Shown here one piece after another: positions 1 through 64,000 of a DNA stretch of 64,000 bases. The notes under the pieces were generated by a model. That model made no database searches. It was not told the DNA's origin and was given only the letters and a program-made list of their open reading frames with translations. Source of the stretch: an uncultured Eubacteriales bacterium (GTDB lineage: Bacteria; Bacillota; Clostridia; Peptostreptococcales; Anaerovoracaceae); assembly GCA_902798745.1 (NCBI GenBank), contig CADBXM010000007.1:11317-75316 (forward strand), in the 5' to 3' direction. Position numbers and translations under genes: made by a program. How positions within the stretch are numbered: the stretch's first letter is position 1; every line of letters begins with the position of its first letter.

Positions 1-344
1 TGAGCACGGCAGACATGATGTTTGCTGCTGATCTTCTGGTGACAGATTACTCTTCGGTCATATTTGAATTCGCGCTTCTGGGCAAGCCTATGGTATTCTA
101 TTGTTACGACTATGATACCTATGAAAGGGATTTTTATCTTGATACGGACACAGAACTACCCGGCCCGGTGTTTAAGACGCAGGATGAATTCATCGGATTC
201 CTCGTAGGAGAGCAGGGAAAAAACGGGCATGTTGATAGAAACTCCGATAGTTTCTGCGAAAAGTATCTGGGTGCGTGTGATGGACACAGCAGCGAAAGGA
301 TAGCAGATCTGATAACAGACCTTTATCATGATAAAGAGATTTAG
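1..344 (+). CDS. C-terminal fragment of a CDP-glycerol/ribitol polyol-phosphate transferase (TagF/TarL family); 5' end lies outside the window
   Basis: The reading frame is open to the window edge. ADLLVTDYSSVIFEFALLGKPMVFYCYDYDTYERDFYLD is the conserved C-terminal core of TagF-type transferases. The same D/ITDYSS...KP(V/L)I(F/Y)Y motif recurs in the ORFs at 34596, 35678 and 48985. Confidence 0.7.
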   Translation, partial: STADMMFAADLLVTDYSSVIFEFALLGKPMVFYCYDYDTYERDFYLDTDTELPGPVFKTQDEFIGFLVGEQGKNGHVDRNSDSFCEKYLGACDGHSSERIADLITDLYHDKEI

Positions 345-389
345 CAAGACAGCTCAGCAATTATTGAGCAGATGCGGGAGGTACTATAA

Positions 390-1100
390 ATGATATTTGC
401 AGCGATACTTGCCGGAGGGATCGGAAGCCGCATGGGGAATGTTGATAAACCCAAGCAGTTTCTGTACATCGGAAACAAGCCGATAATTGTGCATACGGCA
501 GAAAAGTTTATCATCAACAGCAGATTCGATGGGGTGATAGTGCTGTGCCCTGCACAGTGGATCAACTACACAAAAGATCTGCTGGATAAATATATCCCCG
601 GCAATGATATCATTTTGATCGAGGGCGGAAGTACACGCAACAATACCATCATGAACGCCATAGACTATATCGAGAACAACTATGGGCTCGATGAAGAAAC
701 TGTACTGGTCACACATGATGCTGTAAGGCCATTTGTCACGCATAGGATCATAGAAGAAAACATCGACCTGGCATCGCGCGGGTTAGCGTGCGACACTGTC
801 ATTCCTGCGACAGATACTATAGTTGAGAGCAATGACGGCAGCTTCATTTCGAATATCCCCGACAGAGCGAAGTGCTATCAGGGCCAAACGCCGCAGAGCT
901 TCAGAGCAAAAAGATTCAAGACCCTTTACGATACATTGTCCGAAGATGAAAAGAGCATACTGACCGATGCTGCAAAAGTGTTCGTAGTTAAGGGTGATCG
1001 TGTTGAGTTGGTCATGGGCGAGACATTTAACATCAAGGTCACTTATCCGTATGACCTGCAGCTTGCAGAAATACTGCTTGAAGGAGAGAAGAAGTGCTGA
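390..1100 (+). CDS. tarI: D-ribitol-5-phosphate cytidylyltransferase (IspD/TarI family)
   Basis: The N-terminal AILAGGIGSRMG...KPKQFL matches the nucleotidyltransferase loop. The protein is 236 aa. A GGGAGG ribosome-binding site lies about 9 nt upstream. The gene overlaps the downstream reductase gene by 7 nt, as in tarIJ pairs. Confidence 0.8.
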   Translation: MIFAAILAGGIGSRMGNVDKPKQFLYIGNKPIIVHTAEKFIINSRFDGVIVLCPAQWINYTKDLLDKYIPGNDIILIEGGSTRNNTIMNAIDYIENNYGLDEETVLVTHDAVRPFVTHRIIEENIDLASRGLACDTVIPATDTIVESNDGSFISNIPDRAKCYQGQTPQSFRAKRFKTLYDTLSEDEKSILTDAAKVFVVKGDRVELVMGETFNIKVTYPYDLQLAEILLEGEKKC

Positions 1101-2119
1101 ACACAGTTTACAGGCTTGTTGAGCCCGGCAGAATCGAAGCAGAATTCTGCGACATCGATATAACGGCAGACGCTGTGCTTGTGCGGCCAACCTATCTGTC
1201 CATATGCAACGCAGACCAGAGATACTTTCAGGGGACGCGGCCGGCTCGCGTATTGCGAAGCAAGCTTCCCATGGCGTTGATACATGAGGGCATCGGGGAA
1301 GTAGTGTTTGACATGAAAGGCGAGTTCCCGGTAGGGAGCAGAGTAGTTATGGTGCCCAATATGCCTTGCGAAGAGGACGTAGCGGCAGCAGAGAATTATC
1401 TTCCGTCGAGCAGATTTGTGTCGAGCGGCTGGGACGGTTTCATGCAGGACATCGTGTCGATCAGAAGGGATCGTGTACTGAGCCTTCCTGAGAGTGTGAA
1501 CGATCAAGTCGCCGCGTTCACGGAGCTGGTTTCGGTAGCATACCATACGATAGACCGTTTTGATTCAAGAGCACATTCCAGGAGAAACGTTATAGGCGTA
1601 TGGGGAGATGGAAATCTGGCATTCATCACAACGCTTCTTCTAAAGAAGCGAATGCCGGAAAGCCGCATTATAGTATTTGGCAAGCACAATCACAAGTTGC
1701 GGGAGTTTGTCTTTGCAGACGAATGCTTCCATATCGATGAACTGCCGGAAGGTATCTATATAGACCATGGATTCGAGTGTGTTGGGGGCATGAATTCGGG
1801 TAGAGCGATCAATCAGATGATCGACATCATCGGCCCTGAAGGATGCATAGCTACGATGGGCGTTTCAGAGGATAATGTACCGATCAATACGAGAATGGTG
1901 CTCGAAAAAGGAATCACTCTTTTCGGAAGCAGCAGGAGCGGTGTTAGGGATTTTAGAAACCTTCTTGCATTCTATGAAGCAAATCCGGATGTTACGGAGT
2001 ATCTTGGTCGCATAGTCGGAAATGTTGTGCATGTGCGCAGTATTAGTGACATGAGTGCAGCCTTTGAAGCGGACATGAAGAAAAAGGGTGGAAAGACCAT
2101 TATGGAGTGGAAGAAGTGA
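1094..2119 (+). CDS. tarJ: Ribulose-5-phosphate reductase-like Zn-dependent medium-chain dehydrogenase
   Basis: A 341-aa MDR/ADH-like protein (…SICNADQRY…, GVWGDGNLAF Rossmann-like stretch). It has a GTG start after AAGGAGA and is translationally coupled to tarI. Confidence 0.7.
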   Translation: MLNTVYRLVEPGRIEAEFCDIDITADAVLVRPTYLSICNADQRYFQGTRPARVLRSKLPMALIHEGIGEVVFDMKGEFPVGSRVVMVPNMPCEEDVAAAENYLPSSRFVSSGWDGFMQDIVSIRRDRVLSLPESVNDQVAAFTELVSVAYHTIDRFDSRAHSRRNVIGVWGDGNLAFITTLLLKKRMPESRIIVFGKHNHKLREFVFADECFHIDELPEGIYIDHGFECVGGMNSGRAINQMIDIIGPEGCIATMGVSEDNVPINTRMVLEKGITLFGSSRSGVRDFRNLLAFYEANPDVTEYLGRIVGNVVHVRSISDMSAAFEADMKKKGGKTIMEWKK

Positions 2120-3449
2120 CTGCTGTCACATTAAACTCCTTTCCATCAGCGACAGCTGTCCATACGATCCCGTCGCGGTTGCTGTAAGTCCTCGAAGGCA
2201 CTCTTACACAGAAGTCATATATACTGTTCATCGACTCGCCCTTGTATGAGAGGTGATTCTTTGCGGGCGCGTATTTGAGTTCGCAATCATAATCTTTGCT
2301 GCCACAAGACAGCTTCAGAGATAATTCCTTTACAAACAGAGGGCACCTTATACTTCCGCTGACAACGGTTTTAAGAAGCGACTTGTTTTCGTTTTCAATA
2401 ACAAGACTATTTTTTCCGAAGACAGCTCCAATACGGAGACCGTTTATATATGCGAAACGCTTCTTGAACGTTATCATTTCCGCAAGCTTTTCCGCGCCGT
2501 ATTTCTGTCCGAGAAAATACAGCTTGGTCTGCATGGATATATTCCTGGCGCTGCATATGACATCATCATCGAAGAGCAATATCAGCTCTGACAGTATATC
2601 AATGTATGGCCCGCTTATTTCAGCCGGAATGCTGTCCGGTATCTCTGCGTTTACCCTGTACTTTATTGCGTTTATCAGGCAGTGTTGTATGAACGGGATC
2701 ACACATCCGTAAAGACTTAGGGAATGATCAGCCAGATATTTGTAATAATAAGAGGCCGTATCAAGATAAGCGGTCTCTTTATTACGCTTGTTCTGTGTGA
2801 GTGACGATTCATCCAAATGCCTGCGAATGTGGTATTCAGCGCTCCTGAGAAGGCCATACTTTTCCTTCTTCAATATAAGAGAAATGATGAATTTCGCGTC
2901 CTCGCCGTAACTGAGACGAGTATCATAAGTGAGATCGCCGATTGCGGAAGTCCGGCAAAAGGCCGAACTTACAGAGTATTGCCCAAATGTAGGATGCTCA
3001 TGTATATCGCATATCATGTCTCCGGCATCAAACTTGTAGTCCAGTTTATGATAACCGGTACGGCCTTCAAAGAAGTCCATTCGGCATGCGACGACATCGA
3101 TCTCTTCATGAGCCTCAAGCATATCCCATGCAGTTTTAAAGGCGTTCGCATCCCATAGGTCGTCGTCGTCCATGAAGTTGACATATTTTCCCTTTACATA
3201 CGGGATGCCTGCATTCCTAGCCGCAGACACACCTGCGTTGGCTTGCTTCACATAAACAATGTTTTCAGGATATTCTTTACAGAAAGAATCGCATATGCTG
3301 CCGGTATTGTCTGTGCTGCCATCGTCAACAAATATGATTTGGATATTATCTGAGAAACCGATGCTTTGTTGCAGTATGCTTTCGACTGTTTCTTCTAGAT
3401 ATGTGGCTGCGTTATACAGAGGCATTACGACTGAAAATTTATAATCCAT
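2100..3449 (-). CDS. Family-2 glycosyltransferase with an extended C-terminal region
   Basis: MDYKFSVVMPLYNAATYLEETVESILQQS...FVDDGSTD...DDDD is a typical GT2 (GT-A) N-terminal domain. I chose the internal ATG at 3449 over the ORF-track start at 3539 because the GT2 fold begins immediately after it. The 3' end overlaps tarJ convergently by about 20 nt. Confidence 0.75.
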   Translation of the reverse strand: MDYKFSVVMPLYNAATYLEETVESILQQSIGFSDNIQIIFVDDGSTDNTGSICDSFCKEYPENIVYVKQANAGVSAARNAGIPYVKGKYVNFMDDDDLWDANAFKTAWDMLEAHEEIDVVACRMDFFEGRTGYHKLDYKFDAGDMICDIHEHPTFGQYSVSSAFCRTSAIGDLTYDTRLSYGEDAKFIISLILKKEKYGLLRSAEYHIRRHLDESSLTQNKRNKETAYLDTASYYYKYLADHSLSLYGCVIPFIQHCLINAIKYRVNAEIPDSIPAEISGPYIDILSELILLFDDDVICSARNISMQTKLYFLGQKYGAEKLAEMITFKKRFAYINGLRIGAVFGKNSLVIENENKSLLKTVVSGSIRCPLFVKELSLKLSCGSKDYDCELKYAPAKNHLSYKGESMNSIYDFCVRVPSRTYSNRDGIVWTAVADGKEFNVTAVTSSTP

Positions 3450-3640
3450 CTGAATACCCTTTCGTCTGTTTATCTCTGTGAAGAGAGATGCTTTTTTATA
3501 GTATAACAAATGACTCGAGCAATTGAAAACAAAAGACAAAGCGCACTTGATGAGAGAATGAGCTGTTTGACTGTAAAAAAAAAAAATAATATATATAATT
3601 AATAGGCATGAATTGCGAAGATAACGTCATTTCTCAGCAA

Positions 3641-3670
3641 TTGACTGTCTCCAAGTATAGAGAATATAAT
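3641..3670 (+). promoter_or_regulatory. Candidate sigma-70 promoter for the 3733 gene
   Basis: TTGACT (3641-3646), an 18-nt spacer, then TATAAT (3665-3670), about 63 nt upstream of the ATG. Confidence 0.35.
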
Positions 3671-3732
3671 TAAGTGTTGTAGCTTAATAGCTTGAAAGCA
3701 GTTTTCTCGATTTCAAATCAGGAGAAAAGGGT

Positions 3733-4680
3733 ATGAAAAAAGCAGCAAAATTTGTCGCGATTGCGTTGGTTATGGCGGTAGTGGTCGTTTTCTCGCCGCT
3801 CGCTTCATTATCAGCTGATGCCGTGACGTTGCCTGGATACAAAGCAGCATCAACTGTTTCTGCTGCGAAAAATTGTACGACCAATTATAAGGACTGTGTA
3901 AAGTTTGTACGTATGTGCGCGCAGAAAGGCGGAGTCCCGGTTCAAAAGGGCAGAAAATATGGGTACTCTACAGAGCAGTATATGAAGTATCTCACGTCAG
4001 AGGGTTTTGCCGTAATTAATCAGTTGACTCTTTGCGGCGATGAGACCGTCTTAGGTTCCGGCAAGTATGGCAACCTATGTGTAGAACAAAACAAAGGCAA
4101 ACTGGCTGCAGGAGACCTTCTGGCATATAAATGCAAAAAGTGCGGCAAGTACTTCCATATGGCAGTAGTAACAGACATTGATCAGGGAGTAGACAGCAAT
4201 CTTCACTATTGGATAGTCTATGCTCAGAGCTCCAAGGGAATGATCAGGAACCAGCCGATGTATCAATTTTCTCATAACGGTCACGGAAGAGGAAATGTGG
4301 CTCTGTATGCACTGCACTTCACATCTTCAGACAACGGATTTACTGCATGCACCAAAACAGTCAAGAAGCTGAAAGCAAAAAAAGTGACCACGAAAAAGGC
4401 TAAGCTGAGCTGGAAAAAGACAAGCGGAGCAGTCGCATATAACATCTATGCTAAGACATACGCGGGCGGCCCTGTTGAATTTGTAAAGCAAGTCAAGGGC
4501 AACAGTGTAAAAGTAGCTATTCCTAAGAACAGCAAGGGAAAAGTCTACAACTATAAAAAAGTACAGTTTGCAGTTGCGCCTGTATTCAAACAGAGCGCTG
4601 CATTCGAAGGAGTCACAAAGACTTACAAGGTCGTAGGCAAAAAGTGCAAGTTGGTCAAAGTCAAAGAGACCACAAAGTAA
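3733..4680 (+). CDS. Secreted protein with a putative amidase (papain-like Cys/His) domain and a basic FN3-like C-terminal domain
   Basis: Signal peptide MKKAAKFVAIALVMAVVVVFSPLASLSADA. CVKFVRMCAQKGG...AAGDLLAYK...YFHMAVVTDID resembles the 'putative amidase domain' pattern (Cys...GD-L...H). The C-terminal KKLKAKKVTTKKAKLSWKKTSGAVAYNIYAK is FN3-like. A GGAGAAAAGGG ribosome-binding site is present. Confidence 0.55.
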   Translation: MKKAAKFVAIALVMAVVVVFSPLASLSADAVTLPGYKAASTVSAAKNCTTNYKDCVKFVRMCAQKGGVPVQKGRKYGYSTEQYMKYLTSEGFAVINQLTLCGDETVLGSGKYGNLCVEQNKGKLAAGDLLAYKCKKCGKYFHMAVVTDIDQGVDSNLHYWIVYAQSSKGMIRNQPMYQFSHNGHGRGNVALYALHFTSSDNGFTACTKTVKKLKAKKVTTKKAKLSWKKTSGAVAYNIYAKTYAGGPVEFVKQVKGNSVKVAIPKNSKGKVYNYKKVQFAVAPVFKQSAAFEGVTKTYKVVGKKCKLVKVKETTK

Positions 4681-4720
4681 AGATAAATCAAGTCAATAAA
4701 AAAACTGGGGTAATTTAAGA

Positions 4721-6706
4721 ATGAGCCTATTCCGGAGAAGGGACAGAGACGAAAAACACAAAGGGGAAAAATCTCCCGGCACAGTAAGCACCGGCAAAGA
4801 AGCGGCTTTTTCGGAAGCATCGGAAAAGTCGGGCAGAACTGAAGCCGATCTGAAGGCAGAAGCGGAAGCGCTTGAAAGAGAATACGGAATCGCAGAGAAG
4901 CAGTATCTTGCAAAAGAGTACTATATGATGCCGAAAGAACGTATGCTCAAAGCCGCTAATAATGCTCGCCTTAGAGATCTTTATGTTCATAAAGTGGCTG
5001 AAGAGAACTCGTGGACAGTCAGCGAGGCGAGATCGGCAATCAAAGCAGCAGCGGAGAAATATGGAATAACGTACTCTGCTTACTACAAGCAAGGCTATTT
5101 CCATTACTACGGAGAAGACCAGGAACGTTTCCATGAGGAACGCATGAAAAAAAAGGAGCAGCAGGCTGAAGAAAAGGTTGACTGGGCAGAGGCATTGGCT
5201 GAAAGGACAGGCGTACCTAAAGAAGAAGCCGCGAGCAGACTCGCTACCGTAAAGGAAGAATACGGTGTGCTGCCGAAATTATATGTAAACAACAAATATT
5301 ATGAGCTCCCGGCGGCGGAAATGCTGGGCAGATATGCCAAGGACAGAAGAAAAGAAGCTGCAAAAGCCGAAATGTATAGGCTTATGGAGGAACTTTCAGG
5401 CAAGGGCATAAAGCAGGTCAGAGAAGAGCTCGCGCAGATCAGAAGTCTGGATCCGGGATTCAGAGTTAGTTTGAAGTGGTATTTCAGAAAAGGCGCTTAC
5501 ATGATCGACCCTGAAAATGACCGGGAAGAGCTGGAAAGACTGTTTGATCTCACACGAAGAGAGGAACAACTCGAGAACAGTCTGGAAGAAAGCTTCAACA
5601 AAATAGACAGCGGAGAGCTTACATACGAAGATATAAGTGGAACGCTTGAAGAATACCGCAAACTGACGGGCGAGACTATGGCAGAGGCTCGCAGGCGTCA
5701 AATCATCTTGAAGACAGGGAACTTTCTGAAGGATGTTGAAGGAGAAGAGCTGGACAAGCTGCTGATAGATATCGAATTCACTAACAGGGTCCTGAAATAT
5801 TTCCCTTCAGAATATGTAGCATTCAGATTCCGTGATAAGAGCATTCCGGAGAGAAGAGAATATGTCTCATCCCAGCTTCGCTGGCAGGTCATCAAGATCC
5901 TTAACAGCACTGAAGGCCTCGAGCTTCTTGACAGCAAGTACGATGCCTATCTCAGGGTTAAGCCTCTTTACAAAAGAGAAATAGTCCTCCTTAAGGCTTC
6001 AGACGGTTACGAGAAATTCCTGGAATACGCGAACACGCATAAGGTATTTGTAAAGAAAAACAACTACGACAGTCTTGGAAGAGGAGTGGAAAAGATCGAT
6101 CTGAACAAAAACGTTCCTCTGAAGACCGTCTACGAAGAGATGACCGCTGACAGCAAGCAGGTGATCCTGGAAGATCTTATTGTTCCGGCAGATGAGATCA
6201 GATCCCTGAATCCAGACTCCGTTAATACCGTAAGAATAATCGTCTTCCACAATGACGATGGGTTCGCTGTACAAGATACCTTCGCAAAGATAGGGCGAAA
6301 GGGATCATTTGTTGACAATGGAGGAGCCGGAGGGATCTTTGTTCATGTCAACAAAGATACGGGAGCCTTTGATTCGGACGGCACCGATGAAGAAGGCAGG
6401 ATCTACGAGGCACATCCAGATCACGGATATATCTTCAAAGAAAAAGCCTTCCCTCAGTGGGAAGATGCTTTAGAGACTGCCATCGCTGCCTCGCGATTGG
6501 TTCCCGAAGCAAATTATATCGGCTGGGACCTCACGTTCACAGAGGACAGAGAGTGGATCATAGTGGAAGGCAACTCAAAGACACAGTTCTTTGCACAGCA
6601 GATGACACTTGGCAGAGGAATAAAGGATGAATTCCTTGCCAAGACCCACTATATGGATCTCGTTTCAGAGACAGAAGAAGACGACGATGACGCAGAAGCA
6701 TATTAA
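4721..6706 (+). CDS. ATP-grasp protein of the 'sugar-transfer-associated' (ATPgrasp_ST-like) amidoligase type, with a long helical N-terminal region
   Basis: The C-terminal half reads LNPDSVNTVRIIVFH...GRKGSFVDNGGAGGIFVHVNKDTGAFDSDGTDEEGRIYEAHPDHG...FPQWEDA...NYIGWDLTFTEDREWIIVEGNSK, which is shared with the three paralogs downstream. There is no signal peptide or transmembrane helix, and the C-terminal tail is acidic. Confidence 0.75.
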   Translation: MSLFRRRDRDEKHKGEKSPGTVSTGKEAAFSEASEKSGRTEADLKAEAEALEREYGIAEKQYLAKEYYMMPKERMLKAANNARLRDLYVHKVAEENSWTVSEARSAIKAAAEKYGITYSAYYKQGYFHYYGEDQERFHEERMKKKEQQAEEKVDWAEALAERTGVPKEEAASRLATVKEEYGVLPKLYVNNKYYELPAAEMLGRYAKDRRKEAAKAEMYRLMEELSGKGIKQVREELAQIRSLDPGFRVSLKWYFRKGAYMIDPENDREELERLFDLTRREEQLENSLEESFNKIDSGELTYEDISGTLEEYRKLTGETMAEARRRQIILKTGNFLKDVEGEELDKLLIDIEFTNRVLKYFPSEYVAFRFRDKSIPERREYVSSQLRWQVIKILNSTEGLELLDSKYDAYLRVKPLYKREIVLLKASDGYEKFLEYANTHKVFVKKNNYDSLGRGVEKIDLNKNVPLKTVYEEMTADSKQVILEDLIVPADEIRSLNPDSVNTVRIIVFHNDDGFAVQDTFAKIGRKGSFVDNGGAGGIFVHVNKDTGAFDSDGTDEEGRIYEAHPDHGYIFKEKAFPQWEDALETAIAASRLVPEANYIGWDLTFTEDREWIIVEGNSKTQFFAQQMTLGRGIKDEFLAKTHYMDLVSETEEDDDDAEAY

Positions 6707-6747
6707 GGGCAGAAACTAGGAACAGAATCTAGAAACAAGGAGAAAGC

Positions 6748-9330
6748 ATGGCAAAAACATCATTTCTATGGAGGGTCGGTAGATCCATTAAGGCGATGAT
6801 AGCCAATGATGAGACGGCTAGCACAGAAAAAAGAATAGAATTCTCGAAGCAGCAGGTTGAGAAGCGAGATCAGAAAAAGAAACAGGGTTTCAAGCAAGCA
6901 GGTTATGAAAAAATGATGCAGGGCGTAGAACTCTCCAAGGACGATCTCAAGGACAAGGCTGATCACTTTAGGGATATGAACGTTGTTGGATTCAGCGTCT
7001 ATCGTTTCAGAGCATCAGGACTTTACAAGATGACTGACGAGGAGGCTTGCAAAAGGCTGAGCTTGATGAAGCAGTCAATACGACTTGACAAGGATCTCAG
7101 ATGGGACTTCAGGCTTCTTGATGAGGGCAAGCTTACATATGACGATGTCATGGAGAAAATCAATGACTTCAAATTGCTTGAGTCAGAGATAATGACCCCT
7201 GAGGCAAAAAGGGATATAGCAAACAAGGCAGGCTATCTTCACCCTGAGAATATGAGCGACGAGCAGATCAGCGATGTTGCGGTAGACATGGAGTTTACAA
7301 GGCGCATCCTCAGATATAGCCATAGCGGCTATGTATCGTTCCGCTTTTATGATAAGACGATCCCTGAAAGAAGAGAGTTCATATCAGGCAAAGAAAGATT
7401 GCTTCTGCTCAATACCATGAACACCGACGAAAGTATCGCGGTGCTTGACGACAAGCTGATGACATACGAGAAGCTGCGTGAGCATTATGGCCGCGACATG
7501 ATCAGTGTAGGGAGCGAGAAGGACTGGTTCAGGTTCAAAGCTTTCTTTGAAAACAACGATACAGGCGTAATAAAACCTCGCTTTGATTCCTTGGGCAAAG
7601 GCATCAAATTGCTGCGTAAATCCGATATGAGCAATATGCGGGAGACCTTCCTGGAGCTGATCGACGAGTACAGGCGATTCCTGATGGAGGGTTATATCAA
7701 CGCGGCTGAAGAGATCAAGGCGCTAAACCCGGATTCCGTAAACACGGTGCGTATAATCGCTTATTTCGATGGAAAAGATACATCGATCCGAAGCGCCTCA
7801 ATGAGGATAGGCAAGGCCGGCTCATTTGTTGACAACGCGGGAGCCGGAGGCATCACCGTTGCGATCGACAGGGAAACCGGAATGATCGACAGTGACGGCT
7901 GCGATGAAAACGGATTCATATACGATAAGCACCCTGATACAGGGATCACCTTCAAGGGTTACCAGCTGCCGGCTTGGGAGAAAGCTCTTGCGGTGGTTTA
8001 TGATGTGTCCGGAAAGATAGAAGGCGCGAAGTATGTAGGCTGGGATCTCGCATGCACTTCCGACCACGAGTGGGTCATTGTCGAGGCCAATGGTAAGACC
8101 GGATTCTTCGGCGCGCAGGCTCCTCATGACAAGGGACGCCGCAAAGAATTCCTCAACACCATAGGAGCTGATCCTAGAGGAGCTATACGTGATGAAGTGG
8201 TATTCAGGACCGCGGCGAGGATCGCGAAGAGATATGAGCTTGACGAAGAGGAGCTTGTGGAAAAGATAAGGCATTTCGAGTCTATGGGGCTTGATGGGCG
8301 CTGGTTTGAGGACAATTGCGCATGGGATCTTACCGATGACGAGATACTCGAGCTGAAAAAGGTCATTGAAGCCGATACAGAGGCCGGAGAAAAACGTGAT
8401 AGCGAAATGTTTGCGTCCATCTGCAGCACATCGGGTCTGGACGAGGATACTGTAAAGCACAAATATCATCTTGCTAAGCTGCATGGTTACGATGTGGATT
8501 GCTTCCTCACGAACGGGATCTATCTGCTGAGTGATGAAGACATCAAATCTCAGGTATTTTTCAACAGGGCAGATGGCATCACAAGATTCCAGCGAAGGCG
8601 CAAGGAAGAGGCTATGAATGCTTTACATTCCATGCTTGGGCTGTCATATGGGCGTTATAGTCTCAATGAAGCAGAAGCAGCTCTTAAATGTGGATGCTCG
8701 CTTGATGAGTACGTGTTATACGGCATTTATGACAAGAACGGGGACGAAGCTGCGGGATTCTGCACCAATGACTTTATGCGCAGGATATGGACAGCGAACG
8801 CAACCGGCTATGAGAGCAGCAGGAAATTGCTTGAGGAAAGGCATTCTGATGCCGGAGCTATGCCGTTCGGAGATCTTACTGATGAACTCGAGAGTATAAA
8901 GCTGAACGACCGGAAGAGACTCCATATCGTCACAGCTACGCAGGGTGGAAATACAGAAGTCGTAATGGCTGCCTTCAGCGAAGGAAGCGATCAGACATGG
9001 ACGGGAAAAGGATTCTCTGCGGGAGTAGATGTTGAGACCGGAAAGATCGAGACCGAAAGAGTCAATGGTTACGGAGAAAGATTTGAAGAACGCAGAAGTA
9101 AGGACGCATCCAAGGGGGATGATGTACCTCTCTGGAAAGAAGCTGCTTCTAAATGCACTTCAGAGGCGCAGAAATATCCGGAACTGACATTCATGAAATG
9201 GGAAGTGGATGTTACAGGAGATACTGCGGATCTGAAAGCGGCCGGTCCGGTGTTTGATGTACATGTCATACAGATGCCATATGCCTTTGAAGGCATTGGA
9301 TTAAGGAACAGATTCGAGAAATACCTTTAG
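6748..9330 (+). CDS. ATPgrasp_ST-like protein (long form: one intact ATP-grasp core plus a degenerate C-terminal second copy)
   Basis: AAGGAGA ribosome-binding site. Core: LNPDSVNTVRIIAYFDG...GSFVDNAGAGGITVAIDRETGMIDSDGCDE...KYVGWDLACTSDHEWVIVEANGKTGFFGAQ. The C-terminal stretch GFSAGVDVETGKIETERVNGYGERF... looks like a partial second core. Confidence 0.75.
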   Translation: MAKTSFLWRVGRSIKAMIANDETASTEKRIEFSKQQVEKRDQKKKQGFKQAGYEKMMQGVELSKDDLKDKADHFRDMNVVGFSVYRFRASGLYKMTDEEACKRLSLMKQSIRLDKDLRWDFRLLDEGKLTYDDVMEKINDFKLLESEIMTPEAKRDIANKAGYLHPENMSDEQISDVAVDMEFTRRILRYSHSGYVSFRFYDKTIPERREFISGKERLLLLNTMNTDESIAVLDDKLMTYEKLREHYGRDMISVGSEKDWFRFKAFFENNDTGVIKPRFDSLGKGIKLLRKSDMSNMRETFLELIDEYRRFLMEGYINAAEEIKALNPDSVNTVRIIAYFDGKDTSIRSASMRIGKAGSFVDNAGAGGITVAIDRETGMIDSDGCDENGFIYDKHPDTGITFKGYQLPAWEKALAVVYDVSGKIEGAKYVGWDLACTSDHEWVIVEANGKTGFFGAQAPHDKGRRKEFLNTIGADPRGAIRDEVVFRTAARIAKRYELDEEELVEKIRHFESMGLDGRWFEDNCAWDLTDDEILELKKVIEADTEAGEKRDSEMFASICSTSGLDEDTVKHKYHLAKLHGYDVDCFLTNGIYLLSDEDIKSQVFFNRADGITRFQRRRKEEAMNALHSMLGLSYGRYSLNEAEAALKCGCSLDEYVLYGIYDKNGDEAAGFCTNDFMRRIWTANATGYESSRKLLEERHSDAGAMPFGDLTDELESIKLNDRKRLHIVTATQGGNTEVVMAAFSEGSDQTWTGKGFSAGVDVETGKIETERVNGYGERFEERRSKDASKGDDVPLWKEAASKCTSEAQKYPELTFMKWEVDVTGDTADLKAAGPVFDVHVIQMPYAFEGIGLRNRFEKYL

Positions 9331-9347
9331 CCGCAGCCATCGCGGGG

Positions 9348-10250
9348 TCAGCCTTCAATTTTGATCACAGGAGCCCCGGTTGCTATCGGCGCCATATTAC
9401 CCTTATAAACAGCATAGAAAGAGGACTTTGATGATTTCCGCCAGCCGGTGAACACAAAGTTCTCTTTTTTAGGGACGATCGCATCCAGAGATTTTTCGCC
9501 ATCGATCCTTACGAGCATAGGCTCTTCACTGTTGTTGAGGTTCATGGTCACGTCAGAATCTTCTGCTATCTGCACTTTGTGTTTTTTGCCATCAGGGGTC
9601 GTATAAGTCACAGGAAAGGTGTAAGGATGCGGGCTTTCCACCACCACGACGGCATGCTTTCCCGGATTGATCAGTATGTCTCCGACAGCAAGATTATCGG
9701 AAGAGTGGATATATTTCTTTGATGTAAATTTATAGAACTGTCCGGTCGCTTCTATGTCAGTCGGCATATCTCGTGTCATCCAGAGTCTCGGGACATTGAT
9801 GCCGGCAGCATTGAGGCATACCGAGATAGCGCATGAGCACGTAGTCTCGCAGTTCTTTTTTATTGCAGAAACATCCCAGCCGGCCTTTTTGGCGGCATCG
9901 TAAAAAGTGCCGCGATCTTTGTCGTTCTGATCGTATCCGATGTGGTCATTATTGCATGCGTCTGCCATCGTCGCGGCAATGATGCGAGCTTTATCGGGGT
10001 CCTTGCATCTGTAGACATACTGCCAATGCTCTGATTGAAGTGCGATAGGGCTGTATTTCCATTTTGAGATCATCACTTCTTTCTTTGTCTGATCCCCGGC
10101 CTTGTTGTTTTTATAGGATTTTTCGCCCTTTCTGGCCTGTCCGTATTTGACATGCGAAGCTGCATAAGCCGGCGCAGGCAAAGCGGTCCCGAAAAAGGAG
10201 AATATAAGGAAGGCAGATACCACGATGACCAGCAGTTTGTTAAGCTTCAT
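9348..10250 (-). CDS. Secreted putative cysteine-type cell-wall hydrolase with a C-terminal 'FTGW' (Listeria-Bacteroides-type) repeat
   Basis: Signal peptide MKLNKLLVIVVSAFLIFSFFGTALPAPAYA. The motifs ...CETTCSCAISVCLNAAG... and ...VGDILINPGKHAVVVVE suggest a Cys/His papain-like arrangement. FVFTGWRKS lies near the C-terminus. A strong GGAGGAGG ribosome-binding site is present. The start overlaps the 3' end of the upstream gene by 11 nt. Confidence 0.45.
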   Translation of the reverse strand: MKLNKLLVIVVSAFLIFSFFGTALPAPAYAASHVKYGQARKGEKSYKNNKAGDQTKKEVMISKWKYSPIALQSEHWQYVYRCKDPDKARIIAATMADACNNDHIGYDQNDKDRGTFYDAAKKAGWDVSAIKKNCETTCSCAISVCLNAAGINVPRLWMTRDMPTDIEATGQFYKFTSKKYIHSSDNLAVGDILINPGKHAVVVVESPHPYTFPVTYTTPDGKKHKVQIAEDSDVTMNLNNSEEPMLVRIDGEKSLDAIVPKKENFVFTGWRKSSKSSFYAVYKGNMAPIATGAPVIKIEG

Positions 10251-11076
10251 CAGTCTCCTCCTCCCTTTCCTTGAACTTGCATGTTTCCGAAACTATCCTG
10301 TACTCGGTGACCTTATCCGAGGTGCCTATGAACCTGAGGTGCATGTTCTCATCGATATCGGCGTCAGTGATATAAACAGAAGACGTTTCTTTGACTTTTC
10401 CCGACGCATCAAGCAGCTCTACCTCCAAGTCCAGATATTCAATACCAAGTCCCGATTCGTTCTTCAGTTCAGCGTCATAATGGCTCACGTTGCCTTCGTC
10501 AGTCCTTTTGAACGAAAGGTTGTCTGTCGCATTGAGAAGCCACCCCTGAGCAAGGATATACGCAGACTCATCGGCATACTGTTTTTTGTCGGGTGTAAAA
10601 TGAAAGTCGCCATTATGCATTTTGTAGAGGACCTTCAGTCTGCGGCCGTAAGGCTCCGAGAAGGCGTTCCAGAATGCGTCCGGCTCTGTGGCAGGATCAT
10701 ATTGTGACGCCGCTTGCTGGCATGCCTTTATCGCCGAAATGTATTCGCTTGCGAGGCGGGAGAGCTCGTCATCTTTATAGTTCTTGTTCGCATATCTGGA
10801 AACAGCTTCCATTTCAATATCTATGAACGCTGTGTCTGTGATACGCCCGGTGGTCTGCAGCTGCAACTCATTAACGGGGAGGTCCCAGCCTTCATAAAGG
10901 GCGTACTCGACGCTTCTCGGGAAGCTCCTGTCTATGCTTGTCATAGTAAGCAGTGTGGCGACTTCGGCAGCGATGATGACGATAGAGACGAATATGACTA
11001 TTAAAAGAACGCGCCGCTTGGAAACGCGCTTCTTCTGTTGCTCTTCATATTCATTTTTATACCTGTCCATCCTCAT
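10240..11076 (-). CDS. N-terminally membrane-anchored protein of unknown function, co-transcribed with the 9348 hydrolase gene
   Basis: A basic N-terminus is followed by one transmembrane helix (VLLIVIFVSIVIIAAEVATLL) and an approximately 230-aa extracytoplasmic domain. A GGAGG ribosome-binding site is present. I recognised no known family. Confidence 0.55.
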   Translation of the reverse strand: MRMDRYKNEYEEQQKKRVSKRRVLLIVIFVSIVIIAAEVATLLTMTSIDRSFPRSVEYALYEGWDLPVNELQLQTTGRITDTAFIDIEMEAVSRYANKNYKDDELSRLASEYISAIKACQQAASQYDPATEPDAFWNAFSEPYGRRLKVLYKMHNGDFHFTPDKKQYADESAYILAQGWLLNATDNLSFKRTDEGNVSHYDAELKNESGLGIEYLDLEVELLDASGKVKETSSVYITDADIDENMHLRFIGTSDKVTEYRIVSETCKFKEREEETDEA

Positions 11077-11231
11077 TTAACGGATCAGACCTCCACTTTG
11101 TATGACTGCCCGGCAAACCTTGTCAGGCTTTGTTGCATCAGCTGTAATTATAGGAGATACCATGCGGACAAACAAGGTAAATTTATGCTTCTGAGACGAC
11201 AGTTTCGATTGGCGCCTGAGACCGCGGTCTG

Positions 11232-11260
11232 TTGATTTTGCATATGATACATATTAGAAT
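11232..11260 (+). promoter_or_regulatory. Candidate sigma-70 promoter for the 11324 ATP-grasp gene
   Basis: TTGATT (11232-11237), a 17-nt spacer, then TAGAAT (11255-11260). Confidence 0.35.
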
Positions 11261-11323
11261 ATATCATGAAGAAAAACGTAATCTGACAGGCTCCCAAGCA
11301 GGAGAAAATACGATAAAAACAAT

Positions 11324-12946
11324 ATGGCAAGAGTATCATGGCTCTGGAGAATAGGACGATCGGTGAAGGCGCTCTTCGTGAATGACGAGAAAGCCGGTAC
11401 AGCCGAGAGGATCGAATTTTCACAGAAGCAAGTAGACAGGCGTGACAGAAAAAAGAAAAGAGGCATAAAGCAGAGCGGATATGAAGAGATGATGCAGGAT
11501 TCCGGTCTGACGCAAAGCGAACTTGATGAAAAGCTCGCTCGTTTTCGTGCGATGGATATCACGCATCTTAGCTTCTACAGATTCAGGGCCAACGGCTTTT
11601 ATAAAATGACCGATGAAGAGGCTGCAGAAGCTCTTCGTGGTATGAAGAGATCAGTAGAGATCGAAGAGGATCTCAAGTGGGACTTCAGGCAGATCGATCT
11701 CGGTAAAAAGAGTTATGAGGAAGTGCAGCCACGAATAGATGAGCTGAAAGAGCTTGAATCGAGGCTCATGACGCCTGCGGCCAAGAAAGAGATCGCCATG
11801 AAGGCCGGGTATCTGCACCCTGAGGATATGAATGAGGAGCAGATCGACAATGTCGCGATGGACATGGAATTTACCAGGCGCATACTCAGGTACAGCCACA
11901 ATGGATATGTAGAATTCCACTTTTTCGAGAAGTCTATTCCCGAGAGGCGTGAATTCATAAACGGTCATGAGAGAAGGATGCTGCTCCCTCTGGTCAATAC
12001 AGATGAGAGTATCGCCATACTCGATGACAAGCTGATGACATATGAGCGCCTTAAGGACTGGTTTGGCCGCGATATGGTCAACATAGGCAGCGAGAAGGAC
12101 TGGTTCAGGTTCAAAGCGTTTTTCGATAACAACGAGACCGCTGTGATAAAGCCGAGGTTCGACTCCCTCGGCAAGGGCATAAAGCTGATCCGCAAGTCAG
12201 AGATAAAAAACATGCGCAAGACTTTTATCGAACTGATAGATGACTACCGCAGGTTCCTTATGGAAGGTTTCATCGATGCAGCCGATGAGATAAAGGCGCT
12301 CAATCCCGACTCGGTGAACACTGTGCGCATCATCGCGTACTACGATGGAAAAACCACATCGATCAGAAGCGCATCGATGAGGATAGGCAGGTCGGGATCT
12401 TTCGTGGATAACGCAGGTGCCGGAGGAATCACTGTTGCGATCGACAGGGAAACGGGAATGATCGACAGCGACGGCTGCGACGAGAGAGGCTTCAGATATG
12501 AAAAGCATCCCGATACCGGCATCAGATTCAAAGGCTATCAGCTGCCGAAATGGGACAAGGCCCTTGAGACGGTATATAACGTTGTGGACAAGATAGAAGG
12601 GGCCAAATATGTTGGTTGGGATCTTGCCTGCACTTCAGACTACAGATGGGTCATTGTAGAAGCTAACGGCAAGACCGGGTTCTTCGGAGCGCAGGCTCCT
12701 CACGACCTGGGACGACGCAGAGAATTCCTTAACACCATCGGAGCTGATCCAAAAGGCGCGCTATATGAAGAGGTGGCGCTTAAGATGGCGCAGAGAGTCA
12801 AGGAAGAATATGGCATTCCTGAAGAGGAGACCATGGAAAAACTAAGACACTTTGAATCGCTGGGTCTCGACGGTCGCTTGTTTGAGCGGAACCGCGCGTG
12901 GGAGCTCACGGATGAAGAGTGTATAAGCAGATTCAGCAAACTGTAA
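11324..12946 (+). CDS. ATPgrasp_ST-like protein (short form: ends after the first post-core helical module)
   Basis: The stretch GSFVDNAGAGGITVAIDRETGMIDSDGCDE is identical to the 6748 paralog. The conserved leader MARVSWLWRIGRSVK... is present. The protein has one ATP-grasp core. Confidence 0.75.
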   Translation: MARVSWLWRIGRSVKALFVNDEKAGTAERIEFSQKQVDRRDRKKKRGIKQSGYEEMMQDSGLTQSELDEKLARFRAMDITHLSFYRFRANGFYKMTDEEAAEALRGMKRSVEIEEDLKWDFRQIDLGKKSYEEVQPRIDELKELESRLMTPAAKKEIAMKAGYLHPEDMNEEQIDNVAMDMEFTRRILRYSHNGYVEFHFFEKSIPERREFINGHERRMLLPLVNTDESIAILDDKLMTYERLKDWFGRDMVNIGSEKDWFRFKAFFDNNETAVIKPRFDSLGKGIKLIRKSEIKNMRKTFIELIDDYRRFLMEGFIDAADEIKALNPDSVNTVRIIAYYDGKTTSIRSASMRIGRSGSFVDNAGAGGITVAIDRETGMIDSDGCDERGFRYEKHPDTGIRFKGYQLPKWDKALETVYNVVDKIEGAKYVGWDLACTSDYRWVIVEANGKTGFFGAQAPHDLGRRREFLNTIGADPKGALYEEVALKMAQRVKEEYGIPEEETMEKLRHFESLGLDGRLFERNRAWELTDEECISRFSKL

Positions 12947-12967
12947 AAGAGAGGAGACAGACCGGAA

Positions 12968-13402
12968 ATGACAATAGGATATACGACAGGAGTTTATGAT
13001 CTGTTCCACATAGGACATCTGAATCTTCTGAAAAACGCCAAGGGCATGTGTGACAAGCTCATAGTAGGCGTGACGGTGGACGAACTTGTCGAGTACAAGG
13101 GCAAACAGGCAATGATCCCGTTTGAGGACAGGATAGAGATCGTCAGGAGCATCAAATACGTAGACGCGGCGGTCCCTCAGTATGACATGGACAAGCTTGC
13201 TGCATGCAAAAAGCTTGGAGCAACATACCTCTTTGTCGGCGATGACTGGTATGCCACAGAGAAATGGCAGGAATACGAGAAAGAATTCAACAAAGAAGGT
13301 ATCAAGATCATCTACTTCCCTTACACAAAGGGCGTATCCTCGACAAAGATATCGGAAGCGTTGAAGGCGGTCCGCAAGTCTTCTCTGCAGGATGTGAAAT
13401 AA
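12968..13402 (+). CDS. tagD: Glycerol-3-phosphate cytidylyltransferase
   Basis: GYTTGVYDLFHIGHLNLLKNAK (HxGH motif) and YTKGVSSTKI (RTxGISTT-like motif). The protein is 144 aa. A GAGAGGAGA ribosome-binding site is present. Confidence 0.85.
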   Translation: MTIGYTTGVYDLFHIGHLNLLKNAKGMCDKLIVGVTVDELVEYKGKQAMIPFEDRIEIVRSIKYVDAAVPQYDMDKLAACKKLGATYLFVGDDWYATEKWQEYEKEFNKEGIKIIYFPYTKGVSSTKISEALKAVRKSSLQDVK

Positions 13403-13418
13403 ACTCAAGGAGAGCCGG

Positions 13419-14456
13419 ATGACAGTCGACCCTGTTTATTGCGCAAGCTCGTTCTTTCAATTCAGGATGATAGAAGACGACGATCACATATTTGCGCCGG
13501 GTGTTTACCCGCGCCGTTTTGACATACCCGAAGGAAGGACTCCCGTGCACGACAGCACAGAGCTTGAGGTAGCGCTCAAGGCATCCGTAGACAAAGATCT
13601 TAAGAGCGGAAAATGCGCGCTTATGCTGAGCAGCGGCATAGACTCAGCCATACTGGCTCGTATGATGCCGCGCGGCACCAAGGCTTACACACTGAGATGC
13701 TGCGCTCCGGGAGCTGTCGATGAGACGTCCCAGGCAGCGCGCTACGCCGAGATATGCGGTCTCGACCATGAGATAATAGACATCACATGGGACGATTATG
13801 TCAGATATACACCGGGGCTTCTCAGACATATGGGGCAGCCTGTGCATTCCATAGAGCCCCAGATACATAAGGCGGCTCTTACAGCAAAAGCTGCCGGCTA
13901 TGATACGCTGATCTTCGGCGAGACGGCCGATATTATATACGGCGGACACAGCATACAGCTTTGCAGAGAATTTGAGCTGGACGAGTACATAGTTTATCAC
14001 AATTTCATAGATCCGCGAGTAGTACTGAAAGAAGGCGTCATAATAAGGGAACCTTACGAAAGACATTTTGTGAACGGCAGGATGGACGTATACGGTTTTC
14101 TGAACGATGTGCATCTGAGGCAGTCGCCTAATTCGTATGTCGACGCATGTTCTCTTGCGGATATCAGATTCTCGGCGCCTTATCTCACTACGGAACTGGC
14201 GGCTCCTCTCGACCTTGCCCGTATCCGCGCAGGTGAAAACAAGTACCTTGTCAGAGAGTTGTTCCACAGGCTCTATCCCGATATGGGGCAGCCGAAGAAA
14301 CTCCCTATGCCACGGGCGCTGGAACAGTGGATGGCGGATTATCCGGGGGCATCGAGGCCCGAGTTTTATCCCGGAGCGGGAAGGGATATGAGCCCCGACC
14401 AGAAATGGTACGTTTACATAACTGAAATGTTTATGAACATGGTATTGGACAAATAG
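13419..14456 (+). CDS. Asparagine-synthetase-C-terminal-domain-like (PP-loop adenylating) enzyme without a glutaminase domain
   Basis: ALMLSSGIDSAILARMM is an SGGxDS-type PP-loop. The 345-aa length leaves no room for the N-terminal Ntn glutaminase domain. An AAGGAGA ribosome-binding site is present. Confidence 0.55.
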   Translation: MTVDPVYCASSFFQFRMIEDDDHIFAPGVYPRRFDIPEGRTPVHDSTELEVALKASVDKDLKSGKCALMLSSGIDSAILARMMPRGTKAYTLRCCAPGAVDETSQAARYAEICGLDHEIIDITWDDYVRYTPGLLRHMGQPVHSIEPQIHKAALTAKAAGYDTLIFGETADIIYGGHSIQLCREFELDEYIVYHNFIDPRVVLKEGVIIREPYERHFVNGRMDVYGFLNDVHLRQSPNSYVDACSLADIRFSAPYLTTELAAPLDLARIRAGENKYLVRELFHRLYPDMGQPKKLPMPRALEQWMADYPGASRPEFYPGAGRDMSPDQKWYVYITEMFMNMVLDK

Positions 14457-14488
14457 CTCAAAGCAGGTCCTTTACCGGGGAGACGGAA

Positions 14489-17308
14489 ATGGCAAAAACG
14501 TCACTGCTTTGGAGAATAGGGAGATCAGCCAAAGATGCCTTGTTCGATATTGAAAGAGCCGGCACGGAAAAGCGGATAAAATTCTCTCGGAAGCAGGTAA
14601 AGAGAAGAGACAGCAAAAAGAAGAAACGGATCGATGATGCCGGGTTCGAGCTCATGACCGCAGACAGCGGTCTCACAAGGAAAGAGCTCGAGGACAAGGC
14701 TTCTCAATTCCGTACTTTTGGCATATGTGATTTCAGCAATTACGAATTCAGGGCGTATGGCCTGTACAAAATGGACGATGAGCAGGCGAAGAAAACGCTC
14801 GCTTTTAAGAAGTCTGCGGATCAGCTCGAAGAAGACCTGAACTGGGATTTCAGACTTATCGATTTCGGCAAACTGACATATGAGGACGTGTCTGACAAGA
14901 TACAGCAGTTCAAGGACAATGTATCCCATCTCCTCACTATGGACGCCAAGAAGGAGGTCGCGCTCAAGGCCGGATACCTTCATCCAGAAAACATGAGCGA
15001 TGAAGAAATCGACGATCTCGTAAGAGATATGGAATTCACAAGGTGCATACTTCAGTTTGGTCACGGGGAATATGCAAGGTTCCATTTTAAGGATAAGTCG
15101 ATCATCGAAAGGCGTGGATTCGTTTCTGACCGCGAAAGGAACCGACTGCTGTCCGCTGTCAATAGTGATACGAGCATAGCCGTGTTCGATGACAAGATGA
15201 TGACGTATGAAAAGCTGTCTGAGTTCTACGGACGCGATATGATAAGCGTCAACAGCGAGAAAGATTATTTCAAGTTCAGAAACTTCTTTGAAAAAAACGA
15301 AAAGGCTGTTATTAAACCGAGATTTGATTCGCTCGGCAAAGGAATAAAACTGATCAATAGGTCGGAGATCGACAACTACGGTAAATATTTTCTTGGACTC
15401 GTTGATGAATACCGTCGCTTTCTCATGGAGGGATTCATCGAAGCTGCCGATGAGATCAAAACGCTCAATCCCGATTCCGTCAACACAGTACGTGTGATCG
15501 CTTACTATGACGGGAAGAATACATCGATCAGAAACAGCTCCATGAGAATAGGGCACGCCGGATCCTTTGTGGATAACGCGGGCGCCGGAGGGATCACAGT
15601 CTCCGTGGACAAGGAAACCGGAGTCATCAATAGCGACGGATGTGATGAGAATGGTTTCAGATATGAAAAACATCCCGACACAGGAGTCACACTGAAGGGA
15701 TATCAGCTGCCGGCGTGGGACAAAGCCCTTGAAGTGGTTTACGCAGTGTCGGGAAGGATAGAAGGAGCCAGGTATGTCGGCTGGGACCTTGCCTGCACAG
15801 CAGACCATGAATGGGTGTTAGTAGAGGCAAACGGAAAGACAGGCTTCTTCGGAGCGCAGGCACCTTACGGTAAGGGGAGAAGAAGTGAGCTCCTTGAGAC
15901 GATAGGCGCAGATCCGAGGGGAGAACTATACAACGAGGTAGCCCGCAGGATGGCAAAGAAAGTTCGCGATGCGAACAAGATACCTGTAGAAGAGACCATG
16001 GACAGACTCTCGCACTTTGAGAGCCTTGGTTTGGACGGACGCTATTACAGGCCATATCGCGCGTGGGAACTCAGCGACGCGGAGTGCCTTGAACTAAAAG
16101 AGGCGCTTGAAGGAAGAGAAGCATACGGAAAGAAGAGAGAGCAGGACGTCTGCAGGCTGATATCCGCTAAATACGGACTCGATGAAGAGGATGTGAGAAG
16201 AAAGTACAGACTTGCTCTGAAGGAAGGATATAAAGAATTCTGGTTCCTTGCCGACGGCATCTTTATGCTGACAGATGATGAGATAAAGGCTCATACACAT
16301 CTTCGGGTCTCAGAAGCCGAAGATGACTGGGAAAGAGATAAGAAAAAGAAGCTGAACGAGATAAAAAAGAAAATCAGGGAGAAAAAACACTGGAGCAAAG
16401 GAAAGTACTCGCTTGAACAGTTGAAAGCCCGCAATAATTGCGGATGCGCCGCGGATGAGTTCATCGTTATGAGGATGTATGACAGATCCCCTGAAGAAGC
16501 TCGAAAATTCATCACGGCCGAAGTCAAGCACAAAGCATGGCTGATAAACGCCTGCACATATGAAGACAGCATGAAGCTTCGCAGCAAGATCAGCTTCAGC
16601 GATACCTTCAGCGAGTTTACGGATCGCATAGTTTTCTCCAACAGAGACATATCGCTTGATGACTTCGAAGAAAAGATCAAAGGCTTGGAGCAAATCGTCT
16701 ATAAGCCTGAAGAGGGCGACAAAGGCCTGGGAATTAAACGGTTCCATGTTAATGGCGCTCCGGAGGAAAACAAGGCGGTTTATGAGTCGCTGATGTCTCT
16801 GGAGCCGGGCGTTGTAGAAGAGTTTCTCTATCAGCATCCGGATATGGCCGCATTCTATCCTGATGCAGTCAATACAGTCAGAGTTATCACCGCTCTTAAG
16901 GACGACAAAGCGTGCGTTGTGATGGCGGCGCTTAGGACCGGGCGATATGGGAACACGGACAACTGGTCGCAGGGAGGCTTGTCTGCAGGGATCAACGTAA
17001 AGACAGGGACGATCGAGACCGACGGAGTGGATCAATACGGAGAGCGCTATGCAGATCATCCGGTGACCGGAAAAACATTCTTTGGCGCTAAGATACCCGA
17101 ATGGGATAAAATAGAAAGAAATTGTTGCGAGGCGGCAAGAAAGTGTCCGGACATCCCGCTTATTGGCTGGGATGCTGCTGTGCTGAGAGACGGGAGAGTC
17201 GTTCTTATCGAAGGAAATCTGTCGTTTGGAACTAAATCGATACAGACTCCGTTTTCTCTGGCTGATGTCGGCCTGAGGGAGCGCTTTGAGCAGTTCCTGC
17301 AGCAGTAA
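14489..17308 (+). CDS. ATPgrasp_ST-like protein with two apparently intact ATP-grasp cores
   Basis: Core 1: LNPDSVNTVRVIAYYDG...GSFVDNAGAGGITVSVDKETGVINSDGCDE...RYVGWDLACTADHEWVLVEANGKTGFFGAQ. Core 2: YPDAVNTVRVITALKD...NWSQGGLSAGINVKTGTIETDGVDQYGERYADHPVTG...IPEWDK...LIGWDAAVLRDGRVVLIEGN. Confidence 0.75.
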   Translation: MAKTSLLWRIGRSAKDALFDIERAGTEKRIKFSRKQVKRRDSKKKKRIDDAGFELMTADSGLTRKELEDKASQFRTFGICDFSNYEFRAYGLYKMDDEQAKKTLAFKKSADQLEEDLNWDFRLIDFGKLTYEDVSDKIQQFKDNVSHLLTMDAKKEVALKAGYLHPENMSDEEIDDLVRDMEFTRCILQFGHGEYARFHFKDKSIIERRGFVSDRERNRLLSAVNSDTSIAVFDDKMMTYEKLSEFYGRDMISVNSEKDYFKFRNFFEKNEKAVIKPRFDSLGKGIKLINRSEIDNYGKYFLGLVDEYRRFLMEGFIEAADEIKTLNPDSVNTVRVIAYYDGKNTSIRNSSMRIGHAGSFVDNAGAGGITVSVDKETGVINSDGCDENGFRYEKHPDTGVTLKGYQLPAWDKALEVVYAVSGRIEGARYVGWDLACTADHEWVLVEANGKTGFFGAQAPYGKGRRSELLETIGADPRGELYNEVARRMAKKVRDANKIPVEETMDRLSHFESLGLDGRYYRPYRAWELSDAECLELKEALEGREAYGKKREQDVCRLISAKYGLDEEDVRRKYRLALKEGYKEFWFLADGIFMLTDDEIKAHTHLRVSEAEDDWERDKKKKLNEIKKKIREKKHWSKGKYSLEQLKARNNCGCAADEFIVMRMYDRSPEEARKFITAEVKHKAWLINACTYEDSMKLRSKISFSDTFSEFTDRIVFSNRDISLDDFEEKIKGLEQIVYKPEEGDKGLGIKRFHVNGAPEENKAVYESLMSLEPGVVEEFLYQHPDMAAFYPDAVNTVRVITALKDDKACVVMAALRTGRYGNTDNWSQGGLSAGINVKTGTIETDGVDQYGERYADHPVTGKTFFGAKIPEWDKIERNCCEAARKCPDIPLIGWDAAVLRDGRVVLIEGNLSFGTKSIQTPFSLADVGLRERFEQFLQQ

Positions 17309-17346
17309 AACGGACACGAATACATAACATATAGAGGCAGAGGGGA

Positions 17347-18183
17347 ATGACAGAAACACAGAAAGTCATACTTGATATTTTCAAAATCACCGCAGACATC
17401 TGCGAGAGGCACGATATACCGTACTTTGCAATAGGCGGCACCTGCCTTGGCGCGGTCCGCCACAAAGGATTCATTCCCTGGGATGATGACATAGATATAG
17501 CGATACCGATACAGCACTTTGATGAATTCTGGGACATCGCCGAAAAGGAATTGCCTCCGGGATATGAGACGTATACGTGCAAAAAAGTAAGGACATACGA
17601 TAAGATCTTCGGAAAGATCCACAATACGGAGACCGCATATATAGAGACAAAAGAGATCGGATACTATAAGGCCTATAAAGGGATTTTTGTCGATATCATG
17701 CCGATCTCGGCGATACCCGACACTGGGGCTGAAAGAGAAGCCTTTTATGATAGTGTGCTGAATTATAAAAAGCTGAACTATTACCGGAGATTCCCATACA
17801 AGGTGGTTCAGTCGAAGCGCAAAAGGACAAGGCTCAAATGGATGCTCATGAGAGTGGCCGGCATGTTCGGCGGATTCGACTATTATTCCGATAAGTGGAT
17901 GGACCTGCTGCGTGCCCATCCTTTTGGCAGCTCATCTCTGACAGGGTATTCGTGGTCCAAAAACATCAGAAAATACACCTTCCCGGCAGACTGTTTCGCA
18001 AATACAGTCGATATGCCATTTGAAGATACAACTATCAAATGCCCGGCGCTTTACGACAAGTATCTGACTCTTCAGTTCGGTGATGACTACATGGAATTGC
18101 CACCTGAAGAAAAGCGGGCGCCACATCGCACTGAAGTGGTAGATGTGAATAAGTCGTACAAGCAATACATACCGTCAAAGTAA
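17347..18183 (+). CDS. LicD-family phosphotransferase (polyol-phosphate / phosphocholine transferase family)
   Basis: YFAIGGTCLGAVRHKGFIPWDDDIDIAIP is the diagnostic LicD nucleotidyltransferase-fold motif. A GAGGGGA ribosome-binding site is present. Confidence 0.8.
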   Translation: MTETQKVILDIFKITADICERHDIPYFAIGGTCLGAVRHKGFIPWDDDIDIAIPIQHFDEFWDIAEKELPPGYETYTCKKVRTYDKIFGKIHNTETAYIETKEIGYYKAYKGIFVDIMPISAIPDTGAEREAFYDSVLNYKKLNYYRRFPYKVVQSKRKRTRLKWMLMRVAGMFGGFDYYSDKWMDLLRAHPFGSSSLTGYSWSKNIRKYTFPADCFANTVDMPFEDTTIKCPALYDKYLTLQFGDDYMELPPEEKRAPHRTEVVDVNKSYKQYIPSK

Positions 18184-18209
18184 CGGTCGATCATCAAAGG
18201 AGAAGACGC

Positions 18210-19013
18210 TTGTTCAAACTTCTGATCAGAGTGATACAAGAGAATATTACGTACTTTCCACAGACACTGCGTCTGGCCAGGATAGATATGAAGAGGGCCC
18301 ACATGACTTCTGATCTAGGCTTTTTCTGGGCTATCATGAAGCCGCTCATGTACCTTGTGATGTTCTATCTTGCCATCTCAGCCGGATTTAAAGGCGGCCA
18401 TGACTTAAAGGGGACTGTGTGTCCATACTTCATTTGGCTCGCGGCCGGTATCGTTCAGTGGCAGTTCATCTCAAGCCTGTTGGTTGCGGGAGCAGGCTGC
18501 TACAACAGAAAGAAAAACGTGATCAAGAGTGTAAAATTCCCGTTGTCTACGATCCCGATGATAGAGGTGATGTCAAAGTTTTTCGTATATTTGATCATGA
18601 TCGGCATCCTTATGATTATGTGCGTATTCATGGGCGTGATGCCGAGCATATACTGGCTTCAGTTACCTATATACATAATTCTTACTGTGATATTCCTGTA
18701 TATATGGGTCATGATGACCTCGATGATGAGCATAATCAGTGTCGATATACTTGAGTTTCTCAAAACCATCAATACGGCGTTCTTTTGGCTATCGGGGATC
18801 CTCTTCAACGTCAAAGGGCGTACGAGCCCGTTCTTTACTTATAATCCTATAAGCTATCTGGCAGAAGGCTTTAGAAACACATTCGCATACCATATATGGA
18901 TATGGGAGGAGAAAAGCCTGTTTCTGCATTTCGTTATCGTATTGTTCGTACTGACGCTGATATCAAGCCTTCTTTTCAGAAGAATGGAGAAGCGTATACC
19001 GGAGATACTGTGA
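18210..19013 (+). CDS. tagG: ABC-2 type polymer-export permease (TagG-like)
   Basis: A six-TM-like hydrophobic profile. FWAIMKPLMYLVMFYL...VKFPLSTIPMIEV is typical of ABC-2 / TagG permeases. It has a TTG start 8 nt after AAAGGAGAA and lies directly upstream of the ATPase gene. Confidence 0.7.
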   Translation: MFKLLIRVIQENITYFPQTLRLARIDMKRAHMTSDLGFFWAIMKPLMYLVMFYLAISAGFKGGHDLKGTVCPYFIWLAAGIVQWQFISSLLVAGAGCYNRKKNVIKSVKFPLSTIPMIEVMSKFFVYLIMIGILMIMCVFMGVMPSIYWLQLPIYIILTVIFLYIWVMMTSMMSIISVDILEFLKTINTAFFWLSGILFNVKGRTSPFFTYNPISYLAEGFRNTFAYHIWIWEEKSLFLHFVIVLFVLTLISSLLFRRMEKRIPEIL

Positions 19014-19021
19014 GGCCATAA

Positions 19022-19846
19022 ATGAGTGGAGATAATATTGCCATTAGGGTAAAGCACGTAAAAAAAACGTACAGGCAGTACAAAACAAACATGCAGAAGA
19101 TCCGATTCCTCCTTCTTATGAGAGATGCAGGGACAAAAGACGAGGTCTTGAAGGATGTTTCATTTGACATAAAAAAAGGAGAGAAGGTCTGCATACTGGG
19201 CTATCAGCAATCGGGAAAGACAACTCTAATGCGCATACTCGCCAGAGTCATCAGACCTGATTCAGGCAAGGCCAGGATATACGGTGAGATCGCGCCTATT
19301 CTGGATGTGAGGCTTGGTTTTGACGGCGCAATGACCGGGAAAGACAACTACATAAGGATGAGCTCTGCCCTCGGACGTTCAGAAAAAGATATTAAAGAGC
19401 TCGAGGACAGCGTGTTTGCATTTGCAAGACTAAGCAAAGTTAAAAACGAACCCATCAAAACATATCAAAAGGGGGCTGCCACCAGACTGGGCTTCTCTAT
19501 TGCGACGGCTAAAAAGAGCGATGTGGTATTGTTTGACAGTGGGCTTGCGTTCGGAACAAAGGCTTGGAACGATGCCTGCATGGAGAGGCTGAAAGAGTTG
19601 ATATCGGGCGATACCACTTTTGTGATGACGGCTAGCAAGGCGAAGGTCGCTGCACAGCTGTGTGAGCGCGGGATAGTGCTTCACGAAGGACGAGTCGTCT
19701 TCGATGGAGCGCTTGAAGATGCCGCTTCATATTTCCGAAAGAACTGCAGACAACATAAAACCAAACTCGACGACGATGTTCCTGAGGAGCCGGCGACCGA
19801 ACAGCCGGCTCAGGCAGATACAGATGATGAGGGCGTTGAATTCTAG
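19022..19846 (+). CDS. tagH: TagH-like ABC ATPase subunit with degenerate catalytic motifs
   Basis: The layout and fold match TagH, and Walker A is retained (GYQQSGKTT). The signature reads YQKGAATRLGFS, Walker B reads VVLFDSG (no DE), and the H-loop region reads FVMTASK (no His). See the corresponding finding. Confidence 0.65.
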   Translation: MSGDNIAIRVKHVKKTYRQYKTNMQKIRFLLLMRDAGTKDEVLKDVSFDIKKGEKVCILGYQQSGKTTLMRILARVIRPDSGKARIYGEIAPILDVRLGFDGAMTGKDNYIRMSSALGRSEKDIKELEDSVFAFARLSKVKNEPIKTYQKGAATRLGFSIATAKKSDVVLFDSGLAFGTKAWNDACMERLKELISGDTTFVMTASKAKVAAQLCERGIVLHEGRVVFDGALEDAASYFRKNCRQHKTKLDDDVPEEPATEQPAQADTDDEGVEF

Positions 19847-19918
19847 AGTTCATGTTGATCAAACAAGCAGTCTGATCTAAGGATAAGGGCAGAGGATCGA
19901 CTATTTAGGTGAAACACA

Positions 19919-19957
19919 GAAGGGGACAGATCACAATGATCGTCCCCTTCTTTCTTG
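19919..19957. terminator. Hairpin terminator between convergent genes
   Basis: GAAGGGGAC (19919-19927), a 14-nt loop, GTCCCCTTC (19942-19950), followed by TTTCTTG. Confidence 0.5.
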
Positions 19958-19981
19958 TCATTTAGTAATGCTGATTATTTG

Positions 19982-21169
19982 TCAGTCATCGTCGTCATCG
20001 TCGTGATCATCATGATCATCATCGTCGTTGTCATCGTCATCGTCTCTGTCATCGTGATCATCAATATCATCGTGATCGTCGTCATCGTCATCACGGTCGT
20101 CGATGTCATCGTCTCGATCATCATCCTGAACATGACCATTGCTGACTTCTGCCCGTTCAACATCAGAAGATACGATCGTGCCGCTGGAAGCATCTATGTC
20201 ATACTCGTATTCCATGCCTCCGCTATTGAATTCGATCTCATAGATGATGATCCCATTCTCGCAGTCAAACTCTGTCCGGATGTTCGATGCGGCGTCTGCG
20301 CTTATTCCCGCGTCTGCAAGTGCAGCCGCGATTGCTGTGTCCTCACCGATATAACTGCTGGTGTCTGCGCTTCCATATGTGAGCTCGTTTTCTGCATTGC
20401 GGCTCTGTCCCAGAAGGATCAGTTCCTGTGTGGACAATCCCAGCAGATCATCTTCGGTCATCTTGGTACTGCCGGTATTCAGCAGGCTGCGGATCAGATT
20501 TGCCTTTCCCACTGATATGCCCTTTGATTCGGCAAATGCAGTCAGCTCTGCATCCTTGTCAACGTATTGGGCGAGTATGGCCGGCGTTATGGAAGAATCC
20601 TTAAGGTAGGAATTGAGATTCGTCGAGATCTCCTGTTCCATCTTTTTGCCTTTATCCGGGTCCTTCGACTGTACTGACATCAGTATTGAATTAGACGTGT
20701 CTGAAAGATATCCGCGGGTAAGCATAGCTCCGGTGACCGCATAGCAGGCCGTATTTATATCGGTTCCTTTGAGGGACAGATCGTTCAGTATTTCCTCACC
20801 CTCGCTGTTCAGCGCCGAGGCGCCGGTCACCTTTTCCTTGCTGTTTATGGTAAATTCTATCGCAGGGTTCACGTCCATTCCGACAACAGCAAATGCGCTG
20901 TTTATACTGCGGAACACCGCCATACCTCCCACGAACAGCACCAGAACTGCAGCGATGCTTAACAGCGGCTTGAGCACTCTGCCGCTTATTCTGCCGCCGG
21001 TAGAGGAAGGTTTTACGTATATTGAGTGATCCTCCTCAAGCAGCTTATCGCCGAGGCTCTTTTGAGGAGCCTTGTCCAGCGAAAGCTCTGCAAGCAGATC
21101 GTCGAGCATGTCCGGGGTATTCTGTTCGACAGCCTGGGCGAGACGCCTTTTAAGTTCTTTATCTGTCAT
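19982..21169 (-). CDS. Membrane-spanning putative anti-sigma factor with a C-terminal PepSY-like domain and an Asp/His-rich tail
   Basis: The ATG overlaps the stop of the upstream ECF sigma gene (an alternative start is at 21190). One transmembrane helix is present (LLSIAAVLVLFVGGMAVF). A PepSY-like stretch follows (IGEDTAIAAALADAGISADAAS...IIYEIEFNSGGMEYEYDIDASSGTIV), and the tail is about 48 aa of D/H/R. I saw no ZAS motif, so the function is inferred from position. Confidence 0.55.
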   Translation of the reverse strand: MTDKELKRRLAQAVEQNTPDMLDDLLAELSLDKAPQKSLGDKLLEEDHSIYVKPSSTGGRISGRVLKPLLSIAAVLVLFVGGMAVFRSINSAFAVVGMDVNPAIEFTINSKEKVTGASALNSEGEEILNDLSLKGTDINTACYAVTGAMLTRGYLSDTSNSILMSVQSKDPDKGKKMEQEISTNLNSYLKDSSITPAILAQYVDKDAELTAFAESKGISVGKANLIRSLLNTGSTKMTEDDLLGLSTQELILLGQSRNAENELTYGSADTSSYIGEDTAIAAALADAGISADAASNIRTEFDCENGIIIYEIEFNSGGMEYEYDIDASSGTIVSSDVERAEVSNGHVQDDDRDDDIDDRDDDDDDHDDIDDHDDRDDDDDNDDDDHDDHDDDDDD

Positions 21170-21698
21170 TGCCGTACCCCTTTCCTTCAAGTTCTGTTCT
21201 CATCTTTTTAAGAGCTCTGTTGTATTTTGACAGCACCGTGCCGACAGGGACTTCAAGTATGTCTGCGATCTCGCGGTGCTTCAGGCCGGTAAGCGCATGC
21301 AGGACCACGATCTGGCGCTCCTCACTGTCAAGTATGCCCATCGTTTGCTCGAGAACGATCCGATCAACGGCGTCATCTGTCGAAGCAGAAGTGAGGTGTT
21401 CGTATTCGGATATGTCCTCACAGACCTTGCCGGCGCGTATCCTGTTGAGACATAGATTGCGTACTATAGTCAGAAGCCAAGGCATCGGTTTGCCGGAAGG
21501 CCTGTAGCTGATCGCGGCACTGTATGCTCTGATGAAAGCATCATGCATCACATCTTCTGCGTCGTGCTTGTTGCGAAGAATGGACAGCGCGAATCCATAC
21601 ACGGCAGAAGAAGTCTGCCGGTAGAATTCGCTGAAAGCGTCTCTGTCGCCTTCGGCCATTTTTATGATCAAATTTTCATCGAGATGTGATGCGGTCAT
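21159..21698 (-). CDS. ECF-type sigma-70 family RNA polymerase sigma factor
   Basis: Region 2: DAFSEFYRQTSSAVYGFALSILRNKHDAEDVMHDAFIRAY...PWLLTIVRNLCLNRIR. Region 4: REIADILEVPVGTVLSKYNRALKKMR. I chose the start at MTASHL (an alternative is at 21737). Confidence 0.8.
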   Translation of the reverse strand: MTASHLDENLIIKMAEGDRDAFSEFYRQTSSAVYGFALSILRNKHDAEDVMHDAFIRAYSAAISYRPSGKPMPWLLTIVRNLCLNRIRAGKVCEDISEYEHLTSASTDDAVDRIVLEQTMGILDSEERQIVVLHALTGLKHREIADILEVPVGTVLSKYNRALKKMRTELEGKGYGNDR

Positions 21699-21705
21699 TT
21701 TTCTA

Positions 21706-22233
21706 TTACTTCTTGATAAGTTCCCAGTTGTACTCAATTATCTTGCCGGTCGGAGCAAGAACGTCATACTCATATCTGCGGTTGCCTTTCTTGAATTTTA
21801 CTTCATAAACACCCTTGCCGTCATCGTATTCATAGTGGCAGGAGCCTTTTTTGATCGTCTTGTAGCTTATTCCGGAATATTTGGCAACCTTTTTTCTCGC
21901 GGCCTTCTTTCCGATCTTCTCGCGAGAAGAGTTCCTCTTGTATTTGATGTCTACTGACTTTTCAAGGATCTTCCCGGTAGATGCGCTGATCTCATAGCTG
22001 TACTCTTTGCCGTTGGAGTTCTTTACAAACTCTATCTCGTATATCCCGTCTTCACTGTCATAGTCAGATTCTGTGACTGTGACCTTGGACTCCTTGAGCC
22101 CGGCATTTTTAAGAGCTTTTTTGAGGGCGGCATCCTCACTGCTGATGCCTGCTGCAAATGCGGACGCTCCCATTGCCGCAACCATCACAAGCGCTACGAA
22201 CATTGACAGCAGTACATTTATCTTCTTCTTCAT
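21706..22233 (-). CDS. Secreted tandem PepSY-domain protein
   Basis: Signal peptide MKKKINVLLSMFVALVMVAAMGASAFA. Two repeats of the PepSY pattern follow (...DGIYEIEFVKNSNGKEYSYEISASTGKIL... and ...KGVYEVKFKKGNRRYEYDVLAPTGKII). It is the first gene of the sigma/anti-sigma operon. Confidence 0.7.
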   Translation of the reverse strand: MKKKINVLLSMFVALVMVAAMGASAFAAGISSEDAALKKALKNAGLKESKVTVTESDYDSEDGIYEIEFVKNSNGKEYSYEISASTGKILEKSVDIKYKRNSSREKIGKKAARKKVAKYSGISYKTIKKGSCHYEYDDGKGVYEVKFKKGNRRYEYDVLAPTGKIIEYNWELIKK

Positions 22234-22550
22234 GATGTTTACCTCCTGTTCAGTCTGTTTGATTCGTAAGAACCTTACACTATGTATACACACGAACAGA
22301 CCGTTTTATTGCACGGATAACTATTTTCTGAAAATATATTTTGAACAGTCTTAAATATTAATTGACATACTAAAATGCAGTGAACTTGACATAAAATATC
22401 AAAGTTGTTAACCTAAATTTAGTAATGTTTTGAAGAAGCGCAGCATTACCTGTTGATGTTTAATGGAATATATTAATATAATACACAGTCAACTCAGGCT
22501 TGACAGCTCATCATGTTGCGCCAAAATCGCTGATTATAGGAGGAGGGCTT

Positions 22551-23966
22551 ATGAAACTCAAGAGAAGAGCAATAGCACTATTGTTGTCGCTGTCGCTAAT
22601 AATGACATTTATGCCGACACTTGCCTTTGCAGAAAGTAGCAGTTCAGCAAAAGCTGAGGCAAAAAAGGCTATCGCTTCACAGCAAGAGGAAAAAGGACCT
22701 TTATCGAAAGACAAAGACTACAAGGGTGCTAAGGCTGGAGACAACGGTGTCGTTAGAGCCTTAGATGATAATGATTATTACGACGATGATGATTATTATG
22801 ATGACGGTGTATATGACTACGATGGCATATATAGTGGAAAACCAACCATAAAGACGGTTGATGAGCAAAGCGATGGAGTGCTTGACTTTTACTATGATAT
22901 AGAGCCAAACTCCGGCGATTCAATTAAAGTGGATACAGACGAAGGTCAGATTGAGTATAAGTGGCTCCAAGACGAAGATGGAGAATGGTATTTCGAAAGG
23001 CCGAATGATCCTAACGACTGGCTGAGTATAAATAATCTAATCATTGACTATGATTCGACATTTAAGATATATGCAACAAGATATTTATGGGATGATGAAG
23101 AAGACGAATATGTGAGAGAATGGGTTGCGTTAATAGCCATAGGCAAGTATTCAATCAAGAATACTGTTTCAAAGATAACGTTCAATCCTACCAGCATTTA
23201 TTTGGTTGCAGAAGATATAATCAGCTATGAGGATGGAGTACCTTACTACTCACTGTACAAGAGGAGCACACATAAAGTAGGCAACGGTGAATGGGATTCT
23301 GTATTTGCAACAGGAGACAAACTGACTGTCTATTATACTAACGGAATAACACAGGTCTTTACTGATCAAAACAAATATGTAGAATACGAGGATGATGATG
23401 ATTATTATGATGATTGGTTCATGAACGGTGATTATCGTATTTGGCCAGAAATAGATAATACTCAACTGAAGCTCGGAAGCAACACGATTACCTTATCCTG
23501 GCATGGAGTTTCGACGACGTTCAACGTTACAGTAGAGACAGCTGCGCAAAAGGCTGCTAGAATAGCAGAGGAAGCCAGAAAGGCTGAAGAAGCCAGAAAG
23601 GCTGAAGAAGCCAGAAAGGCTGCAGAAGCTAAAAAAGCTGCTGCTGCAAAAGCAAGCAATATCAACAAAGCAACTGTAGTAGCGTCGGACATCAAGAAGG
23701 CATCTGATCTTGGAGTAACATCAATTACTCTCGGAGCAAAGGTTAAAAAGATAAAAAAGAACGCTTTCAAAGGAACAAAGATCACTACAGTCACGGTAAA
23801 GAGTAAAAAGCTGACAGCAAAATCCGTAAAGGGTTCACTCAAGGGCTCGAAGGTGAAAACTATCAAAGTCAAGGTCGGAAACAAGAAAGCCAACAAAAAA
23901 TTTGTAAAGAAGTACAAGAAGATATTCACAAAAAAGAATGCCGGCAAGAAAGTCAGCATAAAATAA
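22551..23966 (+). CDS. Secreted protein with D/Y-rich segments, an (AEEARK)n repeat and a lysine-rich LRR-like C-terminal module
   Basis: A strong AGGAGGAGGG ribosome-binding site. Signal peptide MKLKRRAIALLLSLSLIMTFMPTLAFA. The C-terminal 104 aa are shared with the ORF ending at 62832. Confidence 0.6.
   Translation: MKLKRRAIALLLSLSLIMTFMPTLAFAESSSSAKAEAKKAIASQQEEKGPLSKDKDYKGAKAGDNGVVRALDDNDYYDDDDYYDDGVYDYDGIYSGKPTIKTVDEQSDGVLDFYYDIEPNSGDSIKVDTDEGQIEYKWLQDEDGEWYFERPNDPNDWLSINNLIIDYDSTFKIYATRYLWDDEEDEYVREWVALIAIGKYSIKNTVSKITFNPTSIYLVAEDIISYEDGVPYYSLYKRSTHKVGNGEWDSVFATGDKLTVYYTNGITQVFTDQNKYVEYEDDDDYYDDWFMNGDYRIWPEIDNTQLKLGSNTITLSWHGVSTTFNVTVETAAQKAARIAEEARKAEEARKAEEARKAAEAKKAAAAKASNINKATVVASDIKKASDLGVTSITLGAKVKKIKKNAFKGTKITTVTVKSKKLTAKSVKGSLKGSKVKTIKVKVGNKKANKKFVKKYKKIFTKKNAGKKVSIK
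23566..23640 (+). repeat. In-frame 18-bp tandem repeat (gaagaagccagaaaggct, about 3 copies plus degenerate flanks) encoding (AEEARK)n
   Basis: Directly visible: gaggaagccagaaaggct gaagaagccagaaaggct gaagaagccagaaaggct gcagaagctaaaaaagct. Confidence 0.85.
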
Positions 23967-24065
23967 TACTAATAAACTAAAAACTGTTACAGGCGCCGGA
24001 GAATCAATCAAAGAATACTTTTGATTAGGTTACCGGCGCTTGTTGACCATTAAGACAAAGCAAAA

Positions 24066-26543
24066 ATGCAATTACAGGACGGAATAAGAGGAAAAAGAAT
24101 AATTACGGTGATCATTATGGTCGCCGTCTTGTTATGGTGTTATCCTTTTACATCCTCTGACTTTGTTTCTGAAGCAAAAATGGATCCATCAGGACAGGTG
24201 CTGGTTATGTATGAAGATAATCAGCTTAACGAACCATGTGCAGTAGAAAAAGACAGCGGACAGGAGGTGTCCGAAGACACACAGGAACAGATACTTAATG
24301 AAGCGCTTGGTGATAGCTATACGATAGATGAAACTATAGTGCTCGCTGAAACTGAAGAATCAGAAAATGAGTTGGTCATGGGCGTGATCTCTTCAGAAGA
24401 TCTCAGTGCGGAAGAGATGGTGGATGCTCTTCAGAACATAGAAGGGATTAAATACGCAGAACCAAACTACAAATTCAAGGCATGTGGATTTACCAACTGG
24501 AGTGATACGTACATAAATGATTCCTGGCATTTGGGAGAAAAAGGCATCAATGTGGAAAAAGCTCCTGTGGCTAAGAGCAGTAAAGAATCCATCGTGCTTG
24601 CGGTGATGGATACCGGGATTGCCTATGATCATCCTGATTTGGAGTCGCGAATGTGGTCGGCTCCCGAAAGTGTGGATATCGGCGGCGAACATGGAAAGGA
24701 TTTTTCAGACTTTGACGATGACCCATATGATGAAGAAGGCCATGGTACACATTGTGCGGGCATTATTGCGGCTGCGGCAGACAACGATGAAGGCACTGTC
24801 GGAGTCGTGGGTAAAAACAAAGTTGAGCTCATGTCTGTCAGAGTGCTTGACGAAAACGGAAGCGGTGATCTTTCACAGATTGTCAAGGCCTTTGATTACT
24901 TGATTGACGTAAAGAAGCAGGGCGTCAATATAAAGGCGGTGAACTGCTCTTTTGGCACCGAAGAGAGCTCATCCATCTTAGACAGCGTGATCGATCGTGC
25001 AGGAGAAAATGGCATCTTGACTATCGCTGCGGCCGGTAATGAAAGCTGGAATATTGATGAGCACAGTTGTATTCCGGGCAGCTCCAATTCTCAATATGTC
25101 ATATCAGTAGCGTCTGTAGATGATGACAGTAGTCTTTCCTCTTATTCCAATTACGGAAAAAACAATGTGGATGTGGCTGCACCCGGCAGCAACATACTGT
25201 CCAGCATCTCATACAACAATTACACTCCATATCTCTATGATGCGGAGCAGGTCAAAAATACTACGCAGGTATACGGAGAATTCGGCGGAGCAAGCATTAT
25301 TAAAGATATTGAAACAGGAAAGCCTTCGGTGACACCTGTATTGGGTACAGGATATGACGGGAATAAGATAACTGATGTAGAAGCATTTGGAGCTTCGAAA
25401 ATGTATACGATTTTGTCAGATAGCAGCAGGGGCTATGCTGAACTTAGCATTACTGACGGAAAGGAAAACGGAGCATTTCAAGCAGGTAATAATCAAAAAA
25501 GCCTTAGATGGACGATTAGGAATGCCAAATACGGCGACAAGTATATACTCTATTTCCCTTATACAAAAGTCGATGACGATCCATATGTCAGCATAGTATT
25601 AAAGACACACTCAGATTACGATGAGCATTCCGGCGGAGATCTGTGGCTTGGAGATGTAACGATAGAAGAGGGCGACCAGGGATCGATCAATTATCACACG
25701 TCTTCTGAAAGGACCAGATGGGTACTCGGAAATGACAGGACATATAACAGTATATGGCATGCGTCCGGGGAACACTCCGTATTATATGACAAGGCAAAAG
25801 TAAGAGACCTTTCATATGGATCTTATGGCTTTGGCCTTGTTTATGAGGCCTGGGATGAAGGCGATTTTTATGTAGACATCAGCTCGATCGCTATTTCTTC
25901 TTCACAGGCAAATGAAAGAGACTTCGGGTCTTATGATGTTGCATCAGGAACATCGATGGCTACACCTGTTGTGACAGGCGCAGTCGGTCTTATAGCTGCT
26001 GCGAGACCTGATTTGAATGCGCGGGAACTAAAAAAAGAATTGCTCAAAACCACAAAAGCCAACAAGTCACTTGCAAACAAATGCCTTACAGGTGCAGTTG
26101 TCGACTTTTCATCGTATGGAAGCTCTGTGAAACCTGAAGACAAGAACAGTAGCGATGCGAAAAAAACAGTTATAAAAAAACCTATAGAGAGACAGAAGTT
26201 TGTCTGGGGCGGAAAAAAACTGACTTCTAAGGTTAAAGTGCGTATACATGAAGCGCTCGCGGCTTCGAAGACTCCTAAGAAATTCACGGTGAAGAAAAAG
26301 AACGGCAAGGCAGTTCTGAAATGGAAAAAAGTGAGAGGTATCAATGGGTATATCGTTTTCCGCAAGACCGGCAAAGGTAGGTTCATTCAGATAAAGAAAC
26401 TTTCATCGAAGAAAAAAGCATTTACCGATAAAACCGTTAAAAAAGGTAAGCATTATAAGTACATAATTGTCAGTTATAAAAAAGTGGCAGGAACAAAGGC
26501 GGTGCGTATATCACCGGCAACCAAAGTTAAGAAGCTCAGATAA
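24066..26543 (+). CDS. Secreted subtilisin-like (S8) serine protease with a basic FN3-like C-terminal domain
   Basis: Catalytic triad motifs are present: VLAVMDTGIAYDHPDL (Asp), HGTHCAGIIAA (His) and GTSMATPVVTGAVGLIAA (Ser). The N-terminus is hydrophobic. The C-terminus reads KFTVKKKNGKAVLKWKKVRGINGYIVFRK. The exact start is uncertain because there is no clear ribosome-binding site. Confidence 0.85.
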   Translation: MQLQDGIRGKRIITVIIMVAVLLWCYPFTSSDFVSEAKMDPSGQVLVMYEDNQLNEPCAVEKDSGQEVSEDTQEQILNEALGDSYTIDETIVLAETEESENELVMGVISSEDLSAEEMVDALQNIEGIKYAEPNYKFKACGFTNWSDTYINDSWHLGEKGINVEKAPVAKSSKESIVLAVMDTGIAYDHPDLESRMWSAPESVDIGGEHGKDFSDFDDDPYDEEGHGTHCAGIIAAAADNDEGTVGVVGKNKVELMSVRVLDENGSGDLSQIVKAFDYLIDVKKQGVNIKAVNCSFGTEESSSILDSVIDRAGENGILTIAAAGNESWNIDEHSCIPGSSNSQYVISVASVDDDSSLSSYSNYGKNNVDVAAPGSNILSSISYNNYTPYLYDAEQVKNTTQVYGEFGGASIIKDIETGKPSVTPVLGTGYDGNKITDVEAFGASKMYTILSDSSRGYAELSITDGKENGAFQAGNNQKSLRWTIRNAKYGDKYILYFPYTKVDDDPYVSIVLKTHSDYDEHSGGDLWLGDVTIEEGDQGSINYHTSSERTRWVLGNDRTYNSIWHASGEHSVLYDKAKVRDLSYGSYGFGLVYEAWDEGDFYVDISSIAISSSQANERDFGSYDVASGTSMATPVVTGAVGLIAAARPDLNARELKKELLKTTKANKSLANKCLTGAVVDFSSYGSSVKPEDKNSSDAKKTVIKKPIERQKFVWGGKKLTSKVKVRIHEALAASKTPKKFTVKKKNGKAVLKWKKVRGINGYIVFRKTGKGRFIQIKKLSSKKKAFTDKTVKKGKHYKYIIVSYKKVAGTKAVRISPATKVKKLR

Positions 26544-26584
26544 AAGCAATGGACTAAATATGCATGTGATTAAATTCGAAGTCA

Positions 26585-26620
26585 GCGAGGCTGGGGCTCA
26601 CACCCTGTCCTCGTTTTTTT
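26585..26620 (+). terminator. Rho-independent terminator after the S8 protease gene
   Basis: An imperfect GC-rich hairpin (gcgaggctgggg...caccctgtcctcg) is followed by T7. A second hairpin plus T-run (agcctttt ta aaaggct ttttt) lies at about 26669-26691. Confidence 0.5.
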
Positions 26621-26816
26621 CTAGTTCGTATCTTCTCGCGAGAAGAGTTTATCTTATATTTGATGTTACAGCCTTTTTAAAAGGCTTTTTTAGTATGCTT
26701 CGGACGGGACTTGGTACGTAATGACATATTGAATAAGAGGTTGACGATGGGTACAATAATAATGAGCGGTTCGAATAACGAATAGCGCACAATAAATAGG
26801 AAAAGGAAGGATAGTT

Positions 26817-27503
26817 ATGAAGAAGGTATTATCAAAGGTGTTGTCTTTGTGCATTGCGGTAATGGTGGCATTTGGTCTCATAATAGTTCCGGCTGCTGCT
26901 CCGGCACATGCTGACGGTTTTGTCTCGGGGAGTATAAAGTACAGAAAAAGCATGACGCTGTATTCAGGGTCAGAATACGGAAACGTTTATTTGATCAAAA
27001 TGGGATCAAAGCTTAAAGGAGCCAAGAGTGTCAAGATCAAATCGAGTAACAAAAAGGTCCTGGAACCGTTCGGCTACTACAAAGGGGATAAAGACTTAAT
27101 GGCCAATGCTAAGAAATCAGGTAAGGCTGATCTGACTGTCAAGGTCAAGAAAGGCGGAAAGACAAAGACATATAAGATAAAAGTCAAAGTGGAAAAATCC
27201 GGAAATCCATTCAAGTCATTCAAGGTGGGAAAGAAGAACATCACATCCCAGTTCAAAAGCGAACAAATTGCTGATTGCAGAGTGAAAAACAACTCAAAGC
27301 AGAAGATATCGATCAAGCCGAAAAGCGGAATGAAGATCAAAAAAATCCAGTTCTCTACTTATGATTTCGAAACGGATAAATCTATAAGAAAGAACATCAA
27401 AAATAACAGCACAGTTAAAGTAAAAAAAGATGAAACTAATATATACGTAGAGTTATATGAGAAAAAGAGCAAAATAACATATTGCTACTACGTTTTCATG
27501 TAG
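26817..27503 (+). CDS. Small lysine-rich secreted protein, paralog family member (subtype A)
   Basis: Signal peptide MKKVLSKVLSLCIAVMVAFGLIIVPAAAPAHA. A Big_2-like stretch follows (KSSNKKVLEP...GKADLTVKVKKGGKTKTYKIKVKVEK). It is closely similar to the 28382 ORF. Confidence 0.65.
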   Translation: MKKVLSKVLSLCIAVMVAFGLIIVPAAAPAHADGFVSGSIKYRKSMTLYSGSEYGNVYLIKMGSKLKGAKSVKIKSSNKKVLEPFGYYKGDKDLMANAKKSGKADLTVKVKKGGKTKTYKIKVKVEKSGNPFKSFKVGKKNITSQFKSEQIADCRVKNNSKQKISIKPKSGMKIKKIQFSTYDFETDKSIRKNIKNNSTVKVKKDETNIYVELYEKKSKITYCYYVFM

Positions 27504-27556
27504 AAATCGTTAAAGAGAATAAGGGTCAATACACTGGGACATAGAGGTAAGTGGTG

Positions 27557-28231
27557 ATGAGAAAACAATTCAGCAAAATAATGGCAGCGCTTCTGGCTGT
27601 ACTCGTAGCATTCAGCATGGTGATAATAGATACGGAAACAGCTAGTGCGAAGAGTTCATGGGATGTATATCTTAACAATTACGCTTTTGTTGGACAGCAG
27701 GAGACAGTGTATGCAGGCAATGGCGACGATAGCGCAACTGTGACTTCTGTAAAGTCCGGCAACTCAAAGATCATTAAAGTCAAAAAATCTAAATTTGAAG
27801 GGGTGACTTATTATGATCTGAAGTATAAAAAGACGGGCAAGACAAAAGTGACAGTAAAATTCAAAACTCCTTCCGGAGAAGTCTTTACAAAAACTAAGAC
27901 GATCAAAGTCCTGAAGTATCCTAATCACATCAAGAGTATCAAGATCAATGGGAAGAGCGTTAACGTCAAGAAAAACAAGTACTATTTTGACAAGAAGGTC
28001 AAGGGTACAAGCGTTAACATAAAGATGGCAACCAAGAACGGGTGGAAGATATCATATGCTGATATCAATATGTCTGGTAAAAATAACGAAAAAGAGGTCA
28101 AAAATAGCAAGTCTAAGATCAAGAAGGGCACGACCATTAAATTCCCTAAAGGATACGATTACCTTAGTGCTTGGGTAGAAATGTCAAAAGGAAATAAGTA
28201 CATTACTTATCAGGTATTCCTATATAGGTAA
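27557..28231 (+). CDS. Small lysine-rich secreted protein, paralog family member (subtype B)
   Basis: GAGGT ribosome-binding site 8 nt upstream. Signal peptide MRKQFSKIMAALLAVLVAFSMVIIDTETASA. The motifs ...KKTGKTKVTVKFK...VLKYPNHIKSIKINGKSV...GWKISYADI...YQVFLYR are shared with the 30923 and 33734 ORFs. Confidence 0.65.
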   Translation: MRKQFSKIMAALLAVLVAFSMVIIDTETASAKSSWDVYLNNYAFVGQQETVYAGNGDDSATVTSVKSGNSKIIKVKKSKFEGVTYYDLKYKKTGKTKVTVKFKTPSGEVFTKTKTIKVLKYPNHIKSIKINGKSVNVKKNKYYFDKKVKGTSVNIKMATKNGWKISYADINMSGKNNEKEVKNSKSKIKKGTTIKFPKGYDYLSAWVEMSKGNKYITYQVFLYR

Positions 28232-28261
28232 TAAAGCAAGTGACCGGGCAATGATATTATC

Positions 28262-28297
28262 AAAAACCCCCGCGCGTCTGCGCGGGGGTTTTGTTTT
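28262..28297 (+). terminator. Strong rho-independent terminator
   Basis: AAAAACCCCCGCGC-GTCT-GCGCGGGGGTTTTGTTTT. Confidence 0.8.
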
Positions 28298-28381
28298 CAC
28301 TTAGGGATGTTGGCAGACAGAAGGTATGATATACTGAATCTGTTAATAATTACTATCATCAGGAGATAGGAGGCATCTGTT

Positions 28382-29065
28382 ATGAAGAAGGTATTATCAA
28401 GAATTGCAACACTGACTCTTGCTGTATTCGTGGCATTCGGGCTCATAATAGCGCCGGCCACAGCTTCGGTGCATGCTGATATGTTCGAAGGCTCATATGT
28501 TAAATATGCGAAAAAGATCACGCTGTATGCAAATCCGAAAAGCGATTCCTATTATACGATCAAAATGGGGAAAAGACTCAAAGGAGCCGACAGCGTCAAG
28601 GTCAAGACGAGCAAGAAAAAAGTACTTGCACCGGAATATTATGAAGGCGACACGGACCTCCTTGTCAATGCAAAAAAAGCAGGCAAAGCAAAGCTGACGA
28701 TCACCGTTAAGAAAGGCGGCAAGACTGAAACATACAAGATAAATGTCACAGTTGAGAAGGGAAAAAATCCTTTCAAGTCATTCAAGATCGGAAAGAAGAA
28801 CCTAACCTCCGAGTTTAAGAATAGCGCTTTTTGCAACTACAAAGTAAAAAGCAGCTCTAAGCAGAAGATATCGATCAAGCTTCAAAGCGGAATGAAGATC
28901 AAAAAGATGTTATTCCATTACTACGATCCTAAAGCAGATAGTGATGCAAACAAGACTATAAAAAACAACAGCTCGATCAAGTTGAGAGGCGATGCCGCTA
29001 TCATTCTGAATATTTATGACAAGAAGAGCAAAGTGACATTTACATATATGGTGTACACTTATTAG
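28382..29065 (+). CDS. Small lysine-rich secreted protein, paralog family member (subtype A)
   Basis: TAGGAGG ribosome-binding site. Signal peptide MKKVLSRIATLTLAVFVAFGLIIAPATASVHA. GKAKLTITVKKGGKTETYKINVTVEKGKNPFKSFKIGKKNLTS parallels the 26817 ORF. Confidence 0.65.
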   Translation: MKKVLSRIATLTLAVFVAFGLIIAPATASVHADMFEGSYVKYAKKITLYANPKSDSYYTIKMGKRLKGADSVKVKTSKKKVLAPEYYEGDTDLLVNAKKAGKAKLTITVKKGGKTETYKINVTVEKGKNPFKSFKIGKKNLTSEFKNSAFCNYKVKSSSKQKISIKLQSGMKIKKMLFHYYDPKADSDANKTIKNNSSIKLRGDAAIILNIYDKKSKVTFTYMVYTY

Positions 29066-29111
29066 TAACTGATCGGAGTATCAAGTCGGACGATCCGTTC
29101 CGTCACATGTA

Positions 29112-29153
29112 AAAACGAGCGTCTGTCATGAATGACAGGCGCTCAATTTTTTT
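29112..29153. terminator. Bidirectional terminator between convergent genes
   Basis: AAAAAC-GAGCGTCTGTCAT-GA-ATGACAGGCGCTC-AATTTTTTT. Confidence 0.7.
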
Positions 29154-29175
29154 GTCGGCCATAAAGTGTCAGTTG

Positions 29176-30759
29176 TCAGATATCAAGCAGTTCGGCGTAT
29201 ACCGAAAGCGCGCCGTCTGTCTCGTGGCTCAGGACTCTCTTTGCGAGCACTTTGCCAAGCTGGACGCCTTCCTGATCAAAGCTATTCAGATTCCACAGGA
29301 ATCCCTGGAACATTATCTTATTTTCAAAATGCGCTAGCAATGCTCCCAGCGATTCCGGCGTTAGCTCTTCTCCTACGATGATGCTTGACGGTCTGCCTCC
29401 GTCGAATTGTTTGTTGAGGTCATTATCATCCTTGCCGCAGGCAAAAGCAACGATCTGGGCGGCAACATTGGCGCCCAGCTTCTGCTGACTTGTGCTTCCC
29501 TGGATATCCATATCGACACCGGACTGATTCTTTCTGAATCCAACAAACTGGAGAGGCACGATATCTTTCCCTTGGTGAAGCAGCTGGTAGAATGAGTGCT
29601 GGCCATTAGTACCCGGCTCGCCGAAAAGGACGGGACCGGTCTTGTAGTCGACAGGCTCTCCGAAACGGTTTACGGATTTGCCGTTTGATTCCATATCTGC
29701 CTGCTGCAGATGTGCAGGGAATCTCGACAGGGCCTGTGAGTACGGAAGGACAGCTGTCGTCTCATAGCCCAAAATGTTTCTTTCATAGACGCCGATCAAT
29801 GCATCCAGCATCGCGGCATTGCTGAGAGGGGCCTCATGCGCGGCCAGTTTATCTGCCTCCGCGGCACCATTAAGGAATCTTTCGAATACTTCCGGCCCGA
29901 AAGCGAGCGACAGAACGACTCCGCCTACCGCTGATGTTGAAGAGTACCTGCCGCCAATATAATCATCCATGAAGAAGGCAGCCAGATAATCACTGCTTTT
30001 AGCGAGCGGCGATGTCTCACTGGTGACAGCCACCATATGCTTTGACGGATCGAGTCCCGCGTCCTTGAGTGCGTTCTTTACGAAAGCTTCATTCGTGAGC
30101 GTTTCGAGAGTCGTTCCAGACTTGGACACCAGAATGAACAGAGTGTGCGCAGGGTCGATGGAAGCAAGCACGTTGAGCGCGTCATCAGGATCGACGTTGC
30201 TGATGAACTTCGCATCCATAAGCATGCGACCGTTTGCGCGGGCCCAGTTCTCGAGGGCGATATACATAGCGCGAGGACCGAGATCGCTACCGCCAATACC
30301 TATCTGAACGGCTGTAGTGAATCTCTCCCCGTCAGCATTCGTTATCTCGCCGGAATGTATCTTTGCGGCAAACTCAGATATCTTTGCCTGTTCTTTTTTA
30401 TAGAAATCTCTTTTGTCGACACCGTCCGCGACTACATCGTTGCCAAGCTGCCCGCGAGTGAGATGGTGCAGAACAAGTCTCTTTTCACCGGTGTTGATCA
30501 TGGCGCCGTTGTACAGCTCTTCGAATTTGCCGGCAAGGTCGGAGTCTTTTGCAAGATCGTTCAGCATTTCGAGCACCTCACCGTCGACCTGCTTTGCGGC
30601 ATAGTTGTATGTAAGCCCACACGCCATAGGAACAGAATAATTCCTGACCCTCTCAGCCCCGGCTTCACCCGCGAGGACGTCCTTCAGATCGACACGATGA
30701 TCTGATGACGACAGTTTTTTATATGAATCTAATGTATCAAGGTTTTTCCAATCAGCCAT
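29176..30759 (-). CDS. pgi: Glucose-6-phosphate isomerase
   Basis: The long-form PGI is collinear throughout (…IGIGGSDLGPRA…, …VSKSGTTLETL…, …GEPGTNGQHSFYQLLHQG…). I chose the start at MADWKNL after AAAGGAG (the ORF track begins 33 nt upstream). Confidence 0.9.
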   Translation of the reverse strand: MADWKNLDTLDSYKKLSSSDHRVDLKDVLAGEAGAERVRNYSVPMACGLTYNYAAKQVDGEVLEMLNDLAKDSDLAGKFEELYNGAMINTGEKRLVLHHLTRGQLGNDVVADGVDKRDFYKKEQAKISEFAAKIHSGEITNADGERFTTAVQIGIGGSDLGPRAMYIALENWARANGRMLMDAKFISNVDPDDALNVLASIDPAHTLFILVSKSGTTLETLTNEAFVKNALKDAGLDPSKHMVAVTSETSPLAKSSDYLAAFFMDDYIGGRYSSTSAVGGVVLSLAFGPEVFERFLNGAAEADKLAAHEAPLSNAAMLDALIGVYERNILGYETTAVLPYSQALSRFPAHLQQADMESNGKSVNRFGEPVDYKTGPVLFGEPGTNGQHSFYQLLHQGKDIVPLQFVGFRKNQSGVDMDIQGSTSQQKLGANVAAQIVAFACGKDDNDLNKQFDGGRPSSIIVGEELTPESLGALLAHFENKIMFQGFLWNLNSFDQEGVQLGKVLAKRVLSHETDGALSVYAELLDI

Positions 30760-30833
30760 AAATGTACTCCTTTCACACGAGCATTTTAGCATATTAGACG
30801 AGCTTCGGATAGATGCCTAAGTGGGTTTGCACG

Positions 30834-30863
30834 TTGACCATAGGGGATGACATTTTGTAAAAT
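30834..30863 (+). promoter_or_regulatory. Candidate sigma-70 promoter for the 30923 paralog
   Basis: TTGACC, an 18-nt spacer, then TAAAAT. An analogous element sits upstream of the 33734 paralog. Confidence 0.35.
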
Positions 30864-30922
30864 GTTATAGATTTGTTTGAATGATGAAGTTCGGTCAATG
30901 GATCACAAAGGAGGAAAGGGTA

Positions 30923-31657
30923 ATGAGTTACAAGCTTAAGAGAGCAGTATCGCTGATGATAGCAGTCCTTGTCGCGTTTGGCATGATGACTTTTGGCACC
31001 GGAGAAGCCAACGCGGCATCCGGTAAGGTCAAAGTAATCGTAAAGAGTCAAGACTTAGACAATACAATCTATGTAGGGGAAGAAGGTTGTGTATGTGCAT
31101 ACAATCCAAAGAAGGGCGATTTTGCAATAGTCAAGGCTGTAATAATAACCGATAAATCCATTGCCAGGGTCAAAAGAACTACATACAAATATAAAGGCAA
31201 AAAGTACAAGGAGTACTATGTTGTCGGAAAGAAGTCGGGTAAAACAAAATTAAGCGTTAAATACAAATATAAAGGCAAAACAAGCACCAAAAAGTTGACA
31301 GTTACTGTAAAAGAGTATCCGAATGCAATACAGAGCCTTACAATTAACGGTAAGGACCAATCACTTACAGGAGAAAATGCGTTCAGATACACGAAAAAAT
31401 ACAGCAAAAAGAACACAAAGGCCAGTATAAAGATGATCCCTGCAGAAGGCTGGAAGATCTCTTATGCTTATGGTGAAATTGGTTATCCTAAGGGCAAAAC
31501 TTATAAATCTAACGTAATCAAAAAAATGGCGACAAAAATTAAAAAAGGAACAGAAATCTCTTACCCAAAAAAGTATACTGACATGTGGATTACCGTTACT
31601 CTGGAGAATAAAAAAGGAGACCTTTTCAGCTACAGTATTGGTTTATATAGATTTTGA
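30923..31657 (+). CDS. Small lysine-rich secreted protein, paralog family member (subtype B)
   Basis: AAAGGAGGAAAGGG ribosome-binding site. Signal peptide MSYKLKRAVSLMIAVLVAFGMMTFGTGEANA. KEYYVVGKKSGKTKLSVKYKYKGKTSTKKLTVTVKEYPNAIQSLTINGK...GWKISYAY...YSIGLYRF. Confidence 0.65.
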   Translation: MSYKLKRAVSLMIAVLVAFGMMTFGTGEANAASGKVKVIVKSQDLDNTIYVGEEGCVCAYNPKKGDFAIVKAVIITDKSIARVKRTTYKYKGKKYKEYYVVGKKSGKTKLSVKYKYKGKTSTKKLTVTVKEYPNAIQSLTINGKDQSLTGENAFRYTKKYSKKNTKASIKMIPAEGWKISYAYGEIGYPKGKTYKSNVIKKMATKIKKGTEISYPKKYTDMWITVTLENKKGDLFSYSIGLYRF

Positions 31658-31817
31658 TCACTATAGCTTTGTTCCTTTGTAATTGAGCCCCTATAACTTT
31701 ATCTGGGGTCAAGCAAAATGACGCTTTTGCATTATTTGGGGTAAGAGTGAACACGGGGTGCACAACTGACTGAACTGCTGTCCGTCAAGAGGACAGTGAA
31801 TAGTTAAAAGGTTTAGG

Positions 31818-31860
31818 CAACCAGTAACAGCAATGTTGCTGGTTGTTTATTTAGTTGTTC
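31818..31860 (+). terminator. Rho-independent terminator-like hairpin
   Basis: CAACCAGTAAC-AGCAAT-GTTGCTGGTTG followed by TTTATTTAGTTGTT. Confidence 0.55.
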
Positions 31861-32063
31861 CCCTCGCTGGGGAGGCAGGTCAGCAGCGTGTTCCCGCTGC
31901 TGACGCAAAAGAGGGTATTCCGTGTCGCTACGTCAAGCGCTGCTCGGCCTTCGGCCTGCGTACTGTCACTTGACTCCTTTCCCGCTCCATGCGCATATTG
32001 AAATGATGTGTGGATTCGTGAGTGACTATGCGCTGCGAGAAGATATGTAGGGTCATACCCCAA
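31861..32063. ncRNA. Candidate structured RNA or MITE-like element (GC-rich, hairpin-dense, non-coding island); class unknown
   Basis: Several perfect stems are visible: GTCAGCAGCG/CGCTGCTGAC (10 bp), GTCAAG/CTTGAC enclosing GGCC-TTC-GGCC, GCGCATA/TATGCGC, and CCCTC...GAGGG. The island is clearly more GC-rich than the AT-rich 622-nt intergenic region around it. The only ORF is an unconvincing 70-aa reading frame. Confidence 0.25.
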
Positions 32064-32279
32064 AAGAAGTTAAAGGGCCTTTTTCAGTTGCTATGGAAAT
32101 AACTAAAAGTATAGTCAGTATAATATGCATTGAACTAACTTAGAGATACAGCTTGTTGACGTTAAATGGCGGTGGGGTTACAATTATCTACAAATAAATA
32201 TATGTGTAATGTTATGTTTTAGTAGATTAGTGAAAAAGAATATAGACAGATTAAAAAGTAAATACATAAGGAGGCCGGC

Positions 32280-33422
32280 ATGAGAATCAAAGAAATGAAC
32301 AGTAACCTTATTAGATTATTATCGATTACACTTTTTACATTTTTGATAGTGTTTGCTTTATTTTATGATTCATCTTTTGCTTCTGACTCAAACAAGAAGA
32401 CGTTAGTTTCTCAAAGAACCTTACATTTTGCTGACTATTATGAAGAGTATGATGAGGAAGATGCAACACATTCTTCCAGTTCCCTTTCATTCAAGTTTAA
32501 GACGGATCGAAAAATGGTTTTTATGATGCCATTAACAATCCGGTTTGGTTATGATGATCTTGTAAGTGAAGGTGGAATAAGAGTTGTATTAAGAAATGAG
32601 CATGGAGATGTAATTCAGAATGATTATATTAGCTTGAACGGTTACGGCGGCGGTGTCGATTTCGAGGATTGGCTCTATAGTGATGGCTTTTTTCAAAAAG
32701 CTGGATCATATACATATACAATTACATGGAACGCAGACGAAGATATTGATTTAAAGTGTTCAGTAATAGGCTATTCAAAAATTGCGAAAAAGGCAGAAAT
32801 AAAGAAAAAAGTATCAAAGCGTAGCGGAAATTGGGTTAAGATAGGGAAAATTGAAGGTGGACTCCCTTATGTAAAGAAGTTTAAATCTTCTAATAAAAAA
32901 GTCGTACAGTACTGTGATGTAAAAGCAAATGGCTCAGTCTATGTTTATGCAAAAAGGAAGGGAAAAGCAAAAGTAACCATTACCTTACAAAATGGTAAAA
33001 AGTACTCTTCCAATGTTACAGTAAAGCCTGGCGATTTCAACATGATGGCATTTGTTTATGACTACGCAACAAGGGATAATTATTTTGTAGTAAAGGTGAA
33101 GAACAATAGTTCAAGCCCAATTACAATTATTAGAAATGGTGGTAAGGTAAAAAATGTAGATTACAAGTCATATGACCGAAATATTAAAGGTGGAAATGTT
33201 ACGGTAAAGCCGGGAAAAACTAAATATGTAAGATTTTACTTAAAAGGCTCAAATACTTGGTATGATTACTCAGATTTCACATTATACTCCAAGATAAGAT
33301 ATGAAGGTAAAACATATGAATGGCACGTGTGGGATGAAGATAGCGTATATAAAAAGAATAAGAAATGGTATGCTACCTATTGGAACGACAATCAGTATGA
33401 GAATTGGGTAGATGCAGATTAG
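32280..33422 (+). CDS. Membrane-anchored or secreted multi-beta-domain protein with a Big_2-like module, unknown function
   Basis: AAGGAGG ribosome-binding site. The N-terminus is hydrophobic (LIRLLSITLFTFLIVFALFY). KKFKSSNKKVVQYCDVKANGSVYVYAKRKGKAKVTITLQNGKKYSSNVTVKP is Big_2-like. The gene is visibly more AT-rich than its neighbours. Confidence 0.55.
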   Translation: MRIKEMNSNLIRLLSITLFTFLIVFALFYDSSFASDSNKKTLVSQRTLHFADYYEEYDEEDATHSSSSLSFKFKTDRKMVFMMPLTIRFGYDDLVSEGGIRVVLRNEHGDVIQNDYISLNGYGGGVDFEDWLYSDGFFQKAGSYTYTITWNADEDIDLKCSVIGYSKIAKKAEIKKKVSKRSGNWVKIGKIEGGLPYVKKFKSSNKKVVQYCDVKANGSVYVYAKRKGKAKVTITLQNGKKYSSNVTVKPGDFNMMAFVYDYATRDNYFVVKVKNNSSSPITIIRNGGKVKNVDYKSYDRNIKGGNVTVKPGKTKYVRFYLKGSNTWYDYSDFTLYSKIRYEGKTYEWHVWDEDSVYKKNKKWYATYWNDNQYENWVDAD

Positions 33423-33554
33423 AAAATAATACAATAATTGACATGCTTGTATGATAGTCCTGCATTTTAATCATCACATCAAGCGAAATATGCCAGTACA
33501 AATAAATAAGTAAATAGTAGCATAATAGCCGCAATGTCTTGATCAGTACTGGAC

Positions 33555-33606
33555 TAGATCGGGGGGGCTCAACCGGCAATGTTGAGCCCCCCGATCTATT
33601 TATTTG
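33555..33606 (+). terminator. Strong rho-independent terminator
   Basis: TAGATCGGGGGGCTCAAC-CGGCAAT-GTTGAGCCCCCCGATCTA followed by TTTATTTG. Confidence 0.75.
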
Positions 33607-33646
33607 AACGCCCCGCATTTTGTTGTAAATAACGATTGCTTGCCCG

Positions 33647-33676
33647 TTGACTATATATAATGGCTTTTTATAATAT
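33647..33676 (+). promoter_or_regulatory. Candidate sigma-70 promoter for the 33734 paralog
   Basis: TTGACT, an 18-nt spacer, then TAATAT. Confidence 0.35.
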
Positions 33677-33733
33677 GAATACAACAAAACAAGCATCAAA
33701 TTGTTTAGACTGGTTACAAAGGAGGGCGTGATT

Positions 33734-34456
33734 ATGAAATTTGGACTTAAGAGAGCCATGTCGCTGATGATAGCGGTTTTTGTCGCTTTCGGCATGATGG
33801 CAGTCAGCACAGGTGAAGTAAATGCGGCATCCGGCAAAGTTAAGGTAGAAATAAATAATCAAATTGAAAAAACTAACCATATTTATGCAGGCGAACAGAC
33901 TTATGTCGCTGTATATAACACCAAGCAGAAGAAAGTAAAGATCAAGTCTGTCAAAGTAAGTGACAAATCGATCGCAAAGGTCAAGGTAAAAACTTTAAAA
34001 TATGCTGGTAAAAAAAATAAAGAATATTATGTCGTAGGGAAACAGCCGGGCAAAACAAAAGTCAGCGTCAAGTACAAATGCAATGGCAAAGCAGGCACCA
34101 AAAAAGTGACTGTTACTGTAGTGCCGTATCCGAATCCTCTTGCGAGCCTTGAAGTAAACGGCAAGAACGTACCTCTGTCAGGTGACACAGGTTTCTTATA
34201 TGAAAAGAAATGCAAAAAAACAAAAGTCAATATAAAAGCTGTTGCGGCAGAAGGCTGGGAAATTACCTCTGCAGACAGTCGTTCTGTTTATGGAACCGCT
34301 AAAAATCCTAAATTCAAAGACACGGGAGTGAAGAGCAAGATCAAAAATGGGAAAACAATTAGTTTCCCTAAGAAGCATAAAGCTTTGTACACAAGCATTA
34401 ATCTGGAAAATGATGAGGGAGTCGTCGTATTCTACGAGATCGTTCTCAAAAGATAG
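33734..34456 (+). CDS. Small lysine-rich secreted protein, paralog family member (subtype B)
   Basis: AAAGGAGGG ribosome-binding site. Signal peptide MKFGLKRAMSLMIAVFVAFGMMAVSTGEVNA, nearly the same as in the 30923 ORF. KEYYVVGKQPGKTKVSVKYKCNGKAGTKKVTVTVVPYPNPLASLEVNGK...GWEITSAD...YEIVLKR. Confidence 0.65.
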   Translation: MKFGLKRAMSLMIAVFVAFGMMAVSTGEVNAASGKVKVEINNQIEKTNHIYAGEQTYVAVYNTKQKKVKIKSVKVSDKSIAKVKVKTLKYAGKKNKEYYVVGKQPGKTKVSVKYKCNGKAGTKKVTVTVVPYPNPLASLEVNGKNVPLSGDTGFLYEKKCKKTKVNIKAVAAEGWEITSADSRSVYGTAKNPKFKDTGVKSKIKNGKTISFPKKHKALYTSINLENDEGVVVFYEIVLKR

Positions 34457-34500
34457 ACTGATCGTTCAATATCAGCAAATCCAGAATACAGACACTATGG

Positions 34501-34542
34501 CAGGGAGCTGGGTCAGTTAATGACACGGCTTCCTGTTTTGTT
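34501..34542 (+). terminator. Terminator-like hairpin
   Basis: CAGGGAGC...GCTTCCTG (one wobble pair) followed by TTTTGTT. Confidence 0.4.
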
Positions 34543-34595
34543 CAGGCTGTTTAAATGATACAATACTCTCAGCAAATGAACCAAAGTACACATGC

Positions 34596-35681
34596 ATGAC
34601 ATTGATAAAGAAAAGAAGAATTAAAAGAGTTTCAATAATAAGCCGTGAGAGTGACGCCCGCACTCTTGACGTCGCTATGCTCGAAGCGGAACTTTTGAGA
34701 CGCGGCATCAAAGTAACTGTGCTGAGCAGACTTTTGACCAAAGAAAAGTCTTTAAAGGCCCTTGGTTATGCCGGGCATGTGCTGAGACAACAGGCAGAGA
34801 TACTCAGATCGGATGTTGTCGTGCTCGACACGTACTGTATTCCGGCAAGCATGCTGCCACACCGCAAGGAAACGAAAGTGGTGCAGATATGGCATGCGCT
34901 CTCAGCCATTAAAAAATTCGGTTGGCAGACTGTCGGTAAAGAGGGCGGCTCGTCCGAGAAAGTGGCGAGACTGATGCGCATGCACCATGGCTATGACTAT
35001 GTGGTCTCTTCAAGCGACATTACCGCAGAGCATTTCTGCGAAGCATTCAAGGTCGAACAGAGCAAGATAGTCAAATGCGGTTTGCCGCGCATAGACTATG
35101 TAAAGAGCGTTGCTTTAGGTGATAGGCGCGCTGATATGCTTTCGAAGATACATGCGGCATATCCTCAGCTGAATAACGGAAAGAAGACCATACTGTATGC
35201 GCCTACATTTCGCAAGGGGGCTACAGTCGATCCGGAGGAACTTGCGGCTGCGCTTGACCCCGGGAAGTACGATCTGATCGTGAAGCTCCATCCTCTTTAC
35301 AGGGGAGCTGAGTCCGACGCTAGGCACGAAAGAGAGAACGTCATATATGATGACGACTTCTCATCATTCGATTGGCTGTCGGCTGCAGATATAATAATCA
35401 GCGACTACTCATCGCTTGTCATAGAATCTACGCTTGCGGACAAGCCGCTATATATTTACGCGTACGACCTTGATGACTACGAGGCAAACACCGGCCTCAA
35501 CGTAGACTTCAGCAGCGAGCCTATAGCTCCGTATGTATTCAGCGACGCGAAGGAAATGGCAAAGGCTATAGATGCAGGCGACTACGATCTTGGCGCTTTG
35601 CGCGAATTCAGGGATCGCTATATAGATATTGATACAAACAATTGCACAGCTGCACTGGCAGACTTCATCGAATCATTATGA
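34596..35681 (+). CDS. CDP-glycerol glycerophosphotransferase, short TagB/TarB-like form
   Basis: ...ILYAPTFRKG...DLIVKLHPL...IISDYSSLVIESTLADKPLYIYAYDLDDY. The 361-aa length fits a TagB-like enzyme. The stop overlaps the next start (ATGA). Confidence 0.7.
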   Translation: MTLIKKRRIKRVSIISRESDARTLDVAMLEAELLRRGIKVTVLSRLLTKEKSLKALGYAGHVLRQQAEILRSDVVVLDTYCIPASMLPHRKETKVVQIWHALSAIKKFGWQTVGKEGGSSEKVARLMRMHHGYDYVVSSSDITAEHFCEAFKVEQSKIVKCGLPRIDYVKSVALGDRRADMLSKIHAAYPQLNNGKKTILYAPTFRKGATVDPEELAAALDPGKYDLIVKLHPLYRGAESDARHERENVIYDDDFSSFDWLSAADIIISDYSSLVIESTLADKPLYIYAYDLDDYEANTGLNVDFSSEPIAPYVFSDAKEMAKAIDAGDYDLGALREFRDRYIDIDTNNCTAALADFIESL

Positions 35682-36931
35682 GCATCACACAGATATTCAG
35701 AAAAACGATTTTTGACATAGCCAAGAAGAACAAAGCGTTCCGCATTGCTTTCAGGAAGAGCAGGGATGCCGCTTACAGTGTCAAAATGATACTGGACGAT
35801 CCTTTCGGGAAGATAGACGACAAGCTGGTCTACTTCCAGACTTTCTCGGGACGCGGCTACAGCGATTCGCCTAAGGCTATGTATGAATACATGCTGAGCG
35901 CGCCGGAATATAAGGATTACCGCTTCGTGTGGAGTTTCAAGGAACCCGAAAAATTCAGCTTTCTGCTTCAGAACGGCCGGACGGAAATCGTAAAGTTCCG
36001 CACACGCGCGGATAACATAGCTCTTCGCACGGCAAAGTACTGGATCACAAACTACCGCATGCTTGACCACCAGCTGCCGCGAAAGGGACAGATATACCTT
36101 CAGTGCTGGCATGGGACTCCGCTCAAGAGGCTCGGATACGATATCAAAGAGGGCGACAATGTAATGAACTCGCTGTCTGAGGTGAGAGAAAAATACAGGA
36201 GCGACGCAAAGCGTTTCGCCTATCTTCTTTCGCCTTCGCCGTTCGCGACCGAAAAATTTGCCACGGCATGGAACCTGATCGAGACGGGTCAGACGCACAA
36301 GATAATAGAGGAAGGCTATCCGCGCAATGACAGGCTCATCAACACTACTGAAGAAGAGCGCAGGGAGATAAGGAAGCAGCTGGGCGTAGACGATAAAAAA
36401 GTCATACTTTATGCTCCGACCTGGCGCGACAACCAGCACACGAGCGGGCAGGGCTACACCTACAAAACTGAGGTGGATTTTGACAAACTTCAGAAGGAGC
36501 TCGGTGGGGAATACGTGATACTGTTCCGCGCTCACTACCTTGTAGCCAACAGCTTTGACTTCAGCAAATACCCGGGCTTCGTTATCGACATGAGTTCTTA
36601 TGGCGACATAAACGAGCTCTACATAGCATCCGACCTGCTTGTGACCGATTACTCGAGCACATTCTTTGACTACGCGAATCTTAAAAAACCGGTCATCTTC
36701 TACATGTATGACCTTGAAGAATATGCCGGAGAGCTGCGAGGATTCTATCTTTCGCTAGACGAGCTCCCGGGACCGATCGTCAGAGACGAACAGAGCCTGA
36801 TAGATGAGGTGAGAGCGTGCTATGGCAGGCAGCCTGATGAGAAATACGAAGCATTCAGCAAGAGATTCAATCCGCTGGATGATGGCCACGCTTCGGAGCG
36901 TGTCCTGAAGAGGATAATGGAAAATGCTTGA
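35678..36931 (+). CDS. CDP-glycerol/ribitol polyol-phosphate transferase (TagF/TarF family)
   Basis: ...VYFQTFSGRGYSDSPKAMYEYM...LQCWHGTPLKRLGYD...ILYAPTWRDN...LLVTDYSSTFFDYANLKKPVIFYMYDLEEY...GFYL...LPGPIV. Confidence 0.8.
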   Translation: MSITQIFRKTIFDIAKKNKAFRIAFRKSRDAAYSVKMILDDPFGKIDDKLVYFQTFSGRGYSDSPKAMYEYMLSAPEYKDYRFVWSFKEPEKFSFLLQNGRTEIVKFRTRADNIALRTAKYWITNYRMLDHQLPRKGQIYLQCWHGTPLKRLGYDIKEGDNVMNSLSEVREKYRSDAKRFAYLLSPSPFATEKFATAWNLIETGQTHKIIEEGYPRNDRLINTTEEERREIRKQLGVDDKKVILYAPTWRDNQHTSGQGYTYKTEVDFDKLQKELGGEYVILFRAHYLVANSFDFSKYPGFVIDMSSYGDINELYIASDLLVTDYSSTFFDYANLKKPVIFYMYDLEEYAGELRGFYLSLDELPGPIVRDEQSLIDEVRACYGRQPDEKYEAFSKRFNPLDDGHASERVLKRIMENA

Positions 36932-38252
36932 CGCGATATCGAGACTTCTTGAAAGAACAAGAAATATCTCGCGAAGCGCTTACATCTGGAATACTGTGAG
37001 CGCGATGATGCTCGCGCTGCAGGGACCGGTGATCCAGGCGGTGGTGAGCAGGACAAACGGAGCTACCGACTTCGGTATCATTTCGATTGCCTTTTCCGCC
37101 GCGACCCTCATTATGTATGTGGGCCAGTACGGACTAAGAAGATTTCAGGCTTCGGACGTAAAAGAGCAATTCAGCTTTGAAGAGTATCACGGCATGCGTG
37201 TCGTGACATGCTTGCTGATGATAGTTGCCAGCTTCGTATTCTGCGCTTACGGCATGGCCTTCAAAGGCTATTCTTCTTTCAAGTTTGCAGTCGTGTTTAC
37301 GATATGCATTCTGAAGATGATAACCGCGTATTCCGATGTGTATCACGGAAACATGCAGCAGAAGGGCCGTTTCGACGTAGCGTCAAAGTCAACGGCGATA
37401 CGTTATACAGCTGAGATAATCATATTTTGCGTTATAGTTGCGATCACGCGCGACTTGCTGATATCCGCGCTGGTAACCGTTGTGAGCTCAGCGGTCATGA
37501 TGGCATTGCTGTCTATGAACGCGGGCAGCCACTACTGCAAATCGCTTAAACCGGTCTTCAAAAAGTCTGCTATAAGGGGACTGTTTATCGAAGGCTTCCC
37601 GCTGTTTGTGGGGATGTTCCTTAACACCTACGTGAGCAATGCGCCGAGATACGCGATAGATACATATCTGACCGATGATGTGCAGGCGGTGTTCTCTTCG
37701 ATATTCATGCCTGTGTTCGTCGTACAGGTCGCGTCCCAGTTCATCTTTTACCCGCTGATCACATCGTACGCGCACATGTGGAGCAAAGAAACGCTGGACA
37801 CATACAACGCGTTTGTCAAAAGGATATACAAGATGAGCGGGCTCGTTATCGGACTTGCTGTTCTGGGCCTTGTTGTCGCGGCTACTATAGGCATACCGGT
37901 GCTTTCCCTTATCTTCAAGCTGGATCTTACACCGTATAAAAAAGAGCTGATGATAATAATGCTGGGCGGAGGGCCGCTGGCATTCTCTGTCTACTTCAGC
38001 ACTATAATAGCGATAATACGCGCGCAGAAAAGCCTGATAGTCTGTTATGGAGTGACATCCGTGATGGCTTTGGCGCTGTCGGGCGTGTTCGTGAAGGGGC
38101 ACGGGATAACAGGAGCGTCCTGGATGTACGCATTGCTCATGACAGTACTGGCGCTGTCTCTTTTCGTAGCAATGCTGATCAGAATGAAGAAACAGAGACG
38201 GGATCTGACAAAAACAGAAGCTGGCTATGAGGCCGGTGATTTGGTACAATAG
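36924..38252 (+). CDS. Polysaccharide/teichoic-acid flippase-like polytopic membrane protein (MOP/Wzx-type)
   Basis: A 442-aa protein with about 12 or more hydrophobic segments, overlapping the preceding tagF-like gene by 8 nt. The assignment rests on topology and context rather than on a diagnostic motif. Confidence 0.5.
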   Translation: MLDAISRLLERTRNISRSAYIWNTVSAMMLALQGPVIQAVVSRTNGATDFGIISIAFSAATLIMYVGQYGLRRFQASDVKEQFSFEEYHGMRVVTCLLMIVASFVFCAYGMAFKGYSSFKFAVVFTICILKMITAYSDVYHGNMQQKGRFDVASKSTAIRYTAEIIIFCVIVAITRDLLISALVTVVSSAVMMALLSMNAGSHYCKSLKPVFKKSAIRGLFIEGFPLFVGMFLNTYVSNAPRYAIDTYLTDDVQAVFSSIFMPVFVVQVASQFIFYPLITSYAHMWSKETLDTYNAFVKRIYKMSGLVIGLAVLGLVVAATIGIPVLSLIFKLDLTPYKKELMIIMLGGGPLAFSVYFSTIIAIIRAQKSLIVCYGVTSVMALALSGVFVKGHGITGASWMYALLMTVLALSLFVAMLIRMKKQRRDLTKTEAGYEAGDLVQ

Positions 38253-38287
38253 CAAATGGATAAATTTATTATCGGAGGAAAACAGCT

Positions 38288-38734
38288 ATGAAAACAAACA
38301 AGCTTTTAATTACAACACTTTTGATCGTCGCATTGCTCGGCTTTTCGGTATTTCTGACAGCCTGCCTCAATGAAGATGAGGAAGAGGGCGGAGAATTCGT
38401 TCCTGATACAGCCGGCGGAGCTATGATAATGGTCGTGGCGCTTCCTTCCGATTCAGACAATGGCTCTGAATGGGAGTTTGAGCAGGACGGCGATCTGTTC
38501 ACTTGTGAAGAAGCCTTTATGGACAATGGTGGTTCAGAGAGCCAGTCGTTCCAGCTGGTACCGGAAACGGCGGGAAAGACCAAAGTCAGCTTCACAAATA
38601 AGGCTGAGGATACTACCTACACATATGAATGTGAGATCAGCGAAGATCTCGAAAACATCGAAATAGTTAAGTCTGAAGGCGTAAAGGCCGGCGAGACCGT
38701 AGAAGCGCCTGAGCCTGTACTCGAAAGAGATTAA
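38288..38734 (+). CDS. Lipoprotein with a chagasin-like (I42) cysteine-peptidase-inhibitor-like domain
   Basis: Lipobox LLGFSVFLTAC. LPSDSDNGSEWEF parallels the chagasin LPSNPTTGFAWYF loop, and NGGSESQSFQLVPETAGKTKVSF parallels GAGGTEHFHVTVKAAGTHAVNL. The third (RPW) loop is not evident. Confidence 0.4.
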   Translation: MKTNKLLITTLLIVALLGFSVFLTACLNEDEEEGGEFVPDTAGGAMIMVVALPSDSDNGSEWEFEQDGDLFTCEEAFMDNGGSESQSFQLVPETAGKTKVSFTNKAEDTTYTYECEISEDLENIEIVKSEGVKAGETVEAPEPVLERD

Positions 38735-38851
38735 CAGACTTTAAGGGAATGACCCGCAGTCATTAATAACTTGTAAGAAAGCGACCCTCTTATGCGTTTT
38801 GGTGATACAATCCATCATGTATCTATATGGAGACGTATAAGGGGGCTTATT

Positions 38852-40186
38852 ATGTCTAAAAGGGGAAAAAGGTTAGTCAGCGTTTTAGTGACATTGGTCA
38901 TGATGATTTCCGCAGTCAACCTTCAGGCTGTGGGAGCTTTTGCCACGTCAAGTGTGACACTGAAGGGCTCAAATGTGCCTAAATCGATCACCAAAGGAAC
39001 CAATTTAAAGGTCAAAGGCACGATTGTTTCAAATGAAAAAATCAATCGTGTGGAAATAGGCATCGTAAAGGCATCGGATCTCAATAAATGGACTAAGTAC
39101 AAATACGACAACGCGAAAGTAAAGTCCAAGAAGTTCAAAGTAAAGAAGGCGGCCAAGAAGCTCAAATTCAACAAGCTTAAGACCGGAACATATTACTATA
39201 GGATCTACGCCCATACCGATAGCGGGGTATCGATCGTTCAGAACAAGAAGTTCAAAGTAAAGAAAGCGCCTGTCAAAAAGACAGTGGTCGCCTCAACTTC
39301 CTCAGATAATGTCGTGGTCGATATGCTTAATGCGATCACAGGGGAAAAAGTCGACAAAGTCAAATTGTCGTCATACAACTGCCCGACAAAACTCAGCTCG
39401 AAGGCTAATTATTCCGTAAAAGGAAAGATCACGTGCAGCAGCACGATCAATCGCGTTGAGATAGGGATCGTGGTGACAGCCACAAACAAATGGACGGCGT
39501 ACAAATATGATAATAGATATGTGAACGCGACATCGTTCGACATAAGCAACGCTGCTCCTGCGCTGGCATTCAACAGACTGCCGGGAGGCAATTTCACATA
39601 TCGGATCTACGTACACACAGACAACGGCACTGCACTCTTGCTGGACAGACCGTTTGAAGTTGCTGCTAACAGCGGTCCTAGGAAGGCTATCAAATGGGCG
39701 ACTGACCTGGCGGCAGATGATCATTTCACCTACGGTAAAGGCTATGGCAGGCATTCACAGTGCTGCATCTGCGCAGGCAAAACAAAAAAGAAATCACATG
39801 CCCAGTTTACATGCATGCCTTTCCTTGCGGCAGCTTATGCCCATGGTACAGGAAAACTCGACTCGCTTGATAAAGGACAAGCCGGTTACCACTTTATGCA
39901 TCTTAATGATAAGAACTTCAAAGGTGAGCTGGGAGAATCATGGTTCAAGATCGGACTGTGCAGAGACCTTTCGATCGAGGATCTTCAGCCGGGAGACGTA
40001 ATAATCAAGTGGTCTGACAACGACTCTACCGGTCATGCCTGGATGTATGGCGGCGGAGATAAGATAATCGAAGCGGTACCTTCAGACATACACGTGCTTG
40101 AAACAGGCGCTGCGGCAAAACTGAGAAGATACGGTACCGTTGAAGGAAAGCCTAAACAGAATTACGTAATGAGATACAGAGGCTGA
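38852..40186 (+). CDS. Secreted protein with two Ig-like repeats and a C-terminal NlpC/P60-like (papain-fold) domain
   Basis: AAGGGGG ribosome-binding site. Signal peptide MSKRGKRLVSVLVTLVMMISAVNLQAVGAFA. A duplicated module is visible (...KGTIVSNEKINRVEIGIVKA...YYYRIYAHTD / ...KGKITCSSTINRVEIGIVVT...FTYRIYVHTD). The C-terminus reads KWATDLAADDHFTYGKG...CCICAG...FTCMPFLAAAYAHG...GDVIIKW...GHAWMYGGGDKIIEAVP. Confidence 0.6.
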   Translation: MSKRGKRLVSVLVTLVMMISAVNLQAVGAFATSSVTLKGSNVPKSITKGTNLKVKGTIVSNEKINRVEIGIVKASDLNKWTKYKYDNAKVKSKKFKVKKAAKKLKFNKLKTGTYYYRIYAHTDSGVSIVQNKKFKVKKAPVKKTVVASTSSDNVVVDMLNAITGEKVDKVKLSSYNCPTKLSSKANYSVKGKITCSSTINRVEIGIVVTATNKWTAYKYDNRYVNATSFDISNAAPALAFNRLPGGNFTYRIYVHTDNGTALLLDRPFEVAANSGPRKAIKWATDLAADDHFTYGKGYGRHSQCCICAGKTKKKSHAQFTCMPFLAAAYAHGTGKLDSLDKGQAGYHFMHLNDKNFKGELGESWFKIGLCRDLSIEDLQPGDVIIKWSDNDSTGHAWMYGGGDKIIEAVPSDIHVLETGAAAKLRRYGTVEGKPKQNYVMRYRG

Positions 40187-40201
40187 GAATAGTTTTAGAC
40201 T

Positions 40202-40981
40202 CTATGTATGAGCGGCGCTGCCTGTGTGGATACTGTCAGCGCATGCTTTGAAGATCTTTTCCGCTTTATCGAAGTAGTCAGGATCATAACAATTAAGCTC
40301 AAATACAAACTGCTCAATATCACTATCTGTTTCGACAGCGAAATAGTATGTATATGAGCAGTTTCCATTTTTTGAATTCTCTTCGGAATTATCTTGGGAC
40401 TTGTCTTCTGCTGTGCCTGCGGACTGATCTTCAGTCTTGTCTTTAGCATTATCGTCGGATTTGTCTTCTGACGGCTCAACATTGCCGGTCTGTATCAGGA
40501 AGCCTTTGGTATCAGGAGTCTTATAAGGCTTTTGGTTGCTGTCCCCCTTAGATGCCTTTTCCCATTCGTCATACCACATGTCAAGAGTGTACTTCTTCCC
40601 GCTTTTTTCTTTTGGAGTGACTTTGTCTCTGTATAACAGGACTTCGTACCGGGTCTGTTCATTGTCATCGGTGTAATAGGCTGACGCTGATGAAGGGATC
40701 GATGGATATTCCGTGTCCTTCTTTGCCCAGTCATAACCGATCACATAAGTCGCGTCTTCATCAGGAACGATGACTCTGACGTTGTCATAAATCAACAAAC
40801 CATCGTCAGCTGTGATCTCGGGGATGTCTTTAGTATCAGCATATTTTTCGACATTTCCGGCGCTTAGTGAAGAACGCAAAAAATAGAGGAGAATTATGAG
40901 AACAACTATAAGCTCCACACCGATCATCATGATCAGAGCTTTGTTTCTTTTTGATTGTGCGGAAAACCATCTGCTAAACAT
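40202..40981 (-). CDS. N-terminally membrane-anchored protein of unknown function with an acidic low-complexity linker
   Basis: One transmembrane helix (ALIMMIGVELIVVLIILLYFL) followed by an extracytoplasmic domain. A D/E/S/K-rich stretch is present (EPSEDKSDDNAKDKTEDQSAGTAEDKSQDNSEENSK). I recognised no known family. Confidence 0.5.
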   Translation of the reverse strand: MFSRWFSAQSKRNKALIMMIGVELIVVLIILLYFLRSSLSAGNVEKYADTKDIPEITADDGLLIYDNVRVIVPDEDATYVIGYDWAKKDTEYPSIPSSASAYYTDDNEQTRYEVLLYRDKVTPKEKSGKKYTLDMWYDEWEKASKGDSNQKPYKTPDTKGFLIQTGNVEPSEDKSDDNAKDKTEDQSAGTAEDKSQDNSEENSKNGNCSYTYYFAVETDSDIEQFVFELNCYDPDYFDKAEKIFKACADSIHTGSAAHT

Positions 40982-41125
40982 TTTTTGAGCTATTCAACCT
41001 CTTTTGAAACGCCGTCAAAACTTACTGCAGAATGATAACACCATACCCATTACATCGTCAAATGATATTGATTTGGACTATGAATGATGATAATATTTCT
41101 ACGTCTGCACTTGGAGGATAAACGT

Positions 41126-42604
41126 TTGTTAAGAAAACTGCATTTTCTCACTTTTTTAATAACATGCATTCTCGCTTTCACGGTCATTTCAGTCGCTGAG
41201 TCTGAGGTGCGTTTTCACATCTATAACCCGACGACCGTAACGACCAACGTTGATGCTACATATATACAAGGCGATATCAGCAGGGCAAAAGGACAGATCA
41301 TCAAAGTGAATGGTCCTGAAGGGCTCGTAGCGGAAAAGACACTACCTGATACAGGAAAGAAGTACTCATTCAGGATTAAAGTACCGAAAGAATCGATCAA
41401 GACCGACAAAATCAATTCTTATTCTGTTACAGCCACTACTGCTGAAGGCAAGCAGATCAGAACTACTTACGTAGTGGTCAAGTACAAGCCGAGAAAAGAC
41501 CAGAGCATCGATGTAAAGAAGAAGGAATTCGAAGTTGAGTGCCCGGGAGAGCCGGTCGCCATCAATGCTTCTTCAAGTGCGGGCCTTGATCTTGACTATC
41601 AATCAAGCAATGAGGATATAGTAAAGGTTGATGACGAAGGTAACATCGAGGCGGTAGGCGAAGGTACTGCGGAGATCTCCGTCATCCAGTCCAACGACAA
41701 CGAATATGAAGATGCTTCCGAGACCATAAAGGTATCCGTCAAAGAGGTCCCGCATTTCACAGTGCGTTTCCACCTGGGCAAGAACGCGGAGCTCAGCGAG
41801 GAAGAAGGCGGCAAAGAAGAAACTGAAGAAGACGCTTACATCGAAGCGGTACTTGACGTCGAAGAGAACGCCGAAGAGCCCGAAGAAGAGGGAAGCGATG
41901 AAGATCTGATAGTAGAGCAGAAGATCGCGGTCAATCAGAAGACCAAGCTCCTCGCTGCAAACGACAGCAAAGGCGACTATGAATTCATCGGCTGGGCTGA
42001 GTCGGAAACCGGACAGCCTCAATATGATAACTCTGAAACAGTAATTGACATTGCGGATGAAGATCAGACTATCGATCTCTACGCGGTATGGCACGGTGAG
42101 AGAGCGCAGAAGGCTGTCGACTGGGCGATAGAGCTCGCGGCCGATGACAGATTCGGATACGGGCGCGGCTCATCCGAATGCTGCATTTGCCATAATCTTG
42201 TGAAGAAATACACCTGTATGCCGTTTATCGCTGCGTCTTACGCGCATGGTATTGGAGATCTCAGTCTTTTGAGCAAAGGCAGAAGCGGATGGCATTACAT
42301 ACACCTGAGCGACAGAAACTTTACCGACGGCAAACTCAACGGAGTCTGGGAAAAGATCGGTCTTTGCAGAGATCTGACGATAGACGACCTTGAGCCGGGC
42401 GATGTAATCATCAAGTACTCAGCCGACGACGGGCATGGCCACGCATGGATGTATGCTGGTGAAGATAAGATCGTTGAAGCGGTACCTGCAAAGAATTACG
42501 CGGATCAGATCGCTGTAAAGAACGGCGCCGCGGCCAAGCTGAGAAGATACGGCAGCAGCGAAGGCACACCGAGTAAGAACTACGTGATGCGCTACAGATT
42601 CTAA
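41126..42604 (+). CDS. Secreted protein with a Big_2 domain, an 'F-GW' repeat and a C-terminal NlpC/P60-like domain (paralog of the 38852 C-terminus)
   Basis: A TTG at 41126 sits 8 nt after GGAGG and gives a clean signal peptide (LRKLHFLTFLITCILAFTVISVAES). The ORF-track ATG at 41084 is an alternative start. SSNEDIVKVDDEGNIEAVGEGTAEISV is Big_2-like, and YEFIGWAE...LYAVW is also present. The C-terminus reads DWAIELAADDRFGYGRG..ECCICH...YTCMPFIAASYAHG...GDVIIKY..GHGHAWMYAGEDKIVEAVP. Confidence 0.6.
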   Translation: MLRKLHFLTFLITCILAFTVISVAESEVRFHIYNPTTVTTNVDATYIQGDISRAKGQIIKVNGPEGLVAEKTLPDTGKKYSFRIKVPKESIKTDKINSYSVTATTAEGKQIRTTYVVVKYKPRKDQSIDVKKKEFEVECPGEPVAINASSSAGLDLDYQSSNEDIVKVDDEGNIEAVGEGTAEISVIQSNDNEYEDASETIKVSVKEVPHFTVRFHLGKNAELSEEEGGKEETEEDAYIEAVLDVEENAEEPEEEGSDEDLIVEQKIAVNQKTKLLAANDSKGDYEFIGWAESETGQPQYDNSETVIDIADEDQTIDLYAVWHGERAQKAVDWAIELAADDRFGYGRGSSECCICHNLVKKYTCMPFIAASYAHGIGDLSLLSKGRSGWHYIHLSDRNFTDGKLNGVWEKIGLCRDLTIDDLEPGDVIIKYSADDGHGHAWMYAGEDKIVEAVPAKNYADQIAVKNGAAAKLRRYGSSEGTPSKNYVMRYRF

Positions 42605-42613
42605 TATTTGATC

Positions 42614-42645
42614 AAAAAAAAGATCCGCTTTAGCGGATCTTTTCT
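42614..42645. terminator. Bidirectional rho-independent terminator
   Basis: AAAAAAAAGATCCGCT-TT-AGCGGATCTTTTCT. It overlaps the last codons of the minus-strand GT2 gene. Confidence 0.75.
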
Positions 42646-43577
42646 ACATCTGATCGATTACTTTCGGCCACTATGTAATGTGGTCGTTTTTTAGTCTCCA
42701 TATATGTTTTGGCTAAGTATTGTCCCATGATCCCCAGGACCGCGAGCTGGACCCCGCCGATGAACACCACTATGCAGACCAGTGATGCCCAGCCTGCGAC
42801 CGGATCTCCGAAAGCGAGCCGCCTTATTATTATGAACAGGAGAGCAATGAACGAGAGCCCGGTCATGATCACGCCTATGATCGATGCTATGTTGAGCGGC
42901 GCGAGCGTAAAGCTGATTATGCCGTCGATAGCGTATTTGAACAGGCCCCAGAAACTCCACTTTGTCTCGCCGGCAACGCGCTCAACGTTCTCAAACGGCA
43001 TCCAGTAAGTCTTGAAGCCTACCCAGCCGTATATTCCTTTTGAGAATCTGTTGTACTCTCCCATAGCGAGTATGGCGTCTACCATCTCGCGCTTCATGAG
43101 CCTGAAGTCGCGGGCGCCGTCTACGATGTCCGCGTCGGAATGCCTGTTTATCAGTTTGTAGAACTTGCGGGCAAACCAGCTTCTTACCGGCGGCTCACCC
43201 TTTCTGTCGACTCGTCTTGTCGCCACGCTGTCGTACTCACCGGTCTCCAGGATCGAAAGCATCTCAGGAAGCAGTGAAGGCGGATCTTGAAGGTCGGCGT
43301 CAAGGACTGCCACATAGTCACCGCGGGCATTGCAGAAGCCTGCGTACATGGCTGACTCCTTGCCGAAGTTACGCGCGAATGACAGATAGACAACGCGAGG
43401 GTCCTTCTCGGCGAGTTCTTTCAGCACATCAAGTGTGCCGTCGCTGCTGCCGTCGTTAACGAACAGCATCTCGCAATCTACATCCATCCCGGACAGGACG
43501 CGGTCAGCTTCTTCATAGAACAGCGGCAAAGCCTTTTCTTCGTTATAACAAGGTATGATGAGAGAGATCAAACTCAT
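42630..43577 (-). CDS. GtrB/CsbB-like GT2 (polyprenyl-phosphate sugar synthase type) with two C-terminal transmembrane helices
   Basis: AAGGAG ribosome-binding site 6 nt upstream of the ATG. MSLISLIIPCYNEEKALPLFYEE...FVNDGSSDGT...DADLQDPP. C-terminal transmembrane helices IASIIGVIMTGLSFIALLFIII and LVCIVVFIGGVQLAVLGIMGQY. Confidence 0.75.
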   Translation of the reverse strand: MSLISLIIPCYNEEKALPLFYEEADRVLSGMDVDCEMLFVNDGSSDGTLDVLKELAEKDPRVVYLSFARNFGKESAMYAGFCNARGDYVAVLDADLQDPPSLLPEMLSILETGEYDSVATRRVDRKGEPPVRSWFARKFYKLINRHSDADIVDGARDFRLMKREMVDAILAMGEYNRFSKGIYGWVGFKTYWMPFENVERVAGETKWSFWGLFKYAIDGIISFTLAPLNIASIIGVIMTGLSFIALLFIIIRRLAFGDPVAGWASLVCIVVFIGGVQLAVLGIMGQYLAKTYMETKKRPHYIVAESNRSDVEKIR

Positions 43578-43591
43578 TTCATGCTCCTTAA

Positions 43592-44551
43592 TCAACTATT
43601 ACCACCACCCGGATCCTTGTCCGGCGGCGCTTTGGAATAAACCGATTTGACTACATATTGCGGGGCGCTGCCCATAGTCAGGAACATTCGTCCCACGTAT
43701 TCCCCGATCAGTCCCAGGAACAGAAGTATCACTCCCGAGAAGAACAGGATGGCTACCATTGTGGACGCGTAACCAAGCTGCATGTTCGGATGCATTATCT
43801 TTTCGATAAGCACCCACAGAGCCGCGATAAGCCCGCAGGCAGACAGTATGAATCCCAGATGGCGCGCGATGCGCAGAGGGACCACGCTGAAGCCGACGAT
43901 GTTCGACCACAGATGGAGAAGTTTCTTGAATGTATAATTGGACGTCCCATACACTCTCTCGTGATGTTCGATAGGAACGCAGGAGATGTTCTGCGTAGTC
44001 CTTAAAAACAATCCCTGCATATATGCGTACGGGCTCTTGTACTGAATGACATAATCCCTGACGAATTTGCGGATGACCCAGAAGCTGGAAGTCTTCATGT
44101 CGCGAGGCTTTCCGATGAGCAGGCAGACGGATTCGTGATTGACCCAGCTGCCGAAGTTGCGGAAAGGACTGTGCTTTTTGTCAGGATAAAAACCATAAAC
44201 GACATCGTAACCCTTGTCGATCTCGTCCAGAAGTATGTGAAGCTGAGACGGATGCGTCTGCAAGTCATCATCCATCGATATGATAAAGTCGCCCTGCGCG
44301 TGATTGAGCGCCGCCATGATGGCGTTGTGCTGGCCGGAATTCTGCGCCAGCTCGATCGCGGTCACGAACGGGTAGTCATCAGCGAGGGAGACCAGTTCTC
44401 TGTATGTCGCTCCGTCATCAGGCGAGTGGTCATCGACCAGAACGAATTCAAAAGGCTTTCTCTCAAGCCTTTCAAGTTCTTTTGCCGTCGTTTCGACAAC
44501 TTCCCTGATAGAGCGGGATGAATTGTAGCATGGAATAATGACTGAATACAT
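43592..44551 (-). CDS. Second GtrB/ArnC-like GT2 with two C-terminal transmembrane helices
   Basis: GAGGAG ribosome-binding site. MYSVIIPCYNSSRSIREVVETT...LVDDHSPDDG...MDDDLQTHP. C-terminal transmembrane helices GFILSACGLIAALWVLI and MVAILFFSGVILLFLGLIGEY. Confidence 0.75.
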   Translation of the reverse strand: MYSVIIPCYNSSRSIREVVETTAKELERLERKPFEFVLVDDHSPDDGATYRELVSLADDYPFVTAIELAQNSGQHNAIMAALNHAQGDFIISMDDDLQTHPSQLHILLDEIDKGYDVVYGFYPDKKHSPFRNFGSWVNHESVCLLIGKPRDMKTSSFWVIRKFVRDYVIQYKSPYAYMQGLFLRTTQNISCVPIEHHERVYGTSNYTFKKLLHLWSNIVGFSVVPLRIARHLGFILSACGLIAALWVLIEKIMHPNMQLGYASTMVAILFFSGVILLFLGLIGEYVGRMFLTMGSAPQYVVKSVYSKAPPDKDPGGGNS

Positions 44552-44635
44552 CAACAACTCCTCGATTTCTGATAATATAAGTATTATAGCATGAAAGATT
44601 ATAAAAAACGATAAATGAGCAGTGGGAGGAACATC

Positions 44636-45514
44636 ATGAGAGTAGCGGTCACAGGGGCAAGCGGATATCTGGGGAGGAACTTCATGTCGATGTACATGGG
44701 CTCGTGCGACTTCGTTGCCCTAACAAGGAACGCGTCTTCTGCCGGACTCATGGAAGGCGTAGAGTATCGTGAGAGCGACTACAGCGAAGAGAGCCTTAAG
44801 GAAGTGCTGAGCGGCTGCGATGCGGTGGTACACCTGGCATACGCGATGGCAACAAAGGAAAATGAGCAGGCGGGCATGGAGGCATATCGCTCGAGCATGG
44901 AAGTGACTGAAAGAGTCTTCGAGACGGCCCTGAGCCTTGGTATCAAAAATATGGTGTTTGCCTCGAGCAGGCTGGTCTATCCGAGCCGCTCCGAGGAGCC
45001 GTTCACAGAGGACAGTCCGCTTGACCCGGGGACATCCTACGGAAAAAGCAAAGTCATGATGGAGCAGCTATGCGAGGAGCTCAATCAAAAGGGAGCGCGC
45101 ATCAAGGCGCTTAGATTCGGGCAGATAATAGGAGCGGACATGAAGGTGAGAGGCATGTTCCAGATATTTATGGAAAAGGCCGCGAATAACGAGCCGCTCA
45201 CCCTTATCGGAAGCGACGTAAGAGACTACATTTACGTAAAGGATGCATGCGGGGCCATAATGGCAGCGCTTCAGCACCCGGAAGCTTCGGGCATCTTCAA
45301 CATAAGCATGGGACGCGGAACAGACAACAGAGCGATGGCCGAAGGCATCATCAGCGAAATAGGGAGTTCGTCGGAAATATTGATCTCCGAAACAGGCAAT
45401 ACGAAGACACCTGACCGCATAGTGCTGGACACCCGAAAGGCCCAAAAACAATTAAGTTTCAGCTGTGAGTATGATACAATTAATAAGATAGTCAGAGACG
45501 TTTCGGCCTGCTGA
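44636..45514 (+). CDS. NAD(P)-dependent sugar epimerase/dehydratase/reductase (SDR extended family)
   Basis: GGGAGG ribosome-binding site. MRVAVTGASGYLGRNF contains the GxxGxxG motif, and SYGKSK is the YxxxK catalytic motif. Confidence 0.8.
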   Translation: MRVAVTGASGYLGRNFMSMYMGSCDFVALTRNASSAGLMEGVEYRESDYSEESLKEVLSGCDAVVHLAYAMATKENEQAGMEAYRSSMEVTERVFETALSLGIKNMVFASSRLVYPSRSEEPFTEDSPLDPGTSYGKSKVMMEQLCEELNQKGARIKALRFGQIIGADMKVRGMFQIFMEKAANNEPLTLIGSDVRDYIYVKDACGAIMAALQHPEASGIFNISMGRGTDNRAMAEGIISEIGSSSEILISETGNTKTPDRIVLDTRKAQKQLSFSCEYDTINKIVRDVSAC

Positions 45515-45538
45515 GACAGGCGGAGAAATCAACATATC

Positions 45539-46660
45539 ATGGACAATAAAAAAGTACTGATCCTGGGCGCGGGAAACGGCCAGATCGAAGCAATCGAATA
45601 CTGCAAAGCTCAAGGGCTTTTTGTTGCGGGCTGCAGCTACACCAACACAGACAAAGGGATACCACTGCTTGACGATTTCCGTCAGTCCGACATAAAGGAC
45701 ATAGAGGCGGTTGCCGCATACGCGACAGACCTTGGCGCGGATGCAGTCTATTCTGTCGGCTCAGACCTCGCCATACCAACGGCAATGCGCGTGAGCGAGA
45801 TACTCGGGCTGCCTCACTTCATATCCTACAGGTCGGCAGAGCTCTGCCACTCAAAACACCTGATGCGTGAGGCACTGGGAAATGGCTTCACGGGCAACGT
45901 GGACTTCATCGTTTGCGAAACACTTGATGAGGCTCTTGGCTGGGAGGCATTCCCGGCAATGATGAAGCCAGTAGACTCGCAGGGGCAGAGAGGCTGCTTC
46001 AGGGTGGATTCGGCAGAGGACATACGCGAGCACTTTGAGGCCTCGCTCGACTACTCGGTATGCGGTAAGGTGATCATCGAATCATATATAGACGGGCCGG
46101 AGATATCCGTCAATTCATACAGGGCAAATGGCAAGACTGTGTTTGCCGTAGTGTCCGACCGCGAGAGCTTTGAGGAGTATCCGGGAGGCCTGCCGAAAAA
46201 ACACAGGATACCTTCACTGTTCGCCGGCGCGGAAGCCAGCGCGGAGGCTGAGGACATCGTGGACAAGGCTGCTGATAAGCTGGGCATAACAGACGGGCCG
46301 TGCTACTGCCAAATGAAGATCGGCACCGACGGCAAGCCGTATATCATTGAGATAGCCCCTAGGCTGGACGGCTGCCACATGTGGAATCTCATCAAGCACT
46401 GGTGCGGAGTCGATCTGCTGAGCGCCTGCTTCGATCACCTTCTCACGGGAGATCCGGGCATCGACCCGGTCGATGAGGAGCCTTCAGGCGGTATAGAGCT
46501 TGAATTCCTGAGCGAAAAGACCGGCGCGCCATTCGACCCGGACAAATACGATACATCGGGCGCGGAGTATGTCTGCCTGTATTATGAAGAGGGAGACGCC
46601 GTGTCAAAGGTAAACGGTTATTACGAGAAATGCGGATATATGATCCGCCGTACAAAATAG
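45539..46660 (+). CDS. Classical ATP-grasp carboxylate-amine ligase-like protein
   Basis: KKVLILGAGNGQIEAIEYCKAQG (pre-ATP-grasp Rossmann-like stretch), ...MMKPVDSQGQRGCFRVDS..., ...IIESYIDGPEISVNSY..., ...YIIEIAPRLDG. Confidence 0.65.
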   Translation: MDNKKVLILGAGNGQIEAIEYCKAQGLFVAGCSYTNTDKGIPLLDDFRQSDIKDIEAVAAYATDLGADAVYSVGSDLAIPTAMRVSEILGLPHFISYRSAELCHSKHLMREALGNGFTGNVDFIVCETLDEALGWEAFPAMMKPVDSQGQRGCFRVDSAEDIREHFEASLDYSVCGKVIIESYIDGPEISVNSYRANGKTVFAVVSDRESFEEYPGGLPKKHRIPSLFAGAEASAEAEDIVDKAADKLGITDGPCYCQMKIGTDGKPYIIEIAPRLDGCHMWNLIKHWCGVDLLSACFDHLLTGDPGIDPVDEEPSGGIELEFLSEKTGAPFDPDKYDTSGAEYVCLYYEEGDAVSKVNGYYEKCGYMIRRTK

Positions 46661-46709
46661 AGCGTACAAAAAAGAGTTATAGCAAATCGAAAGCAAGGGG
46701 GATGATATA

Positions 46710-48020
46710 GTGTCTATCCACAAGAAACTTAAAAACGTATATGTACTCTGGTACGTCCTCACACTCAAGAAGACGTTCGAAGGAGACCCTAAAAAGATCA
46801 AGGCGAAGCAGAACCGCGATATCCACAGGCTCATGAAGCGCGCCTATAAGATCCCATTCTATCGCAAGAAATTCGAAGAATCCGGAACGACTCCAGACGA
46901 TTACCACTGCGCTGAAGACCTCGTCAAATTCCCGCTGCTCACCAAGCCTGAACTGAGAAAGTGGATGCAGGACGAATGGGACAACCATCCGGAGATCCAC
47001 GACAAGGTCAATGTTCACGCTACCAGCGGATCATCGGGCGTTCCTCTTCGCGTGCTCTACTCTCAGAGAGAACAGGGCTGCAGCGACGCCAACTGGATCA
47101 GAGTGCTGATGGCCGCGGGCTATCATCCGTTCTTCGGCAAGATGTATTCGTTCCAGACAAGCCACAGGGACCCTAACGACAAGAGCAGGGATTCCTTTAT
47201 ACAGAAGTTCGGCGTGATGAGACGCAAAGTCGTTTCCGAGGATTATTGCGTGGGCGACGGCATTGCCGATACCATCAGGGACATCAACGAATACAAACCT
47301 GACATGATCTGCTTCAGGCGCAACTGCCTCGTGAGGATAGTAGCGTATGCCGAGCAGCACAACATGCCGGTGTGGAAGCCTAAACTGTACTGCCCAATAA
47401 GCGAGATGGTCGATGATGTCACAGTCAAGCTGCTGACAAAGACCCTCGGCGACGGACTGATCGACGCGTACGGCATATCCGAGATGGGAAGCAGCATCTA
47501 CAAATTCCCGGGCAATGATTTCTATTATCTTGCCAACGACATCGCCGCCGCGAATGTTTACGATGACAACGATCAGCCGGTAGACAACGGCAGACTCATT
47601 CTGACCGCGACTTACAAGAAAGACTACCCGCTCATCAATTACGATGTGCTCGACATCGTCACATCATACAAGAAGGACGGACTCAGATACTTCAAATCCA
47701 TCGAGGGCCGCATGAACGACCTTGTCAAACACGAGGGCGGAGCTGACTCATCCGCGCTTATGCTGATGAGGATCGCGAACAAGGTGGTCGGACTGTCGCA
47801 GTTCAGGTTCGTGGAGGAGACCTATCACGACATGCTGATCGAGCTCGCTCCTGACCCAAACAACACCTCGATGACCAGAGAAGAGATAGAGAACCACTTT
47901 ATCACCGAAGTCAAAAAGCTTTACGGTGATGAGTTCAGGATCAGGGTCGAATGGAAAGACACCCTGCCGCCTGAAGAGACGGGAAAGCAGAAGTGCTTCA
48001 TATGCAAAGTGAAAGATTAA
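46710..48020 (+). CDS. Adenylate-forming enzyme of the PaaK/CapK/F390-synthetase type
   Basis: GTG start 8 nt after AGGGGGA. ...YKIPFYRKKFEESG...FPLLTKPELR...HATSGSSGVPLRV (AMP-binding T-S-G-S-S-G loop). Confidence 0.65.
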   Translation: MSIHKKLKNVYVLWYVLTLKKTFEGDPKKIKAKQNRDIHRLMKRAYKIPFYRKKFEESGTTPDDYHCAEDLVKFPLLTKPELRKWMQDEWDNHPEIHDKVNVHATSGSSGVPLRVLYSQREQGCSDANWIRVLMAAGYHPFFGKMYSFQTSHRDPNDKSRDSFIQKFGVMRRKVVSEDYCVGDGIADTIRDINEYKPDMICFRRNCLVRIVAYAEQHNMPVWKPKLYCPISEMVDDVTVKLLTKTLGDGLIDAYGISEMGSSIYKFPGNDFYYLANDIAAANVYDDNDQPVDNGRLILTATYKKDYPLINYDVLDIVTSYKKDGLRYFKSIEGRMNDLVKHEGGADSSALMLMRIANKVVGLSQFRFVEETYHDMLIELAPDPNNTSMTREEIENHFITEVKKLYGDEFRIRVEWKDTLPPEETGKQKCFICKVKD

Positions 48021-48982
48021 GAGACCCTTACTTCGACAACTTAAGAGGCGCGCTTATATGCCTCGTGGTTGCCGGGCACTGTGCCAACCTGTATAAAGAC
48101 AGCAATGTTTATTGCTGGTATTTGTTCAACTTTATCTACGCCTTCCATATGCCTCTGTTCTTCTACATATCGGGCTACTTCAGCAAGAATGTGGAGAAGA
48201 CATATAGAAAAGCGTTCGAAGCGTTGATCATACCGGCGATACCTTTCGAATTGCTGTATTTCATAATGCATGTAGCGACCGGAGCAGACAATACGGAGCC
48301 GTTCCTGACTCCTGTATTTGCCTACTGGTTTTGCTTTGCGCTGTTCTTCTGCAGGGCGCTGCTGCCTTATCTCATCCGCCTGAGGTGGATCGTACCGATC
48401 ACCTTTATCCTGGCGCTTGCGATAGGCTTCAACCCGCAGATCAACGAATACATGACTTTATCGCGCTTCCTGTGTATGCTGCCGTTCTTCCTGCTCGGCT
48501 ATTACACGACACGCGAAAACATGGAGAGGATACGCAGCATCAATACCGGGCTGGCGGCAGCGCTTGGAGTAGCAGCGATCGCAGCGGTCTTTGCCCTGCT
48601 TAAGTTTACGGATCTGGCCCCGGGATTCACACTGAGGGCACCGTACGAAACCCCGATGGGCGTGCTGGTCAGAGCTTTCCAGTTTGTTGTTGCGATACTG
48701 ATTTCCCTTGCGGTGATGAAGCTGATCCCGCAGGGCAAATCTTATTTAGCTACTATAGGACAGAGGACATTGCAGATCTATTTCCTGCATTTCTACTTCA
48801 CGACAGCGATCAAAATGGTGAACCCTGTCGCTGAAGCATCTGTTCTCAATTTCGTATTGATGCTGGTCGCCGCGCCGGTGATCACGGTCATACTGGCGAC
48901 TCCGCCGGTGACTAAGGTCTACGACGCGCTGATAAACGCGGTCAAGAAGCTGTTGTTAAAAAGAGAAACAGGAGAAGTATAA
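47993..48982 (+). CDS. Acyltransferase-3 family membrane O-acyltransferase
   Basis: PYFDNLRGALICLVVAGHC... followed by about 10 hydrophobic helices, which is the typical Acyl_transf_3 N-terminus. The start is ambiguous (GTG at 47993 or ATG at 48002). It overlaps the preceding gene. Confidence 0.65.
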   Translation: MLHMQSERLRDPYFDNLRGALICLVVAGHCANLYKDSNVYCWYLFNFIYAFHMPLFFYISGYFSKNVEKTYRKAFEALIIPAIPFELLYFIMHVATGADNTEPFLTPVFAYWFCFALFFCRALLPYLIRLRWIVPITFILALAIGFNPQINEYMTLSRFLCMLPFFLLGYYTTRENMERIRSINTGLAAALGVAAIAAVFALLKFTDLAPGFTLRAPYETPMGVLVRAFQFVVAILISLAVMKLIPQGKSYLATIGQRTLQIYFLHFYFTTAIKMVNPVAEASVLNFVLMLVAAPVITVILATPPVTKVYDALINAVKKLLLKRETGEV

Positions 48983-48984
48983 GT

Positions 48985-50283
48985 ATGTATATAGATCCGG
49001 GTACCGGAAGTATGCTGTTTACGATCCTTGTCGGATCGATCGGTGCCGGCGCTTACGCGCTGAGGGACCGCATGCTTAAGTTGAGGTTTTATATGAGCGG
49101 CGGAAGGGCCGAGAAGAACACGGGCGACAACCCCGACTATGTCATCTTCTCAGACAGCAAGAGATACTGGAATGTGTTCGAGCCGATTTGCGATGAGTTT
49201 GAGGCGAGAGAGACAGAGATCATCTACATGACATGTTCGGAAGACGACCCTGCTCTCAGCAAGGACTACAAATTCGTTAAGTGCGAGTTTATCGGTGAGG
49301 GCAACAAGGCTTTCGCTAAGCTCAACAGCCTGAAGGCGGATATCCTGCTGTCCACGACACCGAGCCTGGATGTCTTTTACTGGAAGCGTTCCAAGGACGT
49401 CAAATGGTATGTGCATATCCCGCACGCATGCGACGACCTCACAAAATACAGAATGTTCGGCATCGACTACTACGATGCCATATTATGCTCAGGCGACTAT
49501 CAGATCAACGAGGTGAGGAAGCTCGAAGAGCTGAGGAACCTGCCTCAGAAGGAGATGGTGAATACCGGGCTCACATACCTCGACACGATGAAGGCAAGGC
49601 TCGAAAAGACCGGCGGGCGCAAGACCGCGGGCAGGCCTAAAAGCGAGATCAATGTTCTGCTGGCACCTTCGTGGGGACCGAGCTCCATATTCAACCGCTT
49701 CGGGACCGAAATGATAGACAGCCTTCTGTCGACCGGATACCACATCATCGTAAGGCCTCACCCTCAGTCATTCACCAGCGAAAAGGAGATGATAGAGGGC
49801 ATAATGGCAAAGTATCCTGACAGCGACAGACTGGAGTGGAACAGGGACAACGACAACTTCGATGTGCTCAACAGATCGGACATACTGATATCCGACTTCT
49901 CGGGCGTGGTGTACGACTTCTGCCTTGTCTTCGACAAACCGGTGATCTACGCCGACGTCTCGTTCGACGACAGCCCGTATGACGCGTGCTGGATCAAAGA
50001 GAAACCATGGTCGCTGTCCACCCTTGAGAAGGTGGGTACGCAGCTCACAAAGGACAATATAGGAAACATCGGGCAGGTGATAGACACCTGCATCAATGAT
50101 GAGAGATTCCAGAAGGCAAGGGACGAAGCCCGCGAGGAAGCCTGGGTCTGCATGGGAGAGAGCGCAAAGCTCGTAGCAGACTATCTCATCGTCAAGCACG
50201 CCGAGTTGGAAAGGCTTGCTGAAGAGGAACAGGCTGTCAACGTAAAGGAAAAGAAAAAAGAAAAAGTAAAGGAACCGGCGTAG
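48985..50283 (+). CDS. TagF-family polyol-phosphate transferase-like protein with an N-terminal membrane helix
   Basis: CAGGAGAAG ribosome-binding site. N-terminal GTGSMLFTILVGSIGAGAYAL. ...VLLAPSWGPSS...IVRPHPQS...ILISDFSGVVYDFCLVFDKPVIYAD. Confidence 0.6.
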   Translation: MYIDPGTGSMLFTILVGSIGAGAYALRDRMLKLRFYMSGGRAEKNTGDNPDYVIFSDSKRYWNVFEPICDEFEARETEIIYMTCSEDDPALSKDYKFVKCEFIGEGNKAFAKLNSLKADILLSTTPSLDVFYWKRSKDVKWYVHIPHACDDLTKYRMFGIDYYDAILCSGDYQINEVRKLEELRNLPQKEMVNTGLTYLDTMKARLEKTGGRKTAGRPKSEINVLLAPSWGPSSIFNRFGTEMIDSLLSTGYHIIVRPHPQSFTSEKEMIEGIMAKYPDSDRLEWNRDNDNFDVLNRSDILISDFSGVVYDFCLVFDKPVIYADVSFDDSPYDACWIKEKPWSLSTLEKVGTQLTKDNIGNIGQVIDTCINDERFQKARDEAREEAWVCMGESAKLVADYLIVKHAELERLAEEEQAVNVKEKKKEKVKEPA

Positions 50284-50295
50284 AAAGGCAGCACA

Positions 50296-53079
50296 ATGAC
50301 CATTTTAGGAATGTTATATAAATTACTGATAGGCCCTCTGGAACTGCTTTTCGAGGTGATATTCGTCATCGCCAACGGAAAGGTCAGCAATCCGGCCTAT
50401 GCCATCATCGCGCTCAGCCTTGCGATGAACTTTCTGGTGCTCCCGCTGTACAAGCGGGCGGACGCCATGCAGGCAGAAGAGCGTGACCGTGAGGCGAGGA
50501 TGCGCCCGTGGATCGACCACATAAAGAAGACCTTCAAGGGCGATGAGCGCTTCATGATGCTCCAGGCGTATTACAGACAAAACGACTACAAGCCTACGCA
50601 CGCGTTCAAGGGCTCGGTATCGCTGTTCCTTGAGATCCCATTCTTTATCGCGGCGTACAGATTCCTCTCGGGGCTCGAAACTCTGAAGGGCATATCCTTC
50701 GGACCTCTCACAGACCTGGGAGCGCCTGACGCTCTGATCAACATCGGCGGAACAACAATAAACTTCCTTCCGATATTGATGACTCTTATCAACGTCGTAG
50801 CTGCCGCTGTATACATGAAGGGCATGCCTCTCAAAAATAAGATAACGACTTATGGTATCGCGGCGATCTTCCTGGTACTGCTGTACAACTCTCCGGCGGG
50901 ACTGGTATTCTACTGGACTCTGAACCAGATATTCTCGCTGATCAAAAACGTATTCTATAAGTTCAAGGACCCTGCCAAGGTGCTCAGGATACTGGCATCC
51001 GTTACAGGCATCGTGCTTGTGGCTCTGGTGATAATCGCTCATCCATTCAGGAGCATTCGGGTGCAGGTCATGGTGATCGTGCTTCTTCTCTGCCTGCAGC
51101 TGCCTATTCTGCTCGCGTATCTCAGGAAAAGAGGCAACAGCCTTGAGATCAAAGCGGATATCAAGCAGAGCAATCTGCTCTTCCGCGCGTCGACCATACT
51201 GTTGACCATACTTACGGGTATACTGTGCCCATCAGCCGTGATCGGCGACAGTACCGAGGAATTCATCAATCTTAATAATTACGTATCGCCAAACTGGTTC
51301 GTGGTAAGCGCGTTCCTGCTGGCAGCCGGTACGTTCATCATATGGTTTGGCATTTTCTACGGATTGGCGGATACGGGCGGCAAGCATGTGCTCAGTCTCA
51401 TCACTGCCATGATCGCGGTGATCGGTCTGGTGAATTACATGCTGTTCAGCAAGGATTACGGTAACCTCTCGGCTGAACTTCAGTACGACGAAAATCCATC
51501 GATATCCGGCAAGATGATACTCATCAATCTGGTGGTCGCGCTCGCGATCATGCTGGTGGTCGCCCTGATCTGGAAGTTCAAGGCGTCTCTGCTCGGCGGA
51601 GGCATCGCGGTAGTCTGCGTAGCGCTTCTTATAATGAGCGCGCTCAACATCGTATCGATCAATAAGGTGCTCGCGGCTGACAGCGACATGATAAAAAGCG
51701 CTTCAGTAGCCGAAGAGCCCGAGCTTGATCTCAGCAAGAACGGAAAGAACGTAGTCGTCATCATGATGGACAGGATGGCCGGCTTCTACATCCCTTACAT
51801 ACTGGAGGAAAAGCCTGAACTGAAGGAACAGTTCGACGGCTTCACATATTACGAAAATGTTGTGTCGCACGCGACTACAACTAACGAAGGTGCGCCGGCT
51901 CTGTATGGCGGATACGACTATACGCCGTTTGAGATCGATAAGCGCTCCGATGAATCGCTGAAGAAAAAGAACGACGAAGCTCTGAAGGTGATGCCTGAGA
52001 TGTTCGGAGGTTCGGGCTATGATGTGACTATCTGCGAGCCGACATACGCCGGATACAAGCAGATCCCGGATCTCTCGATATTCGACGATCACCCTGAATA
52101 CAAGACATTCAATCTGAACGGAAAGTTCTCGCTTGAAGAGTATGGATATGTCACAAGCAAGGATTCAAGTTCTGTGACTATGTTCCGAAACTTCTTCTGC
52201 TACAGCATATTCAGGATAGTTCCATCGGCGCTGCAGAAGATGGTTTACTCAAAAGGCACCTACAACTCATCCGTTACCAGCGGCTTTGTTATAGGCCACA
52301 CCATGGATGGCTCATCGAAGTCACACGGATTCGTTAGGAACTTCATGAGGACATACGCAGTTCTGTGCCATCTCAATGATATAACCGTGACATCGAAGGG
52401 AGGCAAAGGCAACTTCATAATGATGTCGAATGACACCTCGCACGAGCCTATGCTTCTGCAGGAACCGGCATATGTACCGGCGCTGGATGTAGACAACACG
52501 GAATACGATGAGGAGCACCCGACACGCGTCGACGCTGACGGAAATGTTCTGGAGTTCGAAAACGACGAGACCCGCAAGCATTATCACGTCAACATGGCGA
52601 CCATGCTGAAACTCGGTGAGTGGTTCGACTATCTCAAGAAGGAAGGCGTGTACGACAACACCCGCATCATCATCGTTTCAGACCACGGTACTCCTTACAG
52701 ATTTACCGGGCCGTATTCCCTCTATTATACCGATGAAGATACCGGCGAGCAGAAGAACCTCGATATCCGCAGGTTCCAGTGCACTCTGATGTATAAGGAC
52801 TTCGATGCGGAGGGCATCACGGTCGAAGAGGAATTCACCACGAATGCCGACGTGCCGGCACTCGCGACTGAAGGTTTAGTCAAGGATCAGGTCAATCCGT
52901 TTACCGGAAATCGTCTGGCAAAAGGAAATAGTAGTCTGCTGCCGATCAGACTCGTGAGGACAAGTGAGCACAACATAAGAAAGAACAACGGCAACACGTT
53001 TATCCCGGGCAATATATTCGAGCTCAGCGGAGACCCGCATGTCGTCGATAACTGGGAATATGTCGGTAACGATTACTAA
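50296..53079 (+). CDS. Fusion protein: YidC/Oxa1-like insertase domain, polytopic membrane region, and an alkaline-phosphatase-superfamily (LtaS/sulfatase-like) ectodomain
   Basis: The N-terminus matches the YidC core pattern: ...LVLPLYKRADAMQAEE...MRPWIDHIKKTFKGDERFMMLQAYYRQNDYKP...LEIPFFIAAYRFL...FGPLTDLGAPD...FLPILMTLIN...PAGLVFYWTLNQIFSLI. The C-terminus is AP-superfamily-like: VVVIMMDRMAG...SHATTTNEGAPAL...MSNDTSHEP...IIIVSDHGT. Confidence 0.6.
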   Translation: MTILGMLYKLLIGPLELLFEVIFVIANGKVSNPAYAIIALSLAMNFLVLPLYKRADAMQAEERDREARMRPWIDHIKKTFKGDERFMMLQAYYRQNDYKPTHAFKGSVSLFLEIPFFIAAYRFLSGLETLKGISFGPLTDLGAPDALINIGGTTINFLPILMTLINVVAAAVYMKGMPLKNKITTYGIAAIFLVLLYNSPAGLVFYWTLNQIFSLIKNVFYKFKDPAKVLRILASVTGIVLVALVIIAHPFRSIRVQVMVIVLLLCLQLPILLAYLRKRGNSLEIKADIKQSNLLFRASTILLTILTGILCPSAVIGDSTEEFINLNNYVSPNWFVVSAFLLAAGTFIIWFGIFYGLADTGGKHVLSLITAMIAVIGLVNYMLFSKDYGNLSAELQYDENPSISGKMILINLVVALAIMLVVALIWKFKASLLGGGIAVVCVALLIMSALNIVSINKVLAADSDMIKSASVAEEPELDLSKNGKNVVVIMMDRMAGFYIPYILEEKPELKEQFDGFTYYENVVSHATTTNEGAPALYGGYDYTPFEIDKRSDESLKKKNDEALKVMPEMFGGSGYDVTICEPTYAGYKQIPDLSIFDDHPEYKTFNLNGKFSLEEYGYVTSKDSSSVTMFRNFFCYSIFRIVPSALQKMVYSKGTYNSSVTSGFVIGHTMDGSSKSHGFVRNFMRTYAVLCHLNDITVTSKGGKGNFIMMSNDTSHEPMLLQEPAYVPALDVDNTEYDEEHPTRVDADGNVLEFENDETRKHYHVNMATMLKLGEWFDYLKKEGVYDNTRIIIVSDHGTPYRFTGPYSLYYTDEDTGEQKNLDIRRFQCTLMYKDFDAEGITVEEEFTTNADVPALATEGLVKDQVNPFTGNRLAKGNSSLLPIRLVRTSEHNIRKNNGNTFIPGNIFELSGDPHVVDNWEYVGNDY

Positions 53080-53090
53080 AAGATACTATC

Positions 53091-54809
53091 ATGCTGGAAA
53101 GAGACACTAATAGATCAAACGCAAAAGCACTCATCATAGCACTGTCAGTAAATATACTGATATTGCTGGTTTGCTTTTTCATTTTCTATCCTGTATTCGA
53201 AACAAACGACGACAACGGGCTTATCGCGATCGCGAGCGGCATAAGGGGAGTTCGCGAGGCGCATATAGTGCATACGAACATCCTGGTCGGGAAACTGATC
53301 ACATCGCTCTACGCGGTCGCGCCGGCGATTCAGTGGTGGAGCGTGCTCCAGCTGCTCCTGCTGTTCATCTCTTTCTTCTTTGTCACGTATATCTTCATCC
53401 GGAGCGACACCGGCATCGCGAGGGTCCTGTTCGTGACGGCCGTTACATCATTCTTCGCTTATGAAGGCTATGTTCGCATCCAGTACACAAAGAGCGCGGG
53501 CATATACAGCGCGGCAGGGCTCATGCTTGTGTTCTACGGGCTGCTTCAGGAGAAGCCTGAGAAGAAGTTTATAATTCCCGGCATGCTGCTCGCTCTTGCA
53601 GGTTCGTTCTACAGGACGCAGCAGTTCGCCTGCATAGTGGCTATCTTCGCGTCCATGGTCGTATATTTGATCATGCGCTGCGTCCAGGATTTTGAGAAGC
53701 CTAAAAAACGCATAATCACAGCTCTTGCGGTCGGCGCCATACTGCTGCTCGCCGCGGGCGGATTCAGAGTATACGACAGGAGCCAGTATAAGGACCCTGA
53801 CTGGGCGGCTTATCTTGAGTTCGACAAGTACCGCACCGAGGTGCTCGACTACAGGATCCCTGATTATGACGAGCACAAGGAAGAGTACAACGCTATAGGC
53901 ATAGACGAGACAGCCTACAAGCTCATGAAGAGCTGGACCTTCCAGGACCCTGAGAAGTTCACTGCCGAAACATTCAAAAAGATATCCGATCTGAACGAGA
54001 AACGGACGATAGACGCGGCGTTCGCGAAGAAATTCCTCAAGAGATTCGCGAAGGGACTAAGAGATGAAGCAGTGTTCCTCTGCTTCGCCGTCATAGCGAT
54101 AGGATGGCTGCTCACCGGCAGACGCAAGGCCCGCAACTGGGTGTGCCTCATCATCATGGCCTTGGCCATATTGGCGATGAACGCATACCTCTATTACGCG
54201 GGAAGGTTCATGATACGCAGGGTGGATGTAGGCATATGGTTTGCCGCCTCACTCATAATGATGTACCAGTGCTTCGCCGACAAGCCTGTTAAGGACAAAG
54301 CGGAGGCGGTCGGCGGGAGCGCCAAAGGCGGTGTGCTGAAGAATGCAGTGCTTGTTGTGCTCTGCCTGGCGATCATCGCCGTATTCGCCTTTGAGATGCC
54401 GTGGCGAAGCGGCTTCAGATCTGTGGTAGAGGAGAAAGCCGCAGCCGCCGAAGTCGAAAGAAGCGCTATAGAAAAGATCGGAGGCGACAAAGATCACCTC
54501 TATCTGACAAAGGTGGGCGTCCTCGGATTCAGCGAGGTCTATGGAGTGATGGACCCTCAGCCTTACAAGATAGCGGACAACATCTATCCTCTTGGAGGAT
54601 GGGGAGCGGCGACTCCGGCTTACCTGAGCGTGCTCAGAAATTACGGCGTGAACAATCCGTTCCGCGACATGATCGGTAACGACAAAGTCTATCTCATAGA
54701 CAATAAGATAAACGACACACTGGCATATCTCAGAAAATGGTATAAGCCTGACGCTGAAGCCGAACTGGTGGATGAGGTAGAAGGCCATAAAATATACAGG
54801 ATAAAGTAA
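53091..54809 (+). CDS. Large polytopic membrane protein, unknown function (candidate extracytoplasmic polymer-modifying enzyme)
   Basis: A 572-aa protein with about 10 hydrophobic segments and a soluble C-terminal region. I recognised no diagnostic motif. It lies between the YidC-LtaS-like fusion and a GT-C-like protein. Confidence 0.4.
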   Translation: MLERDTNRSNAKALIIALSVNILILLVCFFIFYPVFETNDDNGLIAIASGIRGVREAHIVHTNILVGKLITSLYAVAPAIQWWSVLQLLLLFISFFFVTYIFIRSDTGIARVLFVTAVTSFFAYEGYVRIQYTKSAGIYSAAGLMLVFYGLLQEKPEKKFIIPGMLLALAGSFYRTQQFACIVAIFASMVVYLIMRCVQDFEKPKKRIITALAVGAILLLAAGGFRVYDRSQYKDPDWAAYLEFDKYRTEVLDYRIPDYDEHKEEYNAIGIDETAYKLMKSWTFQDPEKFTAETFKKISDLNEKRTIDAAFAKKFLKRFAKGLRDEAVFLCFAVIAIGWLLTGRRKARNWVCLIIMALAILAMNAYLYYAGRFMIRRVDVGIWFAASLIMMYQCFADKPVKDKAEAVGGSAKGGVLKNAVLVVLCLAIIAVFAFEMPWRSGFRSVVEEKAAAAEVERSAIEKIGGDKDHLYLTKVGVLGFSEVYGVMDPQPYKIADNIYPLGGWGAATPAYLSVLRNYGVNNPFRDMIGNDKVYLIDNKINDTLAYLRKWYKPDAEAELVDEVEGHKIYRIK

Positions 54810-54818
54810 CGACTTGAC

Positions 54819-56522
54819 ATGGATCGGGACAGACATCTGAAACCCTCTGAAAAATCAAATAATGGTATGTTAGCAACATGGCTGATAATTATCAGCTTGG
54901 TGATTTTGGGTATAGTTTACTGTCTGCCTCTGTTTTTTACAGACGGGATCCACAAAGTCGACGACACCACATTCCACGTCGGCAGGCTTGTAGGTCTCAG
55001 CAATGTATTCACCTCGCCTGTCAACTTCAACAGCTTCGGCAACAACGGCCTGATGGTCAACATCTTTTACCCGTGGCTCACCATGTACCCTATGTACATC
55101 CTGTACAAGCTCACGGGAAGCTATGTACTGGGATACAAACTGTACTATGTTCTCCTGTCGGTCGTGACGATGCTGCTGTCATATTGGTCGATGCTTAAGA
55201 TCACCAAGAACAAAGCCGGGGCGTATGTGTTTGCTATCATATACGCGTTTTCGAGCTACAGGTTCGCAGACGTGTTCAACAGGGCGGCTCTCGGAGAGTC
55301 GATAGCCCTGGCGTTCCTGCCATTGGTCCTCCTCGGCATATACAAGATCTGCTTTGAAAACTATAAAGAGTGGCGCAAACTCGCGGCCGGGATGACTCTG
55401 CTGGCATACTCTCATATGCTTTCGCTTGTCATGGCTACGGCGTTCACGGGAGTCCTGTTCCTGATCGCGATCATCACTCAGGACAACAGAGGCAAGAGGT
55501 TTGTCTCCATGGTGAAGGCAGCTTGTCTCTCACTTGCGCTTTCGGCCGCCATGATAGTTCCGATGGCGGAGCAGATGCTCAAAAACGATTTATTCACTCC
55601 GTCGGGAGACGGGGGTACGATGTCAAAGTCGGCGTACAGCCTGGCAGAGATAATCAAATTCACAGTTATTAACAACCCTGCGGGCAGAGGCGTTGGAGCC
55701 ATGTCTCTTGCGGCATTCCTGATGACGATAGTGCTGCTGATCTGCGGCATCATACTGCATGGCCGCTTTACGACCGATGACAAGTTCGTCATCTGGCTGC
55801 TGCTGATAGGGATCGTCATGTTTGTCGCCACAGCCGACATACTTCCATGGCATTATCTCGGGGACAACACTCCTCTTTCGACGATACAGTTTGTCTGGAG
55901 GATGAACGCCTATCCGACGCTCGCGTTCGCCGCGGCCTTTTCGATATTGCTGTCAAAGGCAATGAGTTCCGATAGGAAGAATGTTATAATACTAATTACA
56001 ATTGTCACCTTGGCATTCGCCGGGGTGCAGTACTACACTCTGTATGCGCGGAACGCGGAGATCGTGAGTCACGATCGCATAGCGGAGGAGGACGTCGCGA
56101 CCTGGGCTTCGGGCAATGTCGACTACACTCCGTACCAGGCATGGGAATACCGCGAAGAACACAGCGACAATATGCAGTACATGTATATTGACGGAAAAGA
56201 GATCGCCAAGAGCCCGGTGACAAAGGAAAGTGGAACATACTATGTTCAGGATCTCGGCGGTTCGGGCAAGGACAGGACAGCGGACATACCGGTCTTCAAA
56301 TTCTACGGAGAGAAGGTGCTGCTGAACGAAGAAGCTGTCGAATCAGACTTATCCGCCCGCGGAACGACGGAAGTCAAGGTCCCGCGTTCCAAAGAAGCGG
56401 TAGTTACGATATCTTATGCCTACACGACTCTCGCGAGAGCATCATGGGCATTTTCGATAATTATATTAATTCTCAGTATCATAGTTGCCATGCGCGCCAA
56501 GCCTGAAAAGCAGGAAGGCTGA
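54819..56522 (+). CDS. GT-C-fold-like polytopic membrane glycosyltransferase (YfhO / PTPS-related-membrane-protein-like)
   Basis: After the first transmembrane helix comes ...TDGIHKVDDTTFHVGRLVGLSNVF...NNGLMVNIFYPWL, a D-x-x-FH-x-x-R first-loop motif typical of these GT-C proteins. About 12 transmembrane helices and a C-terminal ectodomain with a final transmembrane helix follow. The assignment is tentative. Confidence 0.45.
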   Translation: MDRDRHLKPSEKSNNGMLATWLIIISLVILGIVYCLPLFFTDGIHKVDDTTFHVGRLVGLSNVFTSPVNFNSFGNNGLMVNIFYPWLTMYPMYILYKLTGSYVLGYKLYYVLLSVVTMLLSYWSMLKITKNKAGAYVFAIIYAFSSYRFADVFNRAALGESIALAFLPLVLLGIYKICFENYKEWRKLAAGMTLLAYSHMLSLVMATAFTGVLFLIAIITQDNRGKRFVSMVKAACLSLALSAAMIVPMAEQMLKNDLFTPSGDGGTMSKSAYSLAEIIKFTVINNPAGRGVGAMSLAAFLMTIVLLICGIILHGRFTTDDKFVIWLLLIGIVMFVATADILPWHYLGDNTPLSTIQFVWRMNAYPTLAFAAAFSILLSKAMSSDRKNVIILITIVTLAFAGVQYYTLYARNAEIVSHDRIAEEDVATWASGNVDYTPYQAWEYREEHSDNMQYMYIDGKEIAKSPVTKESGTYYVQDLGGSGKDRTADIPVFKFYGEKVLLNEEAVESDLSARGTTEVKVPRSKEAVVTISYAYTTLARASWAFSIIILILSIIVAMRAKPEKQEG

Positions 56523-56552
56523 GGACGTGAACGGCAAACCGGAAGAAAGCTT

Positions 56553-57881
56553 ATGAAAAAAGTAATCACATACGGAACATACGATATGATGCACGTCGGT
56601 CATATCAATCTGCTCAAAAACGCCAAGGCACTCGGCGACTATCTTATCGTCGGCGTAACGTCTGATGAGTTCGACATTTCGAGGGGCAAAATAGATGTCC
56701 GTCAGTCGCTCACCGAGAGGATCAACGCCGTGCGCGAGACAGGCCTTGCGGACGAGATCATCGCGGAGGAGTACGAAGGCCAGAAGATCGCCGACATAAT
56801 AAAGTATGACGTAGACATCTTCACCGTCGGTTCGGACTGGGTCGGAAAGTTCGACTACCTGAAAGACTTCTGTCAGGTGGTATATCTGCCGCGCACCGAA
56901 GGCATATCGAGTACACAGATAAGGGAAGAGTCGAACAAGACAGTAAGGCTCGGAGTCTATGGCCACAAAGAGCCGGCTGGCCGGGTCGTAGATGAGACAG
57001 CTTTTGTCAGCGGCATCAAAGCGTCTTCGGTCTACTCGGAGGACGCCGAGGCGGGGAAAGCCCTGGCAGAGAAGAAATCGATCGAGGCATGCGGCAGTGT
57101 CGAAGAGTTTTACGATTCATGCGACGCCGTCTACATCAATGCGAATATCAATGAAAGAGCAGATCTTATAAAGGACGCGCTCAAAAACGGCAAGCATGTG
57201 CTCTGCGAGGGACCGCTTTCAAATGATGAAAAAGCAACCTCCGAATGCATAGAACTCGCGAAGGAGAAAAAACTCGTCCTCTTCGACGCGATCAAGACGG
57301 AGTTCTTCCCGGGATACAAACATCTCGAGCTTCTGATAAAGAGCGGAAAGCTCGGAGAGATCAAGGACATAGACGTTTCGTTCAGCCAGCAGGACGCTTC
57401 CCAGAATTACGATGAAATGACCAGATATGAGGGCAGCATCTATGACATGTGCGGATTCATCTTCCTGCCTATATTCCATCTGCTGGGCACTGACTTTGAA
57501 AGCATCGACTTCTATTCAAGTCTTAACTCGAACGGAGCGGATATATATACGCGCGGGCTCATCAAGTTCAGCAACGCCATCGCGTCCTTCAGGACCGGGC
57601 TCGGCATCAAGACCGAGGGCCAGCTCATCATAACGGGAACGAAGGGATACCTGTACGTGCCTGCGCCATGGTGGAAGACCGACTACTTCGAGATAAGGTT
57701 TGAAGACCTCAGAGATACGAAGAAATACTTCTGGCAGTATGAAGGCGAAGGCTTCAGGTATGAGATGATCGAATTCCTTCGCAGGATAAATACGGAAAAA
57801 TATGAACCGGACTTCTCGCGCTCACTTGCCACGGCGAAAGCGCTTGAGGCCTTCAATGATCACAGAGAGAATGTCTTTTAG
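56553..57881 (+). CDS. Fusion of a TagD-like cytidylyltransferase with a Gfo/Idh/MocA-like domain
   Basis: The N-terminus is ITYGTYDMMHVGHINLLKNAK...LPRTEGISSTQIR (both cytidylyltransferase motifs). The C-terminus is VRLGVYG...DAVYINANINERADLIKDALKNGKHVLCEGPLS..., Gfo/Idh/MocA-like, but the EKP motif reads EGP. Confidence 0.7.
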   Translation: MKKVITYGTYDMMHVGHINLLKNAKALGDYLIVGVTSDEFDISRGKIDVRQSLTERINAVRETGLADEIIAEEYEGQKIADIIKYDVDIFTVGSDWVGKFDYLKDFCQVVYLPRTEGISSTQIREESNKTVRLGVYGHKEPAGRVVDETAFVSGIKASSVYSEDAEAGKALAEKKSIEACGSVEEFYDSCDAVYINANINERADLIKDALKNGKHVLCEGPLSNDEKATSECIELAKEKKLVLFDAIKTEFFPGYKHLELLIKSGKLGEIKDIDVSFSQQDASQNYDEMTRYEGSIYDMCGFIFLPIFHLLGTDFESIDFYSSLNSNGADIYTRGLIKFSNAIASFRTGLGIKTEGQLIITGTKGYLYVPAPWWKTDYFEIRFEDLRDTKKYFWQYEGEGFRYEMIEFLRRINTEKYEPDFSRSLATAKALEAFNDHRENVF

Positions 57882-57898
57882 GAGAAACGGAGGACAGA

Positions 57899-58966
57899 AT
57901 GGGATATTACGTAGACGAACATGTAAAGAATACCGAGAGGGTCTTTCCGGGCCAGGGAAGATACGGGAAAAAGAGATATGACATGAATGAGAACCCGGAA
58001 GGTCTCCCAAAGGAATTCGTTGACGGAGTCCTCAAGGAGATCACGCCTGAATTTCTCAGCATCTATCCTGAGCCTGACAGATTCCTCAGAAAATACGCGG
58101 AGTTCCTGGGCTGCGGCGTCAAGTTCGAAAACCTCGTAGCGACGAACGGCTCGGATATGTCGATCAGATATGTACTGGAAACATTCGGCGAAGAGGGCAA
58201 AGGCGTCGTTACTGTCAGCCCTTCGTTTGAGATGTACTGGGTCAACTGCTCTATCCTTGGGCTTAAGCATGTTCCTGTTACATACGAGGATGACATGACT
58301 ATCTCGATAGACAAGATACTCGGAGCTATCGATGAGGATACGAGGATAGTGGTGTTGCTCAATCCGAACAACCCTATAGGCAACGTGTATACCGATGACG
58401 ATGTAGAGAAAGTGATCGCCAAGGCAAAGGAAGTCGGCGCTATAGTCGTTATCGATGAGGCATATCATTACTTCTGCGAGAAGACCTTCCTTCCATACGC
58501 AATGTCAGAAGACAACGTGATCGTGCTGCGGACTTTCTCTAAGCTAATGTCAATTGCGGCATGCAGACTGGGTATCGCGATCGGTCATCCTCAGCTGATC
58601 CACTATATCAAAAACAGCAAGCTCACATTCGATGCCAACTCTATAGCGCTTCTGTTCGCGGAGAGGCTGATAGAGCGCCCGGATATAGTCGAAGACCTGA
58701 TCAAGATCGAAAAAGAAGGAAAGGCGCATATACTCAAGAGGCTTGATGAAGAGGGATACGAGGCCAGGGGAGGCCAGGGCAATTTCATTTTCGTGAAGCC
58801 GAAGAAAAACGCGAAAGAACTGGCAAAGGAGCTTGAGGAAAAATACGACGTGCTTGTTCACGCTTACGGAAATCCTCTTCTGAAGGACTTTATCAGGGTA
58901 ACAACAGGTTCGAAAGAATCGATGGATGTGTTCCTCGAAGCGTTTTTCAAGGCAGATACACTGTAA
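57899..58966 (+). CDS. Class I/II PLP-dependent aminotransferase (HisC-like)
   Basis: GGAGAAACGGAGG ribosome-binding site. ...LNPNNPIGN..., ...IDEAYHYF..., ...RTFSKLMSIAACRLGIAIG (PLP-lysine motif). Confidence 0.75.
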   Translation: MGYYVDEHVKNTERVFPGQGRYGKKRYDMNENPEGLPKEFVDGVLKEITPEFLSIYPEPDRFLRKYAEFLGCGVKFENLVATNGSDMSIRYVLETFGEEGKGVVTVSPSFEMYWVNCSILGLKHVPVTYEDDMTISIDKILGAIDEDTRIVVLLNPNNPIGNVYTDDDVEKVIAKAKEVGAIVVIDEAYHYFCEKTFLPYAMSEDNVIVLRTFSKLMSIAACRLGIAIGHPQLIHYIKNSKLTFDANSIALLFAERLIERPDIVEDLIKIEKEGKAHILKRLDEEGYEARGGQGNFIFVKPKKNAKELAKELEEKYDVLVHAYGNPLLKDFIRVTTGSKESMDVFLEAFFKADTL

Positions 58967-59096
58967 ATATAAGGGTTTATGACCGAAAAGCCTTGCAAGA
59001 TGCATCGGATATAATATAAAATTTTAACGCACATTAACATTTATTAAGTTAATACGCAAAAGGCAATGGGAGTTGTTAATAGAAGGGAGCTTGTTT

Positions 59097-60320
59097 ATGA
59101 ACAAGTATAAAAGCATTTTTATAAAAAGAAGGATCGTATCGATCTTTCTGACGGTACTGATGCTTGTAGGATGCATTGCGCCACTCGAGTCCAGAGTATT
59201 CGCCGAGGGCGAGGGCAACACGACCTCAACTGATCCTGCACCTATAGCTACAAATGAGACCACAGTACCGGCTCCAAAGAAAGTCAAGGCGAAAGCCGGC
59301 TTCCAGAGAGTATATCTTTCGTGGACAAAAGTCAGCTGCAATGCAGGTGATGACGGCAAGGTCTATTACGAGATCCGCGACGGTAAGGGAAAGAAGAGCA
59401 CAGTCGTTTATATGCAGAAAAAGAAAAACAGCGACAAGCTCATAAAAGCAAAAGATCTTAAGAAGACCGAGGCTTGGATACCGTTCGATCCGTATCCTGG
59501 AAAGAAAAACGGAGAAGCAAAGAACGGCAAAAAGAAATCAAGCGCCGAAGCCAGAACGGCAACATTCGCTGTCCGCGCATATATCAAAAAGGACGGCAAG
59601 AAGGTATACAGTGACTATACTGTAAAGGAAGACATCGAACTCGTACACCCGATGTATGTTATCGTTAAGGCCAAGGGCAACGTTCCTATCCTGAAGGCTT
59701 CTGATAGCAATAAGAAGGTGGCCACCGCGAAGAAAGGTCACTACTATATAGTCTTCGGAGGCTCTCGTATCAAGGGCGAGAACAAGAGAGTCATCATAAA
59801 GATCTGGAACAAAAAGGATCATTGCTGGGATGCCAGATACATCAGATCCCGTAACGTGGAGATCGTCAGATATGTGTATAAGGCTCAGACCGGTTCGCGC
59901 ACAAAGAACCCTGCTAAAGGTTATTACTTTACAGAGAAGCAGGTAGAGGACTTCATCAACGACAAGAAGCCTGTCAGCAAGAACAACAACTTTATCTGGG
60001 TAAACACATATAATCAGCGCGTATATCTTTTCAAGAAAAAGAGCGGCAGATGGGAAATCACCAGAAACCCTAAAGGCGTGCTTTGCAACACCGGAAGAGA
60101 ACTCAGCCCATATGGCAGTTATAAAATAACCGGTTTCATGGCAAGGAAGAAGACTACAGGAACAAAGTGGTGGTGCCTCTTCAACCACGTCGGCATCCAC
60201 GAGAAACTTCCTGATGCACTGGGTAAGCCGGCAAGCGGAGGCTGCGTCCGTATACCTGACTCTGAAGCTAAATGGTTCTATGATAATATCAGAGGCGGTA
60301 CGGGAATCTTCGTATACTAG
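59097..60320 (+). CDS. Secreted L,D-transpeptidase (YkuD domain) with FN3-like and SH3-like N-terminal modules
   Basis: GAAGGGAG ribosome-binding site. Signal/lipobox-like sequence IVSIFLTVLMLVGCIAP. The C-terminus is ...NQRVYLFKKKSGRWEI...LCNTGRELSPYGSYKI...HVGIHE...GKPASGGCVRIPDSEAKWFYDNI (His and Cys of YkuD). Confidence 0.8.
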   Translation: MNKYKSIFIKRRIVSIFLTVLMLVGCIAPLESRVFAEGEGNTTSTDPAPIATNETTVPAPKKVKAKAGFQRVYLSWTKVSCNAGDDGKVYYEIRDGKGKKSTVVYMQKKKNSDKLIKAKDLKKTEAWIPFDPYPGKKNGEAKNGKKKSSAEARTATFAVRAYIKKDGKKVYSDYTVKEDIELVHPMYVIVKAKGNVPILKASDSNKKVATAKKGHYYIVFGGSRIKGENKRVIIKIWNKKDHCWDARYIRSRNVEIVRYVYKAQTGSRTKNPAKGYYFTEKQVEDFINDKKPVSKNNNFIWVNTYNQRVYLFKKKSGRWEITRNPKGVLCNTGRELSPYGSYKITGFMARKKTTGTKWWCLFNHVGIHEKLPDALGKPASGGCVRIPDSEAKWFYDNIRGGTGIFVY

Positions 60321-60357
60321 TATCAAGAAAAGAATACTAGAGATTGAAAACTAACTT

Positions 60358-60387
60358 GAAGCCGGGATCGATTTCGATTCCGGCTTC
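60358..60387 (+). terminator. Terminator-like hairpin (no T-run)
   Basis: GAAGCCGG-14 nt-CCGGCTTC, followed by gttacatt and therefore weak as an intrinsic terminator. Confidence 0.3.
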
Positions 60388-60461
60388 GTTACATTATGGT
60401 GATTGTCAAGCATTTCATGTGCCGGATGCATCATCGATCGTTATACGGAAGGTAAATCAAA

Positions 60462-60572
60462 ATGAAGACACGTAACAGATTGTTCACGATACTGCTCGCT
60501 TTTGCGATAGCCATCACTTTTATGCCGGGAGCAGCATTCGCTATTGATGACCAGGCTTTCAGGAGGTTCTAA
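60462..60572 (+). other. Orphan signal-peptide reading frame (36 codons), out of frame with the downstream 762-codon ORF
   Basis: MKTRNRLFTILLAFAIAITFMPGAAFA|IDDQAFRRF* is preceded by GGAAGG. The signal peptide resembles that of the 22551 paralog (…MTFMPTLAFA). The body continues in the +1 frame, which is open from 60511. Confidence 0.6.
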
Positions 60573-62832
60573 AATAAAAGATCCTGTAAGCAGGGAGCCC
60601 GAGACAGTTGCTACCGATGTTGATGTGAGTGACGATCTGCTGCAGGAATATATAGACAGGAAAGTCGCGGAAGAGCTCGGGCAAGCTTCGGGAAGAGCTT
60701 ACACAAAGAACGGGATGACTAAACTGAGCGGCGCTGAACTAAACCTTTATAAAGCGCTTCTTCCGCTGATAAAAGAAGTAGCCTCAGGCGATAGAGGAAG
60801 CACGGAATTCAAGATCCCGGCCGCGAAATTATTCGGCGCCAAAGCGGCGGACGCTATCTATTCGGCGAGCGATCTTGGGCTCGCGACTCTGTTCGACAAT
60901 AATGGTCACATAACCGATGAAGCGGCAGATAGATTCTACGGGAAATATTCGATCGATTTGAGCGCGGTGTTCGACGCGCTGCTGTCAGACCTGCCATATG
61001 AACTCTACTGGTATGACAAGGAAAAAGGTGCCCGTAAGCTCTCTCCGGAGATCGGTATATACACTTACTATGGTAAAAAGTATCTGTGTTTCTACGATGA
61101 TGATCCGGAATTCACTTTCAAGCTTAGTGTATCCGCCGATTACAGCGCGAACGCGTTTTTTGATGAGCAGGGTGTTTTCCATAGAGGCGATCAGGGTACA
61201 ACAAATGTGAACCGCAGCCTGACGAAGGCCGCTTCGGCTGCTCCCGAAAACATCGCGGATATAATAATCAATAACGCGAGCAAAGAAGATTACGACAAGC
61301 TGGTTTCTTACAAGGACGCCATTATCGGACTGACCGACTATAATGACGACGCTTTAAAGCCGGACGTTCCATATGGCAACCCGTGGCAGCTGATCTTCGT
61401 GTTTGACGGAGATCCTGCTACCAATGTGGTATGCGAAGGTTATTCAAAAGCTTTCCAGTATCTCTGCGACAGCACGAGCTTTGACCATGCTGCGATAGAA
61501 TGCCGCTCGGTGACAGGCTCGATGGACGGAGGCGTCGGCGCGGGACCGCACATGTGGAACATCCTCCACATGGAAGACGGCAGGAATTACTTAGCGGATA
61601 TCACCAACAGCGATACCGATAGCGCCGGTTATATTGATAAACAATATGATCCTGATGGCTCATGGCTTTTCCTCAACGTTTACGATGAAGGAAATGTCGA
61701 AGACGGATACATTTATCGTTACTATGAAGACGATACTACGGGTATCTATTACGAATATGATGAAGACGCAAAATCGCTGTATTCAAAAAAAGAGCTGACA
61801 ATGTCAAGCGCCGAGTACAACAAATCGGTACAAGTTATCTCCAAGCTTGATCTGACATTTGATGAGCCTGCTTGCGGTACAGAGATAATACTGACAGAAG
61901 GAGAGCCAAACGAAAGACCTGCGGTAGAGGTCACGTCAGATAAGGACTCGAAAGTACAGGCGTACTGGTCGAACGATGATGGTAGCGAGAAATTCGAAGG
62001 CAAGATGATGGGCGTAGACGACTATTCAGCAGTCATTACGGTCGATCTTGACAAGCCTGCGGAAGAATGCGTTTACTCTGGGGATATAGAGGTGAAGGTC
62101 AATGGTATTTCTGTCCCACCGAGCAGTGTAGACTTGTCGGAAGTGACACTCTTCGTTTGTATAAATGTCGAGCATGATCTGACACTTCACAAGGCGGACC
62201 CGGTAAATTGCATCCTCAAATACTGGCACTGCGAAGAGTGTGGAATGAACTTCGCCGATGAGGACGGGACAGAGGTGCTTAAGGACACGACAGATACCGC
62301 CCTTAAGAACGCAAAAGCCGCGGCTCTTGCCGAGCTTGACAAGATCGATCTGAGCAAGTACAGCGGCGCGGAGAGGACTAAAGTCGAAAACGCGATCAAG
62401 GCTGCAAAAGAAAAGATCAGGACCGCGGCTACTGTCGATGCTGTGAGATCTGCCAAAGAAGATGCAAACAAGACGATCAGCGCCCAGAAGACAAATAAGA
62501 CCAAGGCGCTTGAAGCCGCAAGCAATATCAATAAGACGACCGTCACTGCTAAAGATATCAAAAAAGCATCGAATCTTGGGGCGACGACCGTGACCCTTGG
62601 CAAGAATGTCAAAAAGATCAAGAAGAACGCCTTCAAGGGCACAAAGATCAAGACAGTCGTAGTCAAGAGCAAGAAGCTGAAGGCTAAAACCGTAAAGGGT
62701 TCTCTCAAGGGCTCAAAGGTGAAAACCATCAAGGTCAAAGTCGGAAGCAAGAAGGTCAACAAACAATACGTAAAGAAATATAAGAAGATCTTCACCAAGA
62801 AGAATGCAGGCAAGAAGGTATCTGTGAAATAG
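60544..62832 (+). CDS. Transglutaminase-like (Cys-His-Asp papain-fold) surface protein body with a lysine-rich LRR-like C-terminal module; apparently frameshifted from its signal peptide
   Basis: VVCEGYSKAFQYLC (Cys codon at 61432), GAGPHMWNIL (His codon at 61549) and NYLADITN (Asp codon at 61597) match the transglutaminase-core pattern. The C-terminal 104 aa are shared with the ORF ending at 23966. Confidence 0.6.
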   Translation: MMTRLSGGSKIKDPVSREPETVATDVDVSDDLLQEYIDRKVAEELGQASGRAYTKNGMTKLSGAELNLYKALLPLIKEVASGDRGSTEFKIPAAKLFGAKAADAIYSASDLGLATLFDNNGHITDEAADRFYGKYSIDLSAVFDALLSDLPYELYWYDKEKGARKLSPEIGIYTYYGKKYLCFYDDDPEFTFKLSVSADYSANAFFDEQGVFHRGDQGTTNVNRSLTKAASAAPENIADIIINNASKEDYDKLVSYKDAIIGLTDYNDDALKPDVPYGNPWQLIFVFDGDPATNVVCEGYSKAFQYLCDSTSFDHAAIECRSVTGSMDGGVGAGPHMWNILHMEDGRNYLADITNSDTDSAGYIDKQYDPDGSWLFLNVYDEGNVEDGYIYRYYEDDTTGIYYEYDEDAKSLYSKKELTMSSAEYNKSVQVISKLDLTFDEPACGTEIILTEGEPNERPAVEVTSDKDSKVQAYWSNDDGSEKFEGKMMGVDDYSAVITVDLDKPAEECVYSGDIEVKVNGISVPPSSVDLSEVTLFVCINVEHDLTLHKADPVNCILKYWHCEECGMNFADEDGTEVLKDTTDTALKNAKAAALAELDKIDLSKYSGAERTKVENAIKAAKEKIRTAATVDAVRSAKEDANKTISAQKTNKTKALEAASNINKTTVTAKDIKKASNLGATTVTLGKNVKKIKKNAFKGTKIKTVVVKSKKLKAKTVKGSLKGSKVKTIKVKVGSKKVNKQYVKKYKKIFTKKNAGKKVSVK

Positions 62833-62982
62833 CGCAAGTATGATTTGCTTTACACCGATCATACATACAAGGTAAAATTTAATATTATAATCAAACGTTT
62901 TTCGAGCCAGTATGAGCTCGTCCAACAGGCTCGACCAACAAAGAAGCAACTCCAAATCGCAGTATAAGCGGGAGGGAGACAT

Positions 62983-64000
62983 ATGACCTATTCTATAATG
63001 GGTATCGTCGCGGCTATCATTCTGGTGATCATAAACCGCGATGCATTATGGGGCGCAGACGGAATAGAATTCACGAAGGTCCAGCGAAATTACCGCTACT
63101 TCCTGATGGGCGTGATGGCGTATTACATCACGGATATGCTCTGGGGCATACTCTATTCGCGCGGCCTGATCACAGCGACATATGTCGACACCTTCATACA
63201 TTTTATCGCCATGGCGGCGGCCGTATTCCTTTGGACGCGCTACGTGGTGTCATATCTTGAAGAAAAGAGCGCTTTCGGCACTGTGCTAAATTACGCCGGG
63301 TGGCTGTTCATGGCTTTCCAGATCATTGCTCTTGTCGTGAATTTCTTTAAGCCTGTGATGTTCGGCTTCGACGAGAGCGGCGCGTATCAGGCAGGGATCG
63401 CCAGATACATCTCTCTCACCATCCAGATAACACTCTTCCTGCTGACATCGGTCTACACACTGGTCATCACATCGAGAACAGAGGGCAAGGTGCGCCGGCG
63501 CCACCTCACGATAGGGCTGTTCGGCATAGCTATGGTAGTGCTCATGTCGATACAGGTGTTCTACCCACTGCTCCCGTTCTACGCTATGGGATACATGCTC
63601 GGCACATGCGTGCTCCACACTTTTGTTGTGGAGGACGAGAAAGAGGAATACCGCATAGAGCTTGAGGAGAGCCTCAAAAGAGAGCAGCTCCAGACAGAAG
63701 AACTGCAAAAGAACCGCGAGACGCTGAGAGAAGCTCTGGACGCAGCCGAGAGGGCGAACAAAGCAAAGACATCGTTCCTGTCCAACATGAGCCATGAGAT
63801 ACGCACACCGATGAACGCGATAATCGGGCTCAACAACATAGCGATGAACGATCCGACAGCGAGCGAAAGCGTGAAGTCCTACCTCGACAGGATAGGAGGT
63901 TCCGCTCAGCATCTGCTCGGGATCATAAACGACATACTCGACATGAGCCGCATCGAATCCGGCCGAATGACCATCAAGAACGAAGAGTTTTCTTTCTCGA
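62983..64000 (+). CDS. Sensor histidine kinase, N-terminal part (membrane sensor region, coiled coil, HisKA); 3' end lies outside the window
   Basis: GGGAGGGAGA ribosome-binding site. About 6 hydrophobic helices are followed by ...ERANKAKTSFLSNMSHEIRTPMNAIIGL (H-box). The frame is open to the window end, and this ORF is absent from the supplied ORF track. Confidence 0.8.
   Translation, partial: MTYSIMGIVAAIILVIINRDALWGADGIEFTKVQRNYRYFLMGVMAYYITDMLWGILYSRGLITATYVDTFIHFIAMAAAVFLWTRYVVSYLEEKSAFGTVLNYAGWLFMAFQIIALVVNFFKPVMFGFDESGAYQAGIARYISLTIQITLFLLTSVYTLVITSRTEGKVRRRHLTIGLFGIAMVVLMSIQVFYPLLPFYAMGYMLGTCVLHTFVVEDEKEEYRIELEESLKREQLQTEELQKNRETLREALDAAERANKAKTSFLSNMSHEIRTPMNAIIGLNNIAMNDPTASESVKSYLDRIGGSAQHLLGIINDILDMSRIESGRMTIKNEEFSFS

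Follow-up and report, generated by a model that had tools for sequence, protein, structure and literature searches.

What do a cytidylyltransferase fused to an oxidoreductase-like domain and a PLP aminotransferase make together when their genes lie side by side? The question is raised by a stretch of 64,000 nucleotides (here called the window) from an uncultured Eubacteriales bacterium. The first-pass annotation of this stretch had suggested that the two proteins supply an aminated or isomeric polyol phosphate donor, resembling CDP-serinol or CDP-2-glycerol, to a wall polymer, that such a donor could also feed the amidoligases of the locus, and that the oxidoreductase-like domain may or may not be catalytic. 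Phosphocholine, phosphoethanolamine, and aminoethylphosphonate decorations are known to influence surface charge as well as recognition by the host and binding by phages. [quoted passage not shown] PntC activates an amine-bearing substrate, and its gene lies beside LicD-like genes (PMC6697681).

RESULTS

The gene pair lies at the 3' end of a co-directional run.

Both open reading frames are on the + strand. The first (56553-57881; 442 aa) encodes a TagD-type cytidylyltransferase joined to a Gfo/Idh/MocA domain, and the second (57899-58966; 355 aa) encodes a HisC-fold PLP enzyme (Pfam Aminotran_1_2). The two are separated by 17 nt, with GGAGG at 57889-57893. The translations contained every motif that had been quoted for them (MHVGH, RTEGISST, LGVYGHKEPAG, and CEGP in the fusion; NPNNPIGN and FSKLMS in the aminotransferase), which confirms the first-pass description of the frames, their spacing, and their motifs.

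The pair closes a co-directional run (44615-58966) with intergenic gaps of less than 50 nt, in which an epimerase, an ATP-grasp protein, a CoA-ligase-like protein, an acyltransferase, a TagF-like protein, a YidC-sulfatase, and two membrane proteins precede the fusion and the aminotransferase. The wider locus contains TarI/TarJ-like genes, a second TagD-like gene, LicD, an ABC exporter, and additional TagF-like genes; four ATPgrasp_ST genes and one ATP-grasp_4 gene are also present in the window. The nearest relative (90%) was a member of the Anaerovoracaceae, to which the host probably belongs, and the best holders among sequencing reads were bovine gut metagenomes, a possible source of the DNA. 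Contigs from RNA libraries matched short pieces of both genes; such contigs say nothing on transcription. A promoter scan of the sequence gave 19 hits versus 18.2 in shuffles, which is no excess. Complex prediction for the fusion with the aminotransferase returned a score of 0.00, which was counted neither for nor against association.

Two phosphotransferase genes are candidates for a downstream step. A TagF-like gene (48985..50283, + strand; Pfam PF04464) belongs to the same co-directional run; a 54% homolog of it comes after the pair in L137, an unrelated locus, and in L143, L147, and L148 the aminotransferase is preceded by a YidC-TagF fusion (26-28%). A LicD-family gene (17347..18183, + strand), 39 kb from the pair, is the alternative. 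We infer that the TagF-like gene is the best local candidate for the acceptor enzyme.

The cytidylyltransferase domain is probably not a plain TagD.

The N-terminal domain of the fusion (aa 1-126; 56553..56930, + strand) has the TagD fold, and H14, H17, R44, K46, E72, K78, D95, W96, and RTEGISS are intact. Pfam assigned CTP_transf_like to aa 5-125, and the closest solved structure was Bacillus subtilis TagD (1COZ; E 1.8e-38), with the ethanolamine-phosphate cytidylyltransferase 3ELB also among the structure matches. The catalytic motifs of TagD (HxGH, RTEGIS(S/T), and K46) are all present; however, the TagD equivalog profile TIGR01518 scored 123.7 to 127.8 bits, below its cut-off of 165.4. The substrate pocket differs from that of TagD by N41D, by K44R (R44 of the fusion), and by loss of W74, where E75 stands in place, and these differences are family-wide; the TagD W74 position is a variable residue in the fusion family, beside the near-invariant Y74. 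A separate canonical TagD, scoring above the TIGR01518 cut-off, is encoded on another contig of the same genome. The canonical TagD elsewhere, the score below cut-off, and the family-wide pocket changes argue that the domain is probably not a plain TagD.

These observations bear on another reading, in which the fusion acts as a common glycerol-3-phosphate cytidylyltransferase that carries an inactive second half, and the aminotransferase supplies free serinol or ethanolamine phosphate to ATP-grasp amidoligases in the manner of Campylobacter. The intact TagD motifs and the five ATPgrasp_ST and ATP-grasp_4 genes of the window fit it. So do decayed-Gfo fusions from genomes that are 92 to 100% complete and in which neither type of aminotransferase (HisC-like or class V) was found; such genomes imply that the fusion does not serve amines alone, and thus the cytidylyltransferase domain may accept several substrates. 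Nevertheless, the genome already has a canonical TagD, the aminotransferase is fused elsewhere to LicD and to a cytidylyltransferase, ATPgrasp_ST occurs in 0 of 79 loci of aminotransferase homologs, and neither ATP-grasp nor HAD proteins form a recurrent cluster in these loci. We consider this reading improbable. The suggestion that the donor feeds the amidoligases is unsupported, given the same absence of ATPgrasp_ST and the Campylobacter precedent, where the substrate of the ligase is free serinol phosphate and not a CDP form (PMC11800397).

The Gfo/Idh/MocA domain is probably non-catalytic.

The remainder of the fusion (aa 130-442; 56940..57881, + strand) has the complete two-domain Gfo/Idh/MocA fold, both by Pfam (GFO_IDH_MocA at aa 156-243 and GFO C3 at aa 256-367) and in an AlphaFold model (mean pLDDT 91.5) that matched whole folds such as 3E9M and KijD10 (target TM ~0.86). 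The residues of an active dehydrogenase (GxGxxA, an acid after strand 2, TPxxxH, the EKP lysine, and a D/E-x3-Y/H pair) are not retained as a set. The dinucleotide-binding loop has decayed to GVYGHKEPA (56952..56978, + strand), in place of GxxGCGRIA in intact relatives; EGP replaces EKP (57207..57215, + strand), where the family consensus is ETP/ESP and deep-branching members retain EKP; and F302 (57456..57458, + strand) occupies the position of the catalytic tyrosine of dihydrodiol dehydrogenase and KijD10. Alignment to dihydrodiol dehydrogenase placed E298 and Y302 of the family at the acid and tyrosine of its catalytic motif, both of which we take to have catalytic roles in that enzyme. The K102A and Y186F mutant chains of KijD10 scored slightly above the wild type against the fusion. 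The first-pass annotation had singled out the missing EKP lysine; it is indeed missing from the window fusion but is not peculiar to it, since the loss is family-wide (T in 118, G in 30, S in 24, and K in just 6 of 199 homologs).

Seven sites (G139, D162, P198, H199, H202, D/E298, and Y302) were scored as markers of an intact domain, with the EKP lysine counted separately. The window fusion retains one of the seven (D298) and lacks the EKP lysine as well, so the Gfo half of this protein is probably non-catalytic, which answers the doubt raised by the first-pass annotation. Among homologs, all seven markers were present in 48 of 48 SDR-linked fusions (Segatella bryantii, locus L031, has an intact one of this kind), the median of HisC-linked fusions was two, and class V-linked fusions were spread from one to seven, with seven proteins retaining the full set. 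Individual loci depart from this pattern: the fusion of L124 has a HisC-type partner yet an intact canonical EKP site, and that of G198 has a decayed Gfo domain despite an adjacent SDR. A causal role for a switch to an aminotransferase partner in the decay was considered and cannot be claimed, because the intact SDR-linked proteins form one clade, which confounds partner with ancestry, and two independent contrasts of Gfo decay against aminotransferase partner showed no difference.

Despite the lost residues, the domain appears to be kept for structure. It is under purifying selection, and no indels separate close relatives. The Rossmann part evolves 4 to 8 times faster than the cytidylyltransferase domain, and aa 341-410 are conserved to about the same degree as that domain. 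The selection, the conserved segment, and the confidently predicted fold together suggest a structural pseudo-enzyme domain.

In a further reading, an active Gfo domain would make the second product named in the first-pass annotation, CDP-2-glycerol or another isomeric glycerol phosphate. The presence of an oxidoreductase and a cytidylyltransferase in a single chain is suggestive, and in the SDR-linked clade an intact Gfo domain and an SDR together could interconvert the isomers or epimers of a polyol; in the window, however, the Gfo domain is decayed, no SDR adjoins the fusion, and the aminotransferase would have no role. To our knowledge, the gtp and wchX proteins of pneumococci are not of the TagD or Gfo type, and their route includes no aminotransferase. 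That route differs also in using three dedicated gtp genes plus wchX (PMC1391919), and a CDP-2-glycerol-like donor is very improbable here.

The second gene encodes a HisC-fold PLP enzyme of a separate clade.

The closest solved structure to the aminotransferase was Thermotoga maritima HisC (E 2e-34), and solved decarboxylases were far weaker matches (6OUX, 8.5e-13; CobD, 1.6e-8). The fold type I PLP site is intact (Y56, N157, D186, Y189, S214, K215, R223, and R333). The phosphate site is remodelled, with R14 for the Tyr of HisC and H321 (H/K321 in the clade) for its Arg. The CobD profile TIGR01140 scored 139.7 bits versus a cut-off of 290.55, and the N-terminal HGG and the TK at the PLP lysine, both found in the genome's own CobD (located in its cobalamin cluster), are absent.

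A true histidinol-phosphate aminotransferase, placed in the locus by chance, would agree with the best profile match (TIGR01141 hisC, 234 bits). This score is below the cut-off of 276.55, though, the enzyme sits in a supported clade that is separate from true HisC and CobD and occurs mostly in glycan loci, and neither HisB nor HisD was found in the host genome (93% complete). A histidine role was rejected on this genome content, and with it the possibility, which the first-pass annotation had set against its own proposal, of a genuine HisC; we regard it as extremely improbable. A phosphonate role was likewise rejected on genome content, as PepM was not found in the host genome.

The HisC-like precedents on which the first-pass annotation had drawn were partly borne out. 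Campylobacter proteins resembling Cj1437, selected by their TupA and HAD neighbours in a set that did not include Cj1437 itself, have the HisC fold; they are 25 to 26% identical to the window enzyme and lie on a separate branch. Judged by sequence, the window enzyme is not an ortholog of these capsule enzymes, and an assignment to serinol phosphate therefore rests on analogy. RtxA, the second precedent, is a class V enzyme. A review of RtxA does not name it HisC-like (PMC3222319).

The fusion and the aminotransferase form a conserved module.

TagD-Gfo fusions were found in at least 8,000 sequence clusters, and 8,000 of 8,000 scored candidates were homologs. The loci are spread over Bacteroidota, Bacillota, Fibrobacter, Akkermansia, and Actinomycetota, and the fusion is present in 17 of 200 genomes sampled from the family of the host. 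Laedolimicola, Anaerosacchariphilus hominis, and Acidaminococcus intestini are carriers in culture, as is Ruminococcus albus 7 for the class V form. In the 80 closest loci, the gene next to the fusion encodes one of two types of SDR (25 loci for one type and 23 for the other), a class V aminotransferase (15 loci), or else a HisC-like enzyme, and two of these hardly ever share a locus; LicD is present in 42 of these loci and TagF-like genes in 32.

Other loci were also searched for the pair from the side of the aminotransferase, as the first-pass annotation had proposed. Its close relatives occur with a Gfo-bearing fusion in 63 of 80 loci, nearly all within ~150 bp and in either order. In nine other loci the cytidylyltransferase is of the LicC/PntC type and Gfo is absent; the best solved relatives of these partners are Tde1415 (6PD1, the top match) and LicC. 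LicD or TagF occurs in 46 of 79 aminotransferase loci, LicD being the commonest neighbour (30/79). Relatives of the aminotransferase also occur as fusions with LicD (P0241 and P0242), with a methyltransferase (P0274), and with a TagD-type domain that lacks Gfo (P0280). The class V enzyme has the same two choices of cytidylyltransferase partner, as in Ruminococcus albus (LicD-class V-fusion-LicD-GNAT-LicD) and F. vincentii (LicD-class V-LicC-type cytidylyltransferase). From the interchange of partners and fusions, the constant elements are a PLP enzyme, a cytidylyltransferase, and a phosphotransferase, with Gfo optional. Thus, the fusion and the aminotransferase are a conserved, uncharacterised module, and the Gfo domain is dispensable for the route. 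By linkage and by the fusions to LicD and cytidylyltransferase, an aminated, CDP-serinol-like donor for a wall polymer, as first proposed, is the best reading.

The same module might make another amino-alcohol or work in another order, such that glyceraldehyde-3-phosphate or a longer ketose phosphate is transaminated, or CDP-dihydroxyacetone is converted to CDP-serinol, with Gfo as an ancestral CDP-glycerol oxidase. Pairs of a Gfo oxidase and an aminotransferase are known, such as GnnA/GnnB; canonical EKP in deep-branching fusions and in L124, the seven class V-linked fusions with every marker, and the additional basic residues in the phosphate site of the aminotransferase clade are consistent with this alternative. 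It is nonetheless unlikely, given that the window fusion retains a single marker, that the LicC-type and Gfo-free TagD partners do without any oxidase, and that HisC geometry suits a ketone next to CH2-O-P.

Identity of the amine.

Some features of the neighbourhoods constrain the product. GNAT (3 loci) or methyltransferase (6 loci) neighbours of the aminotransferase fit a free amine, and the SDR reductase that occupies the aminotransferase's partner slot in a Bacteroidota clade fits a carbonyl precursor. No solved relative was found for the partner methyltransferase.

The main question is whether the PLP enzyme transaminates or decarboxylates. A phosphoserine decarboxylase (Cj1436/CobD-like) would give phosphoethanolamine and then CDP-ethanolamine or, with a methyltransferase, de novo phosphocholine. 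The adjacent or fused methyltransferases and the LicC-type and LicD partners, which are choline-pathway families, fit ethanolamine-to-choline chemistry at least as well as serinol; the host genome has SerA and SerC, so phosphoserine is available to it; and the TagD fold includes an ethanolamine-phosphate cytidylyltransferase (3ELB). Transamination is favoured by the closer relation of the enzyme to HisC than to the decarboxylases, by its lack of the HGG and TK motifs of the genome's own CobD, by its class V substitute, by the SDR in the partner slot, and by gaps in phosphoserine synthesis. Class V aminotransferases are mostly transaminases. SerC was not found in 13 of 50 carrier genomes, and in 10 of those 13 SerA was not found either; these carriers are metagenome bins whose completeness is not reported, and assembly gaps occur at the locus in two further genomes. 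The 10 carriers favour DHAP over phosphoserine, and the incomplete bins, the SerA and SerC of the host, and the methyltransferase neighbours weaken the case for transamination. We consider decarboxylation unlikely, and serinol phosphate from DHAP, by analogy with known enzymes, the likeliest identity of the amino-alcohol, at about an even chance.

DISCUSSION

In the route that the results probably describe, the product of the PLP enzyme is an amino-alcohol phosphate, which the TagD domain activates to the CDP derivative and a phosphotransferase of the TagF or LicD type transfers to a wall glycan. In the first step, the HisC-fold enzyme would transaminate a ketone of the type R-CO-CH2-O-P, most likely glycolytic DHAP, to serinol phosphate. 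The TagD-like domain, a cytidylyltransferase by fold and motifs, would then use CTP to form CDP-serinol, a compound shaped like CDP-glycerol, and the TagF-like or LicD enzyme would move phospho-serinol onto the polymer. Some other genomes would add an N-acetyl or N-methyl group. The Gfo domain, which by its sequence has lost NAD-binding and catalytic residues in the window lineage, would be retained as structure.

A broader proposal, which we rate somewhat below even, is that CDP-serinol is made by many gut members of the Bacillota, Bacteroidota, Fibrobacter, and Fusobacterium, whose surface glycans would carry zwitterionic phospho-serinol, in some cases with an N-acetyl or N-methyl group. The parts would be interchangeable, with two classes of aminotransferase and two folds of cytidylyltransferase in use, and a Gfo oxidase that was once active would have turned into a pseudo-enzyme scaffold in many lineages. 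If so, these genes, widespread in gut and rumen bacteria, would provide a decoration built from DHAP and independent of choline uptake, and thousands of proteins labelled "glycerol-3-phosphate cytidylyltransferase" or "histidinol-phosphate aminotransferase" would gain a function. No published study of a TagD-Gfo fusion or of CDP-serinol was found in a search that left most subscription papers outside its reach.

The scheme itself is familiar from LicC/LicD and PntC/AEPT; what is proposed is a new donor in a known scheme and not a new kind of system. As in PntC/AEPT (Tde1415; PMC6697681), a PLP transaminase amine would be activated by a cytidylyltransferase with LicD-like enzymes nearby, and the LicC-type partners in nine homologous loci match 6PD1 best. 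Unlike that system, the window aminotransferase has the HisC fold and the cytidylyltransferase the TagD fold, and the lack of a detected PepM in the genome indicates that the product is not a phosphonate. The LicABCD phosphocholine pathway shares a CDP-amino-alcohol donor and a LicD transferase, and a LicC-type enzyme can replace the fusion; the module differs in having no choline kinase or transporter and in apparently drawing its amine from central metabolism by way of a PLP enzyme. With TagD/TarD and TagB/TagF it has in common the fold, the HxGH and RTEGISS motifs, K46, and TagF-like neighbours, whereas the fusion scores below TIGR01518, has the altered pocket (N41D, K44R, and W74 lost), is joined to Gfo, and coexists with a canonical TagD. 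The Campylobacter set (Cj1437/Cj1436/Cj1438/Cj1435) also has a PLP enzyme that provides serinol phosphate for a surface glycan, and the Cj1437-like proteins identified by context are HisC-fold but non-orthologous to the window enzyme (25-26%); there, a TupA-like ligase and a HAD phosphatase lead to an amide, in contrast to the cytidylyltransferase and phosphotransferases of the window. Finally, the Gfo half has the whole two-domain fold of dehydrogenases such as dihydrodiol dehydrogenase, KijD10, and 3E9M (TM ~0.86 to targets), and unlike them the window copy has lost the glycine loop, the EKP lysine, the TPH histidines, and the catalytic tyrosine.

Possible CDP-alcohol donors, and fusion loci in other genomes

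The window's genome encodes three TagD-fold cytidylyltransferases, namely, the fusion and the products of genes at positions 12968-13402 of the window and on another contig of the same genome (G000:C2:196883-197257). Together with the TarI/TarJ-like genes also found there, these suggest that several different CDP-alcohol donors are made.

The Gfo site was fully intact in a mostly Bacteroidota clade of fusions (loci L003 to L080), with ETP at the position of the EKP motif and an invariant K248. The fusion genes of this clade overlap an SDR gene, frequently via ATGA (for example, L031:10001-11341 and the gene after it), and the SDR slot is occupied by either of two unrelated SDR types. This pairing could be an undescribed route for CDP-polyol epimerisation or reduction.

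Decayed fusions at two other loci (L198:8102-15697 and L203) lie near ThDP-type enzyme and LicD genes, with an SDR and a canonical TagD additionally present in the vicinity at L198. No aminotransferase was found in either genome, and the donor at these loci may be a different polyol phosphate. At two loci where the fusion occurs with the class V enzyme, LuxC/LuxE-like acyl-reductase genes and LicD adjoin the pair (L164:1-11335 and L167:7680-17691), accompanied by a split transketolase at L164 and an iron alcohol dehydrogenase at L167. The 2.1-Mb record NZ_CP084075.1 (L171), catalogued as a plasmid of Fusobacterium vincentii, has the look of a chromosome; genes for LicD and the class V enzyme lie there together with a LicC-type gene, amid genes resembling LPS-core genes.

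Residues and gene neighbors of the aminotransferase

The window aminotransferase (57899-58966) has glycines at residues 291 and 292 (G291 and G292) instead of the Asp present in 38 of 40 close homologs and the Cys present in all 40. Elsewhere in its clade, a SAM methyltransferase is adjacent or fused to the aminotransferase (L111:8114-8875; proteins P0274 and P0337). This methyltransferase, for which no solved relative was found, may act on an amino-alcohol phosphate as an N-methyltransferase.

Phosphotransfer enzymes are coupled to YidC-like domains in the window, where a TagF-like gene precedes a YidC-sulfatase gene (48985-53079), and in three other lineages, where YidC-TagF fusions adjoin the same aminotransferase (L143:5911-7980, L147:18-2345, and L148:6052-7923).

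In Campylobacter volucris and C. novaezeelandiae (L358:2074-3775 and L359:7818-11796), genes for an aminotransferase like the serinol phosphate enzyme Cj1437, a HAD phosphatase, and a TupA-like ligase suggest serinol-amide capsules.
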